From contig JBFXEQ010000006.1 of assembly GCA_050179935.1 (NCBI GenBank), forward strand, positions 19,863 to 83,862: a DNA stretch of 64,000 nt. The letters run 5' to 3'. The translations under genes were made by a program, and so were the position numbers. The stretch is from Bacteroidales bacterium. GTDB taxonomy: Bacteria > Bacteroidota > Bacteroidia > Bacteroidales > UBA12077. Below are positions 1-64,000 of this stretch, one piece after another (the first letter of the stretch is position 1; each line of letters begins with the position of its first letter). The notes below the pieces were generated by a model, which saw only the letters and a program-made list of their open reading frames with translations, was not told the origin of the DNA and did not search any database.

Positions 1-1
1 T

Positions 2-1183
2 TTTTATACTAACTTAACTGGCGATCAGGAAAATACGAACATTGGCTATCCTTTAAATACTACTGCAAATGACCTTTTTTATGTACCTGGTGATAATTTA
101 CAAAAAGGATTTATAGCCAGATTTGAAACATCATCGTTAGGCAAAAAGGATATTTATCAGGTAGATATTTCTCAGGAAATTATTCTTAAAGGTAAAATCA
201 TTGGGCCCGAAGATCTTGCACAAGCAGGAACACAATATTCAATAGTTTTAATAAATAAAGAAACGAATGAAACCGTAAATACAATAATAACTTCTGATCC
301 TGAATTTTCATATAACATTTCCCCTGGAAACTACGCTGTTACAATTCTAAATGATAAATGCAATCCTTACTCACAGGATATTTTAATAGCACAGGATTAT
401 ACAAAGAGCGAATTTCCAATTGAAGCAATATTAACACTTATTCCGGAACCAGAACCACTGGTTGCAGAAGTTACAGAAATTATACCTGAGGTTATTCCAG
501 AAGTAACTCCAGTAATTCAAGAAGAACTTGTTGTTACACCTGTTGTTGAGCAGCCTATCGTTCAGGAGCAACCAATCGAAGAAGAAAAAATTGAGCCACT
601 AGTTGTTGAAGAATCAAAAGAAGAAATAATCGAAGAACCAATCAAACCAAACCCAGAACCAGAAGTTATCGAAAAACCAGTAGAAATAAGCAAACCAAAA
701 CCAACTGTTGTATTCGACAACCTTGAAACTTCAAAAAAATCATATTCAGTGCAGCTTATGGCACTAAGAAAACCTGTTGATATCGATTATTTCTCAGGAA
801 TTGAAAATGTTGTGATCACACTCAGCGAGGATGGGTTTTACCGTTATACCGTTGGATATACTGTTTCGTACAATGAAGCTTGCAGACTTAGGGAAAAAAT
901 TAATCAAACCGGTTATCCTTCAGCATTTATAAAAGCCAATGCATTTGTTCCAAATTACACTATTCAGCTAATGGCTTTAAAAGCACCTGTTGATCTAAGT
1001 TATTTTAAAGATCTGCCTGTAGTTTCGGTTACCAAAGGAGTAGATGAGTTTTACCGATACACTTTTGGCGCATTTGACAATATCCAATCAGCTAAAGAAG
1101 CACTGCAAAAGCTCCGGGAATTGGGATACAACAATGTTTTTATCCGAAAAATGAATAAAGAACTAAATCTGGCGAGCAACTAA
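2..1183 (+). CDS. SPOR-domain cell-envelope protein, C-terminal portion (5' end outside window)
   Basis: Frame 2 is open from the window edge to the TAA at 1181-1183; the track shows only the last Met-initiated 144 aa. Translation gives a Pro/Glu/Val-rich linker (PEPEPLVAEVTEIIPEVIPEVTPV...). Two tandem ~70-aa repeats follow (YSVQLMALRKPVDIDYF...AFIK and YTIQLMALKAPVDLSYF...VFIRK) that resemble SPOR peptidoglycan-binding domains. Confidence 0.7.
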   Translation, partial: FYTNLTGDQENTNIGYPLNTTANDLFYVPGDNLQKGFIARFETSSLGKKDIYQVDISQEIILKGKIIGPEDLAQAGTQYSIVLINKETNETVNTIITSDPEFSYNISPGNYAVTILNDKCNPYSQDILIAQDYTKSEFPIEAILTLIPEPEPLVAEVTEIIPEVIPEVTPVIQEELVVTPVVEQPIVQEQPIEEEKIEPLVVEESKEEIIEEPIKPNPEPEVIEKPVEISKPKPTVVFDNLETSKKSYSVQLMALRKPVDIDYFSGIENVVITLSEDGFYRYTVGYTVSYNEACRLREKINQTGYPSAFIKANAFVPNYTIQLMALKAPVDLSYFKDLPVVSVTKGVDEFYRYTFGAFDNIQSAKEALQKLRELGYNNVFIRKMNKELNLASN

Positions 1184-1306
1184 TCCTAACCGTTTAATGT
1201 TTATCCGCATTATAAACAACAATAGTATGCATTAGTAAGTTTCTTACCGCTAAATCTTTTTCTCATTTCTATTTTGTTTATTTTAGCATCTGCAAAAATC
1301 AATTTT

Positions 1307-1888
1307 ATGTACGAATATATTAAAGGCGAAATAATTGAGCTAAATCCAACATATTTAGTGCTCGAAAACTCTGGAATAGGTTATTTTATTAATATTTCGG
1401 TAAATACTTATTCAAAATTGGCAGAGCAAAAATCTTGCTTGGTTTATATTCATCAGGCTATACGCGAAGACGCACATGTGTTTTTTGGATTTGCCGACAA
1501 AAAGGAAAGAGAAATCTTTCTTCAGTTGATTTCTGTTTCTGGTATTGGCGCAAATACAGCCCGAATGATGCTTTCATCACTTAGCCCGGAAGAAGTAAAA
1601 TCGGCTATTTTACAAAATAACATTGCATTGCTAAAAAGTATAAAAGGGATAGGATTAAAAACGGCTGAAAGAATTATTGTAGATTTGCGCGACAAAGTAG
1701 GTAAAATAACCAACGAATCAGAAATAGTTGTTACTATAAACAATACTATTAAAGATGAAGCGTTATCTGCTTTGGTGATGTTGGGATTTCCAAAAGCAAA
1801 AATTGATAAACTATTAGGAGAAATCCTTAAAGATCACAAAAGCCTTTCTGTTGAAGAGCTGGTAAAGGAATCGCTAAAAAGAATATAA
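1307..1888 (+). CDS. ruvA: Holliday junction branch-migration complex subunit RuvA
   Basis: MYEYIKGEIIELNPTYLVLENSGIGYFINIS... is a classic RuvA N-terminus. HhH motifs are present (VSGIGANTARMML, IKGIGLKTAERII). I prefer the ATG at 1307 over the upstream start at 1274. Confidence 0.9.
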   Translation: MYEYIKGEIIELNPTYLVLENSGIGYFINISVNTYSKLAEQKSCLVYIHQAIREDAHVFFGFADKKEREIFLQLISVSGIGANTARMMLSSLSPEEVKSAILQNNIALLKSIKGIGLKTAERIIVDLRDKVGKITNESEIVVTINNTIKDEALSALVMLGFPKAKIDKLLGEILKDHKSLSVEELVKESLKRI

Positions 1889-1907
1889 TTTAAACGATAG
1901 GGTCTTC

Positions 1908-4900
1908 GTGTTAAAAAAGACATTTAAATACCTTATAATATTTACTTTATTCATGTCCTGGACATTAGTTGTCCGGGCAAATTTTTATTATAACACCCAT
2001 CTGGTATTTTCAGAAAAATCATTTTTAGCAGATACCAATATAACCGATACGGTTGATCTTCAATTTCCTTTCAGCGATCAGGATGATTATGAGTTTTTTA
2101 AAGAAAAGAAAATATCTCCCCTGTTTCTTGGAAATCCTGATAACATTACCGAATCGGTTGAATACGACCCCGAAACCAATACATACATTGTAACTCAGAA
2201 AGTTGGGTCATTTGATTATCGCTCATCAACCCGAATGACAGCAGAGGAATATCAGAGCTATCAATTTGAGCAATCGGTAAGAGATTATTGGAGACAGCGA
2301 TCAAAAGGAGATGCAGGAAATATGCAATCAGGATTATTCCCTTCTTTAAGGCTCGGCGGCGAAACATTCGATAAAATTTTTGGAAGTAATGTTATCGATA
2401 TTGTACCCATGGGTTCGGCTGAGCTTATTTTCGGAGTAAATATTAATGAAGTTGATAACCCTATTCTTTCGGAAAACCTTAAGAAAACTACCACGTTCGA
2501 TTTTCAGGAAAAAATTACCATGGAAGTGAAAGGTTCCGTTGGGGATAAAATAAAATTAGGTATTCGCTATGATACTGAAGCCACATTTGATTTTGAAAAT
2601 CAAACTAAACTAGAATACGTTGGGAAAGAAGATGAAATCATCAAACGAATAGAAGCAGGTAACGTAACCTTGCCATTGCCAGGATCATTAATTACCGGAA
2701 GCCAGAGTTTATTTGGTATAAAAACTGAATTGCAGTTTGGTAATCTAACCGTTACTGGTGTTTTTTCGCAGCAGAAAGGCGAAACCAAGGTTATAAATAT
2801 TAAAGGAGGTGCGCAATCGCAAACTTTCGAAGTACGGGCCGATGAATACGAAGCCAATAAACACTTTTTCCTTTCGCATTATTTTAAAGACAATTACGAT
2901 AAGATTTTGGCAAACTTACCCGTTGTAATGTCTCCATACAATATAACCCGTATTGAAGTATGGGTAACCAATAAGCAAAGTAATTTCGAAGAAAACAGAA
3001 ATATACTTGCCTTACTCGACCTTGCTGAAAACAGAGAAAACATTTTTGCATCGTCTTCTATCATCGATCCAACATCAGCTTTAAGACAAAATCCTTCGAA
3101 CGAAACCAACGAATTATATAGTAAAATTACATTCATCGAAGCTCTGCGTAATATTAATCAAATTCAGAATACCTTAAAACCTTGGGGTGCAAACAATTTT
3201 CAGTCGGGACAGGATTATGAAAAGATTGAAAATGCCCGGATGTTGAAACCCAACGAATATACATTTAATGATAAGCTTGGTTTTATATCGTTAAATGTAG
3301 CTTTAAACTCCGACGAGGTGTTGGCAGTTGCTTATGAGTATTATTTTAATGGTGAGCGATATCAAGTTGGGGAATTTTCGACAGATGGTATTTCGGGCGA
3401 AAAAGTTTTGTTCGTTAAACTGTTAAAAGGTACAACGCTCACCCCGAGTATTCCAACCTGGACCCTTATGATGAAAAATATTTATTCCATCGGAGCCTAC
3501 CAGGTAAATAAAGATAACTTTATTCTTGATGTTTTATATCAGGACGACAAAACCGGTAATGCCGTAAATTACATCTCCGAAGGAAAAATAAACAAAAAGA
3601 TACTTCTAAAGGTTATGAATCTGGATAACCTTAATAGTCAGCTCGATGCAACTCCAGATGGCCGGTTCGACTTTATTGACGGCATAACTGTAAACACTTC
3701 AAATGGTCGTATAATTTTTCCAGTGTTGGAACCATTTGGCAGAAACTTACGAAAAGCATTTGGAGAAACAACCACAGATAGCATTATTGCTAACAAATAC
3801 GTATTTCAGGAGTTATACGACACCACTCTTACCTATGCAAGATTAGTAGCCGAAAAAAATAAATTTTTACTGCGTGGTGAATATCAGTCAGCAGCCAGTT
3901 CTGAGATTTCTTTGAATGCAATAAACATACCTCAGGGTTCGGTAATAGTTACAGCTGGAGGAAGAAAATTAACCGAGAATGTCGAATATACGGTTGATTA
4001 TAACCTTGGTAGAGTTCGCATTATTGATGCCGGATTACTGGAATCCGGAACACCAATACAAGTTTCGCTCGAAAGCAATGCTCTCTATAGCGTTCAAACT
4101 AAAACTCTTATTGGTACACATCTTAACTACAGAATCAGCGACGATTTTAATATTGGTGCTACTGTAATTAACTTAACAGAAAGACCACTTACTCAAAAAG
4201 TTGCCATTGGCGAAGAACCTATTTCAAATACGATTTGGGGTTTAAACACCTCATACAGAACAGAATCACAGCTCTTAACCACATTGGTTGATAAATTGCC
4301 ATTTCTCGAAACAAAAGAAAAATCATCGATAAATTTTGATGCTGAGTTTGCTCATTTAATTCCAGGCCATTCGGATGCAATCGAAGATGAGGGAAATGCA
4401 TATATTGATGATTTTGAAGGCAGCGAAACATCATTTGATATCCGCAGCTACAATGCCTGGGTTTTGGCAAGTATTCCAAAAGAAATGTCTGATCTTTTTC
4501 CCGAAGCCAATGCTGATGGAGTTATTTCGGGATTTAACAGGGCAAAGTTAGCATGGTATAAAATCGACCCATTATTTTTGCGTAACACATCAACAACACC
4601 TGGTCACATTAAAAGTGATGCACAACAACAATCAAATCACTTTGTACGCGAGATTTTTGAGCAAGAGATTTTCCCTAACAAACAACCCGAATCGCAAATT
4701 CCAGCTGCCCTACAAGTATTAAACCTTGCTTTTTATCCTGATGAAAAAGGTCCATATAACTACACATTTGAAAACGACGGGTATAACGATGGTGTAAATC
4801 CTGATGGTAGCCTCGTTAATCCAAGATCGCGATGGGGTGGAATTATGAGAGATATGCCTCAGAAAGACTTCGAAGCTTCTAACGTTGAATATATCGAATT

Positions 4901-7900
4901 CTGGCTAATGGATCCATTTGTATATGACTCGCTTCAAGCTGGTGGTGAACTTTATTTTAACCTGGGTAATATATCTGAAGATATTTTGCAGGACTCACGA
5001 AAGAGCTTTGAAAACGGGCTTCCACGAACATCAACAGTTGAAGATGTTGACACAACAGATTGGGGCAGAATACCTACAAAACAATCACTGGTAAAAGCCT
5101 TTGATGATACACAGCCAAATGCCAGGACATACCAGGATGTTGGTTTGGATGGATTAGGAGATGAGGATGAACGAAACTACTTTAATTGGTATATCTCGGC
5201 CATTCAGAGTGTTGTAACTCCTGAAACATTCGAAAAAATAAATGAAGATCCATCAAACGACAATTATCATTACTACCGAGGTGGCGATTACGATGCACAA
5301 AGAGTTAGCATCTTAGATAGATACAAAAATTATAATAATCACCAAGGAAATTCACCAACCGATTCGCAATCACCCGAAGATTATCCTACGTCGGCAACAA
5401 ACATCCCTGATGGTGAAGACATTAATAATGACAACACGCTAAGTGAAACAGAAAGTTATTTTCAGTATAAAGTAGATATTCGCCCCGAGATGATGCGTGT
5501 TGGTCAGAATTTTATTGTAGATAAAGTCTGGGGCCATGATGTGGATTTGCCAAATGGTGAGCAGAATGTAAAAATTGCCTGGTATCAATTCCGTATTCCT
5601 ATTCGCGAACCCGAAAGAGTAGTTGGAGCAATTCAGGATTTCAAATCCATTCGTTTTATGCGTATGTTTCTACGCGATTTTGAAGATAGCATCATCCTTC
5701 GTTTCGGAAAACTAGAACTTGTTCGTGGAGAATGGAGAAAATATAATCTCTCACTTTTAGAAGGTCAGGAAGCATTAACAGCACCTGAATACTCGAACGG
5801 AACAATTGATATTGCATCAATAAACATTGAAGAAAATACAAATTATGTACTTCCTCCGGGTGTTGACCGGGTTATTGATCCTACCAACCCACAACTACGC
5901 CAACTTAATGAGCAATCAATGGTTTTGCGTGTTAAAGATCTTGACGATGGGGATGCCAGAGCTGCATACAAATCATTAAATCTGGATATCAGACAATATA
6001 AAAAGTTAAAGATGTTTGTTCATGCTGAACAGCACGAAAATGAAGTTTTGAACGATGAGGATTTAAGAATATTCGTTCGACTTGGCACTGATTATAAAGA
6101 CAACTATTATGAATATGAGATTCCTTTAGTTACGAGCGATTACGGAGACGAGGATCGTTATGCAGTATGGCCCGAAGAAAATTATGTTGAAATACTTTTA
6201 GAAGATCTTCTGCAAACAAAACTTGCACGAAACGATGAATTAAGTAAAGCTAACTCAACCATTGCCATAAATTCAATATTTTCGATTTTTAAGGGTAAAA
6301 AACGATACTCAATCAGAGGGAATCCAAACCTCAGTAACGTGCGAACTATTATGATTGGGGTGAGAAATCCAAGTAAGCAAAATAATATTATTTCAGCTGA
6401 CGATGGAATGCCAAAATCTGGCGAAATTTGGGTAAATGAGTTACGATTAACCGATTTTAAAGAAGATGGCGGATGGGCTGCACGAGCAAGGCTTTCGACA
6501 CGCCTGGCTGATTTTGGTACAATAAATCTGGCTGGTAGCATGAGTACCCCAGGTTTTGGAAGTATCGAGAAAAAAGTTAACGAAAGAAGCAAGGAAGAGA
6601 TTATTGAATATGATGTTTCAACCAACCTTGATTTGGGTAAGTTTTTTAGCGAAAAAGCAAAAGTAAGTATCCCTGTTTATGCCGGATATGCCGAAGGTTT
6701 TACAAATCCCGAATACAACCCATTAGAGCCGGATGTACCACTTAATGTTGCTCTCGATAAGGCAGCAAATAAAACCGAAAGAGATTCGATAAAAAACATT
6801 GCACAGGATTACACCCAACGTAAAAGCCTTAATTTTACAAATGTTAAGGTAAATATGCAGTCCGAAAAACCAACTTTTTACGATCCTGCAAACTTTTCGG
6901 TTAATTATGCCTATAACGAACTGTTTTCAAGAAACATTAACACTGAATACTTTATTCAAAAGAGTTACCGTGGAGGAATAAATTACAATTACATTGGCAG
7001 ACCTACTAATGTTACTCCATTTCGCAAGGCAAAATTATTAAACAACAAAGCATTTGCCCTGATTAAAGATTTCAATTTTTATTATCTGCCATCAAGTTTC
7101 TCGTTCAGAACAGATATCAACAGAAATTACCAGGAAGTTAAGACAAGAAATATTAACAATCCGAACAATATTATCGATCCAACCTTTAATAAAGATTTTA
7201 CCTGGAATCGCTTTTATGATTTAAAATATGATTTATCAAGATCATTAAAAATAGAATACTCAGCACAAAACACCTCACGAATCGACGAACCTTACGGAAT
7301 GGTTGATAAACAGAGAGACAGAGACTCATACGAGCATTGGCGCGATTCGGTTTGGAGTAACATCCAGAATTTTGGCCGTAATACGCAGTTCAGTCAGAAT
7401 ATAAATGCTACTTATACTATTCCGATTAATAAAATTCCATTGCTCGACTGGGTAAATGCATCAGCACGTTACAACGGAACTTTTAACTGGGATGCTAGTC
7501 CGGTGCTAAAAAACAGCGATATTGAGTTGGGTAATACCATCCGTAACTCACGAACAATTCAGTTAAATGGACAAACAAACCTCGTTACCCTTTATAACAA
7601 AGCCGGATTTTTAAAGAGAATTAATCAAAAATACAGCAGCGATGCATCTCGAAAAAAGAGTAAAAAGATTGAAACCGTAACTTATAAAGAAGAGAAAGTT
7701 TCGTTAAAAGCAGCCCGTCCAAAAGGGGTTGATCATAATTTAGGCACCGAAACCGTAACCATAAAAGTGCTTGATAAAGATGGCAAAGAAATAAAGGGAG
7801 AGCTCGATATTGTATCGAAAAACAAAGTCCGTTTTAAATCCGAAAAAGATATGGATGATGCTCAGATAATCATTGAAGGCAAAGTTGAAAAGAAAGATAA

Positions 7901-9320
7901 TCCATTGATATTTATTGCAGAAAACACAGCCCTTTTGCTTATGTCGGTTAAGAATATTTCTGCATCGTACACCATAACCGATGGAACTACTTTACCGGGT
8001 TATCTGCAATCAACACAGGTTATGGGTATGAGCGATGTATTTGATGCAGGATCAGCTCCAGGATGGCCATTTGTTTTTGGCTGGCAAGACGACGATTTTG
8101 CAGTTAAAGCAATTAATAACGAATGGTTTACCGAAGACACATCGATGATTAATCCATACCTGATGACGGAAAACAGAAACCTGAACATCAGAGCTACACT
8201 CGAACCAATCAGAGGATTAAAAATCGACCTTACAGCTAACCGAAGTATTTCTGAAAATAACAACAGATACTATTTATCAGCAGTTTACGGAACAGAACCC
8301 TACAACGAGCAGATTACAGGTAATTTTTCGATGACCTATATAACCATATTAACCGCTTTTGAGAAAATATCGAGCGACGACAATTATTATTCGCAGGCAT
8401 ACGAAGATTTTAAAAGCAACAGGGTTGAAATTTCGCGTCGTTTATCAGAAACTCGAATTCCAAATAGCGAACATTTTTATAATCCAAGCGATCCTCACGA
8501 ATCAGATCCTGGATATTATGCCGGGTACGGAAGCCTTTCGCAAGAAGTAATGATTCCAGCATTTTTATCTGCTTATGGAGTAAGTGATAAAAACAATATC
8601 GCATTAGATGTATTCCAGAAAATACCATTACCTAACTGGAACATACGTTTTGACAGATTAAAAGATATTCCATTTCTTAAAAGATACTTTAAATCGATAA
8701 ACATAAGCCATGCATACCGATCTACCTATAATATTGGTACATTTATTAATAATCTCGATTATACTCCCGATCAGGATGGATATAGTTATATCATCGACAA
8801 ACAATCCAACTTTATTCCCGAAAACAATATATCATCGGTATCCATTAACGAGCAATTTGCCCCATTAATTAATATTGATATGACCTGGATTAATAATCTT
8901 ACCACCAGGTTTGAGATGAAAAAATCGAGAACCATAACACTTAGTTTCTCGAATAACCAGATTACTGATGTGTATAGCGATGAGCTTGGTGTAAGTTTGG
9001 GTTACCGGTTTGATAATTTTAACCTGATTTTCGATTTTGGTAAACAACAGGAAAATTTTAAAAGCGATTTAAATTTAAGAGCTAATCTTAAGATACGAGA
9101 TAATATGACCATTTTGCGTAAGATTGCCGAAGATGACGAATCTATTTCTGCTGGTCAGGAAACTATTGTAATAGGAGTTTCAGCAGATTATCAATTAAGT
9201 GACAGACTTACTATTCGCTTATTTTACGATCGAAACTCTACCGAACCATTTATTTCCAGATCATACCCAACATCAAACACCAGTTTTGGATTTAGCTTAC
9301 GATTTACTTTAACCCAATAA
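1908..9320 (+). CDS. sprA: T9SS outer-membrane translocon / gliding motility protein SprA
   Basis: 2470-aa ORF. The GTG start yields a signal peptide (MLKKTFKYLIIFTLFMSWTLVVRA). Its size, its position directly after ruvA (common Bacteroidota synteny) and its beta-barrel-like C-terminus (...FGFSLRFTLTQ) fit SprA. Confidence 0.88.
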   Translation: MLKKTFKYLIIFTLFMSWTLVVRANFYYNTHLVFSEKSFLADTNITDTVDLQFPFSDQDDYEFFKEKKISPLFLGNPDNITESVEYDPETNTYIVTQKVGSFDYRSSTRMTAEEYQSYQFEQSVRDYWRQRSKGDAGNMQSGLFPSLRLGGETFDKIFGSNVIDIVPMGSAELIFGVNINEVDNPILSENLKKTTTFDFQEKITMEVKGSVGDKIKLGIRYDTEATFDFENQTKLEYVGKEDEIIKRIEAGNVTLPLPGSLITGSQSLFGIKTELQFGNLTVTGVFSQQKGETKVINIKGGAQSQTFEVRADEYEANKHFFLSHYFKDNYDKILANLPVVMSPYNITRIEVWVTNKQSNFEENRNILALLDLAENRENIFASSSIIDPTSALRQNPSNETNELYSKITFIEALRNINQIQNTLKPWGANNFQSGQDYEKIENARMLKPNEYTFNDKLGFISLNVALNSDEVLAVAYEYYFNGERYQVGEFSTDGISGEKVLFVKLLKGTTLTPSIPTWTLMMKNIYSIGAYQVNKDNFILDVLYQDDKTGNAVNYISEGKINKKILLKVMNLDNLNSQLDATPDGRFDFIDGITVNTSNGRIIFPVLEPFGRNLRKAFGETTTDSIIANKYVFQELYDTTLTYARLVAEKNKFLLRGEYQSAASSEISLNAINIPQGSVIVTAGGRKLTENVEYTVDYNLGRVRIIDAGLLESGTPIQVSLESNALYSVQTKTLIGTHLNYRISDDFNIGATVINLTERPLTQKVAIGEEPISNTIWGLNTSYRTESQLLTTLVDKLPFLETKEKSSINFDAEFAHLIPGHSDAIEDEGNAYIDDFEGSETSFDIRSYNAWVLASIPKEMSDLFPEANADGVISGFNRAKLAWYKIDPLFLRNTSTTPGHIKSDAQQQSNHFVREIFEQEIFPNKQPESQIPAALQVLNLAFYPDEKGPYNYTFENDGYNDGVNPDGSLVNPRSRWGGIMRDMPQKDFEASNVEYIEFWLMDPFVYDSLQAGGELYFNLGNISEDILQDSRKSFENGLPRTSTVEDVDTTDWGRIPTKQSLVKAFDDTQPNARTYQDVGLDGLGDEDERNYFNWYISAIQSVVTPETFEKINEDPSNDNYHYYRGGDYDAQRVSILDRYKNYNNHQGNSPTDSQSPEDYPTSATNIPDGEDINNDNTLSETESYFQYKVDIRPEMMRVGQNFIVDKVWGHDVDLPNGEQNVKIAWYQFRIPIREPERVVGAIQDFKSIRFMRMFLRDFEDSIILRFGKLELVRGEWRKYNLSLLEGQEALTAPEYSNGTIDIASINIEENTNYVLPPGVDRVIDPTNPQLRQLNEQSMVLRVKDLDDGDARAAYKSLNLDIRQYKKLKMFVHAEQHENEVLNDEDLRIFVRLGTDYKDNYYEYEIPLVTSDYGDEDRYAVWPEENYVEILLEDLLQTKLARNDELSKANSTIAINSIFSIFKGKKRYSIRGNPNLSNVRTIMIGVRNPSKQNNIISADDGMPKSGEIWVNELRLTDFKEDGGWAARARLSTRLADFGTINLAGSMSTPGFGSIEKKVNERSKEEIIEYDVSTNLDLGKFFSEKAKVSIPVYAGYAEGFTNPEYNPLEPDVPLNVALDKAANKTERDSIKNIAQDYTQRKSLNFTNVKVNMQSEKPTFYDPANFSVNYAYNELFSRNINTEYFIQKSYRGGINYNYIGRPTNVTPFRKAKLLNNKAFALIKDFNFYYLPSSFSFRTDINRNYQEVKTRNINNPNNIIDPTFNKDFTWNRFYDLKYDLSRSLKIEYSAQNTSRIDEPYGMVDKQRDRDSYEHWRDSVWSNIQNFGRNTQFSQNINATYTIPINKIPLLDWVNASARYNGTFNWDASPVLKNSDIELGNTIRNSRTIQLNGQTNLVTLYNKAGFLKRINQKYSSDASRKKSKKIETVTYKEEKVSLKAARPKGVDHNLGTETVTIKVLDKDGKEIKGELDIVSKNKVRFKSEKDMDDAQIIIEGKVEKKDNPLIFIAENTALLLMSVKNISASYTITDGTTLPGYLQSTQVMGMSDVFDAGSAPGWPFVFGWQDDDFAVKAINNEWFTEDTSMINPYLMTENRNLNIRATLEPIRGLKIDLTANRSISENNNRYYLSAVYGTEPYNEQITGNFSMTYITILTAFEKISSDDNYYSQAYEDFKSNRVEISRRLSETRIPNSEHFYNPSDPHESDPGYYAGYGSLSQEVMIPAFLSAYGVSDKNNIALDVFQKIPLPNWNIRFDRLKDIPFLKRYFKSINISHAYRSTYNIGTFINNLDYTPDQDGYSYIIDKQSNFIPENNISSVSINEQFAPLINIDMTWINNLTTRFEMKKSRTITLSFSNNQITDVYSDELGVSLGYRFDNFNLIFDFGKQQENFKSDLNLRANLKIRDNMTILRKIAEDDESISAGQETIVIGVSADYQLSDRLTIRLFYDRNSTEPFISRSYPTSNTSFGFSLRFTLTQ

Positions 9321-9342
9321 TCGATATTATAAAAATTTTAAT

Positions 9343-9350
9343 TAATTTTG
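9343..9350 (+). promoter_or_regulatory. candidate Bacteroidota -7 promoter box (TAATTTTG) for gcvH
   Basis: Matches TAnnTTTG. It lies 46 nt upstream of the gcvH ATG, in the gap after sprA. Confidence 0.3.
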
Positions 9351-9395
9351 ACTTGAATTTGTTAATACTCAAATTTTAATTAAAAATAATTTATT

Positions 9396-9776
9396 ATGAA
9401 TATTCCACAAAACCTAAAGTACACAAAAGATCACGAATGGATTCGTGTTGAAGGAAACGAAGCCTATGTAGGTATTACCGAATATGCACAAGGAGAACTT
9501 GGTGATATCGTTTTTATTGAAATCGAAACAGTTGGTGAAAACCTGGCTAAAGAAGAAGTTTTTGGAACCGTTGAAGCTGTTAAAACAGTTTCGGATATGT
9601 TTATGCCCGTTTCTGGCGAGGTTTTAGAAGTAAATCCTAAGCTTGAAGAATCTCCTGAGGTTGTAAATAAAGATCCATATGGTGAAGGTTGGTTTGTTAA
9701 GATTGCTATTAAAAATGCAGCTGAATTAAATGAATTATTAGACGCTGCTGCTTATTCAAAATTATTACAAGCTTAA
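9396..9776 (+). CDS. gcvH: glycine cleavage system protein H
   Basis: 126 aa. [34 protein letters not shown] and the lipoyl-lysine motif VEAVKTVSD are present. Confidence 0.95.
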
Positions 9777-9794
9777 TTACCTTATTATAAAAAA

Positions 9795-9826
9795 ACAGCC
9801 CGATAAATTTCGGGCTGTTTTCTTTT
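9795..9826. terminator. bidirectional intrinsic terminator between gcvH and infB
   Basis: Stem ACAGCCCG / CGGGCTGT with an 8-nt loop. It is flanked by an A-run upstream and a T-run downstream, between convergent genes. Confidence 0.7.
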
Positions 9827-9840
9827 TGTACATATTTAGA

Positions 9841-12768
9841 TTACAACTTTTTCTTAATTTCAACTTCCTGATATCCTTCAACAATATCTCCGACTTTTAT
9901 GTCGTTAAAATTATCGATATTCAATCCGCATTCGTAACCTGAAACCACTTCTTTCACATCGTCTTTAAATCGTTTCAAAGATCCAAGGTTACCGGTATAA
10001 ATAACTATTCCGTCTCGAATAATACGTACTCTAGTATTTCGGGTAATCTTACCCTCACGAACCATACAACCAGCAACTGAACCAACTTTTTTGATTTTAA
10101 ACACCTCACGTACTTCAACAGTAGCTACAATCTCTTCTTTTACTTCAGGAGAAAGCATACCTTCCATTGCATCGCGTACTTCGTTAATAGCATCGTAAAT
10201 AATAGAGTATAAACGGATATCTATTTCTTCTTTTTCGGCCAGTTTACGTGCATTCATCGAAGGACGAACCTGGAATCCGATGATAATTGCATTTGATGCA
10301 GCAGCAAGCAGAACATCCGATTCAGAAATCTGACCTACACCTTTATGAATAATATTTACCTGAATTTCATCTGTTCCAAGTTTTATTAATGAATCAGATA
10401 ATGCTTCGATTGAACCATCCACGTCACCTTTTACAACGATATTAATCTCTTGGAAGTTTCCGATAGCAATACGACGGCCAATTTCATCTAGCGTAATATG
10501 TTTTTGTGTACGTAAGCTTTGCTCACGCTGTAATTGTTCGCGTTTATTTGCGATATCACGAGCCTCCTTATCGCTTTCCATAACATTAAACTTATCACCT
10601 GCCTGTGGAGCACCATTTAAACCTAAGATCTGAACAGGTGTTGATGGTCCGGCCTCTTCAATTCGCTTACCACGTTCGTTATACATGGCCTTAACGTGTC
10701 CAAAATAACTTCCGGCAATAATTACATCACCAATTTTTAATGTACCTGCATCAACAAGAAGAGTAGAAATATATCCACGACCTTTATCAAGCTCAGATTC
10801 AATAACTGCTCCGTGAGCTCTTTTGTTTGGATTTGCCTTTAAATCAAGCAATTCGGCTTCGAGGAGCACTTTTTCCAACAACAAATCAATATTTTTCCCT
10901 TGTTTAGCCGATATATCCTGTGATTGATATTTACCACCCCATTCTTCAACAAGGTAGTTCATATTGGCAAGTGCTTCTTTTATTTTTTCAGGATTTGCGC
11001 CTGCTTTATCAATTTTATTTATTGCAAAGATAATCGGCACACCTGCAGCACTAGCGTGATTAATAGCTTCTACTGTTTGAGGCATCACATTATCATCAGC
11101 TGAAACTACAATAATAGCAATATCAGTAACCTGAGCTCCACGAGCACGCATAGCAGTAAATGCCTCGTGACCAGGAGTATCGAGGAATGTAATTGTTCTT
11201 CCGTTTTCGAGTTCAACGCTGTATGCACCAATATGCTGAGTAATACCACCAGCTTCGCCGGCAATAACATTCGCTTTTCGGATAAAATCGAGCAGCGAAG
11301 TCTTACCATGATCAACGTGACCCATTACGGTAACAATTGGAGGACGAGGAATCAGATCCTCTTCTGTATCAATTTCTTCGTGAATTGCTTCCTGAACCTC
11401 AACACTAATAAATTGTACCTTAAAATCAAACTCATCAGCAACAAGAGCCATTGTCTCGGCATCAAGGCGCTGGTTTATAGAAACCATTAAGCCAAGGTTC
11501 ATACAAACAGAAATAACATCTACAACAGGAGCGTTCATCATAGTTGCAAGCTCGTTAACAGATACAAACTCTGTTACTTTAAGTACTTGCTTGTCGGCTT
11601 CCAGCTTAATGCTATCTTCTTGTTGCTTTTGGTTGAGAGCTTCGCGTTTTTCACGTCGATGTTTCGATCCTTTTGATTTTCCTTTGGTAGTTAATCGGGC
11701 CAGAGTATCTTTAATCTGTTTCTGAACATCTACTTCGCTAATTTCGGGACGTAATTGTCTTTTTTTCTTTTTATTTAATTTGCTAAAAGTATGTTCCTTT
11801 TTAGGTTCTGTTCCACCTTCGGTAGGTTTCTTTTCTGTTGAAACGGTTGTTTGATCTTTAAAATCTTTATGAATACGTTTACGTTTCTTTTTCTTAGATC
11901 GTAAATCGTTTGACGAAGCAACTGGTTGCTTTTTATCCTTATCCTTAACCGGAAGATCAATTCGGCCAACCACAGTAGGGCCAGTCAGTTTTTGAACCTC
12001 AGATTTAAAAAATACTTTTTGTGGCTCAACTTCTTCCTGAGGTTGAATTACTTCTTTTGGTTGAATTACTTCTTCCTCAACTTCAATCTTTTTCTCAACT
12101 TTTTTATGTACAGTTTTCGAAGATTCTTTTTGTTCTCTTTCTTCGTCTTTCTGTTGTTTGGTCTTTTTATCAGGGCGCGTTTTTTGATTTAACGAATCGA
12201 GATCAATTTTACCAACTACTTTAACACTGTCTTTATCTTTAACCTGTTCTTCCTTTTTTTCCTCAACAGGCTCATCTTTTTTATGATGATGTTTCTTTTC
12301 AGTAGTTTCGGCAACGGGTTCTGGCTTTTCAACTTCCTTCTCAGGTTCTGTTTTGGTTGGTTTTTTATCCAGATCAATTTTACCAACAATTTTTAACTTA
12401 TCAGCAATTGGTTTCGATTCGGACTGTGTACTTCGGCTATTAAAATCTTTTATAAGAATTTCTTCGTCTGAAGCAGATGAGTCGTCATCTGCATCTTCTT
12501 CACCTGGTTTTTGATGAATATCATTGATAGATACAGTTTCTCTCTTTTCGCGCAATTTTGAAAGGCTCAGTTTTTCTGATTCTTTTTTAGCCGAAACATC
12601 AGAGCTATATTCTTTAACAAGAAGGTTGTAAAGCTCTTCAGGTACTTTTGTATTTGGATTTGAATCGAGATCGAATCCTTTTTTATGCGAGAACTCAACT
12701 ATTGTTGAAATCCCAACGTTAAATTCACGTGCTACTTTACTAAGTCTTGTTGTTTTATCGCTTGTCAT
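9841..12768 (-). CDS. infB: translation initiation factor IF-2
   Basis: 975 aa. GTPase motifs are present ([24 protein letters not shown]). The long Lys/Glu-rich N-terminal region carries three (V/I)VG(K/R)IDL repeats. Confidence 0.95.
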
Positions 12769-12835
12769 AATTTAATTGTAACCTATTTAAAAATATCAAA
12801 AACCGGTGAATTATTTTTCAGTTTGAATTTTTCTA

Positions 12836-14074
12836 TTATTCAAATTCAGACTTAAATATGCGAATTATATCATCAACAGTTTCTTCTTCAAGATCAGTTC
12901 TTTTAATAAGCTCTTCTCTAGTTAATTCTAAAACACTTTTGGCTGTATCGCAACCAATCGCTTTAAGAGCATCGAGTACCCAGCTTTCGATTTCGTCAGA
13001 GAATTCGTCAATGCTTACATCTTCGTCGTCTTCGGTATCGGTTTCGCGGTAAACATCAATTTCGTAACCTGTAAGCTGACTGGCAAGTTTAATATTTAAT
13101 CCACCTTTACCAATAGCTAACGAGACTTCTTCGGGTTCGAGGTAAACATCTGCTCGTTTGTCTTCCTGATTTAATTTTATTGAAATAATCTTTGCAGGAC
13201 TTAACGATCTCTGAATAAATAATTGAGTGTTATTTGTAAAATTAATAACATCAATATTTTCGTTTTTTAATTCGCGCACGATACCATGAATTCTTGATCC
13301 TTTAACGCCAACGCATGCTCCAACAGGATCGATTCGTTCGTCGTACGATTCAACAGCCACTTTAGCTCTTTCGCCAGGAATACGTACAATCTTTTTAATG
13401 GTGATAAGTCCGTCGAAAATCTCTGGCACTTCGAGCTCGAATAATCGCTCAAGAAATACCGGTGCTGTTCTTGATAAAACGATTAACGGATTATTATTTT
13501 TCATTTCAACACGAACAACTACAGCTCTAACAGAATCGCCTTTTCTAAAAAAGTCGGAAGGAATTTGTTCTGCTTTAGGAATAATAAGCTCGTTGTTTTC
13601 GTCATCGAGAACGAGAATTTCTTTTTTCCAAACCTGGTAAACCTCACCGGTAACTATATCTCCTATTCGATCTTTGTATTTTAAGTAAATATTATTCTTC
13701 TCAAGATCTAAAATTCGGTTTGTAAGATTTTGTCGTAAAGCCAGAATTGCTCTACGGCCAAAGTCTTTAAGTTTAACTTCGTCGGTAACTTCTTCACCCA
13801 CTTCATAATCAGAGTCGATTTTTTTGGCCTGCGATAATGGAATCTGTAAATTCCCATCTGTAAAATCTTTATCTTTAACTACTTCGCGGTTTCTCCAAAT
13901 CTCAAAGTCTCCTTTATCGATATTAATAATAACATCGAAATTTTCGTCAGTACCGTAACGTTTCAATAATAAATTGCGGAAAACATCTTCTAAAACGGTC
14001 ATCATTGTTGCGCGATCGATATTCTTCAGCTCCTTAAATTCCGAAAAGGTATCGGTCAAATTCAAATTTTCCAT
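12836..14074 (-). CDS. nusA: transcription termination/antitermination factor NusA
   Basis: 412 aa with an S1/KH-type core (GDIVTGEVYQV..., VGACVGVKGSRI, AIGKGGLNIKLA). It sits between rimP and infB. Confidence 0.95.
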   Translation of the reverse strand: MENLNLTDTFSEFKELKNIDRATMMTVLEDVFRNLLLKRYGTDENFDVIINIDKGDFEIWRNREVVKDKDFTDGNLQIPLSQAKKIDSDYEVGEEVTDEVKLKDFGRRAILALRQNLTNRILDLEKNNIYLKYKDRIGDIVTGEVYQVWKKEILVLDDENNELIIPKAEQIPSDFFRKGDSVRAVVVRVEMKNNNPLIVLSRTAPVFLERLFELEVPEIFDGLITIKKIVRIPGERAKVAVESYDERIDPVGACVGVKGSRIHGIVRELKNENIDVINFTNNTQLFIQRSLSPAKIISIKLNQEDKRADVYLEPEEVSLAIGKGGLNIKLASQLTGYEIDVYRETDTEDDEDVSIDEFSDEIESWVLDALKAIGCDTAKSVLELTREELIKRTDLEEETVDDIIRIFKSEFE

Positions 14075-14094
14075 TGTATATAATTTTTTATCTT

Positions 14095-14571
14095 TTATTT
14101 AAAATGTATTACTAGCCTTGTTGATTTAACATCATCAAATTTTAAAGGTGTTTCTTCGACTACCAGTTGTCTTTTTTTCTTTCCTTCAACCCGTTCTGTT
14201 CTGGTTGATCTTAGTATAAATTCGTTTTCGTTAACACTCATTAAATTTCCTACGAGTTTTTTTCCGCTTTTTTGAATTACTTCAACCTCTTTACCCACAT
14301 TTTTGTAATACTGCTCAATTACTTTAAATACAGAAGATAATCCTGCAGAAGAAACTTCCAGCTCAAAGTCTTCAATATCTCTATTAAAGCTTTTATCGAT
14401 AATTTTGCTTATCTCAGCACAATCATCGATAGTTATTCCGTTATTACTATCAAGTTCAACAATTACATGATTCGAAGCGCTTACTTTTACATCAACAATA
14501 AAAGCGTCTTTTTTAGCCACCTCATTTTTAATAGTATTAATTATATCTTCTCGTGTAATCATTTTTTCCAT
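14095..14571 (-). CDS. rimP: ribosome maturation factor RimP
   Basis: 158 aa, first gene of the conserved rimP-nusA-infB operon, with RimP-like sequence (LEVSSAGLS...). Confidence 0.85.
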   Translation of the reverse strand: MEKMITREDIINTIKNEVAKKDAFIVDVKVSASNHVIVELDSNNGITIDDCAEISKIIDKSFNRDIEDFELEVSSAGLSSVFKVIEQYYKNVGKEVEVIQKSGKKLVGNLMSVNENEFILRSTRTERVEGKKKRQLVVEETPLKFDDVKSTRLVIHFK

Positions 14572-14582
14572 TGTAATAAAAT

Positions 14583-14599
14583 AGGGGACATCGTCCCCT
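14583..14599 (-). promoter_or_regulatory. GC-rich leader hairpin just upstream of the rimP start (possible attenuator)
   Basis: The minus strand reads AGGGGAC-gat-GTCCCCT followed by AUUUUAUUACA and the rimP ATG 11 nt later. This is terminator-like geometry inside the operon leader. Confidence 0.35.
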
Positions 14600-14760
14600 A
14601 AATCGCTTCACTCACTTTTTCAGGCGCAAAAATAGAAATAATCTTGAAAATCACAAAATTATTCGACCTAAAAATCGTTTTTTCAATTTACTAACCTGTA
14701 AAATCCTTTATATATTGTAAAAACTGCTATTTTTGTTATTTAACTCATACCCAGAAATAA

Positions 14761-15993
14761 GTGAAAGATAACCGATTCAATAAGCGCAAAATTCTAAATG
14801 ATCCAGTATATGGCTTCATTAATATTCCATCAGATCTTATCTTTGATTTAATTGAACACCCTTATTTTCAGCGATTACGAAGAATAAAACAACTCGGATT
14901 AACTGATTTTGTTTATCCGGGAGCAGTACACACCCGATTTCAGCATACGCTTGGCGCAATACATCTGGTCGATTCGGCCTTATCTGTTCTGCGATCAAAA
15001 GGATTTAGTATTACCGAAAACGAAGAAGAAGCTGTAACGATCGCTATTTTATTACACGATATTGGACATGGACCTTTTTCACATACTCTCGAAAAAGTAA
15101 TCATTGAAAACTTAAGCCACGAGGATCTTTCGCTTTTGTACATGAAAGAATTAAACAATCAATATAACGGTAAGCTGGATTTAGCAATTTCTATTTTTAC
15201 CAATCAGCACCCAAAGAAATTTTTACATCAGTTAGTATCGAGCCAGTTAGATATGGACCGGCTTGATTATCTTAGACGCGATAGTTTTTTTACTGGCGTT
15301 TCGGAGGGAGTGGTAAGTTCAGACAGAATAATTAAAATGCTAAGCGTTGTTAATGATGAGCTGGTTGTAGAAGCAAAAGGAATTTATTCGATAGAGAAAT
15401 TTTTAATTGCCCGTTGGCTAATGTATTGGCAAGTTTATCTGCATAAAACGGTTATTTCAACAGAGCAATTGTTATTACGGATATTTCAACGAGTAAAAGA
15501 ATTAATTCTGGCAGGCCATAACGTTTATCTGACAGATGAGTTTCGGTTCTTTTTTAAAAATTCTGCCAGAAATCAGTCTGTGAAAGATATTTTAGAAACC
15601 TTTGCTAAAATTGATGATACCGACATTTTTGTGTTATTAAAATACTGGTCAAATAATAATGACAAGATTTTATCAATGCTATCAAACAATTTACTAAACA
15701 GACATCTTTACAAAATAGAGATTCAGAACGAACCATTCGATAAAAAGATTATACAAAAGCAATTGGATGCTGCATCACAAAAATTTGGATTTGCTGGGAA
15801 CGAGTTATCTTATATTGTATTTACTGACCACATAAGCAAAAATGCATACAGTGCATTTGACGATAAAATACAAATTGCTTATAAAGATGGACGAATTATT
15901 GATATTGCAGAAGCTTCTGATATGCTGAATATGTCGGTACTTTCGAAAACTGTTCGAAAATATTTTTTGTGTTATCCGAAAGAAATCGAATGA
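14761..15993 (+). CDS. HD-domain phosphohydrolase (dGTPase-like)
   Basis: 410 aa, GTG start. HD motifs are present (HTRFQHTLGA, LLHDIGHGPFSH, DMDRLDYLRRD). It holds the conserved position upstream of lpxD. Confidence 0.8.
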   Translation: MKDNRFNKRKILNDPVYGFINIPSDLIFDLIEHPYFQRLRRIKQLGLTDFVYPGAVHTRFQHTLGAIHLVDSALSVLRSKGFSITENEEEAVTIAILLHDIGHGPFSHTLEKVIIENLSHEDLSLLYMKELNNQYNGKLDLAISIFTNQHPKKFLHQLVSSQLDMDRLDYLRRDSFFTGVSEGVVSSDRIIKMLSVVNDELVVEAKGIYSIEKFLIARWLMYWQVYLHKTVISTEQLLLRIFQRVKELILAGHNVYLTDEFRFFFKNSARNQSVKDILETFAKIDDTDIFVLLKYWSNNNDKILSMLSNNLLNRHLYKIEIQNEPFDKKIIQKQLDAASQKFGFAGNELSYIVFTDHISKNAYSAFDDKIQIAYKDGRIIDIAEASDMLNMSVLSKTVRKYFLCYPKEIE

Positions 15994-16043
15994 ATATAAC
16001 CGATTAGTATTATTTTTACATCAATAATTAAATACAAAAGCAG

Positions 16044-17087
16044 ATGGAATTTACAGCCAAAGTAATTGCCGATTTTTTACGAGGTGAAATTGTAGGTAAT
16101 CCGGACATTAAGGTTAATAATGTGGCCAAAATAGAAGAGGCACAACCAGGAACATTAGCCTTTTTATCAAATCCCAAATACAATCATTATTTGTACACCA
16201 CTCAGGCCTCCATCGTATTAATAAATAATGATTTTAAAATAGAAAAAGAAGTTAATCCAACACTTATAAAAGTACCCAATGCCTATGAGGCTTTTGCGTC
16301 GCTTCTTCAATTAACACAGCAAGGCAAAACCCAAAAAACAGGTATAGAAGAGCAATCAATGGTTTCTGCATCTGCAAAGCTTGATGAAAACGTATATATA
16401 GGATCTTTCGCTTATATTGGCGAAAATGTAAAAATTGGAAAAAACGTACGTATTTACCCAAACACTTTTGTGGGCGATAACGTTACTATTGGCGAGGGAA
16501 CAACTCTTTATGCCGGTGTAAAAATTTACGAAGATTGCATTATTGGCAACAACTGTACTATTCATGCCGGCGCAGTAATTGGAGCCGATGGCTTTGGTTT
16601 CGCACCTCAATCGGATAATAACTACAAGAAAATACCTCAAATTGGGAATGTGATACTTGAAGATTTTGTTGAGATTGGCGCAAATGCAACGATCGATCGC
16701 GCAACTATGGGATCAACAATAATTCGTAAAGGGGTAAAGCTAGATAACCTTACTCATGTAGCTCACAATGTTGAAGTAGGAGAAAATACAGTAATGGCTG
16801 CACAAAGCGGAATTGCAGGATCGACAAAAATTGGCAAAAACTGTATGTTTGGAGGCCAGGTAGGATTTGCTCCTCACTTAATCATTGCCGACGGTGTTAA
16901 AGCAGCAGCGCAATCAGGTATTGCAAGTAGTATAAAAGAAGAAAACCTTATTGTAATGGGTGCGCCAGCATATAAAATATCCGATTATCAGAAATCATAT
17001 GTTGGTTTCCGCAAACTACCAGAAATTTTAAAACAAATTTCTGTGCTCGAAAAAGAAATAAAAGAATTCAAAGGCAATCAAAAGTAA
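16044..17087 (+). CDS. lpxD: UDP-3-O-acylglucosamine N-acyltransferase
   Basis: 347 aa. N-terminal LpxD domain (AKIEEAQPGTLAFLSNPKY) followed by hexapeptide left-handed beta-helix repeats. Confidence 0.9.
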   Translation: MEFTAKVIADFLRGEIVGNPDIKVNNVAKIEEAQPGTLAFLSNPKYNHYLYTTQASIVLINNDFKIEKEVNPTLIKVPNAYEAFASLLQLTQQGKTQKTGIEEQSMVSASAKLDENVYIGSFAYIGENVKIGKNVRIYPNTFVGDNVTIGEGTTLYAGVKIYEDCIIGNNCTIHAGAVIGADGFGFAPQSDNNYKKIPQIGNVILEDFVEIGANATIDRATMGSTIIRKGVKLDNLTHVAHNVEVGENTVMAAQSGIAGSTKIGKNCMFGGQVGFAPHLIIADGVKAAAQSGIASSIKEENLIVMGAPAYKISDYQKSYVGFRKLPEILKQISVLEKEIKEFKGNQK

Positions 17088-17185
17088 CTGATATTGTGAG
17101 CTGTTTAGCAGAATATTTTAAAAAACTCATAAACGTAAAATAGAATTTCGTAAATTGCACCACTTTTTACGTTGAAAATTTTACT

Positions 17186-18595
17186 ATGAAAAAATCTGAT
17201 AATCAAACTACCATTGCTAAACCTGTAAGTCTTAAAGGCAAAGGCTTGCATACTGGTTGCGATGTTGAAATAACATTTGTTCCAGCACCTGTCAATCACG
17301 GCTACAAGTTTAAGAGGGTAGATCTGGAAAACAAACCAATCATCTCAGCTATAGTCGATAATGTTGTTGAAACATCAAGAGGTACAACTCTCAGAGAGAA
17401 TGGAGCCGAATTACATACCATTGAGCATGTGTTGGCCGCATTGGTTGGATTAGGTCTGGATAATATATTAATGGAGTTTACCGGTCCCGAAGCGCCAATC
17501 CTTGATGGAAGTGCTACAAAATATGTTGAAGCCCTGAAAAGTGCCGGTATCGTTGAACAAGAGGAAGAAAAAAACTGGTATGTAATTAAAGAACGTACTG
17601 TTTTTTATGATGAGAAGAATAAAATTGAACTGGTAGCCTACCCCGACGACCATTTTTCGGTTGATGTAATGGTTGATTACAACTCAAAAGTACTCGGACA
17701 TCAATATGCATCCTATCATCCATCGCACGACTTTGAAAAAGAAATTGCTCCTGCCCGTACATTTGTGTTTTTTCACGAGTTAGAAATACTACTCAAACAT
17801 AACCTGATTAAAGGCGGCGACTTGCAAAATGCGATTGTGATTATAGAAAAAGAAGTTTCGCAAGACGAATTAGACCGAATGGCTGATTTATTCAACAAAC
17901 CTCATGTAAAAGTAAAAGAAGGTATTTTAAACAACGTTGAATTGCGATTTAGCAACGAACCAGCACGACATAAATTATTAGATGTGTTAGGCGATCTTGC
18001 TTTAATTGGTCAGCCAATAAAAGGTAAAATTGTTGCATCTCGACCCGGACATTGGGCAAACACTCAGTTAGCAAAGGTAATTAAGGACAATATTAAAAAA
18101 GAATTATCGCGAATCTCTGTTCCAAAATACGACCCTAACAAACCTCCGGTTTATGATATAAACGATATTAAAGGGCTTTTGCCTCACCGATATCCATTTT
18201 TATTAATTGATAAAGTTATTTACCTTGACGATAAACAGGTAATCGGTTTAAAAAATGTTACCATGAACGAGAATTTTTTTCAGGGACATTTTCCTACACA
18301 ACCAATAATGCCGGGCGTTTTACAGGTTGAAGCAATGGCTCAGGTAGGTGGAATATTGGCTTTAAGCAAAGTGGAAGATCCTGAAAATTACCAAACACTA
18401 TTTCTAAAAATAGATAAAGTAAAATTCAAAAAAATGGTAATACCCGGAGATACCATATTATTTAGGATGGAATTGTTAGCCCCGATCAGACGTGGATTGG
18501 TAAATATGTTTGGACAGGCATTTGTTGGTAACGAACTTGTTATGGAAGGCGAATTAATGGCTCAGGTTTCAAAAGTTACTAAAGATAAAGAATAA
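17186..18595 (+). CDS. lpxC: bifunctional UDP-3-O-acyl-GlcNAc deacetylase / 3-hydroxyacyl-ACP dehydratase (LpxC-FabZ fusion)
   Basis: 469 aa. The LpxC half carries TIEHVLAAL and HKLLDVLGDLAL. The FabZ hot-dog half carries LPHRYPFLLIDKV and FFQGHFPTQPIMPGVL. This fusion is typical of Bacteroidota. Confidence 0.9.
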   Translation: MKKSDNQTTIAKPVSLKGKGLHTGCDVEITFVPAPVNHGYKFKRVDLENKPIISAIVDNVVETSRGTTLRENGAELHTIEHVLAALVGLGLDNILMEFTGPEAPILDGSATKYVEALKSAGIVEQEEEKNWYVIKERTVFYDEKNKIELVAYPDDHFSVDVMVDYNSKVLGHQYASYHPSHDFEKEIAPARTFVFFHELEILLKHNLIKGGDLQNAIVIIEKEVSQDELDRMADLFNKPHVKVKEGILNNVELRFSNEPARHKLLDVLGDLALIGQPIKGKIVASRPGHWANTQLAKVIKDNIKKELSRISVPKYDPNKPPVYDINDIKGLLPHRYPFLLIDKVIYLDDKQVIGLKNVTMNENFFQGHFPTQPIMPGVLQVEAMAQVGGILALSKVEDPENYQTLFLKIDKVKFKKMVIPGDTILFRMELLAPIRRGLVNMFGQAFVGNELVMEGELMAQVSKVTKDKE

Positions 18596-18601
18596 TAGTA
18601 T

Positions 18602-19384
18602 ATGATCAGCAATTTGGCATACGTTCATCCCGAAGCGCAACTTGGTAAAGATGTTACCGTGGAAGCATTTGCATGGATCGACAGAAATGTTATTATAGGC
18701 GATGGCACCTGGATTGGTCCTAATGCAACTATTATGTATGGCGCACGAATAGGTAAAAATTGCAAGATTTTTCCTAGTGCAGTTGTTTCTGCCATACCTC
18801 AGGATTTGAAATTTAAAGGAGAAGAAACCACTGCAGAGATTGGTAATAACACAACATTGCGTGAGTGTGTTACTGTAAATCGTGGTACAGCATCAAAAGG
18901 TAAAACCATAGTTGGTAATAACTGCCTTTTAATGGCTTATGTACATATTGGACACGATTGTAAACTAGGTAACAATATAATTATTTCGAACAGTACCAAT
19001 GTAGCTGGTGAAATTATAATCGATGATTTTGCGATCATAAGCGGCGATGTTCAAATACACCAGTTTGTTCATATTGGCGGACACGTAATGATTTCGGGCG
19101 GATCGCTTGTACGCAAAGATGTTCCACCATACATTACTGTTGCACACGAACCTCTTGCATACGCTGGAATTAACTCTGTTGGTTTGCGCCGAAGAGGATT
19201 TTCGAACGAATTAATTACACAAATTCAGGATATATACCGCGAGATCTTTGTTAAAGATCAAAATGTTACACAGGCCTTAAAAAATGTCGCAGAGAACATT
19301 CCATCCTCAAAAGAGAAAGATTATATTCTTGAGTTTGTTAAAACATCCGAACGAGGAATTATTAGAGGATATAATGGTGATTAA
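18602..19384 (+). CDS. lpxA: acyl-ACP--UDP-GlcNAc O-acyltransferase
   Basis: 260 aa with hexapeptide repeats and an LpxA C-terminal helical domain. It is the last gene of the lpxD-lpxC/fabZ-lpxA cluster. Confidence 0.9.
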   Translation: MISNLAYVHPEAQLGKDVTVEAFAWIDRNVIIGDGTWIGPNATIMYGARIGKNCKIFPSAVVSAIPQDLKFKGEETTAEIGNNTTLRECVTVNRGTASKGKTIVGNNCLLMAYVHIGHDCKLGNNIIISNSTNVAGEIIIDDFAIISGDVQIHQFVHIGGHVMISGGSLVRKDVPPYITVAHEPLAYAGINSVGLRRRGFSNELITQIQDIYREIFVKDQNVTQALKNVAENIPSSKEKDYILEFVKTSERGIIRGYNGD

Positions 19385-19393
19385 TAAAAAAGT

Positions 19394-19428
19394 AATCCGA
19401 AGCAGATCAAAAACTTCGGATTTTTTCT
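19394..19428. terminator. intrinsic terminator after lpxA (shared with the convergent gene)
   Basis: Stem AATCCGAAG / CTTCGGATT followed by TTTTTC, preceded by an A-run. Confidence 0.7.
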
Positions 19429-19429
19429 T

Positions 19430-20482
19430 TTATCGCCTTATTTCACCATACAGATCGATATAAATCTCATTCTTGATCAATTTAAACTTATTGATTTCGT
19501 ATCGTGCTTTGCTTTTTGCAACAGTTCTTATAAGACCCTCACTTTTAAGTGTATAAAAATCATTTGAGTTTTTGATATGACTTGAAAGCTGTTTTGACAG
19601 ATTGGAGATATTACTTAAAATGCCGCACATATATCCATTCCACAATCCAAGAGCTAAAGTATTTGCCTGAAGATCAGTATCTGTAGAATCTTTGCTGAAA
19701 TCAGTTTTAGACACATAGTTAAAAGAACGGTCGGGCAATTCAATCATCCTGTTGCCATACAAAGAAGCAATATCATAGTTTCTGTTCAACTTTCGGAAGT
19801 TATATTGAAGAATCGTTGCATTCGTGTCTTTTACTCTTTTCGAATCTTTAACAAAGATATTGTAAAACTCGATTTTTTCACTACGATCACCTCGCTCGGT
19901 GTACACTTGCATGTGTTCACCTTTTACTTCAAGAGTGTCATAATTTGGGTCGGAACAAGCCTTTAGTTTGATATAAACAATTGCCTCATTGTACTTAGTA
20001 AAAAAAGTATCAACAATAGTCACTTCATCATTTTTATAAAATATCAAGGCTTTGGAAAGAGTGAAATCCTGAAACTTGGTTTCGTATATACCTTTGTTCC
20101 CCGATTCGCGAAGGTTTGTATAATCATCAGCAATATTGCTAACAACGGAATAATTTACCAGTGCATAAATAGCTTTTGCCCTCATAACCGCCTGATTAAT
20201 TGCATCTGCCTTTTCCATTCCAGGATCCGAAATTCCAACAACGCGAACAGGATCGACTAAAATAGGTTCAAAAAACCAATCGGGCAATTGCTCAGGAATC
20301 CGATCATATAAAAGCTGTTTGTTTTGACTCTCAAAATCTTTATCAAACTCTTTATTAAAAACTTCATTTTCGTAGCGAGTTTTATCGTCATGTACCTTTT
20401 TTGATCGTGGTTTTCTTTGCTCCTGCGCATTTACATTTAGCGAAGTAATAAAAATGAGGATTATAAAAAACAAGTATTTCAT
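19430..20482 (-). CDS. secreted hypothetical protein (signal peptide; possible LPP20-like segment)
   Basis: 350 aa. Signal peptide MKYLFFIILIFITSLNVNAQ. It lies immediately downstream of the TonB-dependent receptor on the same strand. I do not recognise a family with confidence. Confidence 0.55.
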   Translation of the reverse strand: MKYLFFIILIFITSLNVNAQEQRKPRSKKVHDDKTRYENEVFNKEFDKDFESQNKQLLYDRIPEQLPDWFFEPILVDPVRVVGISDPGMEKADAINQAVMRAKAIYALVNYSVVSNIADDYTNLRESGNKGIYETKFQDFTLSKALIFYKNDEVTIVDTFFTKYNEAIVYIKLKACSDPNYDTLEVKGEHMQVYTERGDRSEKIEFYNIFVKDSKRVKDTNATILQYNFRKLNRNYDIASLYGNRMIELPDRSFNYVSKTDFSKDSTDTDLQANTLALGLWNGYMCGILSNISNLSKQLSSHIKNSNDFYTLKSEGLIRTVAKSKARYEINKFKLIKNEIYIDLYGEIRR

Positions 20483-20574
20483 ATAAGTTGGTTTTGATCA
20501 ACAATAACTAAAAATACCAAAAAATATATTTTTAACTGCAATCTTCGAACCAAAAAATAAGTAACCAGAAAAAT

Positions 20575-22974
20575 TTAAAAATTAGCACGTAAACCTATAA
20601 TAAAATTGCGGCCTGGCGAAACTATCCCTGATGAGTATGGACGATATCGAACATCCAGAATATTCTCAACACCCGCATTTATTGTTACTCCAAATTTAAA
20701 ATTATACGAAGCCAGAAAATTCAATGTGTACCACGAAGGCGAATAAGGATTTCCGTTTTTATCGGTTGCATAAATTGTTGTTTTCTCCTGTTCGCTTGGA
20801 GGTAGGTTATTATAACTTATTTCGCCATTATAATTTGCATAAAAAGAAGCTTTCAGGTTATTTTTTGAATATGAAATACGAGTGTTCCCAAACCAAGGAC
20901 CTGCATGACGCATTGGAACGCCATCCTGATCTTCGCCATGTGTGTAATTTATAGTTGATTCAAATTTTAAATCACTTGGCAGATTAATAATTATTGAACC
21001 ATTAAAGCCATAAATAGTAGCATTATCGGTGTTAACCATTGCGAGCACCTTGCTCATTTCGCCTTCGTACATAATCGAATCAACTCCATTAAATGTAAAA
21101 TCGCGTCGAACAATAGCATTGTTAAGTAAAGTATAAAATCCGGTTAAACTACCCGTTGCAACATCTGAAAACTCTTTTTGAATACCCAGATCGACATTAT
21201 ATGCGTATTCGGCTTTAAGGTTTTCATTTGGTACAACCACATTACCAGGTTCCGACTCAAAGATTTTGCCCATATCATCGAGGTTTGGAGCATGAAATCC
21301 AGATGAGGCATTAAAATGAATCTGCCACGAAGGCACAGGTTTGTAAACAACACCCACAGAACCATTTAAAGCACTTGTATTTAAACTGATGTTGTTAAAC
21401 GGGAAACTAAAAAAAATTGTATCAACAAGCGTTGAATAAAGACTTACATAGTTAAACCGAATGCCAGCAATGGTTGTGAATTTTTCGCTAAAATTTTCTT
21501 TGTAACTCAAATAAGCCGCTAAAGTAGTATAGTCGTTTGTTCCATCGGGATAACGCGTATCTGCAGGCGATTTAATACTAGTTGTTATATCTTTTACATG
21601 AGCTGTTGATATTACAGAATTATAAACAGCCTCAATGCCATAAAATAACTGATTATCACGTTTGAGGTTTTTATCAAAATCGAGATTTATAGAAAATGCA
21701 CCAACCTGTTCGGTGCGTTCAAAAAGCTCATCGCTCCTATATTTTCGGTCGTGACGGCTTTCCTCATAATCCTGGTATGCAAGTGTCATCTTCAATTTAT
21801 CAAAAAACAAATTCGAATTCGTTAAATTCATATTTACCGAATGCATCATCCATTTTTGAGGTCCATAATACCAATCTCCATATCGCAAAGCATTATTTTT
21901 ATATTCGATCAACTTATCGTATCGCGGCACATCCGACAGTTTTGAATAATGAAAAGCATATACAAAATCTAACTCATCAGATACTTTGTAACGAATTTTT
22001 TGCATAAAGTTAATCTGGTTATACCCCGATTGTATTTGCTTGTTTGGGTTTTTATTTGAGACAACTGAATCTATTCCGTTAATTTTAGTAACATACTCAT
22101 TGCGCTGATATTCATCATTTTCTTTACTACCCATTACAAGATCATCAAAATCGCTATAAGTTAAACTAGTTAAAAAACCTAATTTGGTTGTAGCAATATT
22201 AAAATCGAGGTGAGTAGTTTTTTCATTATTTGCTGATGAGTATCGGGTAAGTGCATTTCCAGTTAAATCGATAGCAGGTCCGGTTGCAAGCTTAACTCGT
22301 AAGGTGTGAAAATCCATAACTCCTCCCAACGCATCACTGCCGTATGTTACTGAACCCGGACCAAAAATAATTTCGCTATTTTCGATTGCATTGGCATCAA
22401 TCGATAGCACATTCTGGAGGTTTCCTTCGCGGTAAATAGCATTATTCATTCGAACACCGTCAATCACCAATAAAATTTTATTTGTAGAAAAACCCCTTAT
22501 CATAGGACTGCCGCCACCCAATTGACTTTTCTGAACAAATACTTCGTTTGATTTAGTAAGCAAATCGGCTGCTGTTTGTGGATTTTCAAACTCAATCTCT
22601 TTTTTCGAGATAACAGATATTTTATTCGGAACCTCTTCTCTGTTTTGCTCCCAGCGATAAGCTGAAATAACAAATTCCTCGATCTCGACAACCTGTTTCT
22701 CTACATTTACAATTAATCCATTGTTTATGAGTTGTTGCTTTGTAAATTTTAATCTTTTATATGATGGATGCTGAAAATAAATGATTTCGTTTAATGTGAA
22801 TGCATCAATAATTACCGATCCATCGGCTTTTGATAGCGAGGATTTATTTTTTGCCTTATTAAAAATTGCCATATCAGCAACCGGCTTGCGGGTTTCTACA
22901 TCTATAACTGTAAGTGTTTGAGCAAAAACAGATATGCTTAAAACGCTGAAAAAAGTGATAAAAAGTATTTTCAT
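20575..22974 (-). CDS. TonB-dependent outer-membrane receptor
   Basis: 799 aa with a signal peptide and an N-terminal carboxypeptidase-regulatory-like domain. Plug region (GGSPMIRGFSTNKILLVIDGVRMNNAIYREGNLQN). The C-terminal barrel ends ...IIGLRANF. Confidence 0.85.
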   Translation of the reverse strand: MKILFITFFSVLSISVFAQTLTVIDVETRKPVADMAIFNKAKNKSSLSKADGSVIIDAFTLNEIIYFQHPSYKRLKFTKQQLINNGLIVNVEKQVVEIEEFVISAYRWEQNREEVPNKISVISKKEIEFENPQTAADLLTKSNEVFVQKSQLGGGSPMIRGFSTNKILLVIDGVRMNNAIYREGNLQNVLSIDANAIENSEIIFGPGSVTYGSDALGGVMDFHTLRVKLATGPAIDLTGNALTRYSSANNEKTTHLDFNIATTKLGFLTSLTYSDFDDLVMGSKENDEYQRNEYVTKINGIDSVVSNKNPNKQIQSGYNQINFMQKIRYKVSDELDFVYAFHYSKLSDVPRYDKLIEYKNNALRYGDWYYGPQKWMMHSVNMNLTNSNLFFDKLKMTLAYQDYEESRHDRKYRSDELFERTEQVGAFSINLDFDKNLKRDNQLFYGIEAVYNSVISTAHVKDITTSIKSPADTRYPDGTNDYTTLAAYLSYKENFSEKFTTIAGIRFNYVSLYSTLVDTIFFSFPFNNISLNTSALNGSVGVVYKPVPSWQIHFNASSGFHAPNLDDMGKIFESEPGNVVVPNENLKAEYAYNVDLGIQKEFSDVATGSLTGFYTLLNNAIVRRDFTFNGVDSIMYEGEMSKVLAMVNTDNATIYGFNGSIIINLPSDLKFESTINYTHGEDQDGVPMRHAGPWFGNTRISYSKNNLKASFYANYNGEISYNNLPPSEQEKTTIYATDKNGNPYSPSWYTLNFLASYNFKFGVTINAGVENILDVRYRPYSSGIVSPGRNFIIGLRANF

Positions 22975-23000
22975 AAATATATGTCATCAGAAAAACGACC

Positions 23001-23008
23001 CAAATTTA
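23001..23008 (-). promoter_or_regulatory. candidate -7 box (TAAATTTG on minus strand) for the TonB-dependent receptor gene
   Basis: Matches TAnnTTTG, 27 nt upstream of the ATG at 22974. Confidence 0.35.
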
Positions 23009-23074
23009 GAATAAGATTTGAATTCGATCAGTAGGTTTAACCATAAATCAGTTTTAGTTATTCAATTAATTTAA

Positions 23075-23082
23075 TAAATTTG
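23075..23082 (+). promoter_or_regulatory. candidate -7 box (TAAATTTG) for the 23110 operon
   Basis: Matches TAnnTTTG, 28 nt upstream of the ATG at 23110. Confidence 0.35.
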
Positions 23083-23094
23083 ATCGGTATCAAA
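23079..23094. promoter_or_regulatory. perfect Crp/Fnr-type palindrome TTTGAT-CGGT-ATCAAA
   Basis: Matches the TTGAT-N4-ATCAA consensus exactly. It overlaps the candidate -7 box in the divergent promoter region. It could also occur by chance in AT-rich DNA. Confidence 0.3.
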
Positions 23095-23109
23095 TAACAA
23101 TTACATTCC

Positions 23110-24321
23110 ATGTTTAAAAAAATCGCCATTGCCACGTTGGTTTTAATCATTGTCGTTTCAATTGTTTTTGGCTATTTATACATTAAAGAACAGCGACTGC
23201 CAAATTTTGATGCCATTCAGGCTGTTCCGATTGATGCATCGATAATTATTAAAAGCCAAAATGCTATTTCGAAACTAACCGAAATTCGTGCAGGCAATGA
23301 GATCTGGAGCGAATTAAAAAATCTGCCAGCAGTTAATCAACTTGACGAAGATTTTGCTGCTATAAGTGATTTTGTAAATAAAATACCCGAAGCATCAGAA
23401 ATATTTGCCCAAAAAGAAATTGTTATATCGTTACACAAGCAAAATAAAAAAGATATTGGGATATTGTATTTCATACCGTTAAATGCATCGCGCGACAAAA
23501 AATTAATTCTAGAAGGTATAACGACAAAATTAGGTACTGGAAATCAACCTGTAAAAAGAAATTTCGATAACCAGGTGATTTATCAAATCAAAACAAATCA
23601 AAATAAAAGAACTTTTCATTTTGCATTTATTAAAGGATTGTTAATTCTGAGCCCATCGGGTAAGATGCTCGAAAATGCATTAATCCAGGCAAGTACGAGT
23701 GAATCGCTTAAAAACGATGCCGGATTTTTAAAAGTATCAAAAACAGCGGGTAAAAATGTTGATGCAAATGTTTATATAAATTTTAACCATCTACCAGAAA
23801 TTGCTTCAAAAATTTTTAATACTAGCTTAGAACCATTAGTTAATGATTTTAATAACCTTGGAAATTGGGCTGAGCTCGATTTAACAATTAAGGTTGACGC
23901 TGTTTTATTAAACGGATTTACCTTTAGCAATAGTTCCCTGAACAACTACCTCAACATTTTTATGCAGCAGCAACCTGTTGAGCATAAGATGAATAGCATT
24001 TTACCATCGACCACATCAGTTTTTTACTCCTTTGGCATTAGCAACATTGATCAATATCTGGAAAATTATAAAAAGTATCTCGAAAAATTGAGCAAACTAA
24101 ACTCATACAAATTATTAATCGATAAATTCAAAAATCAATATAATATAGATCTTGAGAAAGATTTTTTTGGTTTGCTCGATCAGGAAGTAGGATTGGTAAT
24201 GACCGACAACTCTGAATCTGATCAAAATCAGAATAAGTACATGGTAATGCAGGTTAAAGGAAAAAGTATTGCAGAAAACACCAAAATCAATGGTAGAAAA
24301 CATTGCCGAGTCGGAAAATAA
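23110..24321 (+). CDS. membrane-anchored hypothetical protein (possibly DUF3352-like); probably the N-terminal part of a frameshifted larger gene
   Basis: 403 aa with an N-terminal TM helix (IAIATLVLIIVVSIVFGYLYI). Its last ~20 codons overlap the next ORF, which is open in the +1 frame from 24248. Confidence 0.6.
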   Translation: MFKKIAIATLVLIIVVSIVFGYLYIKEQRLPNFDAIQAVPIDASIIIKSQNAISKLTEIRAGNEIWSELKNLPAVNQLDEDFAAISDFVNKIPEASEIFAQKEIVISLHKQNKKDIGILYFIPLNASRDKKLILEGITTKLGTGNQPVKRNFDNQVIYQIKTNQNKRTFHFAFIKGLLILSPSGKMLENALIQASTSESLKNDAGFLKVSKTAGKNVDANVYINFNHLPEIASKIFNTSLEPLVNDFNNLGNWAELDLTIKVDAVLLNGFTFSNSSLNNYLNIFMQQQPVEHKMNSILPSTTSVFYSFGISNIDQYLENYKKYLEKLSKLNSYKLLIDKFKNQYNIDLEKDFFGLLDQEVGLVMTDNSESDQNQNKYMVMQVKGKSIAENTKINGRKHCRVGK

Positions 24322-25870
24322 AAAACTAAAAAATTATATTAAAGAAACCCGCATTGATAAAGAAACACAGTATAAAATTTACAAGTTCCCTGCGAAAAAC
24401 GTGTTTGAGAATTTCTTTGGATTTCTTTTTTCGGAAACAAATTTCAATTATTGCACTTTTGTGGATAATTATCTGATATTTAGCTCATCAGAAGATGCAC
24501 TGCTTAAATTTATCCATGCAAACATTCTTAAAAAAACACTCGAATATGATGTTAAGTTTTCGCAGTTTACAGAGTTCCTTTCCTCAAAATCAAATTTCTA
24601 TTTTTATTGCAACATGCTCAGGTCAACAGAGTTGATTGCATCAGTTTTGAATGACACCCTAAAGAATGGCTTTAAAACTCACAAAGAAAGTTTTAAGAAA
24701 TTTCAAGCTCTTGCTTTACAATTTAGCAGGACAAATAACATGATTTACAATAATTTATTTTTAAAATACATACCCGACACCAGAGCCGAGGCCATTACAA
24801 TCTGGGAAAGCCGCCTAGATACTGTTATCGACTTTAAACCTACACTGGTTACAAACCATTATTCGAAAGAAAATGAGATATTTGTTCAGGATCTGAATCA
24901 TAAAATTTACTTGATAAATAAGGTTGGACGCATATTATGGCAAATTCAGCTTAACGAAAAAATCAACAGCGAGATTTATCAGGTTGATTATTATAAAAAT
25001 GGTAAGTTACAGCTTTTGTTTAGTACACAAAGCCAAATCCATTTGATCGACCGCAATGGAAACTATGTTGAACGATACCCTATAAAACTCCGATCGGCGT
25101 CAACAGCTGGTATCTCGGTATTTGATTATGAAAAAAATCGCGATTACAGATTGTTCGTGCCTTGTCGCAATAAAAACATATATGCCTACGATATACAGGG
25201 CAACTTGGTTAATGGATGGACATTTCAGCAATCAGATAAAATAGTTTCTACTCCTGTGCAGCATTTTGCAGTAAACACTAACGACTACATAATGTTTGCC
25301 GACAGCTATAGAATATACATTTTAAACAGAAAAGGCGAAGAGCGTTTACGAATAAAAAATCAGTTTATTAAATCGGACAACAATCAGTTTATCCTCGAAA
25401 CCGAGTCACAAAAGCCACATGTGGTAACTACAGACACATCAGGAACTATTAAAAAAATTTATTTTGATGGCAAAGTGGAAGAACTCACTATTCGTAAATT
25501 TACACCCAATCATTATTTCGATTACCAGGATTTAGATGGCGATGGAAGCAAAGATTTTATTTTTGTTGACGAAAATAAACTCGAAGTTTATAAACAGAAC
25601 GGAAGTTTGTATTTCGAACATTCATTTAACGAAACTATTGTTGATCCTCCTATTTACTTTTACTTTTCGTACGACGACAGAAAAATTGGGATCGTTTCGA
25701 AAACATCTAACCAGATTTATTTGTTTAATAACGACGGTAAACTATATACTGGATTCCCGCTAAAAGGAAGTACCAAATTTACCATTGGCTTTTTTGAAAG
25801 AGGAAGTACCAGCTTTAATTTAATTGTGGGTACCAACTATAACTTATTATATAATTATTCCGTAAATTAG
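24269..25870 (+). CDS. beta-propeller / FG-GAP-like repeat protein; probably the C-terminal part of the same gene as 23110..24321
   Basis: 533 aa. There is no signal peptide and only a TTG start. It has repetitive beta-strand blades (IYLINKVGRILWQ, IHLIDRNGNYV, IYAYDIQGNLV, IYILNRKGEE, IYLFNNDGKLY) and a Ca-binding-like DLDGDGSKDFIF motif. Confidence 0.6.
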   Translation: MQKTPKSMVENIAESENKKLKNYIKETRIDKETQYKIYKFPAKNVFENFFGFLFSETNFNYCTFVDNYLIFSSSEDALLKFIHANILKKTLEYDVKFSQFTEFLSSKSNFYFYCNMLRSTELIASVLNDTLKNGFKTHKESFKKFQALALQFSRTNNMIYNNLFLKYIPDTRAEAITIWESRLDTVIDFKPTLVTNHYSKENEIFVQDLNHKIYLINKVGRILWQIQLNEKINSEIYQVDYYKNGKLQLLFSTQSQIHLIDRNGNYVERYPIKLRSASTAGISVFDYEKNRDYRLFVPCRNKNIYAYDIQGNLVNGWTFQQSDKIVSTPVQHFAVNTNDYIMFADSYRIYILNRKGEERLRIKNQFIKSDNNQFILETESQKPHVVTTDTSGTIKKIYFDGKVEELTIRKFTPNHYFDYQDLDGDGSKDFIFVDENKLEVYKQNGSLYFEHSFNETIVDPPIYFYFSYDDRKIGIVSKTSNQIYLFNNDGKLYTGFPLKGSTKFTIGFFERGSTSFNLIVGTNYNLLYNYSVN

Positions 25871-25900
25871 TCAATCATAAATGAATTAATATACAGGCTT

Positions 25901-27550
25901 ATGTATCGATCAGGATATTTGAATTTAAAAAATGGAATTGTTTTAATAATTATTACAATTCTTTTTACCGGATGCATGCACGACGAGTTTGAGCTCAACA
26001 AACTAATTACCGATGTTGAACTTGAAGGTGGTTTTTTTGCTCCGGTAGGTTACGGCACACTAACTGTACATGATTTAATTGAAGATCTTGATAGTACATC
26101 TTACTTATATACCGATAACGACGGACTGCTATATTTTTCATTTACCGATTCACTTTATTCGTATGGCTCCGAAGAGATTTTAACAGTTCCAGATCAGGAT
26201 TTCTTTGAGTATTTTATCGAAGCAGATTTTTTATTTCCTCCACTTTGGGATACTGTTCCACTAGACCGATCAGAGTTTTTTCCCTTTTCATTTGCTAACG
26301 AAGAAAAACTCGATAGCATTTACCTCGATGCCGGAGATATGATATTTAATATTAGTTCGGATTTTAAACATACCGGGTTGATTATAATTACATGCCCAAG
26401 TATTCGTAAAAATGGCGTAGCATTTACTCAAAATATCAATATCGATGATCCAAGTGGCACATTCTCTACAAATAATACTTTCCCATTAAACGGATACGTT
26501 ATCGAGCTCAAAGACTCAATTGGCAGTGATTCCTTGTTTTTACCCGTTGATTTTCATGTTGAGCTCTATAACGAGGGAAACCCGGTTCTTCCTACCGATC
26601 AAATAGAGATAATTGCTACCATTCAAAATCTGGATTTTGATGCAATTTTTGGATATATTGGCGATTACGAAATAATGGGTCAAACTGATTCTATTGAGTT
26701 TGATGTATTCGACAACGAACTCTTTGTTGGCGGTGTTCAATTCGCTAATCCACAAATAAACTTTAATATTCGTAATTCATTCGGAGTACCTGTTGAAGCA
26801 AACATAACAAGATTTACAGCTTTTACCTCTGATGGAGATTCGCTTGCATTAACCTTGGATACATTAATAAACCCTTTCCAATTTGCCTTTCCAACATTAT
26901 CGGAATACGGGCAGGTTAAAGATTCTGTATGGTCGTTAGATGCAACAAATACAAATATTTCTGATCTGCTAGCAATATTACCAACATCATTTATTTATAA
27001 TGTAGAAGCATCATCAAATCCTGACGGACCTTCAGTACCATACAATTTTGTTTCTGACGAAAGTTATGTTGATATTGAATTTGAGTTTGTTCTTCCGGTT
27101 TGGTTTAAAACCAATGATTTTGCTTTACAAGATACTGTTGAGCTGGATTTAAGCGGCATTGCAGAAGATGCCGATATGATTGAGCAAGCAAACGTTTTAC
27201 TCGCGGTAAGCAATGGATTACCTATAGATATTAATATGCAGGTATATTTTGCGGATTCATTGTACGTCCCGGTTGATACCATGTTTAGATTAAACCAACA
27301 GCCACTCATAAAATCCGGCATTCTCGATGCAAATAATATCGTTCAAACTCCCGGTACAAAAACAGTATTGGTTCAGTACACCGGAGAACAAATTACAAAT
27401 CTTGAAAATGTTCGTTTTGCTATTATTAAAGCCGGTCTAATTACACCCCAATACGACGAAAATGTGTATGTTAAATTCTTTGATTACTATAAAATCGATT
27501 ACAAGATTTCGGCCGATATCGATTTTAGAATTAATACCCAGGACTTATAA
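25901..27550 (+). CDS. hypothetical lipoprotein
   Basis: 549 aa with a lipobox-like ILFTGC signal. It starts 30 nt after the previous gene and ends 12 nt before the next. No recognised family. Confidence 0.6.
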   Translation: MYRSGYLNLKNGIVLIIITILFTGCMHDEFELNKLITDVELEGGFFAPVGYGTLTVHDLIEDLDSTSYLYTDNDGLLYFSFTDSLYSYGSEEILTVPDQDFFEYFIEADFLFPPLWDTVPLDRSEFFPFSFANEEKLDSIYLDAGDMIFNISSDFKHTGLIIITCPSIRKNGVAFTQNINIDDPSGTFSTNNTFPLNGYVIELKDSIGSDSLFLPVDFHVELYNEGNPVLPTDQIEIIATIQNLDFDAIFGYIGDYEIMGQTDSIEFDVFDNELFVGGVQFANPQINFNIRNSFGVPVEANITRFTAFTSDGDSLALTLDTLINPFQFAFPTLSEYGQVKDSVWSLDATNTNISDLLAILPTSFIYNVEASSNPDGPSVPYNFVSDESYVDIEFEFVLPVWFKTNDFALQDTVELDLSGIAEDADMIEQANVLLAVSNGLPIDINMQVYFADSLYVPVDTMFRLNQQPLIKSGILDANNIVQTPGTKTVLVQYTGEQITNLENVRFAIIKAGLITPQYDENVYVKFFDYYKIDYKISADIDFRINTQDL

Positions 27551-27562
27551 AGATTTAAAACC

Positions 27563-29017
27563 ATGAGAGTAACTAAAAAAACATACATAGCTGGTTTATT
27601 GGTTTTAAACCTTTGGTTGGTAACCAGTTTAAATGCGCAGGACAGTCAAACCTTGTATTACCTAAACAGGGTTCCTCAATCAACCTTTATGAATCCTGCA
27701 TTGCAACCATCATGCAATTTCTTTCTCGGACTTCCTGTTGTTTCTTCCGTACAAATGGGTGTTGGAAACAACACTTTCAGTCTTACAGATATTGTAAAGA
27801 AACATCCAACCAACGATTCGTTGATTTTATTTTTGCACCCCGATGCAAATTATAGTAAAGACGATTTTGTTGCCAAGCTTGATAACAATAACTACTTTTT
27901 CGAAAACACCCAAACCGATTTACTAACATTCGGTTTTAGAGCCAATACCTGGTATTTCACATTTAATTTGTCCGAAAAAATTGATGTCTCATTCAACTAT
28001 CCTAAAGATTTAATGATTCTGGCACTTTATGGTAACGAAAAGTTTTTTAACGAGACTGCCGATTTCAGTACATTAGGCGTTAATGGTACTTTCTGGCGCG
28101 AATATGGAATAGGTGTTTCAAAGCAAATTAACGAAAATCTAACATTCGGCATCAGAGGAAAATTATTATTTGGGCATGTTGCCGCAGTAACCGATAATAA
28201 ATCCATGGGAATCTATTCATCGCGCGATTCAATTTATATTCATACAAATACTTATATAAACACATCGATTCCTTTAGAGGCTAAAACAACACCCGAAGGA
28301 GAGTTTGATGGATTTGATGAGTCGGGTTTGGATAGTCTTGATTATATTGATTATGCAATGCAGCACAACAACATGGGCTTTGGCGTTGATTTTGGAGTTT
28401 ATTACAAACCATTAAAAAAACTTGGTCTTTCATTAAGCGTTGTTGACCTGGGTTACATTAAATGGGATACTGATATTACAAACCTTGCATTAAAAGGCGA
28501 CTTTATTTTTAAAGGTGCCGATTTAGGCGAGTTAAGTACAAACGATTCTGCTACAATCGACGGTCAATTCGAAGAGATTCTTGATTCCCTCGAAAACAGC
28601 TTTAAAGTAACCAATCAGGTTACTAATTTTACTACCAATTTAAATACAAAGATTTATTTTGGAGCTTCGTGGCTTGTTTCTAAAAAGTTTGATTTAAGCT
28701 TTTTATACCGTGGATATTTTTTTAATGATCATCTTACAAGTGCTTACACATTCTCTGCAAACGCCCGACCAATAAGAGGTATTTCTGCAACAGTAAGCTA
28801 TTCGATTATGAACGGTTCGTATAATAATATTGGCGTAGGACTTGTTTTAGGTGGAGCACCACTGCAGATTTACGTTGTGGCAGATAATGCTTCGGCTGCC
28901 CTCTGGGGCCACCAAACCACCTCATTAAACTTTAGGGTAGGGTTGAATATTGCTTTTGGATGCAGAGAGAAAAAGAAAAACGAAGATAAGCCATTACTCA
29001 AAACTACTATTTTTTAA
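27563..29017 (+). CDS. putative outer-membrane beta-barrel protein (possibly DUF5723 / PorP-SprF-like)
   Basis: 484 aa. The signal peptide ends ...SLNAQ. The N-terminal motif QTLYYLNRVPQSTFMNPALQP loosely resembles the PorP/SprF N-terminal motif. Alternating beta-strand pattern throughout. Confidence 0.55.
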   Translation: MRVTKKTYIAGLLVLNLWLVTSLNAQDSQTLYYLNRVPQSTFMNPALQPSCNFFLGLPVVSSVQMGVGNNTFSLTDIVKKHPTNDSLILFLHPDANYSKDDFVAKLDNNNYFFENTQTDLLTFGFRANTWYFTFNLSEKIDVSFNYPKDLMILALYGNEKFFNETADFSTLGVNGTFWREYGIGVSKQINENLTFGIRGKLLFGHVAAVTDNKSMGIYSSRDSIYIHTNTYINTSIPLEAKTTPEGEFDGFDESGLDSLDYIDYAMQHNNMGFGVDFGVYYKPLKKLGLSLSVVDLGYIKWDTDITNLALKGDFIFKGADLGELSTNDSATIDGQFEEILDSLENSFKVTNQVTNFTTNLNTKIYFGASWLVSKKFDLSFLYRGYFFNDHLTSAYTFSANARPIRGISATVSYSIMNGSYNNIGVGLVLGGAPLQIYVVADNASAALWGHQTTSLNFRVGLNIAFGCREKKKNEDKPLLKTTIF

Positions 29018-29304
29018 TGTAATTCATAGACCTAACTTTTTTCGATTTTTTTTTGCGAGGAGTCGAAAATTAGCCACATGGTATCAACAACTATCTGTAC
29101 ATATAAACATCTGTATATTAATCCATTGGTAATTACTAAATAGAATTTTAGTAGAGTTCATCGAATTTTGGTCGAATTTTTTTCATTTTATTCAGCAGAA
29201 AAATTATCTTTAATCTTTTAAATCATTATTAATGGCAAAAAAGCCTTAATTAATAAATGAAATTAGAATTGTACTTAAAATAATAACCTAAAAAAATTCT
29301 ACAC

Positions 29305-30876
29305 ATGAAAAGACTAGCATTATTATTTATCGGGATTATGATATTCCCAATATTCTCTCATGCAGGAGGTATTGTAACCAATACCAACCAGAGTGCTGCT
29401 TGGGTTCGAATGTTTGCCCGCGATGCATCAACAGGTATTGATGCGGTTTACTTTAACCCGGCTGGTTTGGCAAAATTAAATGGCGATGGTTTGTTTATCT
29501 CCCTTAACGAACAAATATTAAATCAAAACAGATATATTACATCTGATTATTCATATCTAAACACTAGCGACTTTGAAGGGTCTGTTATTGTTCCTGTTTT
29601 CCCAAGTGTTTATGCAGCCTATAAAACTGGCAAATTTGCTATTTCGTTTGGATTTAATGTAATTGGAGGTGGAGGAAATGCAACCTTCGACAAAGGGTTA
29701 CCGATGTTCGATATGTCAGCTTCTGATTTAGTTCCTATGTTAAATGCTCCTTACGATGCAACATCTTATAGCCTTGATGCTTATCTTGAAGGATCATCAA
29801 TTTATTATGGATATCAACTTGGGGTAACATATGAAATAAATGAAATGATTGCAGTTTACTTAGGTGCACGTTATGTTTCAGCAACCAACACTTATGTTGG
29901 TCACTTAAATGACATTACTATTTATGATGCTATTGGAACACCCTATGATGCGTCGGCTTTTTTTGAAGCTAACTACACTAACATTACAAACGTTTCTGGA
30001 TATGTTTCTACTTTACCAGCTGAAGACGCTCTAACTAATGCAACCGCCATAGGAATCCTTTCATCACAGGGACTGTATAATTCAGGAATGACCAATAGTG
30101 CCGCAGTTTTATATTTAAATGGAGTAGCTCAAAAGAATTATGCAGCATCAGTACTTTTAGCTGATCAGGAAGGTGATATCGAACAAAAAGGATCTGGTAT
30201 TGCTCCAATTATAGGTGTTAACCTTAATCTTATAGAAAACAAACTTAATATTGGTATGAAATACGAATTCGAAACCAATATTGAACTTGAAAATAATGTT
30301 GAACCAGGTAAAGGATTTGCAATAGGAATGGATGCAACAGGTAATCCAATTTATATGTTCCCTGATGGAGAAAAAGTAAATAACGACATGCCCGCACAGT
30401 TTACTTTAGGAGCTGATTATAAAATTACTGATAAATTTTCGGTAGCAGTTGGTGGTCACTATTATTTCGATAAACAGGCGGATTATGGCAAAAAGTTAAA
30501 CGGTGTTTATGTTGAAAATGATCAATTAATTAATAAAGGATTATGGGAAGCTGCAATTGGTCTTGAATACAAATTTAGCGAAAAGTTCCTACTAAGTATC
30601 GGATACTTACATACCCAAATTGGTGTTAAAGAAGTTTATCAATCTAACTTAAGTTACACCAACTCATCTAACTCTATAGGATTTGGTGGTGCTTACAAAG
30701 TAACTCCAAATCTTGACCTAAATCTTGGCATTGGTTATTCAACCTACGAAACTTTTGAAAAAACATTTGATCATGATGAAGCTGGATCAGGTACTTTAGT
30801 ACCTGTTAAAGAAACTTATGACAAAGACAATTTGTTTATTGCACTTGGTTTAGATTTTAAATTATTTGGAAAATAA
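29305..30876 (+). CDS. FadL/OmpP1/TodX-like outer-membrane transport barrel
   Basis: 523 aa with a signal peptide. The N-terminal GGIVTNTNQSAAWVRMFARDASTGIDAVYFNPAGLAKL resembles the FadL-family N-terminus. Barrel-like C-terminus (LGLDFKLFGK). Confidence 0.6.
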   Translation: MKRLALLFIGIMIFPIFSHAGGIVTNTNQSAAWVRMFARDASTGIDAVYFNPAGLAKLNGDGLFISLNEQILNQNRYITSDYSYLNTSDFEGSVIVPVFPSVYAAYKTGKFAISFGFNVIGGGGNATFDKGLPMFDMSASDLVPMLNAPYDATSYSLDAYLEGSSIYYGYQLGVTYEINEMIAVYLGARYVSATNTYVGHLNDITIYDAIGTPYDASAFFEANYTNITNVSGYVSTLPAEDALTNATAIGILSSQGLYNSGMTNSAAVLYLNGVAQKNYAASVLLADQEGDIEQKGSGIAPIIGVNLNLIENKLNIGMKYEFETNIELENNVEPGKGFAIGMDATGNPIYMFPDGEKVNNDMPAQFTLGADYKITDKFSVAVGGHYYFDKQADYGKKLNGVYVENDQLINKGLWEAAIGLEYKFSEKFLLSIGYLHTQIGVKEVYQSNLSYTNSSNSIGFGGAYKVTPNLDLNLGIGYSTYETFEKTFDHDEAGSGTLVPVKETYDKDNLFIALGLDFKLFGK

Positions 30877-30906
30877 TAAGGTTGCTTTAAGTAAAATATG
30901 ATTTAA

Positions 30907-30936
30907 AAGAGGCTTTTTGACAAAGCCTCTTTTTTC
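30907..30936 (+). terminator. intrinsic terminator after the FadL-like gene
   Basis: Stem AAGAGGCTTT / AAAGCCTCTT followed by TTTTT. Confidence 0.75.
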
Positions 30937-31315
30937 GTATTCAGACCAAGGCATTTCTCTATATACTCCTACTTTACTACCAATATTATTTACGCACAGA
31001 TTGACATTTCACATGACGAAATCTCTCGTTGCGATACATATATTAATTAGTTATGTTATTTTGTCCTAAAAGTTTTTAAAATTTACAAGTCTTTTTAAAA
31101 GTTTCACAAAGTATCTCAAATTTAAACACAAAGTTACACAACTTCGGAAGAAAACACTCTTAGTGATACGTTGTGTAATACATTGTGGAACTTTGCGTTA
31201 CAAAATTTATTCTTAGATTACTTAAAGATTTCAGGTGCTTCTGAAAATCGAAAAACAAAGAACCTTCTTACTTAAATACATTCTCTTTTGTATATTAGCC
31301 AAAACTTTTCAAATT

Positions 31316-32011
31316 ATGAACAAATACTTTTTACTAATCATCTTAATTAATTCAGCTATGATTTGCAATGGGCAGATTTACGAAAATCCAGTTGCTGCAG
31401 AACAAAGCCATGCTGATTTAATCATTGAAAAGATTGAGATTACACCTGAAAATACGATAGTTATATTAAGTATTACCAACCAGATGCAATCGGGCGGATG
31501 GTTTTGTGCCGATAACAATATTATTCTTAAGGAAAGCAAAGGAAATAAGGAGTATAAACTTGTGCGATCTGAAAACATTCCTATCTGCCCTCAAAAACAT
31601 GAGTTTAAAAGGAAAGGAGAAATTCTTCAGTTTTTACTTTATTTTCCTCCGATCGACACCGGTATTGTTTTTATTGATTTAATTGAGAATTGCGATCAGG
31701 CTTGCTTCTCGTTCCGTGGGATTATACTTGACAACATTCACAATAAAAAGGTAATTACCTTCGAAAAAGCTCTCGATTTATTTACTCATGGCGCTATAAA
31801 CGAAAGTATTCCTTTGTTTAAGCAGATTTTGGATAGTAAGCCAACAATAGAATCGCATATTTTTGGATTGTCGTATTTCTATCTGGTTCTTAGTTATCAA
31901 AGTTTAAACGATAAAGCTAATACTGATTTTTGGTATGATGCATTAAAAAACTCTGATGTTCCGTTAAAATCTGATATACTTAAAGAGTTAAATCTTAAAC
32001 TGGGGTATTAA
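31316..32011 (+). CDS. secreted hypothetical protein
   Basis: The ATG at 31316 gives the signal peptide MNKYFLLIILINSAMICNGQ; the track's GTG at 31235 adds an implausible extension. 231 aa with a helical, TPR-like C-terminal third. Unknown family. Confidence 0.55.
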   Translation: MNKYFLLIILINSAMICNGQIYENPVAAEQSHADLIIEKIEITPENTIVILSITNQMQSGGWFCADNNIILKESKGNKEYKLVRSENIPICPQKHEFKRKGEILQFLLYFPPIDTGIVFIDLIENCDQACFSFRGIILDNIHNKKVITFEKALDLFTHGAINESIPLFKQILDSKPTIESHIFGLSYFYLVLSYQSLNDKANTDFWYDALKNSDVPLKSDILKELNLKLGY

Positions 32012-35000
32012 AATCCGCCACCACTGATAATAAACCCGGTGGTAAACGGAACATTCTGCAACTGAAAAGGCTTTGCAATGTAGGGTTCGAGCACCATATA
32101 TCCGAAAAGATTAATACGTATTGATGCTCCGGCACTATAAACAGGTGTATGAAAACTAGGATCGGGATTCCAGAAGTACCGTATATCACTATCCTTGTCC
32201 CATGGAACGGTATTATTGAACCATGATACACCACCATCGAGGAAGAAAACAATATCAGAATAAAAAACATTTGATTTTATTAATGCAAACCGCTTAGGTC
32301 CGGTAAATGGGTATCGAATCTCGGCATTCATAATAAAAATTTTGCTTCCTGTTAATTGATTAATATCCAAGAAGTTTTCGTTATACGACTCGTACGATTT
32401 ATTAAATGCACTGTAATTATATCCCCGAACGAGGTAATCATTGCCTAAATAAATTGGGTACAATAAATCCTGATCGTTGCCATAACGGCCATAATGCATT
32501 GCCCTAAATGCAAATCCCAAAGGTTTTTTAAAATAATACTTTCGATAATCTAACGATATGCCTGTAACATTAACAGCATCTACCATCTGATCTATCTGAA
32601 AGCGATATCTGTAGCCATCCATAGGTGATGTTAATCCAAAAGTGGTGTTATCACCAACAAAGGCTATATAGGCTCGTCCTATATCATATGAAGGAGGACC
32701 ATCAACCTTTTCTTTAGTTTGCCCTACGTTATAACCTCCGGAAAAATAATTATTAATACTATCAACACGAAAACTATAGTGAGCATAAGATACCCCGCCC
32801 TCGAAACGTAGTTTTGAAGATATAGGGTATTGCGAAAATACAGACAGATTTTCTTCGAAAACACGTATTAACTGATACGAATCAACATAATAAGGGCTTC
32901 CATTTATAGTATCAATTTTAGGAGTCCAGTACATTGCTCTGTACGGGAAATGATAAAAAGATGCTCCCCAGAACAACCTTTTTTTCATATTTAAATATGC
33001 CAACTGTCCTCCGAAATCGTAAACCTCGCCATTAATCTGCAACATGCCAAAAATCTGGTGGTATTTAAGCATATCACTCCATAAAGCACTCACACCACCT
33101 GATGCGTATGTCCCATAATTACTATAACCCATTCCAACACCAGAAGAACCAATATACTCAAGTTCGAACTTCGGATCATATTTTTGTACCTCAAATGAAT
33201 CTTTTGGCTGTGAAGGACTAACATTGAGGTTTCTCTGAACAATATTTGTAATACGTATTTTGCCTGGAGCTAAATAAGCAGCATCAAAATTTGTTGTTCG
33301 TGGATCAACAACTATATTCAGAAAGTCAGTAGTTTTTGCTTTATAAATAAAATATTTTCCTTTCGCATAATGTGTGTAAACTACATCACCCGATTTTCGT
33401 GAAACACTGAATGCTGGGGCAAGGTCTGTAATTCCGGTAATACCTGTAGCAAATTTTGTTAATTTAAATATTTCTCCGTCATGCAAATGGTACCTGTAGA
33501 GATTTCTAAATCCATCGGCATCAGAAAGAAAATACAATGATGAATCAGTTGGTGAATACTGTGGGCTATAAATATTTGCATCGGGTAAAAATTCATAAAC
33601 CAGCACCTGCCCTGTCCTCATTTTATAAATACATAATCGGTAGGCACCATAAATCTGTTTATCAAGATTAGTATCAGAACCTCGATCGGAGATAAATGCT
33701 ATTTCGGAACCATCGGACGACCATGATGGCTGTAAATCTGAATAATAATCATTCGTTAATTGGGTAAGTTTTTTGGTTTCGAGATGATATAAATACAAAT
33801 CACTTTTGCCTTTTACCAATCCATTAAAAAGAATTGATTTTCCATCAGGTGACCATTCGGGGTTACTGATATAATCCATTCCCGCGATTCTAATCTCCTC
33901 ATCGGTTCTAATTTTCCTATTATCGATACTTACCAATAATAAAACATTTGTACCCTGTGAGAAAGTAGCAAAAACATAATTTTTTCCATCAGGCGACCAT
34001 GAACCGGCATCTTCGATATAATTAAAATCATCAATATGTGTTTTCTTAACTGTTGAAGTAAGCTTTGTTTTTATTTTTTTTGTTTCGTTATCAGCCAAAA
34101 GGATATCTATATTAATAACATCGCGGTTTGAAAGAAAGATAACCTGCTTACCATCAGGACTTAGCACTGGTGACAAGTTTATCTCACCTCCGTTTTTATC
34201 ATTAAACATTAATTCGCCCACAGGAGCGATAGTGTCTTTTAAAAACTCATCATATTGTGTTTCAACACTTTTTTGCCAAAGCGTAGAAAGACTGTCGGTG
34301 GTAAGGTTAAACAGAAGTTTTGTTGCATGTTCGAATCCAAATCGTAATGATAAATAATAATATGGCTGAATTACATCATCGCCCCAAACACCCGAAATGT
34401 ATGACATAAATGCATGACCATAACGATAAGGGAAGTATTTATTCATGTTACGAGTCATATCTTTTAAAGAAGGTACATCTTTATTGATAACTGCATCTCT
34501 CATCCACATAGCAGTGCGATTATCCATTGGACCAATGGATAAAAATTCGGCAGTACCTTCGATAAACCATAAAGGGATATTAGCTAACGATTGAAAAGAA
34601 AGACTATCGTTCTTTTTAACAAGATTATACTGAAATACATGAACCATCTCGTGCCCCAAAACATGATCGGTTTCTTTATTCGATGCCATAACGGGTATAA
34701 CTACACGACTTCTCAATCCTTCGGTTACACCACCTGTTCCAACTCCAATTGATCCTGATATTACAGTAGTTTGTCGAAAATCGGTAGTATTATTATATAA
34801 AATGATTGGGCTTTGTAATAAGGTATCGTTAAAAATAGCTTTATGCCTTAAGTACCAGCGTTCGGATAACTGACCGATTGAATAAATAGCTGTATCATCA
34901 TCCAAGTAATTATAAATCTCAAAGGCTGGTGTTTTATAAACATCAAAATCGAACCGCTCGTACATAACTTTGTTTTGGCCAAACTGGGCGTAAGTTATAT

Positions 35001-35046
35001 CGTAGAACACAAAAATTAGTGCAGCGAGCAGAATTGTTCTTTTCAT
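32008..35046 (-). CDS. outer-membrane fusion protein: HExxH metallopeptidase-like domain + PD40/TolB-like beta-propeller + Omp85 (surface antigen) barrel
   Basis: 1012 aa with a signal peptide. HEMVH is followed by an E 26 residues after the second His (WFIEGTAEF). Repeated PD40-type motifs (SPDGKQVIFLSNRD, WSPDGKNYVF, EWSPDGKSILFNG, WSSDGSEIAFISDRG). Barrel C-terminus ends ...GFIISGGGF. Confidence 0.7.
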   Translation of the reverse strand: MKRTILLAALIFVFYDITYAQFGQNKVMYERFDFDVYKTPAFEIYNYLDDDTAIYSIGQLSERWYLRHKAIFNDTLLQSPIILYNNTTDFRQTTVISGSIGVGTGGVTEGLRSRVVIPVMASNKETDHVLGHEMVHVFQYNLVKKNDSLSFQSLANIPLWFIEGTAEFLSIGPMDNRTAMWMRDAVINKDVPSLKDMTRNMNKYFPYRYGHAFMSYISGVWGDDVIQPYYYLSLRFGFEHATKLLFNLTTDSLSTLWQKSVETQYDEFLKDTIAPVGELMFNDKNGGEINLSPVLSPDGKQVIFLSNRDVINIDILLADNETKKIKTKLTSTVKKTHIDDFNYIEDAGSWSPDGKNYVFATFSQGTNVLLLVSIDNRKIRTDEEIRIAGMDYISNPEWSPDGKSILFNGLVKGKSDLYLYHLETKKLTQLTNDYYSDLQPSWSSDGSEIAFISDRGSDTNLDKQIYGAYRLCIYKMRTGQVLVYEFLPDANIYSPQYSPTDSSLYFLSDADGFRNLYRYHLHDGEIFKLTKFATGITGITDLAPAFSVSRKSGDVVYTHYAKGKYFIYKAKTTDFLNIVVDPRTTNFDAAYLAPGKIRITNIVQRNLNVSPSQPKDSFEVQKYDPKFELEYIGSSGVGMGYSNYGTYASGGVSALWSDMLKYHQIFGMLQINGEVYDFGGQLAYLNMKKRLFWGASFYHFPYRAMYWTPKIDTINGSPYYVDSYQLIRVFEENLSVFSQYPISSKLRFEGGVSYAHYSFRVDSINNYFSGGYNVGQTKEKVDGPPSYDIGRAYIAFVGDNTTFGLTSPMDGYRYRFQIDQMVDAVNVTGISLDYRKYYFKKPLGFAFRAMHYGRYGNDQDLLYPIYLGNDYLVRGYNYSAFNKSYESYNENFLDINQLTGSKIFIMNAEIRYPFTGPKRFALIKSNVFYSDIVFFLDGGVSWFNNTVPWDKDSDIRYFWNPDPSFHTPVYSAGASIRINLFGYMVLEPYIAKPFQLQNVPFTTGFIISGGGF

Positions 35047-35187
35047 ATGTCTCGGTCAAATTATCAGTTTATACCGGCAGAATAAAATCAGGCCTAAAGA
35101 ATGCCACAAATATTGTGCAATATAAAGTAATTTGAATGTATTTCTTATAAACTGAAATAAAAAATATCGGATGTTTTCTAGAATCTT

Positions 35188-35511
35188 TTATATTAATCCC
35201 AAATCAAGCAGGGCTTCTTCGCTCATCAAACTCCGATCCCAGGGCGGGTCGAAAACCAGATTAACCTTAGCCGATTTAACTCCTTTTATTTCATTGGTTT
35301 TTTGGTGTACCTCATTTAACAAATCATCGGCCATGGGGCAATTTGGTGCAGTAAGCGTCATTTTAACGGTAACATTAAAGTCATCATCAACATCAACTGC
35401 ATAAATTAAACCCAGATCGTAAATATTTACGGGTATTTCAGGATCGAAAATTGTTTTAAGCACTTTTACAATTTCGGCTTGTAATGAAAGCATATTATTC
35501 TGTTCGTCCAT
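35188..35511 (-). CDS. DUF59/SufT-like Fe-S cluster assembly protein
   Basis: 107 aa. Carries FDPEIPVNIYDLGLIY and ...LTAPNCPMAD..., typical of MIP18/SufT-type proteins. Last gene of the suf operon. Confidence 0.8.
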   Translation of the reverse strand: MDEQNNMLSLQAEIVKVLKTIFDPEIPVNIYDLGLIYAVDVDDDFNVTVKMTLTAPNCPMADDLLNEVHQKTNEIKGVKSAKVNLVFDPPWDRSLMSEEALLDLGLI

Positions 35512-35513
35512 TT

Positions 35514-35939
35514 TTATCTATTATTTTTTGCGTGAAAAGCCATTGCATAGAGCCTCATTTGTTTTACCATAGCAAGTAATCCATTTGATCGTGTAGGAGA
35601 TAGATTTTGTTGGAGTCCTATTTTATCAATAAAATACAAATCGATATTCATAATATCTTCAGGTTTTTGATTATTCATAACCCTGATTAGTAATGCAACA
35701 ATACCCTTTGTAATAATAGCATCACTGTCGGCTGAAAATTTAAGCAATCCATTTTCTATTTCGGCATTAAGCCAGACTTTCGATTGGCAACCTTCGATAA
35801 GATATTGATTAGTTTTGTACTTTGGATCTATTGGTGGCAATTCGCGGCTTAGCTCGATTAAGTAATTGTATTTATCCATCCAGTCGTCGAAAATCGAAAA
35901 CTCTTCAATAATTTCGTCTTGCCTTGTTTTGATATCCAT
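35514..35939 (-). CDS. sufE: SufE-family sulfur acceptor
   Basis: 141 aa with the SufE signature around the active Cys (IEGCQSKVWL). Confidence 0.85.
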   Translation of the reverse strand: MDIKTRQDEIIEEFSIFDDWMDKYNYLIELSRELPPIDPKYKTNQYLIEGCQSKVWLNAEIENGLLKFSADSDAIITKGIVALLIRVMNNQKPEDIMNIDLYFIDKIGLQQNLSPTRSNGLLAMVKQMRLYAMAFHAKNNR

Positions 35940-35940
35940 A

Positions 35941-36111
35941 CTTAAAAAGTTTTAAGTGAGCTAAAGTAAATTAAAGTGAGCTGAAGTAAATTAAAGTGAG
36001 CTAAAGTGAGCTAAAAATCTTAATAGTAAATAAATCTTTACGTTTTCTATTAAACATTTTAATTTTTGGCACTTTAAGTACTTGTAACTTTAGCTCACTT
36101 TAGTCACTTTT
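35941..36111. repeat. intergenic element of 10-bp-phased direct repeats (TAAAGTGAGC / TAAAGTAAAT) with inverted copies
   Basis: The left arm (35952-36017) holds about 6 consecutive 10-bp units. The right arm (36068-36111) holds reverse-complement copies (GCTCACTTTA, GTCACTTTT, GTAACTTTA). An AT-rich centre of about 50 bp separates the arms. The element fills the whole sufS-sufE gap. Confidence 0.8.
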
Positions 36112-37332
36112 CTAACCAAACATCTGTTTTACTTTTAAAATAGCATTATATAGCTGATCAATTTCATTTTTTGTATTATAAAACGAAAATGAGGCTCTTA
36201 AAGTTCCTTCGATATTAAATCGTCGCATTACAGGCTCAGCACAATGATGACCTGTTCGAACAGCTATTCCCATTTTGTCTATTACCATTCCAGCATCGTA
36301 ATGGTGAATGTTTTCGAGTATAAAAGATATCAGGCTAACTTTATTTTTTGATGTACCAATAATTCTCAACCCTGGAATGGACTTAAGCTTTTCGGTTGCA
36401 TAGTTAAGCAGCTCTTTTTCGTATGCTGCAATATTTTCAATACCAACCGACTGTATATATTCTATAGCTTTTGCCATTCCTATAGCTCCTACATAGTTTG
36501 GTGTGCCAGCTTCGAATTTAAATGGCAACTCGTTAAAACTAGTTTTTTCGAAACTAACCTTTTTGATCATTTCGCCACCTGATAAAAACGGAGGCATTTT
36601 ATTCAGCCACTTCTCTTTTCCATAAAGAACACCAATACCTGTGGGTCCATAAAACTTATGACCTGAAAAAGCAAAGAAATCACAATCCAAAGATTGCACA
36701 TCTGTTTGTCCATGTTGAATGCTTTGAGCTCCGTCTATAAGAACCGGTATATTGTGGGCATGCGATATGTCGATAATTTTTTTAACATCATTAATAGTTC
36801 CCAAAGCATTTGAAACCTGGTTTACCGCAACTATTTTAGTTTTACTGGTTATAAGTTTTTCAAACTCTTCAATTATTAACTCCCCATCGTTGTTGATTGG
36901 TATTACTTTAAGTCTGGCTTTTTTACGTTCACAAAGCAATTGCCAGGGAACTATATTCGAATGATGCTCGAGAGTTGAAATGATTATCTCATCTTCTTCA
37001 TTTACAAATCTTTCGCCAAAAGAATAAGCTACCGTGTTTATTGATTGGGTGGTGCCGCTCGTAAAAATTACTTCATATTCAAATTTTGCATTAATAAACT
37101 CTTGAATCACTTTTCTGGCTCCTTCAAATCGTTGCGTAAGCTGCTCGCTTAAATAATGAACACCACGATGAATATTACTGTTTTCGTGAGAATAAATTTT
37201 ATTTATTTCATCAATAACCACTTGTGGTTTTTGTGTAGTTGCCCCATTATCGAAGTAAACAAGAGGTTTGCCATAAATCTCCTGTTTAAGTATTGGGAAG
37301 TCGTTTCGTATATTTTGTATATCTAAGCTCAC
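36112..37332 (-). CDS. sufS: cysteine desulfurase SufS
   Basis: 406 aa. PLP-lysine motif FSGHKFYGPTGIGVLYG and C-terminal active-site region (RTGHHCAEP). Confidence 0.93.
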   Translation of the reverse strand: MSLDIQNIRNDFPILKQEIYGKPLVYFDNGATTQKPQVVIDEINKIYSHENSNIHRGVHYLSEQLTQRFEGARKVIQEFINAKFEYEVIFTSGTTQSINTVAYSFGERFVNEEDEIIISTLEHHSNIVPWQLLCERKKARLKVIPINNDGELIIEEFEKLITSKTKIVAVNQVSNALGTINDVKKIIDISHAHNIPVLIDGAQSIQHGQTDVQSLDCDFFAFSGHKFYGPTGIGVLYGKEKWLNKMPPFLSGGEMIKKVSFEKTSFNELPFKFEAGTPNYVGAIGMAKAIEYIQSVGIENIAAYEKELLNYATEKLKSIPGLRIIGTSKNKVSLISFILENIHHYDAGMVIDKMGIAVRTGHHCAEPVMRRFNIEGTLRASFSFYNTKNEIDQLYNAILKVKQMFG

Positions 37333-37342
37333 GTACTTTATT

Positions 37343-38716
37343 TTATGGATTACAACAATGCATTTGACATGAATTACAACGCGACAACTCGCCTCTTAAT
37401 CGCTTTTCGACTAAATCTGTAATTCGTTCTTTAAGTGCAGGAACTTTAATTTTCTGAATTACTTCGTGCGCAAAAGCATACATAAGTAATAATTTTGCTT
37501 CTTTTTTATTAATTCCACGAGCTCTCATGTAAAACAACGCATTTTCATCGAGTTGTCCAACAGTGGCCCCATGACTACATTTCACATCGTCGGCGTAAAT
37601 CTCTAACTGAGGTCGCGTTTTAATATCTGCGTCATCGGTAAGCAATATATTATTATTTGCCTGATAAGCCTGTGTTTTTTGAGCATCCTTACGCACAAGT
37701 ATGCGCCCATTAAAAGCACCTGTTGCAAAATCATCTAAAACTCCTTTAAAAAGCTGATTGCTAACACAGTTAGGTTTTGCATGATCGATATAAACATAGT
37801 TATCTATATGTTGTCCTTTGTCAGTAAGATATAAGCCATAGGTGTTATTTTCACATCCCTCACCATTTAAAAATGCAGAGATGTTATTTCTTATTAAACC
37901 ACCGTGTAAAGAAATTGTACTATCAGTAACACGGCTGTTTCGCTCCTGATGAAAAAATAAATGTGATACTTGCTTTGAACCGTTATGTTCGTTTTGTATT
38001 CGCGAATAGTTAAACTGAGCATTTTGTCCGACATAAAACTCAGCAACTGAATTAGTGAGAAAATTTTTTGCTGACAAAGTATGATCACAAACCACCACCG
38101 AAGCCTGACTATTTTCTTCGAGAATATAAAGATTTCGATGAGAAGTCAACCCCTCCTCTTCGTCCATCAAAACATTAATTATTTGTATAGGCTTTTCAAT
38201 AACTACACCTTTAGGGACATATAGAAAAATACCATCTTTTACAAAGGCTGTATTTAAGGCCACCAAACCCTCTTTCTCACAATCAGCATATTTGGCAAAA
38301 TGTTTTTTAAACAGATCGGGATATTTTTCGGAAGCTTTTTGAAAACTCCCTATTATTGCTCCACCAGGAAGTTCTTGTAACAGATTTTCGCGATCGTAGT
38401 ACCACCCATTAAGCAATAATATTACTTTGGTATTTAAATCGGGCACATCGCAACTGAAGATATCGTTTATCTCAAACTTTATATTTTTAGGTGAGAGATA
38501 GGTTTTATATCCATTTTCGAATACCTTTTTTAAATCGGTGTATTTATAATTCTCGTTTTTCTTATCAGGAATTCCAATCTCCTCAAACTGTTTAATCGCT
38601 TTCTCCCGGATCTGATTGATAAAATCCGGCGAACCATTTTTAATGATATCAATATTCTCCTTATATAAATCGAGAAATTTTGTTTTGATATCTATAGTTG
38701 TAACATCTGTGTTCAT
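37343..38716 (-). CDS. sufD: Fe-S cluster assembly protein SufD (with Cys-rich C-terminal tail)
   Basis: 457 aa with SufB/D beta-helix sequence (QLEIYADDVKCSHGATVGQLDE). It sits between sufC and sufS. The protein ends ...RCNSCQMHCCNP. Confidence 0.88.
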   Translation of the reverse strand: MNTDVTTIDIKTKFLDLYKENIDIIKNGSPDFINQIREKAIKQFEEIGIPDKKNENYKYTDLKKVFENGYKTYLSPKNIKFEINDIFSCDVPDLNTKVILLLNGWYYDRENLLQELPGGAIIGSFQKASEKYPDLFKKHFAKYADCEKEGLVALNTAFVKDGIFLYVPKGVVIEKPIQIINVLMDEEEGLTSHRNLYILEENSQASVVVCDHTLSAKNFLTNSVAEFYVGQNAQFNYSRIQNEHNGSKQVSHLFFHQERNSRVTDSTISLHGGLIRNNISAFLNGEGCENNTYGLYLTDKGQHIDNYVYIDHAKPNCVSNQLFKGVLDDFATGAFNGRILVRKDAQKTQAYQANNNILLTDDADIKTRPQLEIYADDVKCSHGATVGQLDENALFYMRARGINKKEAKLLLMYAFAHEVIQKIKVPALKERITDLVEKRLRGELSRCNSCQMHCCNP

Positions 38717-38754
38717 TATTTGCTTTTTAATTTCCGGTAATACTATTTAACTAA

Positions 38755-39507
38755 TTAAACAGTAGCACCTTTCTTTAACCAATCGTAACCCTTTTCTTCG
38801 AGTTCCAAAGCCAGTTCTTTTCCTCCTGATTTAATAATTTTACCGTTATAAAGAACATGAACATAATCAGGAACAATATAATCGAGCAACCGCTGATAGT
38901 GAGTAATTACTATTGTTGCATTTTTAGGAGATTTAAGTTTATTAACTCCATTTGCTACAATTCGTAATGCATCAATATCGAGTCCGGAATCAGTTTCGTC
39001 TAATATAGCTAGCTTAGGTTCGAGCATGGCCATCTGAAAAATTTCGTTTCGTTTTTTTTCACCACCCGAAAAACCCTCGTTTACAGAACGGTTTGTTAAA
39101 TTGGAATCCAGCTCAACTAATTCTTTTTTCTCACGCATTAATTTTAAGAAATCGGACGAAGAAATAGGCTCCAATCCTTTATGTTTACGTTGTTCGTTTA
39201 TAGCCGTTTTCATAAAGTTGACCATACTCACTCCAGGTATTTCAATCGGATATTGAAACCCAAGAAATATTCCTTCGCTGGCTCTTTCTTCGGGCAATAG
39301 TTCAAGCAAATCATGGTCCAGGTAAGTTACTTTACCTTCAGTAACTGTAAATAAGTCTCTTCCGGCTAAAACAGAAGCCAAGGTACTTTTTCCTGATCCA
39401 TTAGGTCCCATAATTGCATGAACCTCTCCTTCTTTAACTTCAAGACTTATCCCTTTCAGGATTTCTTTATCTTCGATATTTGCGTGTAAATTTTTTATAC
39501 TTAACAT
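38755..39507 (-). CDS. sufC: Fe-S cluster assembly ATPase SufC
   Basis: 250 aa. Walker A GPNGSGKST, signature FSGGEKKR, Walker B LAILDETDSGLD. Confidence 0.95.
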   Translation of the reverse strand: MLSIKNLHANIEDKEILKGISLEVKEGEVHAIMGPNGSGKSTLASVLAGRDLFTVTEGKVTYLDHDLLELLPEERASEGIFLGFQYPIEIPGVSMVNFMKTAINEQRKHKGLEPISSSDFLKLMREKKELVELDSNLTNRSVNEGFSGGEKKRNEIFQMAMLEPKLAILDETDSGLDIDALRIVANGVNKLKSPKNATIVITHYQRLLDYIVPDYVHVLYNGKIIKSGGKELALELEEKGYDWLKKGATV

Positions 39508-39596
39508 AATCCAATATTTTTTATCTAGCCTAATATTTATCTTTCAACCTTTAACTTTTGTCTTTTTACTTGTATCCTTTATCTTTATTTACCCTA

Positions 39597-41048
39597 TTAC
39601 CCTACACTTCCTTCCAGACTAATCTGGAGTAGTTTTTGAGCCTCAACAGCAAACTCCATTGGCAATTTATTCAACACTTCTTTAGCGTATCCATTAACAA
39701 TTAATCCAATAGCATCTTCGGTTTTTATTCCTCTCTGATTACAATAGAAAATTTGGTCTTCACCAATTTTTGAAGTTGTAGCCTCATGTTCAACAATCGA
39801 ATCTTTATTATCGACTTCAATATAGGGAAAGGTATGAGCTCCGCACTTATCGCCAAGAAGCAAACTATCGCATTGCGAATAATTACGAGCATTTATAGCA
39901 TTTTTTGTAACCTTAACTAATCCACGGTAGCTGTTATTACTTAATCCTGCTGATATACCTTTTGAAACGATTGTGCTCTTTGTATTTTTACCAATATGGA
40001 TCATTTTCGTACCCGTATCGGCTTGTTGGTAGTTATTGGTTACGGCAACTGAATAAAACTCACCAACCGAATTATCGCCTAATAAAATACAGCTTGGATA
40101 TTTCCAAGTAACTGCCGATCCGGTTTCTACTTGTGTCCACGATATTTTCGAATTTTCGCCTACGCATTTTGCTCGTTTTGTTACAAAATTATAGATTCCC
40201 CCATTTCCGTTTTTATCACCAGGATACCAATTCTGAACAGTCGAATATTTAACATACGCATTATTATTTGCAATTATTTCAACAATGGCAGCATGAAGTT
40301 GATTCTCGTCTCTTCTCGGAGCAGTACAACCCTCGAGATAGCTAACATAAGCATCATCTTCGGCAACAATTAATGTCCGTTCAAATTGTCCTGTATTGGC
40401 AGCATTTATTCTAAAATAAGTCGAAAGTTCCATCGGGCAGCGAACACCTTTTGGTATATAACAAAACGATCCATCGCTAAATACGGCTGAATTTAATGCT
40501 GCAAAATAATTATCGGTATAAGGAACCACAGAACCCATGTACTTTTTAACCAGGTCGGGATGTTCCTGAACGGCTTCGCTAAATGAGCAGAAAATAATTC
40601 CAAGATCGGCTAACGTTTCTTTAAATGTTGTTTTCACCGAAACACTATCCATTACAGCATCAACAGCAATACCCGAAAGATGTTTTTGTTCGTCAAGTGA
40701 AATACCTAGTTTATCGAAAGTAGCTTTTAATTCAGGATCAATCTCATCAAGACTTTTGGGACCCGAAACTTTCTGCTTTGGAGCAGAATAAAATATAATA
40801 TCCTGATAGTTAATTTCAGGAATTTGCAGATGCGCCCACGTAGGCATTTTCATCGTTTGCCAGTAACGAAATGCTTTTAACCTAAAATCGAGCATAAACT
40901 CAGGTTCGTTTTTCTTTTGTGAGATTAATCGCACCACATCTTCACTCAGCCCTTTTGCTATCGATTCGCTTTCGATATCGGTTACAAATCCATACTTATA
41001 TTCATTCTGGGTAACTTCCTGTAATATTTTATCTTGATCTTTTTCCAT
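39597..41048 (-). CDS. sufB: Fe-S cluster assembly scaffold SufB
   Basis: 483 aa from the ATG at 41048; the track's TTG at 41066 adds 6 aa. Highly conserved SufB sequence (KYGF, CTAP, NWYPGD..., HEATTSKI). Confidence 0.93.
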
Positions 41049-41113
41049 AACTTTGCATTGTTGCAATGATAAACGAATTCGTCTATTTATTAAGATTAAT
41101 TCTAAATAGATTG

Positions 41114-41121
41114 CAAATATA
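41114..41121 (-). promoter_or_regulatory. candidate -7 box (TATATTTG on minus strand) for the suf operon
   Basis: Matches TAnnTTTG, 66 nt upstream of the sufB ATG. Confidence 0.3.
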
Positions 41122-41196
41122 TTACAAATCTAACAACAAAGATAACAAGTTTGTTTAATCTTGTTTTAATATGATATATATCAATTTTGTAAAAAA

Positions 41197-42237
41197 ATGA
41201 CAGAAAAAAAATACAGAGAAATAGCCGAATTAGGTGAGTTCGGATTAATTGATCACTTAACAAAAGGTATTCAATTAAAGCATTCGAGCACGTTGCATGG
41301 AGTTGGAGATGATGCCGCTGTTTTAAATTATGGGGATAAATTAATGGTAGTTACTACAGATCTTTTACTTGAAGGAATACATTTCAACCTAATTTATACT
41401 CCCTTAAAACATTTAGGATATAAGTCGGTAGTTGTTAATCTATCAGATGTATATTCAATGAATGCTATTCCTAAACAAATTACTGTTTCAATCGGAGTAT
41501 CAGGTAAATTTGCTGTTGAGCATCTCGATGAGTTATACGAAGGTATTAAGCTAGCTTGCGACACGTATAATGTTGATCTGGTAGGTGGTGATACTTCTTC
41601 GTCGTTAACCGGATTAGTGATAAGTATTACCGCTCTTGGCGAGGTTAATAAAGAAAAAGTTGCATTACGAAGTACCGCCCAAAAAAACGATATTATTTGT
41701 GTTACAGGAAACCTTGGTGCTGCCTATATGGGATTGCAATTGCTCGAACGCGAAAAAGAGGTTTTTAAATCATCAAATGGCGCTCAGCCAAATCTCGATG
41801 GTTATGATTATATTTTGCAACGTCAGCTTAAACCAGAGGCTCGCAAAGATGTAATTGATCTGCTTACCGAGTTAAATGTTGTTCCAACTTCCATGATCGA
41901 TATTTCTGATGGGTTGTCATCTGAGATGCTTCATATTTGTAAAAAATCAGATGTAGGATGCAAAATTTTTCAAGATAAAATTCCAATTGATCTGAATACC
42001 GAAAAAATGGCTCGTGAATTTAATTTGGAACCATTGATTGCAGCATTAAATGGAGGCGAGGACTATGAACTCCTTTTTACTGTGAGCACTAACGATTTTG
42101 AAAAAATTAAAAATCAGCCACTTATTCATCCTATCGGACATATTACCGATAGAGAAAATGGAACAGTTCTAATATCATCAAGCGGACATACAATAGAGCT
42201 TCAAGCACAAGGCTGGAATCCATTAAAAAAGAAGTAA
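41197..42237 (+). CDS. thiL: thiamine-monophosphate kinase
   Basis: 346 aa. GEFGLIDHL, GVGDDAAVL and an AIR-synthase-like fold (GGDTSSS). Confidence 0.9.
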   Translation: MTEKKYREIAELGEFGLIDHLTKGIQLKHSSTLHGVGDDAAVLNYGDKLMVVTTDLLLEGIHFNLIYTPLKHLGYKSVVVNLSDVYSMNAIPKQITVSIGVSGKFAVEHLDELYEGIKLACDTYNVDLVGGDTSSSLTGLVISITALGEVNKEKVALRSTAQKNDIICVTGNLGAAYMGLQLLEREKEVFKSSNGAQPNLDGYDYILQRQLKPEARKDVIDLLTELNVVPTSMIDISDGLSSEMLHICKKSDVGCKIFQDKIPIDLNTEKMAREFNLEPLIAALNGGEDYELLFTVSTNDFEKIKNQPLIHPIGHITDRENGTVLISSSGHTIELQAQGWNPLKKK

Positions 42238-42240
42238 AAA

Positions 42241-42268
42241 AAATCCGAAGTTTTCTTCGGATTTTTCT
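42241..42268. terminator. bidirectional intrinsic terminator between thiL and the transglutaminase-like gene
   Basis: Stem AAATCCGAAG / CTTCGGATTT with loop TTTT. A-run upstream and T-run downstream. Confidence 0.75.
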
Positions 42269-42273
42269 TAATA

Positions 42274-44886
42274 CTATTTTTCTAATTTCTTTATTGTTTT
42301 TATAAGCTGCTCACCTATACCTATCTGATAACCTTCTGAAAGATAATAAACCTTATTATTCTGTACCACAATAAATAACGGCAAATCTACCTTTTCGGTT
42401 TTAAATGATTGCAGAATTTTAAAATCATCATCAGCCAGTAATTGTATTGTTGAAGGTAAGTTATAAATAGTAATTATCTTATTACTAACACTTTCTGAGT
42501 TTCCCAGTAAAAACATTTTACAATTCATTTTATTAAAAATATCTGTAATAGCACCGATATCTTTCAACGTATGCTTTGTTGGTTCTTTTTCGGCATCAAT
42601 CCATCCAAAAATAACTATTTCATCTACATTAATTTGAATTGATTTTTTATCAATTGTCTTGAGTTTGTTTGGCACATTAAAATCTGCTATCTGCTTTAAT
42701 GGTTCGGCATTTTTTCTAATTTGCAATACAATCTCTTTTTTTTCATTGTTAGAAAGATTAAAAAACTGGAGACTTGTTAAAACGCTTCCATCAGCCTGTC
42801 TGTTCCCTGTAAGTAACATATACGATCCTGCTTCTAATTCAATCTCTTTAGGTATATTTTTAAACGGTGTTTCCCAACCATAATCAAGCGTGTTGTATTT
42901 ACCCTTCTCAAATTTCGAAAGAGCATAATGAATTCTGTATAAAGGGGCTAATTCGTTCTCTGCACTATTTATGAGTGTTATTATGCCAGTTCCTTTGTTT
43001 TCATATGAAGTAAGTTGTTCAAAATTTACATCAATCCATTTTTTATTATAGTATTGTGGAACCTTTGTAGCTGGCTCTAAACGTGAAGGTATTCCAAAAC
43101 TCCGACATACTGCTACAAAAAATAAATCGCGCGAATACTTATCTGCTACTCTAAGTTCGTAAACTCCTTTCGCTGTAATGGGTACGTTATAGTAATTCGC
43201 TTTATTATCAATATTTATTTCGGTATTTATCCATTTAACTAAAAAATGAATATCCTGCTTTGTTTTATTGATGAAATCTTCGCCAAATGCCTGTTGCAAA
43301 AAGGGTTTGTAATCAATCAGTTTTTCGTTTTCAATGCGTGGGTTCATTACATATTTAACAAAAAGATCATTGTTTTGCTCAGGAAGGTTTCCGGCATAGG
43401 TAAATGAATGATTTAAATGCGACAATAGAATTTCAGATTCAGTATCTCGTAAGTCTTTTTGGGCTATTGTGTTAAGTACTGGAATTATATATGTCTTATT
43501 TGTACCTGATGATGCAGTTATAAAATCGGCTATTTCAGCATGATTTCCACGGCTTTTTTGAATAAATTCATATATTATAAAGGTATCAAGATTTGTTTTT
43601 ATTGCCAGATCAAACGATTGAATCTTGCTTAGAAAGGTAGCCGCATAAGCTTCACGGATTTCGTCTTCACGTTTAAGTCGTTCCTTATTTAAGGCAGCAC
43701 CCTCGGAAGGAACAGTTTTTGGTTCTTTAGCTATCGGAGGAATAATATCATAAAACTCTGTATATTCTTTCCTCTGTTGCGGTTGAAGCTTTAATACAAC
43801 AGTATCGGTTTGCTCAACTGTAATTTTCTGATAAGCAAAATCATCATCTTTATATGCCCAAATAATTAAATCCCCAAAACCAGTCATTAAAGAAGCCAGG
43901 CCATTTTGATCAACCTGTTTTTTTGCTATCGGATAAAACTCTGCATAATTATATAATTGAAACTCGACTGTTGCATTGTTTACTATTTCATTGTTTTCAT
44001 TTATCACTTTGGCGTAAATTGTTTTTACCGGAGCATAATTGCTAAGCATATTAACATTTGTAAACCGATCTTCTTTAAGGATAATCTCTTCGGAGCCATT
44101 GTATTTTCCAAAAACAGTTGAATTTACGAGCATTGCTCTTAAAGCAGGAGCCGAGAACCACGCCATATCAAGATCGGGCTCGGGTTCACAAGCACCGATA
44201 AAATGCCAACTTCCATCAACCCAAACCTCAACCCATGCGTGGTTATCATCAGAGTGCGCCCAGCGTGGTGTATAGCATTGTCGTGCAGGAATACCTGCAG
44301 CTCGCATTGCTGTTACCGTAAATGTTGATTCCTCGCCGCAACGGCCAAATGTTGATTTTACAGCACCAAGCGGAGAGATAGTACGTTCATCGGTTGGCTG
44401 GTAGTTTACTTTTTCGTGACACCAATGATTTACCTCTAAAATGGCTTGTTTTAAATCCATCCCTTTTAAACGAGTACTTAATTCGTTATAAAAAACAACT
44501 CTTGCTGTATCGAGGTTTTCGTTATTTACGCGATAAGGCAAAACAAAATGTCTGAAAATATCTTCGGGTATCTGTTTACCCCACGAAAAAGTTTCTTTAG
44601 TCTTAAATGCTAATCGAACATTTCTTAAATAGAACTCACCATCATAATCGGCCAGATCGCTTAATGGCATATAAGCATACAAAAACATGAGTGCTTCCTT
44701 CTCTTCGAGGGTGATGTCTGAATTAAAAACTGAAAAAAGAGCTGATTCCCTTTCCTTAGCTAGATTTTTTACTTTTTCAAAGTCGTTTTTTACTATCTCG
44801 AGGTAAGCTTTATCGTTTATAAAATGCGATTGTTCTGTGCAGCTAATTACAAATATCGCCACAAGGATTAAAAGTAATTGTTTCAT
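42274..44886 (-). CDS. transglutaminase-like (peptide-N-glycanase-type cysteine protease fold) lipoprotein
   Basis: 870 aa with lipobox LVAIFVISC. Transglutaminase core GRCGEESTFTVTAMRAAGIPARQ...HAWVEVWVDGSWHF. The start lies 3 nt after the cutC stop. Confidence 0.75.
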   Translation of the reverse strand: MKQLLLILVAIFVISCTEQSHFINDKAYLEIVKNDFEKVKNLAKERESALFSVFNSDITLEEKEALMFLYAYMPLSDLADYDGEFYLRNVRLAFKTKETFSWGKQIPEDIFRHFVLPYRVNNENLDTARVVFYNELSTRLKGMDLKQAILEVNHWCHEKVNYQPTDERTISPLGAVKSTFGRCGEESTFTVTAMRAAGIPARQCYTPRWAHSDDNHAWVEVWVDGSWHFIGACEPEPDLDMAWFSAPALRAMLVNSTVFGKYNGSEEIILKEDRFTNVNMLSNYAPVKTIYAKVINENNEIVNNATVEFQLYNYAEFYPIAKKQVDQNGLASLMTGFGDLIIWAYKDDDFAYQKITVEQTDTVVLKLQPQQRKEYTEFYDIIPPIAKEPKTVPSEGAALNKERLKREDEIREAYAATFLSKIQSFDLAIKTNLDTFIIYEFIQKSRGNHAEIADFITASSGTNKTYIIPVLNTIAQKDLRDTESEILLSHLNHSFTYAGNLPEQNNDLFVKYVMNPRIENEKLIDYKPFLQQAFGEDFINKTKQDIHFLVKWINTEINIDNKANYYNVPITAKGVYELRVADKYSRDLFFVAVCRSFGIPSRLEPATKVPQYYNKKWIDVNFEQLTSYENKGTGIITLINSAENELAPLYRIHYALSKFEKGKYNTLDYGWETPFKNIPKEIELEAGSYMLLTGNRQADGSVLTSLQFFNLSNNEKKEIVLQIRKNAEPLKQIADFNVPNKLKTIDKKSIQINVDEIVIFGWIDAEKEPTKHTLKDIGAITDIFNKMNCKMFLLGNSESVSNKIITIYNLPSTIQLLADDDFKILQSFKTEKVDLPLFIVVQNNKVYYLSEGYQIGIGEQLIKTIKKLEK

Positions 44887-44888
44887 AT

Positions 44889-45647
44889 TCAGCTATTTTT
44901 CAGATTATTTAAGATTTCCATTGTTTTTTTAACTCGCTCTGAATCGGTTATCAGAGTTTCAAATTCGTTTTGGATAGTCGATGCACCCATGCTCACCCCC
45001 TGTTTTCTATATTCCATATTACTCTTTACTGCTTTTCTCAGTGAAGCGTGAAATTCAACAGCTCCGGTTTTATGATAAATTTCTTCTATATTCGATTCGT
45101 CAATACCGCTTCCGGGCATTATTATAATTCGTTTATTCGCTTTAATATTCAACTTTTTTATAAGCTCAGCACCCATAATTGCCTTGTTTTGCTGCCCCGA
45201 AGTTAAAATCCTTGAACAACCACATTCGATAATATCTTCCATGCTTTTGAAAGGATCAACTGTTACATCAAAGGCTCTGTGAAACGTAAACTTCAAAGGT
45301 TTTGACAACTCAACCAATTGCTTTGTTCGCACTAAATCAACTGATCCGTTAGGTAATAAACAACCACAAACGATTCCATCAACTCCAAGTTCTTTAGCAA
45401 TCTTAATGTCGTTACACATGATTTCAAATTCACGTTCTGAATAAAGAAAATCACCTCCTCGCGGCCGAATAATAATATTTAGATCAATTGAAAGCTCCTT
45501 TCGGGCTTGTTGAATCGCTCCAAAAGAAGGAGTAGTTCCTCCCTCGTTTATATTGTCGCATAACTCAACACGTTGAGCCCCGCCAGCTTGAGCTACAATT
45601 GCTGATGCTACCGAATTGGCACAAATCTCAAGAATAAACTTGCTCAT
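44889..45647 (-). CDS. cutC: CutC-family protein
   Basis: 252 aa. LEICANSVASAIVAQAGGAQRVELCDNINEGGTTPSFG is the typical CutC N-terminus. Confidence 0.88.
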   Translation of the reverse strand: MSKFILEICANSVASAIVAQAGGAQRVELCDNINEGGTTPSFGAIQQARKELSIDLNIIIRPRGGDFLYSEREFEIMCNDIKIAKELGVDGIVCGCLLPNGSVDLVRTKQLVELSKPLKFTFHRAFDVTVDPFKSMEDIIECGCSRILTSGQQNKAIMGAELIKKLNIKANKRIIIMPGSGIDESNIEEIYHKTGAVEFHASLRKAVKSNMEYRKQGVSMGASTIQNEFETLITDSERVKKTMEILNNLKNS

Positions 45648-45801
45648 AACTGCATTAAATAGATTGATAAAATTAAGGAAGAATTATATATATCGACATT
45701 TATTTTATTTCTTTTTTCGGAAAGTGTTAAAACTAAGCTAAATTTGTTTTACCAGACTTTCTTTTCTGGTTTGCTTAACTAAACTTTTTAATAAATTCAT
45801 T

Positions 45802-46047
45802 ATGAAAAACATTAGCTTGTATTATGTTGCCATTTTAGCTCCTTTGCTTTTTATTTTCTGGCTTTCAATAACCGATCGCCAAATATGGTTTGCTATTGTA
45901 TTATTAGTTTATGCCATTCCATACAGAGCTTTAGTAGATGGAGCAAGACTTGTAAGCAAAAATCTCATAAAATGGCCTGATGTATGGAAACTGATAATTC
46001 CCGGAAAGAAAATTGAATATACACGAGAACTTTATGTGGAAAAATAA
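45802..46047 (+). CDS. small membrane protein, hypothetical
   Basis: 81 aa with two predicted TM helices. First gene of a plus-strand trio that ends at the 47322 terminator. Confidence 0.45.
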   Translation: MKNISLYYVAILAPLLFIFWLSITDRQIWFAIVLLVYAIPYRALVDGARLVSKNLIKWPDVWKLIIPGKKIEYTRELYVEK

Positions 46048-46120
46048 TTCCGATTCGCTTTTTTGAAAATCCTTTTATTCTAATTACATTTAATTGATAT
46101 TTAAACTAGTCTAAACATCT

Positions 46121-47032
46121 ATGTTTAATAAAAAAACACTAAACATCTACGCCTTTATTGTAGGCGCCTTATTTATTATCTCGGGTGTAGGTAAGGTTAT
46201 CGACACCGCTTCATTTAGCCAGCTAATTACACAATATGGGTTGGGTGTATTTAAAATGCTGTCGCCAATTATAATCTTAGCCGAGATTTTGTTAGGTTTG
46301 TTTCTGATTTTTACTATTTATCCAAAACAGAGCTCATTCATTTCATTTCTAATGCTAATTGTTTTTACCATAGCTTTTGCTTATGCATATTTTGCTAAGG
46401 GAATAACAAACTGTGGATGTTTTGGTACCTTAAAACACACCTCAATGCCTCCTGCCATTTCTTTTATTCGCAACTTTATATTGATTTTTTTAACGTTAAT
46501 AATTTGGATAAAATACCCAAAAGAAAAAACAGAAACCGAAGACTGGAAGAACTATTTTATTTTGGGTGTTATGTGCGTTGCTATTTTTGTTTCAGGATAT
46601 ACTTTTAGGATACCTGTTTTTACAAAACCCAGCCAGATCAACGAACGCTACTTAAACAAACCGGTGAAAGAAACAGATTTATCAAAATTTGTAAGCACGT
46701 CGAAAGATAGTTCTTATTTGGTTTTTATATTTTCGTATACCTGTCCGCATTGTGTCAATTCGATCGAAAATTTACTTGCCTACAAAAAATCAAACACTGT
46801 TGATCAGATATTAGGTCTTGCAACTGGTTCTGAAGAAGATAAAATTGCATTTTACCAGAACTTTACGCTTGATTTTCCTGTAAAAGAAATTTCGTCTAAA
46901 ACTGTAAAATCGATGGTTAATGGCGTACCTGCAGCTTTCTTTATAAAAAACGACACTATATATAATGTAATTCCTGGCTCACTACCCTCTCATGTTTTAT
47001 TTAAAAAACATATAAAAAGAAATGAACTGTAA
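46121..47032 (+). CDS. MauE/DoxX-like membrane domain fused to a thioredoxin-fold domain (CPHC)
   Basis: 303 aa. About 5 TM helices carry the CGCFG motif (GITNCGCFGTL) characteristic of MauE/DoxX redox-associated membrane proteins. A Trx fold follows (LVFIFSYTCPHCVNS, cis-Pro loop GVPAAFFI). Confidence 0.7.
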   Translation: MFNKKTLNIYAFIVGALFIISGVGKVIDTASFSQLITQYGLGVFKMLSPIIILAEILLGLFLIFTIYPKQSSFISFLMLIVFTIAFAYAYFAKGITNCGCFGTLKHTSMPPAISFIRNFILIFLTLIIWIKYPKEKTETEDWKNYFILGVMCVAIFVSGYTFRIPVFTKPSQINERYLNKPVKETDLSKFVSTSKDSSYLVFIFSYTCPHCVNSIENLLAYKKSNTVDQILGLATGSEEDKIAFYQNFTLDFPVKEISSKTVKSMVNGVPAAFFIKNDTIYNVIPGSLPSHVLFKKHIKRNEL

Positions 47033-47081
47033 TACTTAAAACAGTTAAAATGAAAAAAACATTTTTACCAAAGTTGTTCCA

Positions 47082-47315
47082 TTGGGTATTGGATTAACAC
47101 TTACCATTATAACATTAATGGCTGTTTTATCTACTTCGGTTGGTAGTTGCAACATTGAGCATTGCACTGATCCCGATTATCCTTTATATTGTTCTTCTGC
47201 AGACAAATGTTGTCCTGGTGATCATCCTTATACTGATGGACATGGAAGCTGCTACGAAACTTTAGATGGATGCAGAACATCCGGATATTCATGTGAACAT
47301 TGCTGGGAAGAATAA
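47082..47315 (+). CDS. small secreted/lipidated cysteine-rich protein (9 Cys, 4 His)
   Basis: 77 aa from a TTG start. The hydrophobic signal ends in the lipobox-like VGSC. The mature ~55 aa contain 8 further Cys (CNIEHC...YC...CC...SC...GC...SCEHC). A strong terminator follows directly. An ATG at 47050 would join in frame after a 1-nt indel. Confidence 0.55.
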   Translation: MGIGLTLTIITLMAVLSTSVGSCNIEHCTDPDYPLYCSSADKCCPGDHPYTDGHGSCYETLDGCRTSGYSCEHCWEE

Positions 47316-47321
47316 AACTAG

Positions 47322-47350
47322 AAGATCCGATTTTCATCGGATCTTTTTTA
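47322..47350. terminator. intrinsic terminator after the Cys-rich ORF (abuts the trpS stop)
   Basis: Stem AAGATCCGAT / ATCGGATCTT with loop TTTC, followed by TTTT. Confidence 0.8.
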
Positions 47351-48340
47351 TTAAAAATGTTTAAACCCTATTATTTCTCTCACATCCTTTACTGTTTTTG
47401 ATGCACTCATTCTTGCTTTCTCTGCTCCCATCCTGGCTACCTTTCTTAAATATTCGTCATTTGATGAAATTTCTATAATTCGTTCTCGTATCGGACTCGT
47501 AAAATTAATAATATCTTCGGCTAGCTGCTTTTTAAGATCACCATAACGAATTTCACAGTTATTATATTTTTCCAGAAAAAATGTATAGGTATCAGGTTTT
47601 GAAACTACTTTAAGAATGGAAAATATATTCTTTATTGGTTCTGCCATCTCTTGATTTTTGGCTGTTGGACCACTATCGGTTACAGCTCTCATAACCTTTT
47701 TCTGAATTTCTTTTGGATCATCAAACAAAAAAATCCCATTACCTTCGGATTTACCCATCTTACCTGTTCCATCTAAACCTGGAATCTTAATTAGCTGTTC
47801 GCCAAAATTATACGCACTTGGTTCGTTAAAGTAATTTACGCCATACAGTTGATTAAATCGACGAGCAAACTTACGAGTCATTTCCAAATGCTGCTCCTGA
47901 TCTTTTCCTACCGGAACTTTATGTGCATTATGCAAAAGAATATCTGAAGCCATTAAAACAGCATAGGTTAGCAAACCAGCATTTATGTTTTCTGATTGCT
48001 GACGGGCTTTTTCTTTAAATGTTGTTGTACGCTCAAGCTCTCCAAGATATGCATTCATATTCATCAGCAAATACAACTCAGCAACCTCGGGCACATCGCT
48101 CTGAATATATATTGTTGCAGCCTCAGGATCGAGCCCTGCAGCAAGATACTCTGACAAAACTTGTCGTACATTACCCTGCAGATCAGCTGGTTTTGGATGT
48201 GTTGTTAACGAATGGTAATCGGCTATAAAAAAGAAACAATTATTTTCGTGTTGCATCTTTACAAAGTTTTGTAATGCCCCAAAATAATTGCCCAAATGTA
48301 AATTACCAGTTGGCCTGATTCCACTTAATACCGTTTCCAT
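47351..48340 (-). CDS. trpS: tryptophan--tRNA ligase
   Basis: 329 aa. Class I motifs are present: HIGH-like (TGNLHLGNY) and KMSKS-like (KMGKSEGN). Confidence 0.93.
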   Translation of the reverse strand: METVLSGIRPTGNLHLGNYFGALQNFVKMQHENNCFFFIADYHSLTTHPKPADLQGNVRQVLSEYLAAGLDPEAATIYIQSDVPEVAELYLLMNMNAYLGELERTTTFKEKARQQSENINAGLLTYAVLMASDILLHNAHKVPVGKDQEQHLEMTRKFARRFNQLYGVNYFNEPSAYNFGEQLIKIPGLDGTGKMGKSEGNGIFLFDDPKEIQKKVMRAVTDSGPTAKNQEMAEPIKNIFSILKVVSKPDTYTFFLEKYNNCEIRYGDLKKQLAEDIINFTSPIRERIIEISSNDEYLRKVARMGAEKARMSASKTVKDVREIIGFKHF

Positions 48341-48361
48341 ATCTTGATATTTGTAAAGCTA

Positions 48362-48369
48362 CAAAAGTA
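48362..48369 (-). promoter_or_regulatory. candidate -7 box (TACTTTTG on minus strand) for trpS
   Basis: Matches TAnnTTTG, 22 nt upstream of the trpS ATG. Confidence 0.3.
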
Positions 48370-48473
48370 AAAAATGTTAAGTAAAAATGGTTATTTATCA
48401 ATTTTATTTACCGGGATTTTAACTTAACACAACATAATATGAGTAAAAACTCTTTAAATATAAAATGAAATTA

Positions 48474-48481
48474 TAATTTTG
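48474..48481 (+). promoter_or_regulatory. candidate -7 box (TAATTTTG) for the 48503 gene
   Basis: Matches TAnnTTTG, 22 nt upstream of the ATG. Confidence 0.3.
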
Positions 48482-48502
48482 CATCAGTAAACTTTACTCG
48501 CT

Positions 48503-48742
48503 ATGGGCTTTTTAAAATTTTTATTGATCTTTTTTACGGTTACCTATATTTTAGGAATAATTGGACGATTGATAATACGCCGTTTTTTAAAAAAAACGCA
48601 ACATCAATTCGAGCAGCAACAAGCGCATCAGAGAAATCAGTATAAAAATGAAGGAGATGTTACTATCCAGAACAAGAGTAATTCTGAAAAAATAATCGAT
48701 CAATCAGAAGGTGAATATATTGATTATGAGGAGATAAAATAA
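48503..48742 (+). CDS. small membrane protein (DUF4834-like)
   Basis: 79 aa with an N-terminal TM helix, a Gln-rich middle and a C-terminal GEYIDYEEIK motif, as I recall for the Bacteroidota DUF4834 family. A terminator follows. Confidence 0.55.
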   Translation: MGFLKFLLIFFTVTYILGIIGRLIIRRFLKKTQHQFEQQQAHQRNQYKNEGDVTIQNKSNSEKIIDQSEGEYIDYEEIK

Positions 48743-48772
48743 AAAACCGCTTTTAAATGAGCGGTTTTTTAT
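48743..48772. terminator. bidirectional intrinsic terminator (DUF4834-like gene / sulfur operon)
   Basis: Stem AAAACCGC / GCGGTTTT flanked by A- and T-runs. Confidence 0.7.
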
Positions 48773-48788
48773 CTTTTGTTTAGACCCA

Positions 48789-49301
48789 TTAGGTAAATAT
48801 AATTTGTGATCCTTCGCCACCGGCCATATTATAAAAATCACCAATGGTAATAATATCGATAACATGATCAATTAAATCTTCTTTTTTAAGCTTAAACATA
48901 TCAGTTGCTAATTTGCAGGCATAAATTTCGCCTCCACCAGCCGTAATCATATCAAAAAATTCATCTACTCGGGGAATATCTAGTTTTTCCATCTGACTTT
49001 TCATCATAGCAGAAACTCCTGCCTCAACTCCTGGTAATAATCCAAGTACAGTTGGAAATGGAAGTCCTCCAGGCATACGCATCGCAGGATTACCTACTGT
49101 GCTGGTTTTTAATTTCATCATATACTTTTTTGTAATAGCATCGAGTCCAAAAAAAGTAAAGAATAACTTAGTTTCCATTCCCTCCATTACAGCTCCATTG
49201 GCCATTACTAAAGCAGCATATACATCTTCGATTGTACCTTTTGCACAAATTATTGCTACTTTCTTTACTTTGGTATCTTTTTTTTCTGTCATATCGTTCA
49301 A
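48789..49301 (-). CDS. DsrE/DsrF-like family sulfur-relay protein
   Basis: 170 aa. VAIICAKGTIEDVYAALVMANGA...LFFTFFGLD resembles DsrE-fold (COG2210-type) proteins. Last gene of a 4-gene operon. Confidence 0.6.
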   Translation of the reverse strand: MNDMTEKKDTKVKKVAIICAKGTIEDVYAALVMANGAVMEGMETKLFFTFFGLDAITKKYMMKLKTSTVGNPAMRMPGGLPFPTVLGLLPGVEAGVSAMMKSQMEKLDIPRVDEFFDMITAGGGEIYACKLATDMFKLKKEDLIDHVIDIITIGDFYNMAGGEGSQIIFT

Positions 49302-49309
49302 TTTTTTAG

Positions 49310-49612
49310 TTATACACAGCTAGTGGGTTTTTTAATACCTGCGATTTTTGAAGCCAGTTTTAAGGGTCCTCCAGGGAATAATGTATAAAACCCTTTTATA
49401 TCTACTATTCCTGATCCGCCAACTTTACGAATAGTAAGCCCTGACTCGTTCTGACGAATAAATTTTAGAACTTCAAAATGCTTATCGGTAAGCTCAATAT
49501 TTTCTTCTTTAGCTAATTCCTTTGCAATTTCTTCGTTCCATTTTGAGGAATCAACAAGATAACCATCTTCGGTAACCTCTAGTGTAACTCCTGCATACGT
49601 TTTTTGTGCCAT
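49310..49612 (-). CDS. TusE/DsrC-family sulfur carrier (single C-terminal Cys)
   Basis: 100 aa. It aligns by eye with E. coli TusE (EDGYL..SS.W, LFPGGP.K.ASKIAG..KP..C[VI]). It ends KKPTSCV. The second DsrC cysteine position is Ser. Confidence 0.8.
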   Translation of the reverse strand: MAQKTYAGVTLEVTEDGYLVDSSKWNEEIAKELAKEENIELTDKHFEVLKFIRQNESGLTIRKVGGSGIVDIKGFYTLFPGGPLKLASKIAGIKKPTSCV

Positions 49613-49626
49613 AGTTTTAAAATTTA

Positions 49627-50205
49627 TTAATGAATACTTTTATTTATTTTAGATTGAACTGAAATATTTTTTAGAAGTGTCAGCATAAAACCAATACTTT
49701 GTTTCACCTCAGGACTATTAATTTCTTTCATTATTTTCCAAAATGAATATTGCTTAGGTTGTTCTGAGCTTGTTTTATGATATGCAACAACAGCATTATC
49801 AAACAGTTGGGCCATTTCTTTAATAAATTCGAAATAACCTTTTTGCTCAAATTCGTGCAGTTTATTGGCAAATTCGATGCCTGCATCAGTAATCATGGGA
49901 CCAACATCTTTTGCAAGGTCGTTCATACTCTCTAGCAGATCGATCATTTGAGAAATATTGTTAATATTTCTTATAAACTTAAAAGCAAGAGATTTTATAT
50001 CATCTACATTAAGCTCAATCCCCTGTTTATCTAGTTCTTCAATAATACTTGTAAAGGCGTCTTTACCAATGATCGAAAGATCGCCAACTAAATCTTCGAT
50101 GGCTTCGCTTTTAAGCCTTTGATCATTTACATAATGCAGCAACAGATCCAGCTTTTGGTTAATCTGATTTATTTGTTCCTGCATATTATCTGTTTTTGCT
50201 TCCAT
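49627..50205 (-). CDS. DUF1641-like protein
   Basis: 192 aa from the ATG at 50205; the track's upstream start would overlap the preceding gene. Helical protein. This family is commonly paired with FAD-dependent disulfide oxidoreductases. Confidence 0.5.
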   Translation of the reverse strand: MEAKTDNMQEQINQINQKLDLLLHYVNDQRLKSEAIEDLVGDLSIIGKDAFTSIIEELDKQGIELNVDDIKSLAFKFIRNINNISQMIDLLESMNDLAKDVGPMITDAGIEFANKLHEFEQKGYFEFIKEMAQLFDNAVVAYHKTSSEQPKQYSFWKIMKEINSPEVKQSIGFMLTLLKNISVQSKINKSIH

Positions 50206-50224
50206 TTTTCGACTCTTTAAATAA

Positions 50225-51454
50225 TTACTTTTTCTTTCCTGCCATCGACATTTCTGATTCAACAGGAAGTTCTTTCCCTTTAAGCAGAATATGCCAGTAA
50301 ATCCATCGAAAAATTACTTTTCCATAATGATTCATTTTTGTATTCTGCAATAAGCCGAAAGGTCCAATGCCGGGTAAAGGATAATTACCAGCCAATGGTT
50401 CTGTTTCGTAATTAAAGTCGATAATAGATCCTTTTCCAAATCCTGTTTCGATATAACAATTCGCATGTCCATCAAAATGAGCTCTCATTTGGCGGCCTTT
50501 AATTAAACACATCAGGTTTTTAAACACTACCTCAGAAGCAAAATGAACTACCGATCCAGCTTTAGATGTTGGAATATTTGAGGCATCACCTAACACAAAA
50601 ACATTTTCATATTTTTCTGATCGTAATGTATTTTTATCCGTTGGAACATAATTTAAATCATCTCCCATACCACTTCGCTGAATCAGATCGTCTCCTTTAT
50701 TTACAGGAACAATGGTTAATACATCAAAAGGAATTTCTTTGCCATCGTATGATTTAATTACTTTCGCTTTATTATCAACACTTTCTAAATAGAAATCAGG
50801 AACTACGGTAATGTTTTTTTCTTTTAAAAGTTCACCAAGCATTTTTGTAGCTCTGGGTTTTGTAAATGCACCCGGAAGTGGTGTAACATAAGTAATATCA
50901 ACTTTATCTCGAATACCTGCTTTGGTAAAATATTCATCGGCCAAAAAAACAAACTCGAGTGGTGCAACCGGGCATTTAAAAGGCAACTCAGCAATATTCA
51001 TAACTAATCGACCTCCTTGCCATGTTTCAAAAAAATCTTTTAGAGCCACAGCACCTTCGATGGTATAAAAGTCAAAAATTTCTTTGTACCATAATTCGTC
51101 CTTTAAGCCTGGTGTTTCTTCAGGGCTGGTCCTGGTACCAGTGGAAATAATTAAAAAATCGTAATTCAATTTTTGGCCTCCTTCTAACAAAACCTGGTTA
51201 TTTTCTGGCTCAATTCGATCAATACCATTAAAAATAAGTTTTACTCCCGAAGGAATAAAATCGGCCTTTGATTTAATTACATCCTGCTCCTTATAAATAC
51301 CAAATGGTATAAATAAAAATCCTGGTTGATAGTAATGTGTTTTATTTTTATCAACGATTGTTATTTCCCATTCATCGCGACTAAGCTCTTTCCTAAGTTT
51401 ATTAGCCATTATTGTCCCGCCTGTTCCGGCGCCTAAAATCACTATCTTTTTCAT
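50225..51454 (-). CDS. sulfide:quinone oxidoreductase-like FAD-dependent pyridine nucleotide-disulfide oxidoreductase
   Basis: 409 aa. N-terminal Rossmann motif KIVILGAGTGGT. SQR-type Cys loop FKCPVAPLEF. Second dinucleotide-binding region (VFVLGDA). Confidence 0.7.
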   Translation of the reverse strand: MKKIVILGAGTGGTIMANKLRKELSRDEWEITIVDKNKTHYYQPGFLFIPFGIYKEQDVIKSKADFIPSGVKLIFNGIDRIEPENNQVLLEGGQKLNYDFLIISTGTRTSPEETPGLKDELWYKEIFDFYTIEGAVALKDFFETWQGGRLVMNIAELPFKCPVAPLEFVFLADEYFTKAGIRDKVDITYVTPLPGAFTKPRATKMLGELLKEKNITVVPDFYLESVDNKAKVIKSYDGKEIPFDVLTIVPVNKGDDLIQRSGMGDDLNYVPTDKNTLRSEKYENVFVLGDASNIPTSKAGSVVHFASEVVFKNLMCLIKGRQMRAHFDGHANCYIETGFGKGSIIDFNYETEPLAGNYPLPGIGPFGLLQNTKMNHYGKVIFRWIYWHILLKGKELPVESEMSMAGKKK

Positions 51455-51489
51455 TTTTGATATATTTTATAGTATTTTTATATTGTTTA

Positions 51490-51507
51490 CTGTTACAAAA
51501 ATAACAG
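51490..51507. promoter_or_regulatory. palindrome CTGTTA-N6-TAACAG enclosing a candidate -7 box (TATTTTTG, minus strand) of the sulfur operon
   Basis: The -7 match (51496-51503) lies 42 nt upstream of the ATG at 51454. The 6-bp inverted arms flank it. Confidence 0.3.
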
Positions 51508-51537
51508 ATATACATATATTAATATTATTATATATCA

Positions 51538-51565
51538 TGATATATATCAGTTATGATATATATCA
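51538..51565. promoter_or_regulatory. two tandem Crp/Fnr-type boxes TGATATATATCA
   Basis: Identical 12-bp palindromes at 51538-51549 and 51554-51565 (TGAT-N4-ATCA core of TTGAT-N4-ATCAA), 16 bp apart. They lie between the sulfur operon and the divergent crp/fnr gene. Confidence 0.5.
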
Positions 51566-51588
51566 TTTACTGAAACATTTTGTTACTT

Positions 51589-52284
51589 ATGGAATTATCT
51601 GTAAAAGTTACTAATTGTAAAGATTGCATTTATCGGTCATGGGCATTTAAAAACCTTTCTGCTGATGATCTGCGATTAATTAATGATAGAAAGAATGAGC
51701 GATTTTATCGCAAAGGAGAAAAAATCTGCACGGAGAATGAACCCATTTCATCCTTTATGTACCTTCAAAATGGATTGGTTAAGCTTTACAAGACCGAAAC
51801 TAACGATCGTGAACATATTATAAGTATAGCCCGACCAAAAGATTTTATCGGATTATTAAGTATTTTTTCTAATAAAACACAGGTTTATTCAATAACAGCA
51901 ATAGAAGATTCGGTGGTGTGTTTTGTAGATTTGGAGATAATAAAAAATCTGATCAAAACAAATGGTGTTTTTGCAATAGATTTTTTTGAGAAAATTAGTG
52001 CAATTGCAGATTCTGTAATAAAAACCCGAATTGATATTAACACCCGTCAATTAAGAGGACGAATAGCTTATATTTTATTATTATTCGCAGAACAAATTTA
52101 TACCTCTCAAAGATTTAGCCTCCCTATAAGCAGAAAAGAAATTGCCGAGCTTATAGATATGAGTACAGAAAATGTAATTAGGGTTTTATCAGAATTTAGA
52201 AAAGACAAAATAATCCAGATCGAAGGAAAAGATATAGAGATACTTGATTTAAAAAGGCTGGAAAAAATTTATGAATTAGGTTAA
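51589..52284 (+). CDS. Crp/Fnr-family transcriptional regulator
   Basis: 231 aa from the ATG at 51589. cNMP-binding-like beta-roll and a C-terminal HTH (SRKEIAELIDMSTENVIRVLSEFRKDKII). N-terminal CKDC pair. Confidence 0.85.
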   Translation: MELSVKVTNCKDCIYRSWAFKNLSADDLRLINDRKNERFYRKGEKICTENEPISSFMYLQNGLVKLYKTETNDREHIISIARPKDFIGLLSIFSNKTQVYSITAIEDSVVCFVDLEIIKNLIKTNGVFAIDFFEKISAIADSVIKTRIDINTRQLRGRIAYILLLFAEQIYTSQRFSLPISRKEIAELIDMSTENVIRVLSEFRKDKIIQIEGKDIEILDLKRLEKIYELG

Positions 52285-53042
52285 CGTTGGTTTTTTAGAT
52301 CTTTTATTTTCTGCGAGAGTTTAGATGCAAAAATAAAATTATTTAGCTCCTTGTTATCAGTATCAAATATTTCCTCTTTAGTTCCTTCCCACCAGATAGA
52401 TCCATTTGAAATAAAGATAACTTTATCACCAATTTCCATAACCGAATTCATATCGTGAGTGTTTACTATTGTTGTCATATTATACTCAATGGTAATCTCC
52501 TTTATCAGGTTATCTATTACTAGTGCTGTTTTAGGATCCAAGCCTGAGTTAGGCTCATCGCAAAATAAATATTTCGGATTTAAAGCAATAGCGCGGGCAA
52601 TAGCAACTCTTTTTTTCATACCTCCACTTATTTCTGCCGGAAACAACTTATTTGAATTAATAATATTTACCCGCTTTAAACATTCGTTGGCACGGTCTCT
52701 CTTTTCGGCATAACTCATATCTGTAAACATGTCTAACGGAAACATCACATTTTCTTCGACAGTCGATGAATCGAACAATGCGCTGCCCTGGAACAACATG
52801 CCTATTTCTTGCCGCATCATCTTTTTTTCTTTAAAGCTAAGATGATTAAAAACTGTTCCATCAAAAATAACCTCTCCTTCGTCAATATCATGCAATCCTA
52901 CGATCGACTTTAGCAATACAGTTTTACCCGATCCACTCTGACCAATAATTAAATTAGCCTTGCCTTTATCAAAAACTACATTTATATCGTTTAAAACTCT
53001 TGAATGATCAAATGATTTGGATAAGTTTCTAACTTCTATCAT
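52281..53042 (-). CDS. mlaF: ABC transporter ATP-binding protein (MlaF-like)
   Basis: 253 aa. Walker A GQSGSGKT, signature ISGGMKKR, Walker B LFCDEPNSGLD. Overlaps the upstream permease gene by 4 nt. Confidence 0.8.
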   Translation of the reverse strand: MIEVRNLSKSFDHSRVLNDINVVFDKGKANLIIGQSGSGKTVLLKSIVGLHDIDEGEVIFDGTVFNHLSFKEKKMMRQEIGMLFQGSALFDSSTVEENVMFPLDMFTDMSYAEKRDRANECLKRVNIINSNKLFPAEISGGMKKRVAIARAIALNPKYLFCDEPNSGLDPKTALVIDNLIKEITIEYNMTTIVNTHDMNSVMEIGDKVIFISNGSIWWEGTKEEIFDTDNKELNNFIFASKLSQKIKDLKNQR

Positions 53043-53779
53043 GAAAGTAACAATTGGGTTAGAATAACATTAAAAAGTAAAATAAATATACTACTATGTA
53101 CAACTGCTTTTGTACTTGATTGGCCAACTTCGAGAGAGCCTCCACTCGAATAATATCCATGGTAAGCTGAAATAGAAGTAATTAAAAAAGCAAAAATTGC
53201 CATTTTTATCAATGCATAAACAATATAATAAGGTATAAATGCATATTGTATTCCGTAGATATAATCTTGCGATGTCATTACTCCTGTTGATACACCTGCA
53301 ATCCATCCTCCAAGTATTCCTACAAACATACTCATTATACAAAGAAAAGGGCTAAAAAGCACTGTAGCAGTAATCTTGGGAAGTATAAGGTAATTGGCTG
53401 AATTAACACCCATAATTTCGAGGGCATCAATCTGTTCAGTAACTCTCATTGTTCCTATCTCTGAGGCAATATTTGATCCAATCTTTCCGGCCAAAATTAA
53501 TGCAACTATTGTTGATGAAAACTCCAATAAAAGGGTGTCTCTGGCTGTTAATCCTATTAAATACTTCGGATAAATTGGATTTTCGGTATTATAGGCTGTT
53601 TGTATAGTTATTACAGCACCCATAAATACTGATATAATTACAACTATCCAAACCGAATTTATCCCAAGTTTATCTATTTCTTTTATCGTTTCTTTATAAT
53701 AAATTTTCAATTTCTCAGGCTTTGAAAAAACCCTGGTTAATAAAATTAGATATTTCCCAATATGCGATAATAAATTCAT
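53039..53779 (-). CDS. mlaE: ABC transporter permease (MlaE-like)
   Basis: 246 aa from the ATG at 53779 (MNLLSHIGKY...). Multi-TM MlaE-type sequence (EIGTMRVTEQIDALEIMG). The longer track start would overlap the promoter box. Confidence 0.8.
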   Translation of the reverse strand: MNLLSHIGKYLILLTRVFSKPEKLKIYYKETIKEIDKLGINSVWIVVIISVFMGAVITIQTAYNTENPIYPKYLIGLTARDTLLLEFSSTIVALILAGKIGSNIASEIGTMRVTEQIDALEIMGVNSANYLILPKITATVLFSPFLCIMSMFVGILGGWIAGVSTGVMTSQDYIYGIQYAFIPYYIVYALIKMAIFAFLITSISAYHGYYSSGGSLEVGQSSTKAVVHSSIFILLFNVILTQLLLS

Positions 53780-53800
53780 TTCTGTTCGTTTTATCCCTTG

Positions 53801-53808
53801 CAAATATA
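53801..53808 (-). promoter_or_regulatory. candidate -7 box (TATATTTG on minus strand) for mlaEF
   Basis: Matches TAnnTTTG, 22 nt upstream of the ATG at 53779. Confidence 0.3.
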
Positions 53809-53918
53809 CAAATATTGTTTTTAATCAAAGGTGCGATCCTGTTAAACAGAATTTTCAATTTTTATTTAATAAATAGGATGTGTTTTGTTAATTTTAGGCA
53901 CAATATAAAAAAACAGAA

Positions 53919-55010
53919 ATGGATAAAAACAATTACTGTGTAATAATGGCCGGTGGGGTTGGAAGTAGATTTTGGCCAATAAGCAGAGCCCAGAAACCAA
54001 AACAGTTTTTAGATATTTTAGGAACAGGTAGAACATTGCTGCAAATGACATTTGATCGATTTAAACTGATTATCCCTGTTGAAAATATTTTTATTGTAAC
54101 CAGCTCTTCATACAAAAACATAATCCAGCAGCAAATCCCTGAGCTTAGTGAAAATCAGATTTTACTTGAGCCATCACGAAGAAACACAGCTCCTTGTATT
54201 TCTTATGCAAACTATAAAATTCTTAAAATTAATCCAAATGCCAATATTGTTACAGCTCCTTCAGATCATTTAATTTTAAGGGAAAAAGAATTTTCAAAAG
54301 TTATTTTACAGGGGCTTAATTTTGTTGCTGATAAAGATGCTTTACTTACCTTAGGTATTAAGCCAAGCCGACCCGAAACGGGTTATGGATATATTCAGTT
54401 CGATCAAAAAAATAGTGAACAAAAGAACTCTAATATTTTTAAAGTAAAAACATTTACCGAGAAACCAAATAAAGAAATAGCTCAGGTTTTTCTTGATAGT
54501 GGTGAGTTTTATTGGAATTCAGGCATATTTATTTGGTCGTTAAAATCAATAATGAATGCATATAATAAATTTTTACCAGAAATAAACTCTCTTTTTAAAG
54601 AAGGATTTAATTATTACAATTCTCCTGATGAAGAATCATTTATTTCAAAAGCCTATTTTGAGTGTAGCAATATTTCTATTGATTATGGTATAATGGAGAA
54701 AGCAGAGAATGTTTTTGTTTATTGTAGTAATTTCGGTTGGGCTGATTTAGGTACTTGGGGCTCGCTTAATGATCATCTTGCACACGATAAAAATCAAAAT
54801 TCGATTCGCGGCAATAATGTTTTTGCATATGATTTAAAAAAATGCATTGTAAATATGCCAGATGACAAGCTTGCAGTTATTCAGGGATTAGAAGATTTTA
54901 TTATTGTTGAGTCTGATGGCATTTTACTTATTTGTAAAAAAGATGACGAGCAGGAAATTAAACAATATGTGAATGATATTAAAATGAAAAAAGGAGATAT
55001 CTATTTATAA
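53919..55010 (+). CDS. manC: mannose-1-phosphate guanylyltransferase
   Basis: 363 aa with the nucleotidyltransferase N-terminus YCVIMAGGVGSRFWPISR...PKQFL. Confidence 0.85.
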   Translation: MDKNNYCVIMAGGVGSRFWPISRAQKPKQFLDILGTGRTLLQMTFDRFKLIIPVENIFIVTSSSYKNIIQQQIPELSENQILLEPSRRNTAPCISYANYKILKINPNANIVTAPSDHLILREKEFSKVILQGLNFVADKDALLTLGIKPSRPETGYGYIQFDQKNSEQKNSNIFKVKTFTEKPNKEIAQVFLDSGEFYWNSGIFIWSLKSIMNAYNKFLPEINSLFKEGFNYYNSPDEESFISKAYFECSNISIDYGIMEKAENVFVYCSNFGWADLGTWGSLNDHLAHDKNQNSIRGNNVFAYDLKKCIVNMPDDKLAVIQGLEDFIIVESDGILLICKKDDEQEIKQYVNDIKMKKGDIYL

Positions 55011-55014
55011 AAAA

Positions 55015-55036
55015 AGCGCCTTGAGGCGCTCTTTTT
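55015..55036. terminator. bidirectional intrinsic terminator between manC and gldN
   Basis: Stem AGCGCC / GGCGCT with loop TTGA. A-run upstream and T-run downstream. Confidence 0.7.
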
Positions 55037-55050
55037 GTTATATATTGTTT

Positions 55051-55893
55051 CTAAAACTCCCACAAATCGTGTTCAATTTCGAATAACTTTTGCTTGATTT
55101 TTTCAGCCTCCATAAGGTTATTAACACCTTGCATGTATTGTACAATTTCTCGGTTATCATAAACGTTTGATTCTCTTACAATATAGCTGGTAAATCGTCT
55201 TTGCCAAAAAATATCATCAAAACTTATGCGCTGTGCATCGTTGTTTCTATTATATATTTCTTGTTTTGCAAATAATGGACGTGCCTCATCAAAATACACC
55301 CAAAAAGTTTTTGATTTTCTGGTTTGTTCTGTTTCCGGATCAACCCAGGTTCTGATTGGGCAAATTCCAAGAATACGTACACGCATCATCGAATGTTGCT
55401 TATCAAAATACCATTGTTCTTTAAGCTCATATTTTGTTACCTGCTCATATTTAATTTCGCCTTCGATAAATTGTTGAACCAGTTCTCCTGTATTAGGATC
55501 CGGAACCCATGATGTATCAGGAAGTGCATCGAATTTTTGATAAACTTCATCTCTAGTCATAATTTGCTTAAACTCATCATCAGCATACACGGTTAATCCT
55601 TCATTATTAATAGCATAGACTAATAAGCTGATTAAACTTTTTCTATCATCAACATCAACCAAAGGATAGTAAAGATGATGATTCATTTTTTCTCTGCAAT
55701 CGATTACCTGCCATATTTTTTGTGACCACATAATATCTGCTTCGCGCAATATAGGGAATGGTACAGGCTTTTTCCCAGGAATATTCTCTTTAACATAAAC
55801 GTTGTCATTTACATTTTGGGCGAATGACTGCTGCTTACCGAAAAAGGTACTCAGTAAACAAGTAACAATCATAACAACAAAAAACCTTTTCAT
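55051..55893 (-). CDS. gldN: T9SS/gliding motility protein GldN (PorN)
   Basis: 280 aa with a signal peptide. Conserved GldN segment (FPILREADIMWSQKIWQVIDCREKMNHHLYYP). Last gene of the gldKLMN operon. Confidence 0.88.
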   Translation of the reverse strand: MKRFFVVMIVTCLLSTFFGKQQSFAQNVNDNVYVKENIPGKKPVPFPILREADIMWSQKIWQVIDCREKMNHHLYYPLVDVDDRKSLISLLVYAINNEGLTVYADDEFKQIMTRDEVYQKFDALPDTSWVPDPNTGELVQQFIEGEIKYEQVTKYELKEQWYFDKQHSMMRVRILGICPIRTWVDPETEQTRKSKTFWVYFDEARPLFAKQEIYNRNNDAQRISFDDIFWQRRFTSYIVRESNVYDNREIVQYMQGVNNLMEAEKIKQKLFEIEHDLWEF

Positions 55894-55909
55894 ATATATT
55901 TGTTTTTAG

Positions 55910-57553
55910 TTAAATTATTTCAAAAACTATTGATGCCAGTGGCCTAACACTACCATCAGGGCCAACTGCTTTCACATCTTCAATATTTACACGCTGTCCT
56001 CTTCTAATATCCTTTAAAAGGTCAAATTGTGCTTGAGTAAACAAATTTCCTCTTGTGGGCTGATTCTTATAGTATCCGCCTTTGTCTGTGGTTGATACAG
56101 TAAACTCAATAATTTTAAATTCCAGGTCGAAATCAAATTGCTCCATATCTGCAACAACACCTTTTTGTGCAAGGAACATATTTCTTTCGATTTTACCACC
56201 CTTTTTACCGGCAACTTTAACCACTGGATCTGGTAAAGCTTTAACCCTAAAAGTAACTGCTCCCATTGATCGTCTTGCCCCATCAATTTCTGCAATAACC
56301 GATATTATACTATTACCAGGGCGAACAGGATTTACAATATACTCTCCATCACCAATTTTTTTCAATTTTGCATTTGTAATCGATGGATCAATTTTATCGC
56401 CAGAAATACCAGGAACAGAGATACTAACCGGATTGTCAACCCCAACATAAAAAACATTCATTTTAGTCGGAGATATAACAAGACTGGGTTTATTAACAGT
56501 ATATGAACTTCTGAATGATTTTTTAATATAATTACCATTAGGTCCCATAACTTTTATTATTCCACCCCAATCGCGTTTTCCCAGCCCTGAACCCATTACA
56601 TTATATTTACCCTTTCCATTAACAATATCAAGCGAATCGTAATTACCTACCATTCGGTAATCATATGATCCATCCTCTAACTGAACAGAATCATACCGAC
56701 CAACATAAACAATTGGAGGAGAGGTCGTATCAAGCGCAGCCAAGAAGACATCTGCCTTATATGGGTTACCTTCTAATATATAACTAGAGTTTGGAATAAT
56801 AGTAGCTTCAAGTTTGTTAACTTTTAAAGATCCTGCATCAATCTGTTCTAACAAGTACTGAACCATCTCTGATTCAGAATTTCTAACATCAACCTGTAAC
56901 TTGGTTAACAAGGGCATTACGGCAGCCAAAGGCATTGATTCAAAGTATTTTACCTCCCAGCTTCTTTCTGTTCCATCGTTTGCTGGTGGAGGATTTTCTG
57001 TACCAAGGTTGCTTTCCAATGAATGTCGAACTCTCAAATTATCTTCGTCTACTATTGATAAAAGATAATCTTTATAATTTTTAATTCTTTCGCGAAGCTC
57101 ATATGCCTTTCCATCTTTATTGCTTCCAATAAGAATCATTGATGCATTATCAAACTTATCTTTACCAACTAACTTCTCATTTTCAATATCACCATCTTCT
57201 GTAATAGCTGTTTTGCTTTCACCTTTATCTAATCCCTGCCCATTTGCAATTACTATATCTCTTTTTAGTTGTTGTATAAATTCATAAAGCTCATCAGATT
57301 GTTTTTTAACCTCATCAGACTTTTCTTTCCAAGGTCTTACTTTTGTTTCGTTTAGGGCATATTGTTCACTAAACGTAACATAAAGCTCTTGATTTTTTGT
57401 TGAATAGTTGACAGCTGTTTTTTTAAGACCTTCATCAACTGCACCAAAGGCTTCTAAAACTTCGGCGGAAACGTTTAGTGCTAACATTGCTGTTAACACC
57501 AAGTACATCATACCGATCATTTTTTGCCTGGGAGTTTCTTTACCGTGACCCAT
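55910..57553 (-). CDS. gldM: T9SS/gliding motility protein GldM (PorM)
   Basis: 547 aa with the characteristic N-terminus GKETPRQKMIGMMYLVLTAMLALNVS. Confidence 0.9.
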   Translation of the reverse strand: MGHGKETPRQKMIGMMYLVLTAMLALNVSAEVLEAFGAVDEGLKKTAVNYSTKNQELYVTFSEQYALNETKVRPWKEKSDEVKKQSDELYEFIQQLKRDIVIANGQGLDKGESKTAITEDGDIENEKLVGKDKFDNASMILIGSNKDGKAYELRERIKNYKDYLLSIVDEDNLRVRHSLESNLGTENPPPANDGTERSWEVKYFESMPLAAVMPLLTKLQVDVRNSESEMVQYLLEQIDAGSLKVNKLEATIIPNSSYILEGNPYKADVFLAALDTTSPPIVYVGRYDSVQLEDGSYDYRMVGNYDSLDIVNGKGKYNVMGSGLGKRDWGGIIKVMGPNGNYIKKSFRSSYTVNKPSLVISPTKMNVFYVGVDNPVSISVPGISGDKIDPSITNAKLKKIGDGEYIVNPVRPGNSIISVIAEIDGARRSMGAVTFRVKALPDPVVKVAGKKGGKIERNMFLAQKGVVADMEQFDFDLEFKIIEFTVSTTDKGGYYKNQPTRGNLFTQAQFDLLKDIRRGQRVNIEDVKAVGPDGSVRPLASIVFEII

Positions 57554-57585
57554 ATTTGTTTAATTTATTTTAAACTTAAATATGA

Positions 57586-58554
57586 TTAACTAATATTCAT
57601 TGCTGAAAGCATATTGCCATAAACACTGTTTAAGGCTGAAAGATTTTTATTCAGCTTTGCCATTTCATTTTTATAATTTGTCGTTTCTTCGGCAGAATTT
57701 TTCAGGTTAGTAAAAATTGATTCCATATTACCAGTAAGCAACTGTGAGTTCTTAACCTGTTCATTTGTGTTTTTTAATTGCAGTTCGTAAACTGAATTAA
57801 GTGCTGATAAATTTTTATTAATCAATTCAAGTTTTTCATTATAAGTTTGATTTCCACCTGCAATTGATTTTAAATTTGACTGAATTTTTTCCTCAAGTTC
57901 TTTATAATTCTCTATAAATCCTTGACTGGTGCTGGTAAATTGCTCAACAATATTTTTACCTGAATTATTAATAATTTCGGCTGAATTTTTATACGAGCCT
58001 ATTAGATTATCAACCGATCCGGTTAATTTCTGAGCAGAATTATTATAAGACTCTGCCATTGTTGAAACAGATTCTGATGCTGATTGCAGATTATCTACAA
58101 AAAGATTTGTAGCTTTAGCTGCATCAGCAACATGAATTATATTTTGCGTTGTTTGATTAAGGTTTTTTAATCCTTTACCTAATTTTTCGAATAACTCAGG
58201 AGTAATTTCCGCACTTTCGAGCATTTCATCAAGTTTACCAAACCCAGAGCCTCCACGGCCGCCTGCTTCTCTGCCACGACTATGTGTTTCTTTAAACTCA
58301 GAATCTTCAGTTATACCTGCTAACTCTGGATATACAAGAGTCCAGTCAACGTCTTCGTGAATTGGCTCAAATGCTGAAAAGAAAAAGATTATTGTTTCAG
58401 TACCCATACCAAGAATAAGCATGAGAGATGCTGCCGGCCAATGCATCAACTTAAACAATGCTCCTAAGATTACTACTGCAGCACCCCAGCCATATAGTTT
58501 AGCCATAAACTTTTTCCAGATGGTACTCTGAACTAATTCTGACATGTTAATCAT
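57586..58554 (-). CDS. gldL: T9SS/gliding motility protein GldL (PorL)
   Basis: 322 aa. Two N-terminal TM helices (KLYGWGAAVVILGALFKLMHWP). The C-terminal region contains the motif NKNLSALNSVY twice. Confidence 0.9.
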   Translation of the reverse strand: MINMSELVQSTIWKKFMAKLYGWGAAVVILGALFKLMHWPAASLMLILGMGTETIIFFFSAFEPIHEDVDWTLVYPELAGITEDSEFKETHSRGREAGGRGGSGFGKLDEMLESAEITPELFEKLGKGLKNLNQTTQNIIHVADAAKATNLFVDNLQSASESVSTMAESYNNSAQKLTGSVDNLIGSYKNSAEIINNSGKNIVEQFTSTSQGFIENYKELEEKIQSNLKSIAGGNQTYNEKLELINKNLSALNSVYELQLKNTNEQVKNSQLLTGNMESIFTNLKNSAEETTNYKNEMAKLNKNLSALNSVYGNMLSAMNIS

Positions 58555-58581
58555 AACCTAAACTTTTTAAGTTTATAAAAA

Positions 58582-59913
58582 TTAATTATTTGTTCCCAGA
58601 TATGATCTAACACATCTGAAACCTATGTATGATTTAGCGGAATCTTGAAATTCGTAAGTTCTTGTTCCGTTTTGTAGAAAATATCCAATATCCTTCCATG
58701 ATCCACCTCTAATAACTTTACGTTTCATTGAAACAGGATCAGTTGGTAATGCTTCGTATTTATAATCAGGGTTTAAATCATGCATAAATGTATAAGCAGA
58801 TTCGTCAAATGCATTTGCTGTCCATTCTGCAACATTACCTGCCATATCAAATAAGCCATATTCGTTTGGAGAATAGCTACCAACTGCTACAGGTATTAGA
58901 CCACCATCATCAACATAATTACCTCTTAAAGGTTTAAAGTTAGCTAAAAAACATCCTTCTTTATTCCTAGTGTACATACCACCCCAAGGATACATAGATA
59001 AGTCGAGATTTCCTCTTGAGGCATACTCCCATTCAGCTTCGTTTGGTAATCGGTAGTCCTGAACAAATCCATCACCAGCTCGAGTTAAAAAGTCATTTAG
59101 ATATTGTGTTCTCCAAACAGTAAATGCTCTAGCCTGTTTCCAGGTTACTCCAACCACAGGATAATTATCGTAGGATGGATGCCAAAAATACATATTAGTA
59201 TAGGGTTCATTGAAAGAATAAGTAAAATCACTGATCCAGCAAAGTGTATCGGGATAAACATTTAATACATCTCTGATTACAAAGGCTGATCTGTCTTCAA
59301 CATCCATTACTTCGCCCAAAGCATTGACAGCTGTTCCTGAATATTCTTTTGTATCGAAGTTGTATCTGTTTGACTTTTTAGCAGCTTGTTGCATGTCAAC
59401 CCGATAATATTCGAACATTAATTTTCGTGTATCAAATTCCTTTCTTCTGTAGAACCTTTCGTGTTCGGCTAAATATAATTCATTGAGAATTTCTACTTGC
59501 TCTTCGTTTTGAAAATCAATTTCTGTTTCCCAATTGATAATTGGCGGATCAATAGGATTTCCAAACTGATCCTCTGCAATAATAAATTCTTCGATTTGTT
59601 CACCTAGTTTTCTTCTCATAATTGAATCTCTAACATAGTAAACGAATTGTCTATATTCATTATTTGTGATCTCAGTTTCGTCCATCCAGAAGGCATCAAC
59701 CGAAACGGTTTTGGAATAGGAAGTCATAGCCCATGCTACATCTTGATCACTAGGGCCCATGTTAAAACTTCCAATCGGAACGAATGCCATACCATATGGT
59801 TGAGACTCGAACCATCCATTTCTGCCTTGAACTCCGGTTAATTCGCCCTGGTTGTATTGACTACAACCAGTAATAGCCGCCAAAAGTATAACTAGAACAA
59901 GTAGCTTTTTCAT
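58582..59913 (-). CDS. gldK: T9SS/gliding motility lipoprotein GldK (PorK), SUMF1/FGE-fold
   Basis: 443 aa with lipobox AITGC. GELTGV...PYGMAFVPIGSFNMG and an FGE-sulfatase-like C-terminus (RGGSW..., GFRCV). Confidence 0.9.
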   Translation of the reverse strand: MKKLLVLVILLAAITGCSQYNQGELTGVQGRNGWFESQPYGMAFVPIGSFNMGPSDQDVAWAMTSYSKTVSVDAFWMDETEITNNEYRQFVYYVRDSIMRRKLGEQIEEFIIAEDQFGNPIDPPIINWETEIDFQNEEQVEILNELYLAEHERFYRRKEFDTRKLMFEYYRVDMQQAAKKSNRYNFDTKEYSGTAVNALGEVMDVEDRSAFVIRDVLNVYPDTLCWISDFTYSFNEPYTNMYFWHPSYDNYPVVGVTWKQARAFTVWRTQYLNDFLTRAGDGFVQDYRLPNEAEWEYASRGNLDLSMYPWGGMYTRNKEGCFLANFKPLRGNYVDDGGLIPVAVGSYSPNEYGLFDMAGNVAEWTANAFDESAYTFMHDLNPDYKYEALPTDPVSMKRKVIRGGSWKDIGYFLQNGTRTYEFQDSAKSYIGFRCVRSYLGTNN

Positions 59914-59974
59914 AGTATTTCTAAAATTTATTTTGCAAAATAATAATAATTCTTCAATTTGTCTTTATAATAAC

Positions 59975-60913
59975 TTATAAAAATCTAATACTTTTATATC
60001 GTTCGGGTGTTTTTTCTTTTTTAACATCAAAACTAAAACCCATCATAATTTCATGAGAACCATTGTTATAGCTCATAATATCTGATGTTACAAAATCGTA
60101 TGAATACCCTACCTTAACCCAATTAAACAATTCCACACCTAAAACACCTACTATTGCATTATCTGTTCTCCAAGAAACGCCTCCCCATATCTTTTTATTG
60201 TATTGAAGTAATGCATTTATACTTAATTGAGTATAAGCACCATCGGATTGAACTAATACTGAAGGCTTAAATTCGATCAGGGGATTTCGCAAAGCCATGT
60301 TATAACCTGCATTCACATAATAATGTCTTTGTAATGATGGGTTTCCTTGTTCAAGATCAAAGGCTGCTTCATTTAAATGCGTACTGGCTATACCTAAATA
60401 CAAATCGTTTGTTTTATAAAATAATCCAAATCCAAGATCAACCATTGCCATTCCTTCTTGATTTTTGGGTATCGCTGGATCATCTTGTCCATCGGAATCA
60501 GGATATTTCCATTCACCTGATATACTGGTGTTTACAATACCTCCTTTTATACCAATACCTAAAACACCTTTACCAATATTAACTTTATATGCGAGTGAAA
60601 TATTTACTTCTGTATCGTTATTGAATCCTATAATATCATTTTTTATTGAAATACCAGCACCCAAAGGTAATTTAAACAAAGAGAAAGCAGCATCCAAATT
60701 AAATACGCTCACCTGAGGAGATCCTTTGTCCATAAAACCAACCCATTGCTGCCTTGTAAGAGCAAATACATTAATTTTATCATCACTTCCGGCATATCCA
60801 GGATTAATAGAAAGCTGAGTAAACATGTATTGACTAAATTGAGGATCTTGCTGTGCTTTTAAAAACACAGACACCATTAATGAAATGGCGAGTAAAAATA
60901 TTCGTTTGTTCAT
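59975..60913 (-). CDS. porP: PorP/SprF-family T9SS membrane protein
   Basis: 312 aa from the ATG at 60913. Signal peptide followed by the hallmark AQQDPQFSQYMFTQLSINPGYAG. Directly upstream of gldK. Confidence 0.88.
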   Translation of the reverse strand: MNKRIFLLAISLMVSVFLKAQQDPQFSQYMFTQLSINPGYAGSDDKINVFALTRQQWVGFMDKGSPQVSVFNLDAAFSLFKLPLGAGISIKNDIIGFNNDTEVNISLAYKVNIGKGVLGIGIKGGIVNTSISGEWKYPDSDGQDDPAIPKNQEGMAMVDLGFGLFYKTNDLYLGIASTHLNEAAFDLEQGNPSLQRHYYVNAGYNMALRNPLIEFKPSVLVQSDGAYTQLSINALLQYNKKIWGGVSWRTDNAIVGVLGVELFNWVKVGYSYDFVTSDIMSYNNGSHEIMMGFSFDVKKEKTPERYKSIRFL

Positions 60914-61100
60914 ATTTATACTATAATTCCTCAATGAATTATTGGTTATGCAAGGTAAAATAACTAAAAAATAAATTTCTATCCAAGTTTTACTAACAAT
61001 AAAATGTTAATAAGCTGGGTAAAGATATAACTTTATACTTATTAAAATTAATAAAGTTTCTTTTGATAAAATAATTTTCTTTCGCTTTTTTCTTAATAAG

Positions 61101-62255
61101 CTATTCAGAATTCATTTTCTGAAAAGCATTTAACCAACGATCTGGCAATTCACCTGATGTTGCTTTTTGATAGTCTTCGTAGGTACAAGAAATGATTTTC
61201 GATTGAATAGAATCTTTTAGAGCTGGGATTTCCATCCACCAGCGATCAGTTTTTTCGCTCTTGAAAAAAATTAATTCATTTTGAGCAGAATCTATAGTTA
61301 CGATAAACTTTTTAAAATGGGATTTGCTTTTGGCTGGATCTTCATCTATTCGCTGATAATACCCTTCGATAAAATACCACAATAATTGTGCAATTAATTT
61401 CGAAGTTTGTTTGTTCTGATCTAGTTGCTGATTGTAATTGTAAACTCCAAAGGATGTAACTTTATTCGAAGTACCCGAATACCTTGCGATTTGGCAAATT
61501 TCTTCGCCGTAAAATCCGTTTGGAGAGCCCTCTGTTTGCGCTGGAGCATCTGACAACCTGATGGATGAAACATCAATTCCAATTAAATGTGCATCTCTCA
61601 AAACTGGCTCCGATTCTTTTAAGTTTGACCGTATATACCCTAACCGATAAGCTGAATAATTATTCTCGGTAATAAATTGCAGTGTTTTAGGATTTACAAA
61701 ATAGGTCTGAAATCCAATATTAGTGAAGGCTGATAATGATTCTCTTTCATTTACTAATATTTTCCATAAAACAGAAGGTATGTTTGATTCTTTGTTCTCG
61801 ATAATTGAAATTTTTGAATCAACTAATGCAACATTTGTAATAACGCCTAATTTAACATTTGCAAGATATTGAGCAAACAAAACATCTTCGGAGTTGCCTA
61901 CTATTATAGGTGTTAAATCATTTGTAATTAAATCAATTAAAACATCGCGTAATCCAATAATAGTATCATTTTTGGTTTTTCCAATTTTAAGATTTCCCAA
62001 ATCGTAAAGCTTAGTTTTTTTGTTTGCACTCAGGCTATACAATTCGTTTCTTATATTGAAAAATGGATCTTGTATATCTGGTAAAAGAGATTCCTCAGGA
62101 ACACCTATAAAAGCTAATGCACCATCAGATATCCCTTCAATTGGATTTCTTTTTGTATGAGCTTTAACGAATGAAATTAATTGAGCAGAAGAATGAATAA
62201 ATCCTTTTTCTGTATTCCCCAGCTCAATTGGGTTGAAATAATCGTTCAGGTTCAT
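61101..62255 (-). CDS. arginase/formimidoylglutamase-fold protein with degenerate metal-binding motifs
   Basis: 384 aa. It is colinear by eye with the ureohydrolase fold, but GGDHS reads IVGNSED, DAHxD reads VDSKIS and SxDxDxxDP reads GIDVSSIRLSDAP. It sits between topA and porP. Confidence 0.5.
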   Translation of the reverse strand: MNLNDYFNPIELGNTEKGFIHSSAQLISFVKAHTKRNPIEGISDGALAFIGVPEESLLPDIQDPFFNIRNELYSLSANKKTKLYDLGNLKIGKTKNDTIIGLRDVLIDLITNDLTPIIVGNSEDVLFAQYLANVKLGVITNVALVDSKISIIENKESNIPSVLWKILVNERESLSAFTNIGFQTYFVNPKTLQFITENNYSAYRLGYIRSNLKESEPVLRDAHLIGIDVSSIRLSDAPAQTEGSPNGFYGEEICQIARYSGTSNKVTSFGVYNYNQQLDQNKQTSKLIAQLLWYFIEGYYQRIDEDPAKSKSHFKKFIVTIDSAQNELIFFKSEKTDRWWMEIPALKDSIQSKIISCTYEDYQKATSGELPDRWLNAFQKMNSE

Positions 62256-62263
62256 TGGTTAAA

Positions 62264-64000
62264 CTATTTTGCTTTCCCTTTTTTGGTTGCTTTTTTAGTT
62301 GCTTTCTTAACAGTCTTTTTTGTTTCTGTTGATTTTTTTATAGGTGCTTTTTTAAATGACGTTTTCTTTTTACTTTTTGGAGACTCCGATTTACCAGATT
62401 TTTCTATAATCGATTTACAATCGGCATAAGTAAGTTTTTCGGCAACGTTTTCTTTGGGAATTTTATAATTTTGATTCTTGTATGAAATATATGCACCCCA
62501 ACGACCATTTAATACCTGCAGTTCAGGTTCTTCGGTAAATACCTTTATGATTCTTAATTTTTCTTTAAGTCTTTTTTCCTCAATGAGTTCGATTGCACGA
62601 TCTGCTTCAATTGTGTATGGATCATCCTGCTTTTTTAAGGAATAGAACATTGAATTATGTCTAATGTATGGGCCAAATCTACCAATGGCAACAACCATTT
62701 CTTTCTCTTCGTAAAACCCAATTTTGCGTGGGAGTTTGAATAATTCTAAAGCTTCCTGCAATGTGATAGTTTCGATATGTTGACCTCTTTGAAGTGAGGC
62801 GAACTTTGGTTTTTCTTCGTCTTCCTTCAAGCCTATCTGCGCCATAGGGCCATACGGACCCAACTTAACGGAGACGGGTTTACCTGTTTCGGGGTCGTTA
62901 CCAATAACTCGTTCACCAATTGTTCTTGCTGATGTTTCGAGAGTTTTTTCAACTTTTTTATGAAATGGTTTATAAAACTTATCAATCATTTTTGCCCAGG
63001 CAATCTTACCTTTAGCAATTTCATCAAATTCTTCTTCAACAGATGCAGTAAAGTTATAACTAACAACTTCGTCAAAATGATTAATTAAAAAATCATTCAC
63101 AACAATACCTATATCATTCGGAAAAAGTTTAGATTTTTCGGCCCCATACGTTTCTTTTTTTATTTCGCTAGTAATCTTATTATTCTGTAGCCCTATAATT
63201 ACATAATCTTGTTCAACACCTGGCCTGTCTTCTTTAACTACATAACCTCTATTTTGAATAGTAGAAATAGTAGGAGCAAATGTTGATGGACGTCCAATAC
63301 CCAGCTCTTCGAGTTTTTTTACCAAACTGGCTTCGGTATATCTTGGTGGATAATGAGTAAACCTCTGAATAGCATTAATTACCTTATATTTTAAAGATTC
63401 ATCAATTGCAACTTGTGGTAAAAGACCTAGTTCCTCATCTATTTCATCATCAGTTGATTCCATGTAAACTTTAAGAAAACCATCAAACTTAAGTACTTCA
63501 CCTGCTGAAATAAATTTTCTTGAGTCTTTAGAAATCTCTATAGAAATAGTTGTTTTTTCTAATATAGCATCAGCCATCTGCGATGCAAGTGTTCTTTTCC
63601 AGATTAATTCGTAAAGTTTTCTTTCGGTATCATTACCGGTAACCGTTGATTTATCCATAAAGGTAGGCCTTATGGCTTCGTGAGCTTCCTGGGCCCCTTT
63701 TGTTTTTGTTTTAAAATTTCGGGTTTGTACATACTTATCTCCAAAAACGGATTTAATAACACTTCGGGCTGCATTTATAGCTAATGTAGATAAGTTAACC
63801 GAGTCGGTCCTCATATAGGTTATTTTACCGGCTTCGTATAGTCTTTGTGCAATAGTCATTGTTTGTGCAACAGAAAAGCCCAGTTTACGACTTGCTTCCT
63901 GCTGAAGTGTTGATGTTGTGAATGGTGGAGCTGGAGATTTTTTCCCTGGTTTTTTAACAACATCTAAAACAGTAAAGTCAGCATTTTTGCAAAGCTCCAG
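62264..64000 (-). CDS. topA: DNA topoisomerase I, C-terminal ~578 aa (5' end outside window)
   Basis: The frame stays open to the window edge (…PPFTTSTLQQEASRKLGFSVAQTMTIAQRLYE…). Topo C-terminal repeats are present (GRFGPYI, GRWGAYI). The tail is Lys-rich (KKATKKATKKGKAK). Confidence 0.92.
   Translation of the reverse strand: MELCKNADFTVLDVVKKPGKKSPAPPFTTSTLQQEASRKLGFSVAQTMTIAQRLYEAGKITYMRTDSVNLSTLAINAARSVIKSVFGDKYVQTRNFKTKTKGAQEAHEAIRPTFMDKSTVTGNDTERKLYELIWKRTLASQMADAILEKTTISIEISKDSRKFISAGEVLKFDGFLKVYMESTDDEIDEELGLLPQVAIDESLKYKVINAIQRFTHYPPRYTEASLVKKLEELGIGRPSTFAPTISTIQNRGYVVKEDRPGVEQDYVIIGLQNNKITSEIKKETYGAEKSKLFPNDIGIVVNDFLINHFDEVVSYNFTASVEEEFDEIAKGKIAWAKMIDKFYKPFHKKVEKTLETSARTIGERVIGNDPETGKPVSVKLGPYGPMAQIGLKEDEEKPKFASLQRGQHIETITLQEALELFKLPRKIGFYEEKEMVVAIGRFGPYIRHNSMFYSLKKQDDPYTIEADRAIELIEEKRLKEKLRIIKVFTEEPELQVLNGRWGAYISYKNQNYKIPKENVAEKLTYADCKSIIEKSGKSESPKSKKKTSFKKAPIKKSTETKKTVKKATKKATKKGKAK

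Follow-up and report, generated by a model that had tools for sequence, protein, structure and literature searches.

What would a Bacteroidales bacterium do with an operon in which a flavoprotein gene is followed by genes for three small proteins, two of which resemble sulfur carriers? We addressed this question for a locus in a 64,000-nucleotide stretch of DNA (the window; positions 19,863 to 83,862 of contig JBFXEQ010000006.1, GenBank assembly GCA_050179935.1), drawing on computed family assignments, residue conservation, a selenocysteine/cysteine (Sec/Cys) swap, synteny and gene fusions. As read from its genes, the cassette most likely oxidises toxic sulfide. Its electrons seem to be led to membrane quinone by a 'quinone tube' made of protein, of a kind recognised only recently, and two small carrier proteins seem to receive the sulfur atom, a combination for which we found no description in the literature. 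The features concerned, in window coordinates, are these:

48503-48742, plus strand: DUF4834 gene, convergent, closed by the terminator below
48739-48772: intrinsic terminator, bidirectional, which also serves the convergent DUF4834 gene
48789-49301, minus strand: DsrE-like gene, 170 aa, start TTG
49310-49612, minus strand: TusE/DsrC-like gene, 100 aa
49627-50205, minus strand: DUF1641 gene, 192 aa, start ATG
50225-51454, minus strand: SQR-like gene, 409 aa
51538-51549 and 51554-51565: palindrome pair TGATATATATCA, FNR/CRP-type box
51580-52284, plus strand: divergent Crp/Fnr-family regulator gene, with PF00027 (cNMP-like) and PF13545 (HTH_Crp_2) domains

All four minus-strand genes are real, and the gaps of 19, 14 and 8 nt that the earlier note gave between them are present, with one proviso: the DsrE-like gene probably starts at ATG 49292 rather than at the TTG (167 aa), a choice favoured by the alignment of orthologues, which makes the last gap 17 nt. 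The mechanical list of open reading frames also holds a longer version of the DUF1641 frame, up to TTG at 50262. These are not chance reading frames, as the first gene has more than 8,000 homologues (top matches reach E = 1e-274) and the DUF1641 protein recurs as an identical copy (P0121) in a Bacteroidales MAG. The bidirectional terminator reported at the operon end is likewise there: its stem–loop has a 14-bp stem, and the A-run before it and the T-run after it make it a terminator on both strands (the scan reported it for the plus strand only, and the minus-strand reading is taken from the sequence itself).

By its sequence, the first gene encodes a type III sulfide:quinone reductase (SQR) in its cysteine form, a member of what has been called the least understood SQR class; the activity of the type III SQR of C. 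tepidum was not detectable in membranes (PMC4584964). The GAGTGG motif and FKCPVAPLE cysteine loop singled out in the earlier note are both present, the former as the FAD Rossmann motif at residue 8 and the latter carrying C161. The protein matches the NCBIfam model NF049943 ('type III SQR') at 659.6 bits (cutoff 525) over model positions 1–406, and its closest solved structure is human SQOR, matched at full length (1e-49, residues 3–393). C161 (FKCPVAP) and C333 (HANCYIE) align with both catalytic cysteines of human SQOR and are kept in 82/82 orthologues, and C316 is not conserved. The canonical pair is Cys201/Cys379 in the human enzyme and, in cable-bacteria numbering, Cys159/Cys339 in type III (PMC13047784).

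The generic Pyr_redox_2 domain, which is all that Pfam recognises here, and the name 'NAD(P)/FAD-dependent oxidoreductase' that NCBI gives to many homologues would also suit an NDH-2 or CoA-disulfide-reductase-type dehydrogenase, with the small proteins as unrelated neighbours. However, NDH-2 matches reach only about 4e-13 and are confined to the N-terminal FAD fold, the protein falls far short of the cutoffs of the NDH-2 and CoADR models, both SQR cysteines are invariant and some genomes carry the protein fused to TusE. The N-terminal GxGxxG is also the sole dinucleotide-binding motif in the protein. NDH-2 enzymes have their second such motif at about residues 150–170; because the second GxGxx[GA] match here, GIGPFG at 362, lies in a conserved C-terminal loop instead, no NADH-binding site is seen. 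The dehydrogenase identity has next to no likelihood left and is, within their limits, refuted by these computations, which place the flavoprotein with the SQRs.

A sister clade indicates which of the two cysteines in the SQR hands on sulfur. At the position of C333, the codon in this clade is TGA in 55 loci and TGC or TGT in 18, and the reading frame of the Sec clade runs about 85 aa beyond the TGA, in agreement with the HxxU motif listed for NF049943 (PMC13188914). The Sec-type SQRs belong to the same NF049943 family and have the same SQR–DUF1641 pair, with about 48% identity between the two DUF1641-paired clades, whereas codon 333 in the window is TGT, which encodes Cys and sets this SQR apart from the selenoprotein subtype; furthermore, TusE and DsrE2 are absent from the Sec-type loci examined. 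The replacement of C333 by Sec marks C333 as the reactive sulfur-donor residue. In human SQOR, a type II enzyme with the same two catalytic cysteines, it is the Cys379 persulfide that is attacked by the sulfur acceptor, and a thiophilic acceptor is needed there (PMC11039317). By analogy, the C333 persulfide would be the sulfur-donor site. The acceptors of SQOR are of low molecular weight (GSH, sulfite and CoA), whereas the acceptor that we propose for the sulfane sulfur on C333 is a dedicated thiol on a protein, C99 of the TusE-like protein, which is sometimes fused to the SQR.

C99 is the only cysteine of this protein and its penultimate residue, on the C-terminal arm. The protein matches PF04358 at 7.9e-25 (87.8 bits, cutoff 24.9) and TIGR03342 at 78.3 bits (cutoff 53.5), and alignment with Allochromatium vinosum DsrC (1yx3) bears out what the earlier note had read from the letters: the sequence ends KKPTSCV, with Ser at the position of the second DsrC cysteine, CysB. 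C99, the CysA of the family, is present in 76/76 sequences, and the CysB column of the orthologues holds A (37), S (31) or T (8) and never Cys, so the protein does not have the CysB about 10 residues upstream of CysA that defines DsrC sensu stricto. It also scores below the TusE equivalog NF008562 (58.6 bits, cutoff 191).

The last gene encodes a candidate DsrE2/DsrE4-like sulfur carrier of the DrsE_2 family, its likeness to DsrE4 being one of gene position. The DsrE fold proposed in the earlier note is borne out by a match to PF13686 (1.6e-28, 100.1 bits, cutoff 25), and the score against the DsrE2 equivalog NF047629 is 105.7 bits, below the cutoff of 210. Cys129 (YACK) is kept in 71/71 aligned sequences and aligns with the cysteine of the best solved structure match, 2qs7, which is a DsrE2B trimer (PMC11094781). 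C19 is found in only 45/75, and the protein therefore lacks the two strictly conserved cysteines of DsrE2A. Its nearest studied relative, DsrE2B of M. cuprina, failed to bind any sulfur compound with which it was assayed in vitro.

Do these genes belong together? About 58 of the 80 genome loci, which span at least nine phyla, have the order SQR–DUF1641–TusE-like–DsrE2-like. TusE and DsrE2 lie downstream of SQR in every locus with enough DNA, throughout Bacteroidota, Ignavibacteriota, Verrucomicrobiota, Chloroflexota, Actinomycetota, Acidobacteriota, Calditrichota, KSB1 and Marinimicrobia. The cassette is compact and self-contained, and passes between phyla. In Corynebacterium and Propionibacteriaceae, SQR and TusE are a single protein that ends PKPxGCV, and the next gene encodes a DrsE_2 protein; such fusions directly support the coupling of SQR to TusE in a sulfide-to-persulfide relay. 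The relay suggested in the earlier note thus gains support from the identity of the SQR, the conserved cysteines (one of them Sec in the sister clade), the synteny and the fusions; none of the three outcomes that the note itself named as refuting it was observed. The conserved and sometimes fused TusE/DsrE2 pair is a concrete, testable acceptor candidate for a type III SQR and, if the relay is real, would name the long-missing acceptor of this class.

Operons that combine SQR with TusA and DsrE2 or DsrE4 are already known. In Methylacidiphilum fumariolicum SolV, the sulfide-induced genes MFUM_v2_0219-0221 encode a type III SQR, TusA and DsrE2 (PMC10205796), and the likeness is one of order, with a type III SQR, then a small Cys carrier and then a DsrE2-type protein, all cytoplasmic. 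However, the carrier there is TusA, no TusE/DsrC-family or DUF1641 protein is encoded and the host is an aerobic acidophile. In Metallosphaera cuprina, Mcup_1722-1724 encode TusA, SQR and DsrE4, the DsrE group defined by its place downstream of SQR (PMC4175335). This operon shares a DsrE-family gene directly 3' of SQR and a suggested part in dealing with reactive sulfur (PMC4175335, PMC11094781), but it is archaeal, has TusA rather than TusE and lacks DUF1641. Given this related work on SQR–TusA–DsrE2 and DsrE4, the module is better characterised than the earlier note had it; in the literature we found no experiment on any member of the exact cassette. The DsrEFH–DsrC and TusBCD–TusE systems likewise pair a DsrE-fold protein that has one active Cys with the penultimate-Cys arm of a DsrC/TusE fold. 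The cassette differs from them in having a single DrsE_2 gene rather than a trio and no DsrAB or MnmA end point and, as its TusE has no CysB, a DsrC trisulfide or disulfide is not possible.

The persulfide held by TusE and DsrE2 could alternatively be destined for biosynthesis (tRNA thiolation, molybdenum cofactor, thiamin or Fe–S) rather than for detoxification or energy, bypassing cysteine desulfurase in sulfidic habitats. TusE and TusD-type proteins of E. coli are biosynthetic sulfur carriers, the neighbours within the window are housekeeping genes only, and in the loci examined the flanks of the cassette lack a conserved persulfide dioxygenase, rhodanese or sulfite exporter. Nevertheless, we consider this reading quite unlikely, given the shortfall against the TusE equivalog, the absence of tusBCD-like genes from any locus examined and of mnmA linked to the cassette, the YeeE-type sulfur transport halves or Psr-like genes that adjoin some loci instead, and the closest studied operon, that of SolV, which answers sulfide stress and yields elemental sulfur (PMC10205796).

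The second gene, placed between the SQR and the carriers, bears on the fate of the electrons. The earlier note took DUF1641 to have no assigned role, which is outdated. The superfamily is now assigned a part in scaffolding enzymes, attaching them to the membrane and transporting quinone, and its members HucM, ForE and Ncp are known as tubular scaffolds by which quinone reaches peripheral dehydrogenases (PMC13524794). The protein in the window (192 aa, all-helical, no Cys) matches PF07849 at its C terminus (residues 148–181; 9.3e-8, 32.3 bits, cutoff 21), as do partners from other phyla and from the Sec clade. Over about 120 positions, profiles of the family match ForE1/YjgD (PDB 8rqz), with E-values of 7.5e-5 and 1.3e-6, the latter aligning profile positions 105–224 with chain residues 34–159, and the homology thus extends beyond the 39-residue DUF1641 domain; ForE1 was the only one of the characterised members detected in these searches, which did not recover Ncp or HucM. 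An AF2 monomer is all-helical, with a pLDDT of 41, and is uninformative on tube architecture. Where present in the two SQR clades, the gene always comes directly 3' of the SQR gene, whose stop codon it frequently overlaps with its start codon, and it is co-oriented behind it in about 58 genome and about 65 metagenome loci. We found no description of this SQR–DUF1641 pair within the searchable literature.

We propose, by analogy, that the DUF1641 protein is a quinone-conduit and membrane-docking scaffold of the SQR. As in Huc–HucM, ForCE (ForC–ForE) and Ndh–Ncp, the gene of a peripheral quinone-reducing enzyme adjoins that of a small, helical protein whose DUF1641 domain is C-terminal, and Ndh and SQR are, moreover, flavoproteins of one superfamily, that with two dinucleotide-binding domains. 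The cassette differs in that its enzyme is an SQR with a membrane helix of its own and its hosts are mostly from Gram-negative phyla. Ndh–Ncp has been reported only in Bacillota (PMC13524794), with an NDH-2 from clade C1 of that phylum as the partner, where the window has an SQR in a Bacteroidales MAG.

The relay could also work as proposed with DUF1641 as an assembly, stabilising or regulatory partner, for example one that controls oligomeric state or membrane recruitment, while the SQR, like other monotopic SQRs, draws quinone directly from the bilayer. The SQR has no signal peptide and ends in an amphipathic helix, KVIFRWIYWHILLKG (tail MSMAGK), of the kind that anchors SQRs in membranes. 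This helix is retained with or without DUF1641, and DUF1641 has been lost at no fewer than six separate tree positions in operons that are otherwise unchanged. Because of these losses and the retained helix, we regard DUF1641 as an accessory that the SQR can do without, perhaps by attaching to the membrane on its own. On the side of the scaffold reading, SQR columns that separate DUF1641-linked from DUF1641-less proteins concentrate in residues 342–399 (for example, E395 to K), a pattern confounded by phylogeny. A partner that is not a conduit is nonetheless unlikely, as all three solved complexes (Huc, ForCE and Ndh–Ncp) use DUF1641 as a hydrophobic path for quinone, the alignment with ForE1 covers far more than the short domain and the partner is yet another quinone reductase.

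DUF1641 scaffolds have been recognised from 2023 onwards as carrying quinone away from the membrane, and their three known partner enzymes are a hydrogenase, a formate dehydrogenase and an NDH-2. We therefore suggest, tentatively and as something rather short of probable, that type III SQRs form a fourth 'quinone-tube' class beside Huc, ForCE and Ndh–Ncp, one that is widespread in Gram-negative and other phyla and includes a selenocysteine form, and that the clade of the window adds a TusE-then-DsrE2 protein-thiol acceptor, such that both products are channelled by proteins. If so, the DUF1641 principle would reach considerably further, to an SQR partner that nine or more phyla and a selenoprotein clade have in common, and quinone conduits would be no speciality of Gram-positive bacteria or actinobacteria.

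The same parts could in principle run backwards, with menaquinol reducing polysulfide, or persulfide delivered by DsrE2/TusE, to free H2S in a sulfur-respiration or persulfide-clearing module of anaerobes. The host is an anaerobe-type Bacteroidales MAG, a few loci adjoin Psr/NrfD-type genes and Ignicoccus hospitalis, an archaeon that reduces sulfur, has a DUF1641 protein and a neighbouring FAD oxidoreductase that are abundant and co-regulated (PMC3149612). Set against this, all characterised SQRs, type III included, oxidise sulfide (PMC10205796), and energetics weigh on the same side. Menaquinol, at about −74 mV, is ill suited to reducing the S0/HS− couple (about −270 mV) and, to our knowledge, proton-motive force cannot drive polysulfide reduction by a monotopic flavoprotein. 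We thus regard the reverse reaction as highly improbable, and the option of reduction that the earlier note had allowed as thermodynamically unlikely with menaquinone.

Our best explanation, which we favour with modest confidence, is a cytoplasm-facing sulfide-oxidising unit that hands on both of its products. The type III SQR would oxidise HS− at the C161/C333 redox centre, reducing FAD, and menaquinone would receive the electrons. To judge by its homology with ForE, HucM and Ncp, the DUF1641 protein would form an oligomeric helical tube that docks on the membrane, through which the SQR would have a lipid-like passage to the pool of quinone. Sulfane sulfur would not be freed as polysulfide; C99, on the flexible arm at the C terminus of the TusE-like protein, would take it, and it would then move to or from Cys129 of a trimeric DsrE2-like protein, the same donor–acceptor pairing as in DsrEFH–DsrC and TusBCD–TusE. 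We infer all function, including each biochemical step, from sequence and gene context, as we do the oligomeric state, the direction of TusE–DsrE2 transfer and the signal of the regulator. The cassette is compact and is present in cultured strains (Lutimonas halocynthiae CECT 8444, Opitutaceae MBA3-11, Corynebacterium hansenii and Tessaracoccus), so direct experiments are feasible, and the answer bears on how anaerobic Bacteroidales of sulfidic habitats cope with sulfide.

In Bacteroidales, the operon may be controlled from a divergent promoter, at which an FNR-like regulator would bind TGAT-N4-ATCA boxes. The regulator gene likely has its true start at ATG 51589, and its product scores below the cutoffs of all NCBIfam FNR, FnrL and CRP models. 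Its Cys13, Cys16 and Cys114 align with what we take to be Cys20, Cys23 and Cys122 of E. coli FNR; three of the four Cys positions that bind the [4Fe-4S] cluster in FNR are thus conserved, and the Cys29 position is absent. A divergent copy occurs in 21–23 Bacteroidales loci, and the three cysteines are invariant in 21/21. The two boxes, just upstream of the regulator gene, have their centres roughly 90 and 106 nt 5' of the ATG of the SQR gene; the same box is present in a further locus (L001), and TGAT-N4-ATCA is found in 17 of 21 orthologous intergenic regions.

Four co-directional minus-strand genes form the cassette, as the earlier note had described, with intergenic gaps of 19, 14 and 8 nt, in order, and a bidirectional terminator at their end:

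50225-51454, minus strand: gene 1, SQR, 409 aa
49627-50205, minus strand: gene 2, DUF1641 protein, 192 aa counted from ATG
49310-49612, minus strand: gene 3, TusE/DsrC-like protein, 100 aa
48789-49301, minus strand: gene 4, DsrE2-like protein, 170 aa counted from TTG

Alignment of orthologues suggests that gene 4 truly starts at an ATG at 49292, which would widen the last gap to 17 nt. The terminator is a 14-bp stem-loop (48739-48772) with an A-run on one side and a T-run on the other, so that it would end transcription both of the cassette and of the DUF4834 gene that converges on it. No Rfam family scored above threshold in 48300-52400, and a promoter scan performed no better than with shuffled sequence. 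The source of the window is a Bacteroidales MAG; the flanks encode SprA, GldM and GldN, and the homologue P0121 matches the DUF1641 protein at 100% identity.

The best solved relative of the gene 1 product, in which the previously reported GAGTGG and FKCPVAPLE motifs are present, is human SQOR (1e-49, aligned over residues 3-393). NDH-2 structures match over the N-terminal FAD fold only, and the sequence lacks the NADH-type second dinucleotide motif; we therefore rejected an identity as NDH-2 or CoADR, and the flavoprotein stands apart from NADH dehydrogenases. C161 and C333 align with both catalytic cysteines of SQOR and are each conserved in 82 of 82 orthologues, in keeping with the catalytic role proposed earlier, and C316 varies. 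Neither a signal peptide nor a transmembrane segment was found in the SQR; its C terminus retains an amphipathic helix, which in the alignment lies over the SQOR membrane helix. From its sequence, gene 1 very probably encodes an enzyme with SQR activity. One type III SQR among the homologues (P0248) carries a fused pair of CBS domains at its C terminus, a sign that ligand-regulated variants of the enzyme exist.

Synteny was surveyed using a diverse SQR alignment as the query against one genome per species, which yielded 80 loci at 57-85% identity, and the content of each was established by ORF calling and profile searches. The four-gene synteny predicted from the window is widespread: the order SQR-DUF1641-TusE-DsrE2 is kept in about 58 of the 80 loci, in Bacteroidota, Ignavibacteriota, Verrucomicrobiota, Chloroflexota, Actinomycetota, Acidobacteriota, Calditrichota, KSB1 and Marinimicrobia; Lutimonas halocynthiae and an Opitutaceae isolate are among the carriers in culture. 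DUF1641 is missing from about 15 loci, which have SQR-TusE-DsrE2, and TusE and DsrE2 are present at every locus with sufficient downstream DNA. Persulfide dioxygenase, rhodanese, TusA and sulfite exporter genes were sought as neighbours, and none is conserved across phyla; the other neighbours are lineage-specific only (a divergent Crp/Fnr gene in Bacteroidales, MerR, ArsR, and occasional YeeE halves or Psr-like genes). Because no neighbour beyond the cassette genes recurs across phyla, the cassette is mobile and self-contained. Five or six loci, among them L020:401-1547 and L023 of Flavobacteriaceae, have a pair of half-size YeeE/YedE 'Sulf_transp' genes on the upstream side.

The gene 3 product scores above the cutoff of the TusE/DsrC/DsvC family model and below that of the E. 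coli TusE equivalog. It ends in KKPTSCV and has Ser at the position of DsrC CysB, as first read from the sequence, and its sole cysteine (C99, CysA) is the penultimate residue. CysA is conserved in 76 of 76 sequences; the CysB position is occupied by Ala (37), Ser (31) or Thr (8), and by Cys in none. Gene 4 encodes a DrsE_2 (PF13686) protein that does not reach the cutoff of the DsrE2 equivalog model; among solved structures it is closest to 2qs7, Saccharolobus DsrE2B, a trimer (PMC11094781). C129 is conserved in all 71 aligned sequences, and C19 is present in 45 of 75. In two of the family representatives, P0245 and P0274, the SQR continues into a C-terminal DsrC/TusE domain whose last residues are PKPRGCV or PKPVGCI, and such fusions occur in Corynebacterium lactis, C. 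hansenii and Propionibacteriaceae. A DrsE_2 gene directly follows the fusion gene in C. hansenii, and Tessaracoccus has SQR, DsrC and DrsE_2 as separate genes. As Rosetta-stone evidence, the fusions argue that TusE acts directly on SQR. At one acidobacterial locus (L064:7236-8084), which has no separate DUF1641 gene, the TusE ORF is 282 aa long with the DsrC domain at residues 184-282 only; either the ORF is called too long, or TusE is here preceded by a fused, divergent domain.

The gene 2 product carries a C-terminal DUF1641 domain. The earlier note left this partner without a function, a view that has since been superseded, as three DUF1641 proteins have published roles: HucM (Huc hydrogenase), ForE (formate oxidoreductase ForCE) and Ncp/YjlC (Ndh of Bacillus subtilis), which assemble into tubes that attach to the membrane, act as a scaffold for the enzyme and deliver menaquinone to it (PMC13524794). 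Profiles of SQR-linked DUF1641 proteins matched ForE1 (PDB 8rqz) at 7.5e-5, and a broader alignment matched it at 1.3e-6 over about 120 positions; in the same PDB search, they did not match Ncp (9pxk) or HucM. The DUF1641 literature that we searched describes no SQR partner. A DUF1641 protein and an FAD oxidoreductase encoded side by side are upregulated together in Ignicoccus hospitalis, a result to which the authors give no interpretation (PMC3149612). An AF2 monomer model of the window protein was of low confidence (pLDDT 41; 36-sequence alignment).

On a neighbour-joining tree of the SQRs, losses of DUF1641 map to at least six separate positions. Loss of the C-terminal membrane helix, as reported for Ndh, was sought in DUF1641-linked SQRs, and the helix is kept both with and without DUF1641. 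DUF1641-linked and DUF1641-less SQRs differ most clearly at alignment columns lying largely within residues 342-399 (E395 to K is one instance); these differences are subtle and confounded by phylogeny, although they would fit a C-terminal SQR-DUF1641 interface. Two size classes, of about 190 and about 227 aa, exist among the SQR-linked DUF1641 proteins, and the difference is a 38-residue insert directly preceding the DUF1641 domain; the protein in the window belongs to the shorter class. In Propionibacteriales, SQRs (P0404, P0430, P0444; L083:6001-7482) have a Pro/Ala-rich C-terminal tail of ~85 aa with the conserved ending ...PDPIIPKF, in operons with DsrC and DrsE_2 and without DUF1641; the tail may substitute for the DUF1641 partner or be another anchor.

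One homologue, P0255, ends exactly one residue short of the C333 position, and a metagenome scan with it returned 80 loci (L084-L163) of a sister clade. The codon at the C333 position is TGA in 55 loci (for example, L084:5991-5993) and TGC or TGT in 18; past the in-frame TGA, about 85 further residues align with the SQR C terminus, and the first cysteine (KCP) is conserved in 77 of 77. The in-frame TGA agrees with the HxxU motif listed for NF049943, the NCBIfam type III SQR family (PMC13188914). In human SQOR, the sulfur acceptor attacks the persulfide on Cys379 (PMC11039317), which is homologous to the C333 site, and the occurrence of a selenocysteine (Sec)/Cys pair there marks this site as the reactive redox residue. 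A DUF1641 gene follows SQR in essentially all Sec-clade loci with enough DNA, often with stop/start overlap, and TusE and DsrE2 were found at none of these metagenome loci. The window cassette thus joins two associations that can occur apart: that of SQR with DUF1641, and that of SQR with TusE/DsrE2. Some Sec-clade SQR genes have NrfD-type membrane proteins downstream or sigma-54-type response regulators upstream.

The mechanism that we infer from homology, residue conservation, synteny and the fusions is one in which the C161/C333 centre would oxidize HS- and reduce FAD, and FADH2 would reduce menaquinone, with the quinone reaching SQR through, or helped by, the DUF1641 scaffold. TusE C99 would take sulfur from the C333 persulfide and exchange it with DsrE2 C129, and the sulfur would then pass to a further sink. 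A role for TusE and DsrE2 as protein acceptors of sulfur is likely, and we lean slightly towards the DUF1641 partner being a quinone conduit. The reverse, sulfur-reducing direction of SQR was largely rejected. SQR-plus-carrier operons are already known: Methylacidiphilum has a sulfide-induced type III SQR-TusA-DsrE2 (PMC10205796) and Metallosphaera has TusA-SQR-DsrE4, DsrE4 being defined by this context (PMC4175335). Whereas these use TusA, the window cassette has a TusE-type carrier and DUF1641. New here are the TusE-type carrier with SQR, together with the SQR-TusE fusion; DUF1641 as an SQR partner; the breadth of the cassette over phyla; and the split between a Sec clade with DUF1641 only and a Cys clade with DUF1641 and the relay.

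A divergent Crp/Fnr-family regulator gene (51580-52284) lies upstream of the cassette, and the intergenic region contains two perfect TGATATATATCA boxes (51538-51549 and 51554-51565). A TGAT-N4-ATCA box occurs in 17 of 21 orthologous Bacteroidales intergenic regions, and Cys13, Cys16 and Cys114 of the regulator are invariant in all 21 orthologues. In an alignment with FNR they fall on Cys20, Cys23 and Cys122, three of its four cluster cysteines, with the Cys29 position missing. As a candidate regulator of the cassette, the protein might sense O2, via an Fe-S cluster, or persulfide, via its thiols. In other lineages it is replaced by MerR (9 loci) or ArsR (3 loci).

Elsewhere, at 46121-47315 on the plus strand, the window encodes a fusion of a MauE/DoxX membrane domain (PF07291) with a thioredoxin-like C-terminal portion that has a CPHC motif, together with a small ORF. 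This 77-aa ORF (47082-47315), directly after the fusion gene, encodes a hydrophobic N terminus and 12 cysteines and has no Pfam match; its product could be a secreted peptide rich in disulfides, for which the fusion protein would be the dedicated oxidoreductase.
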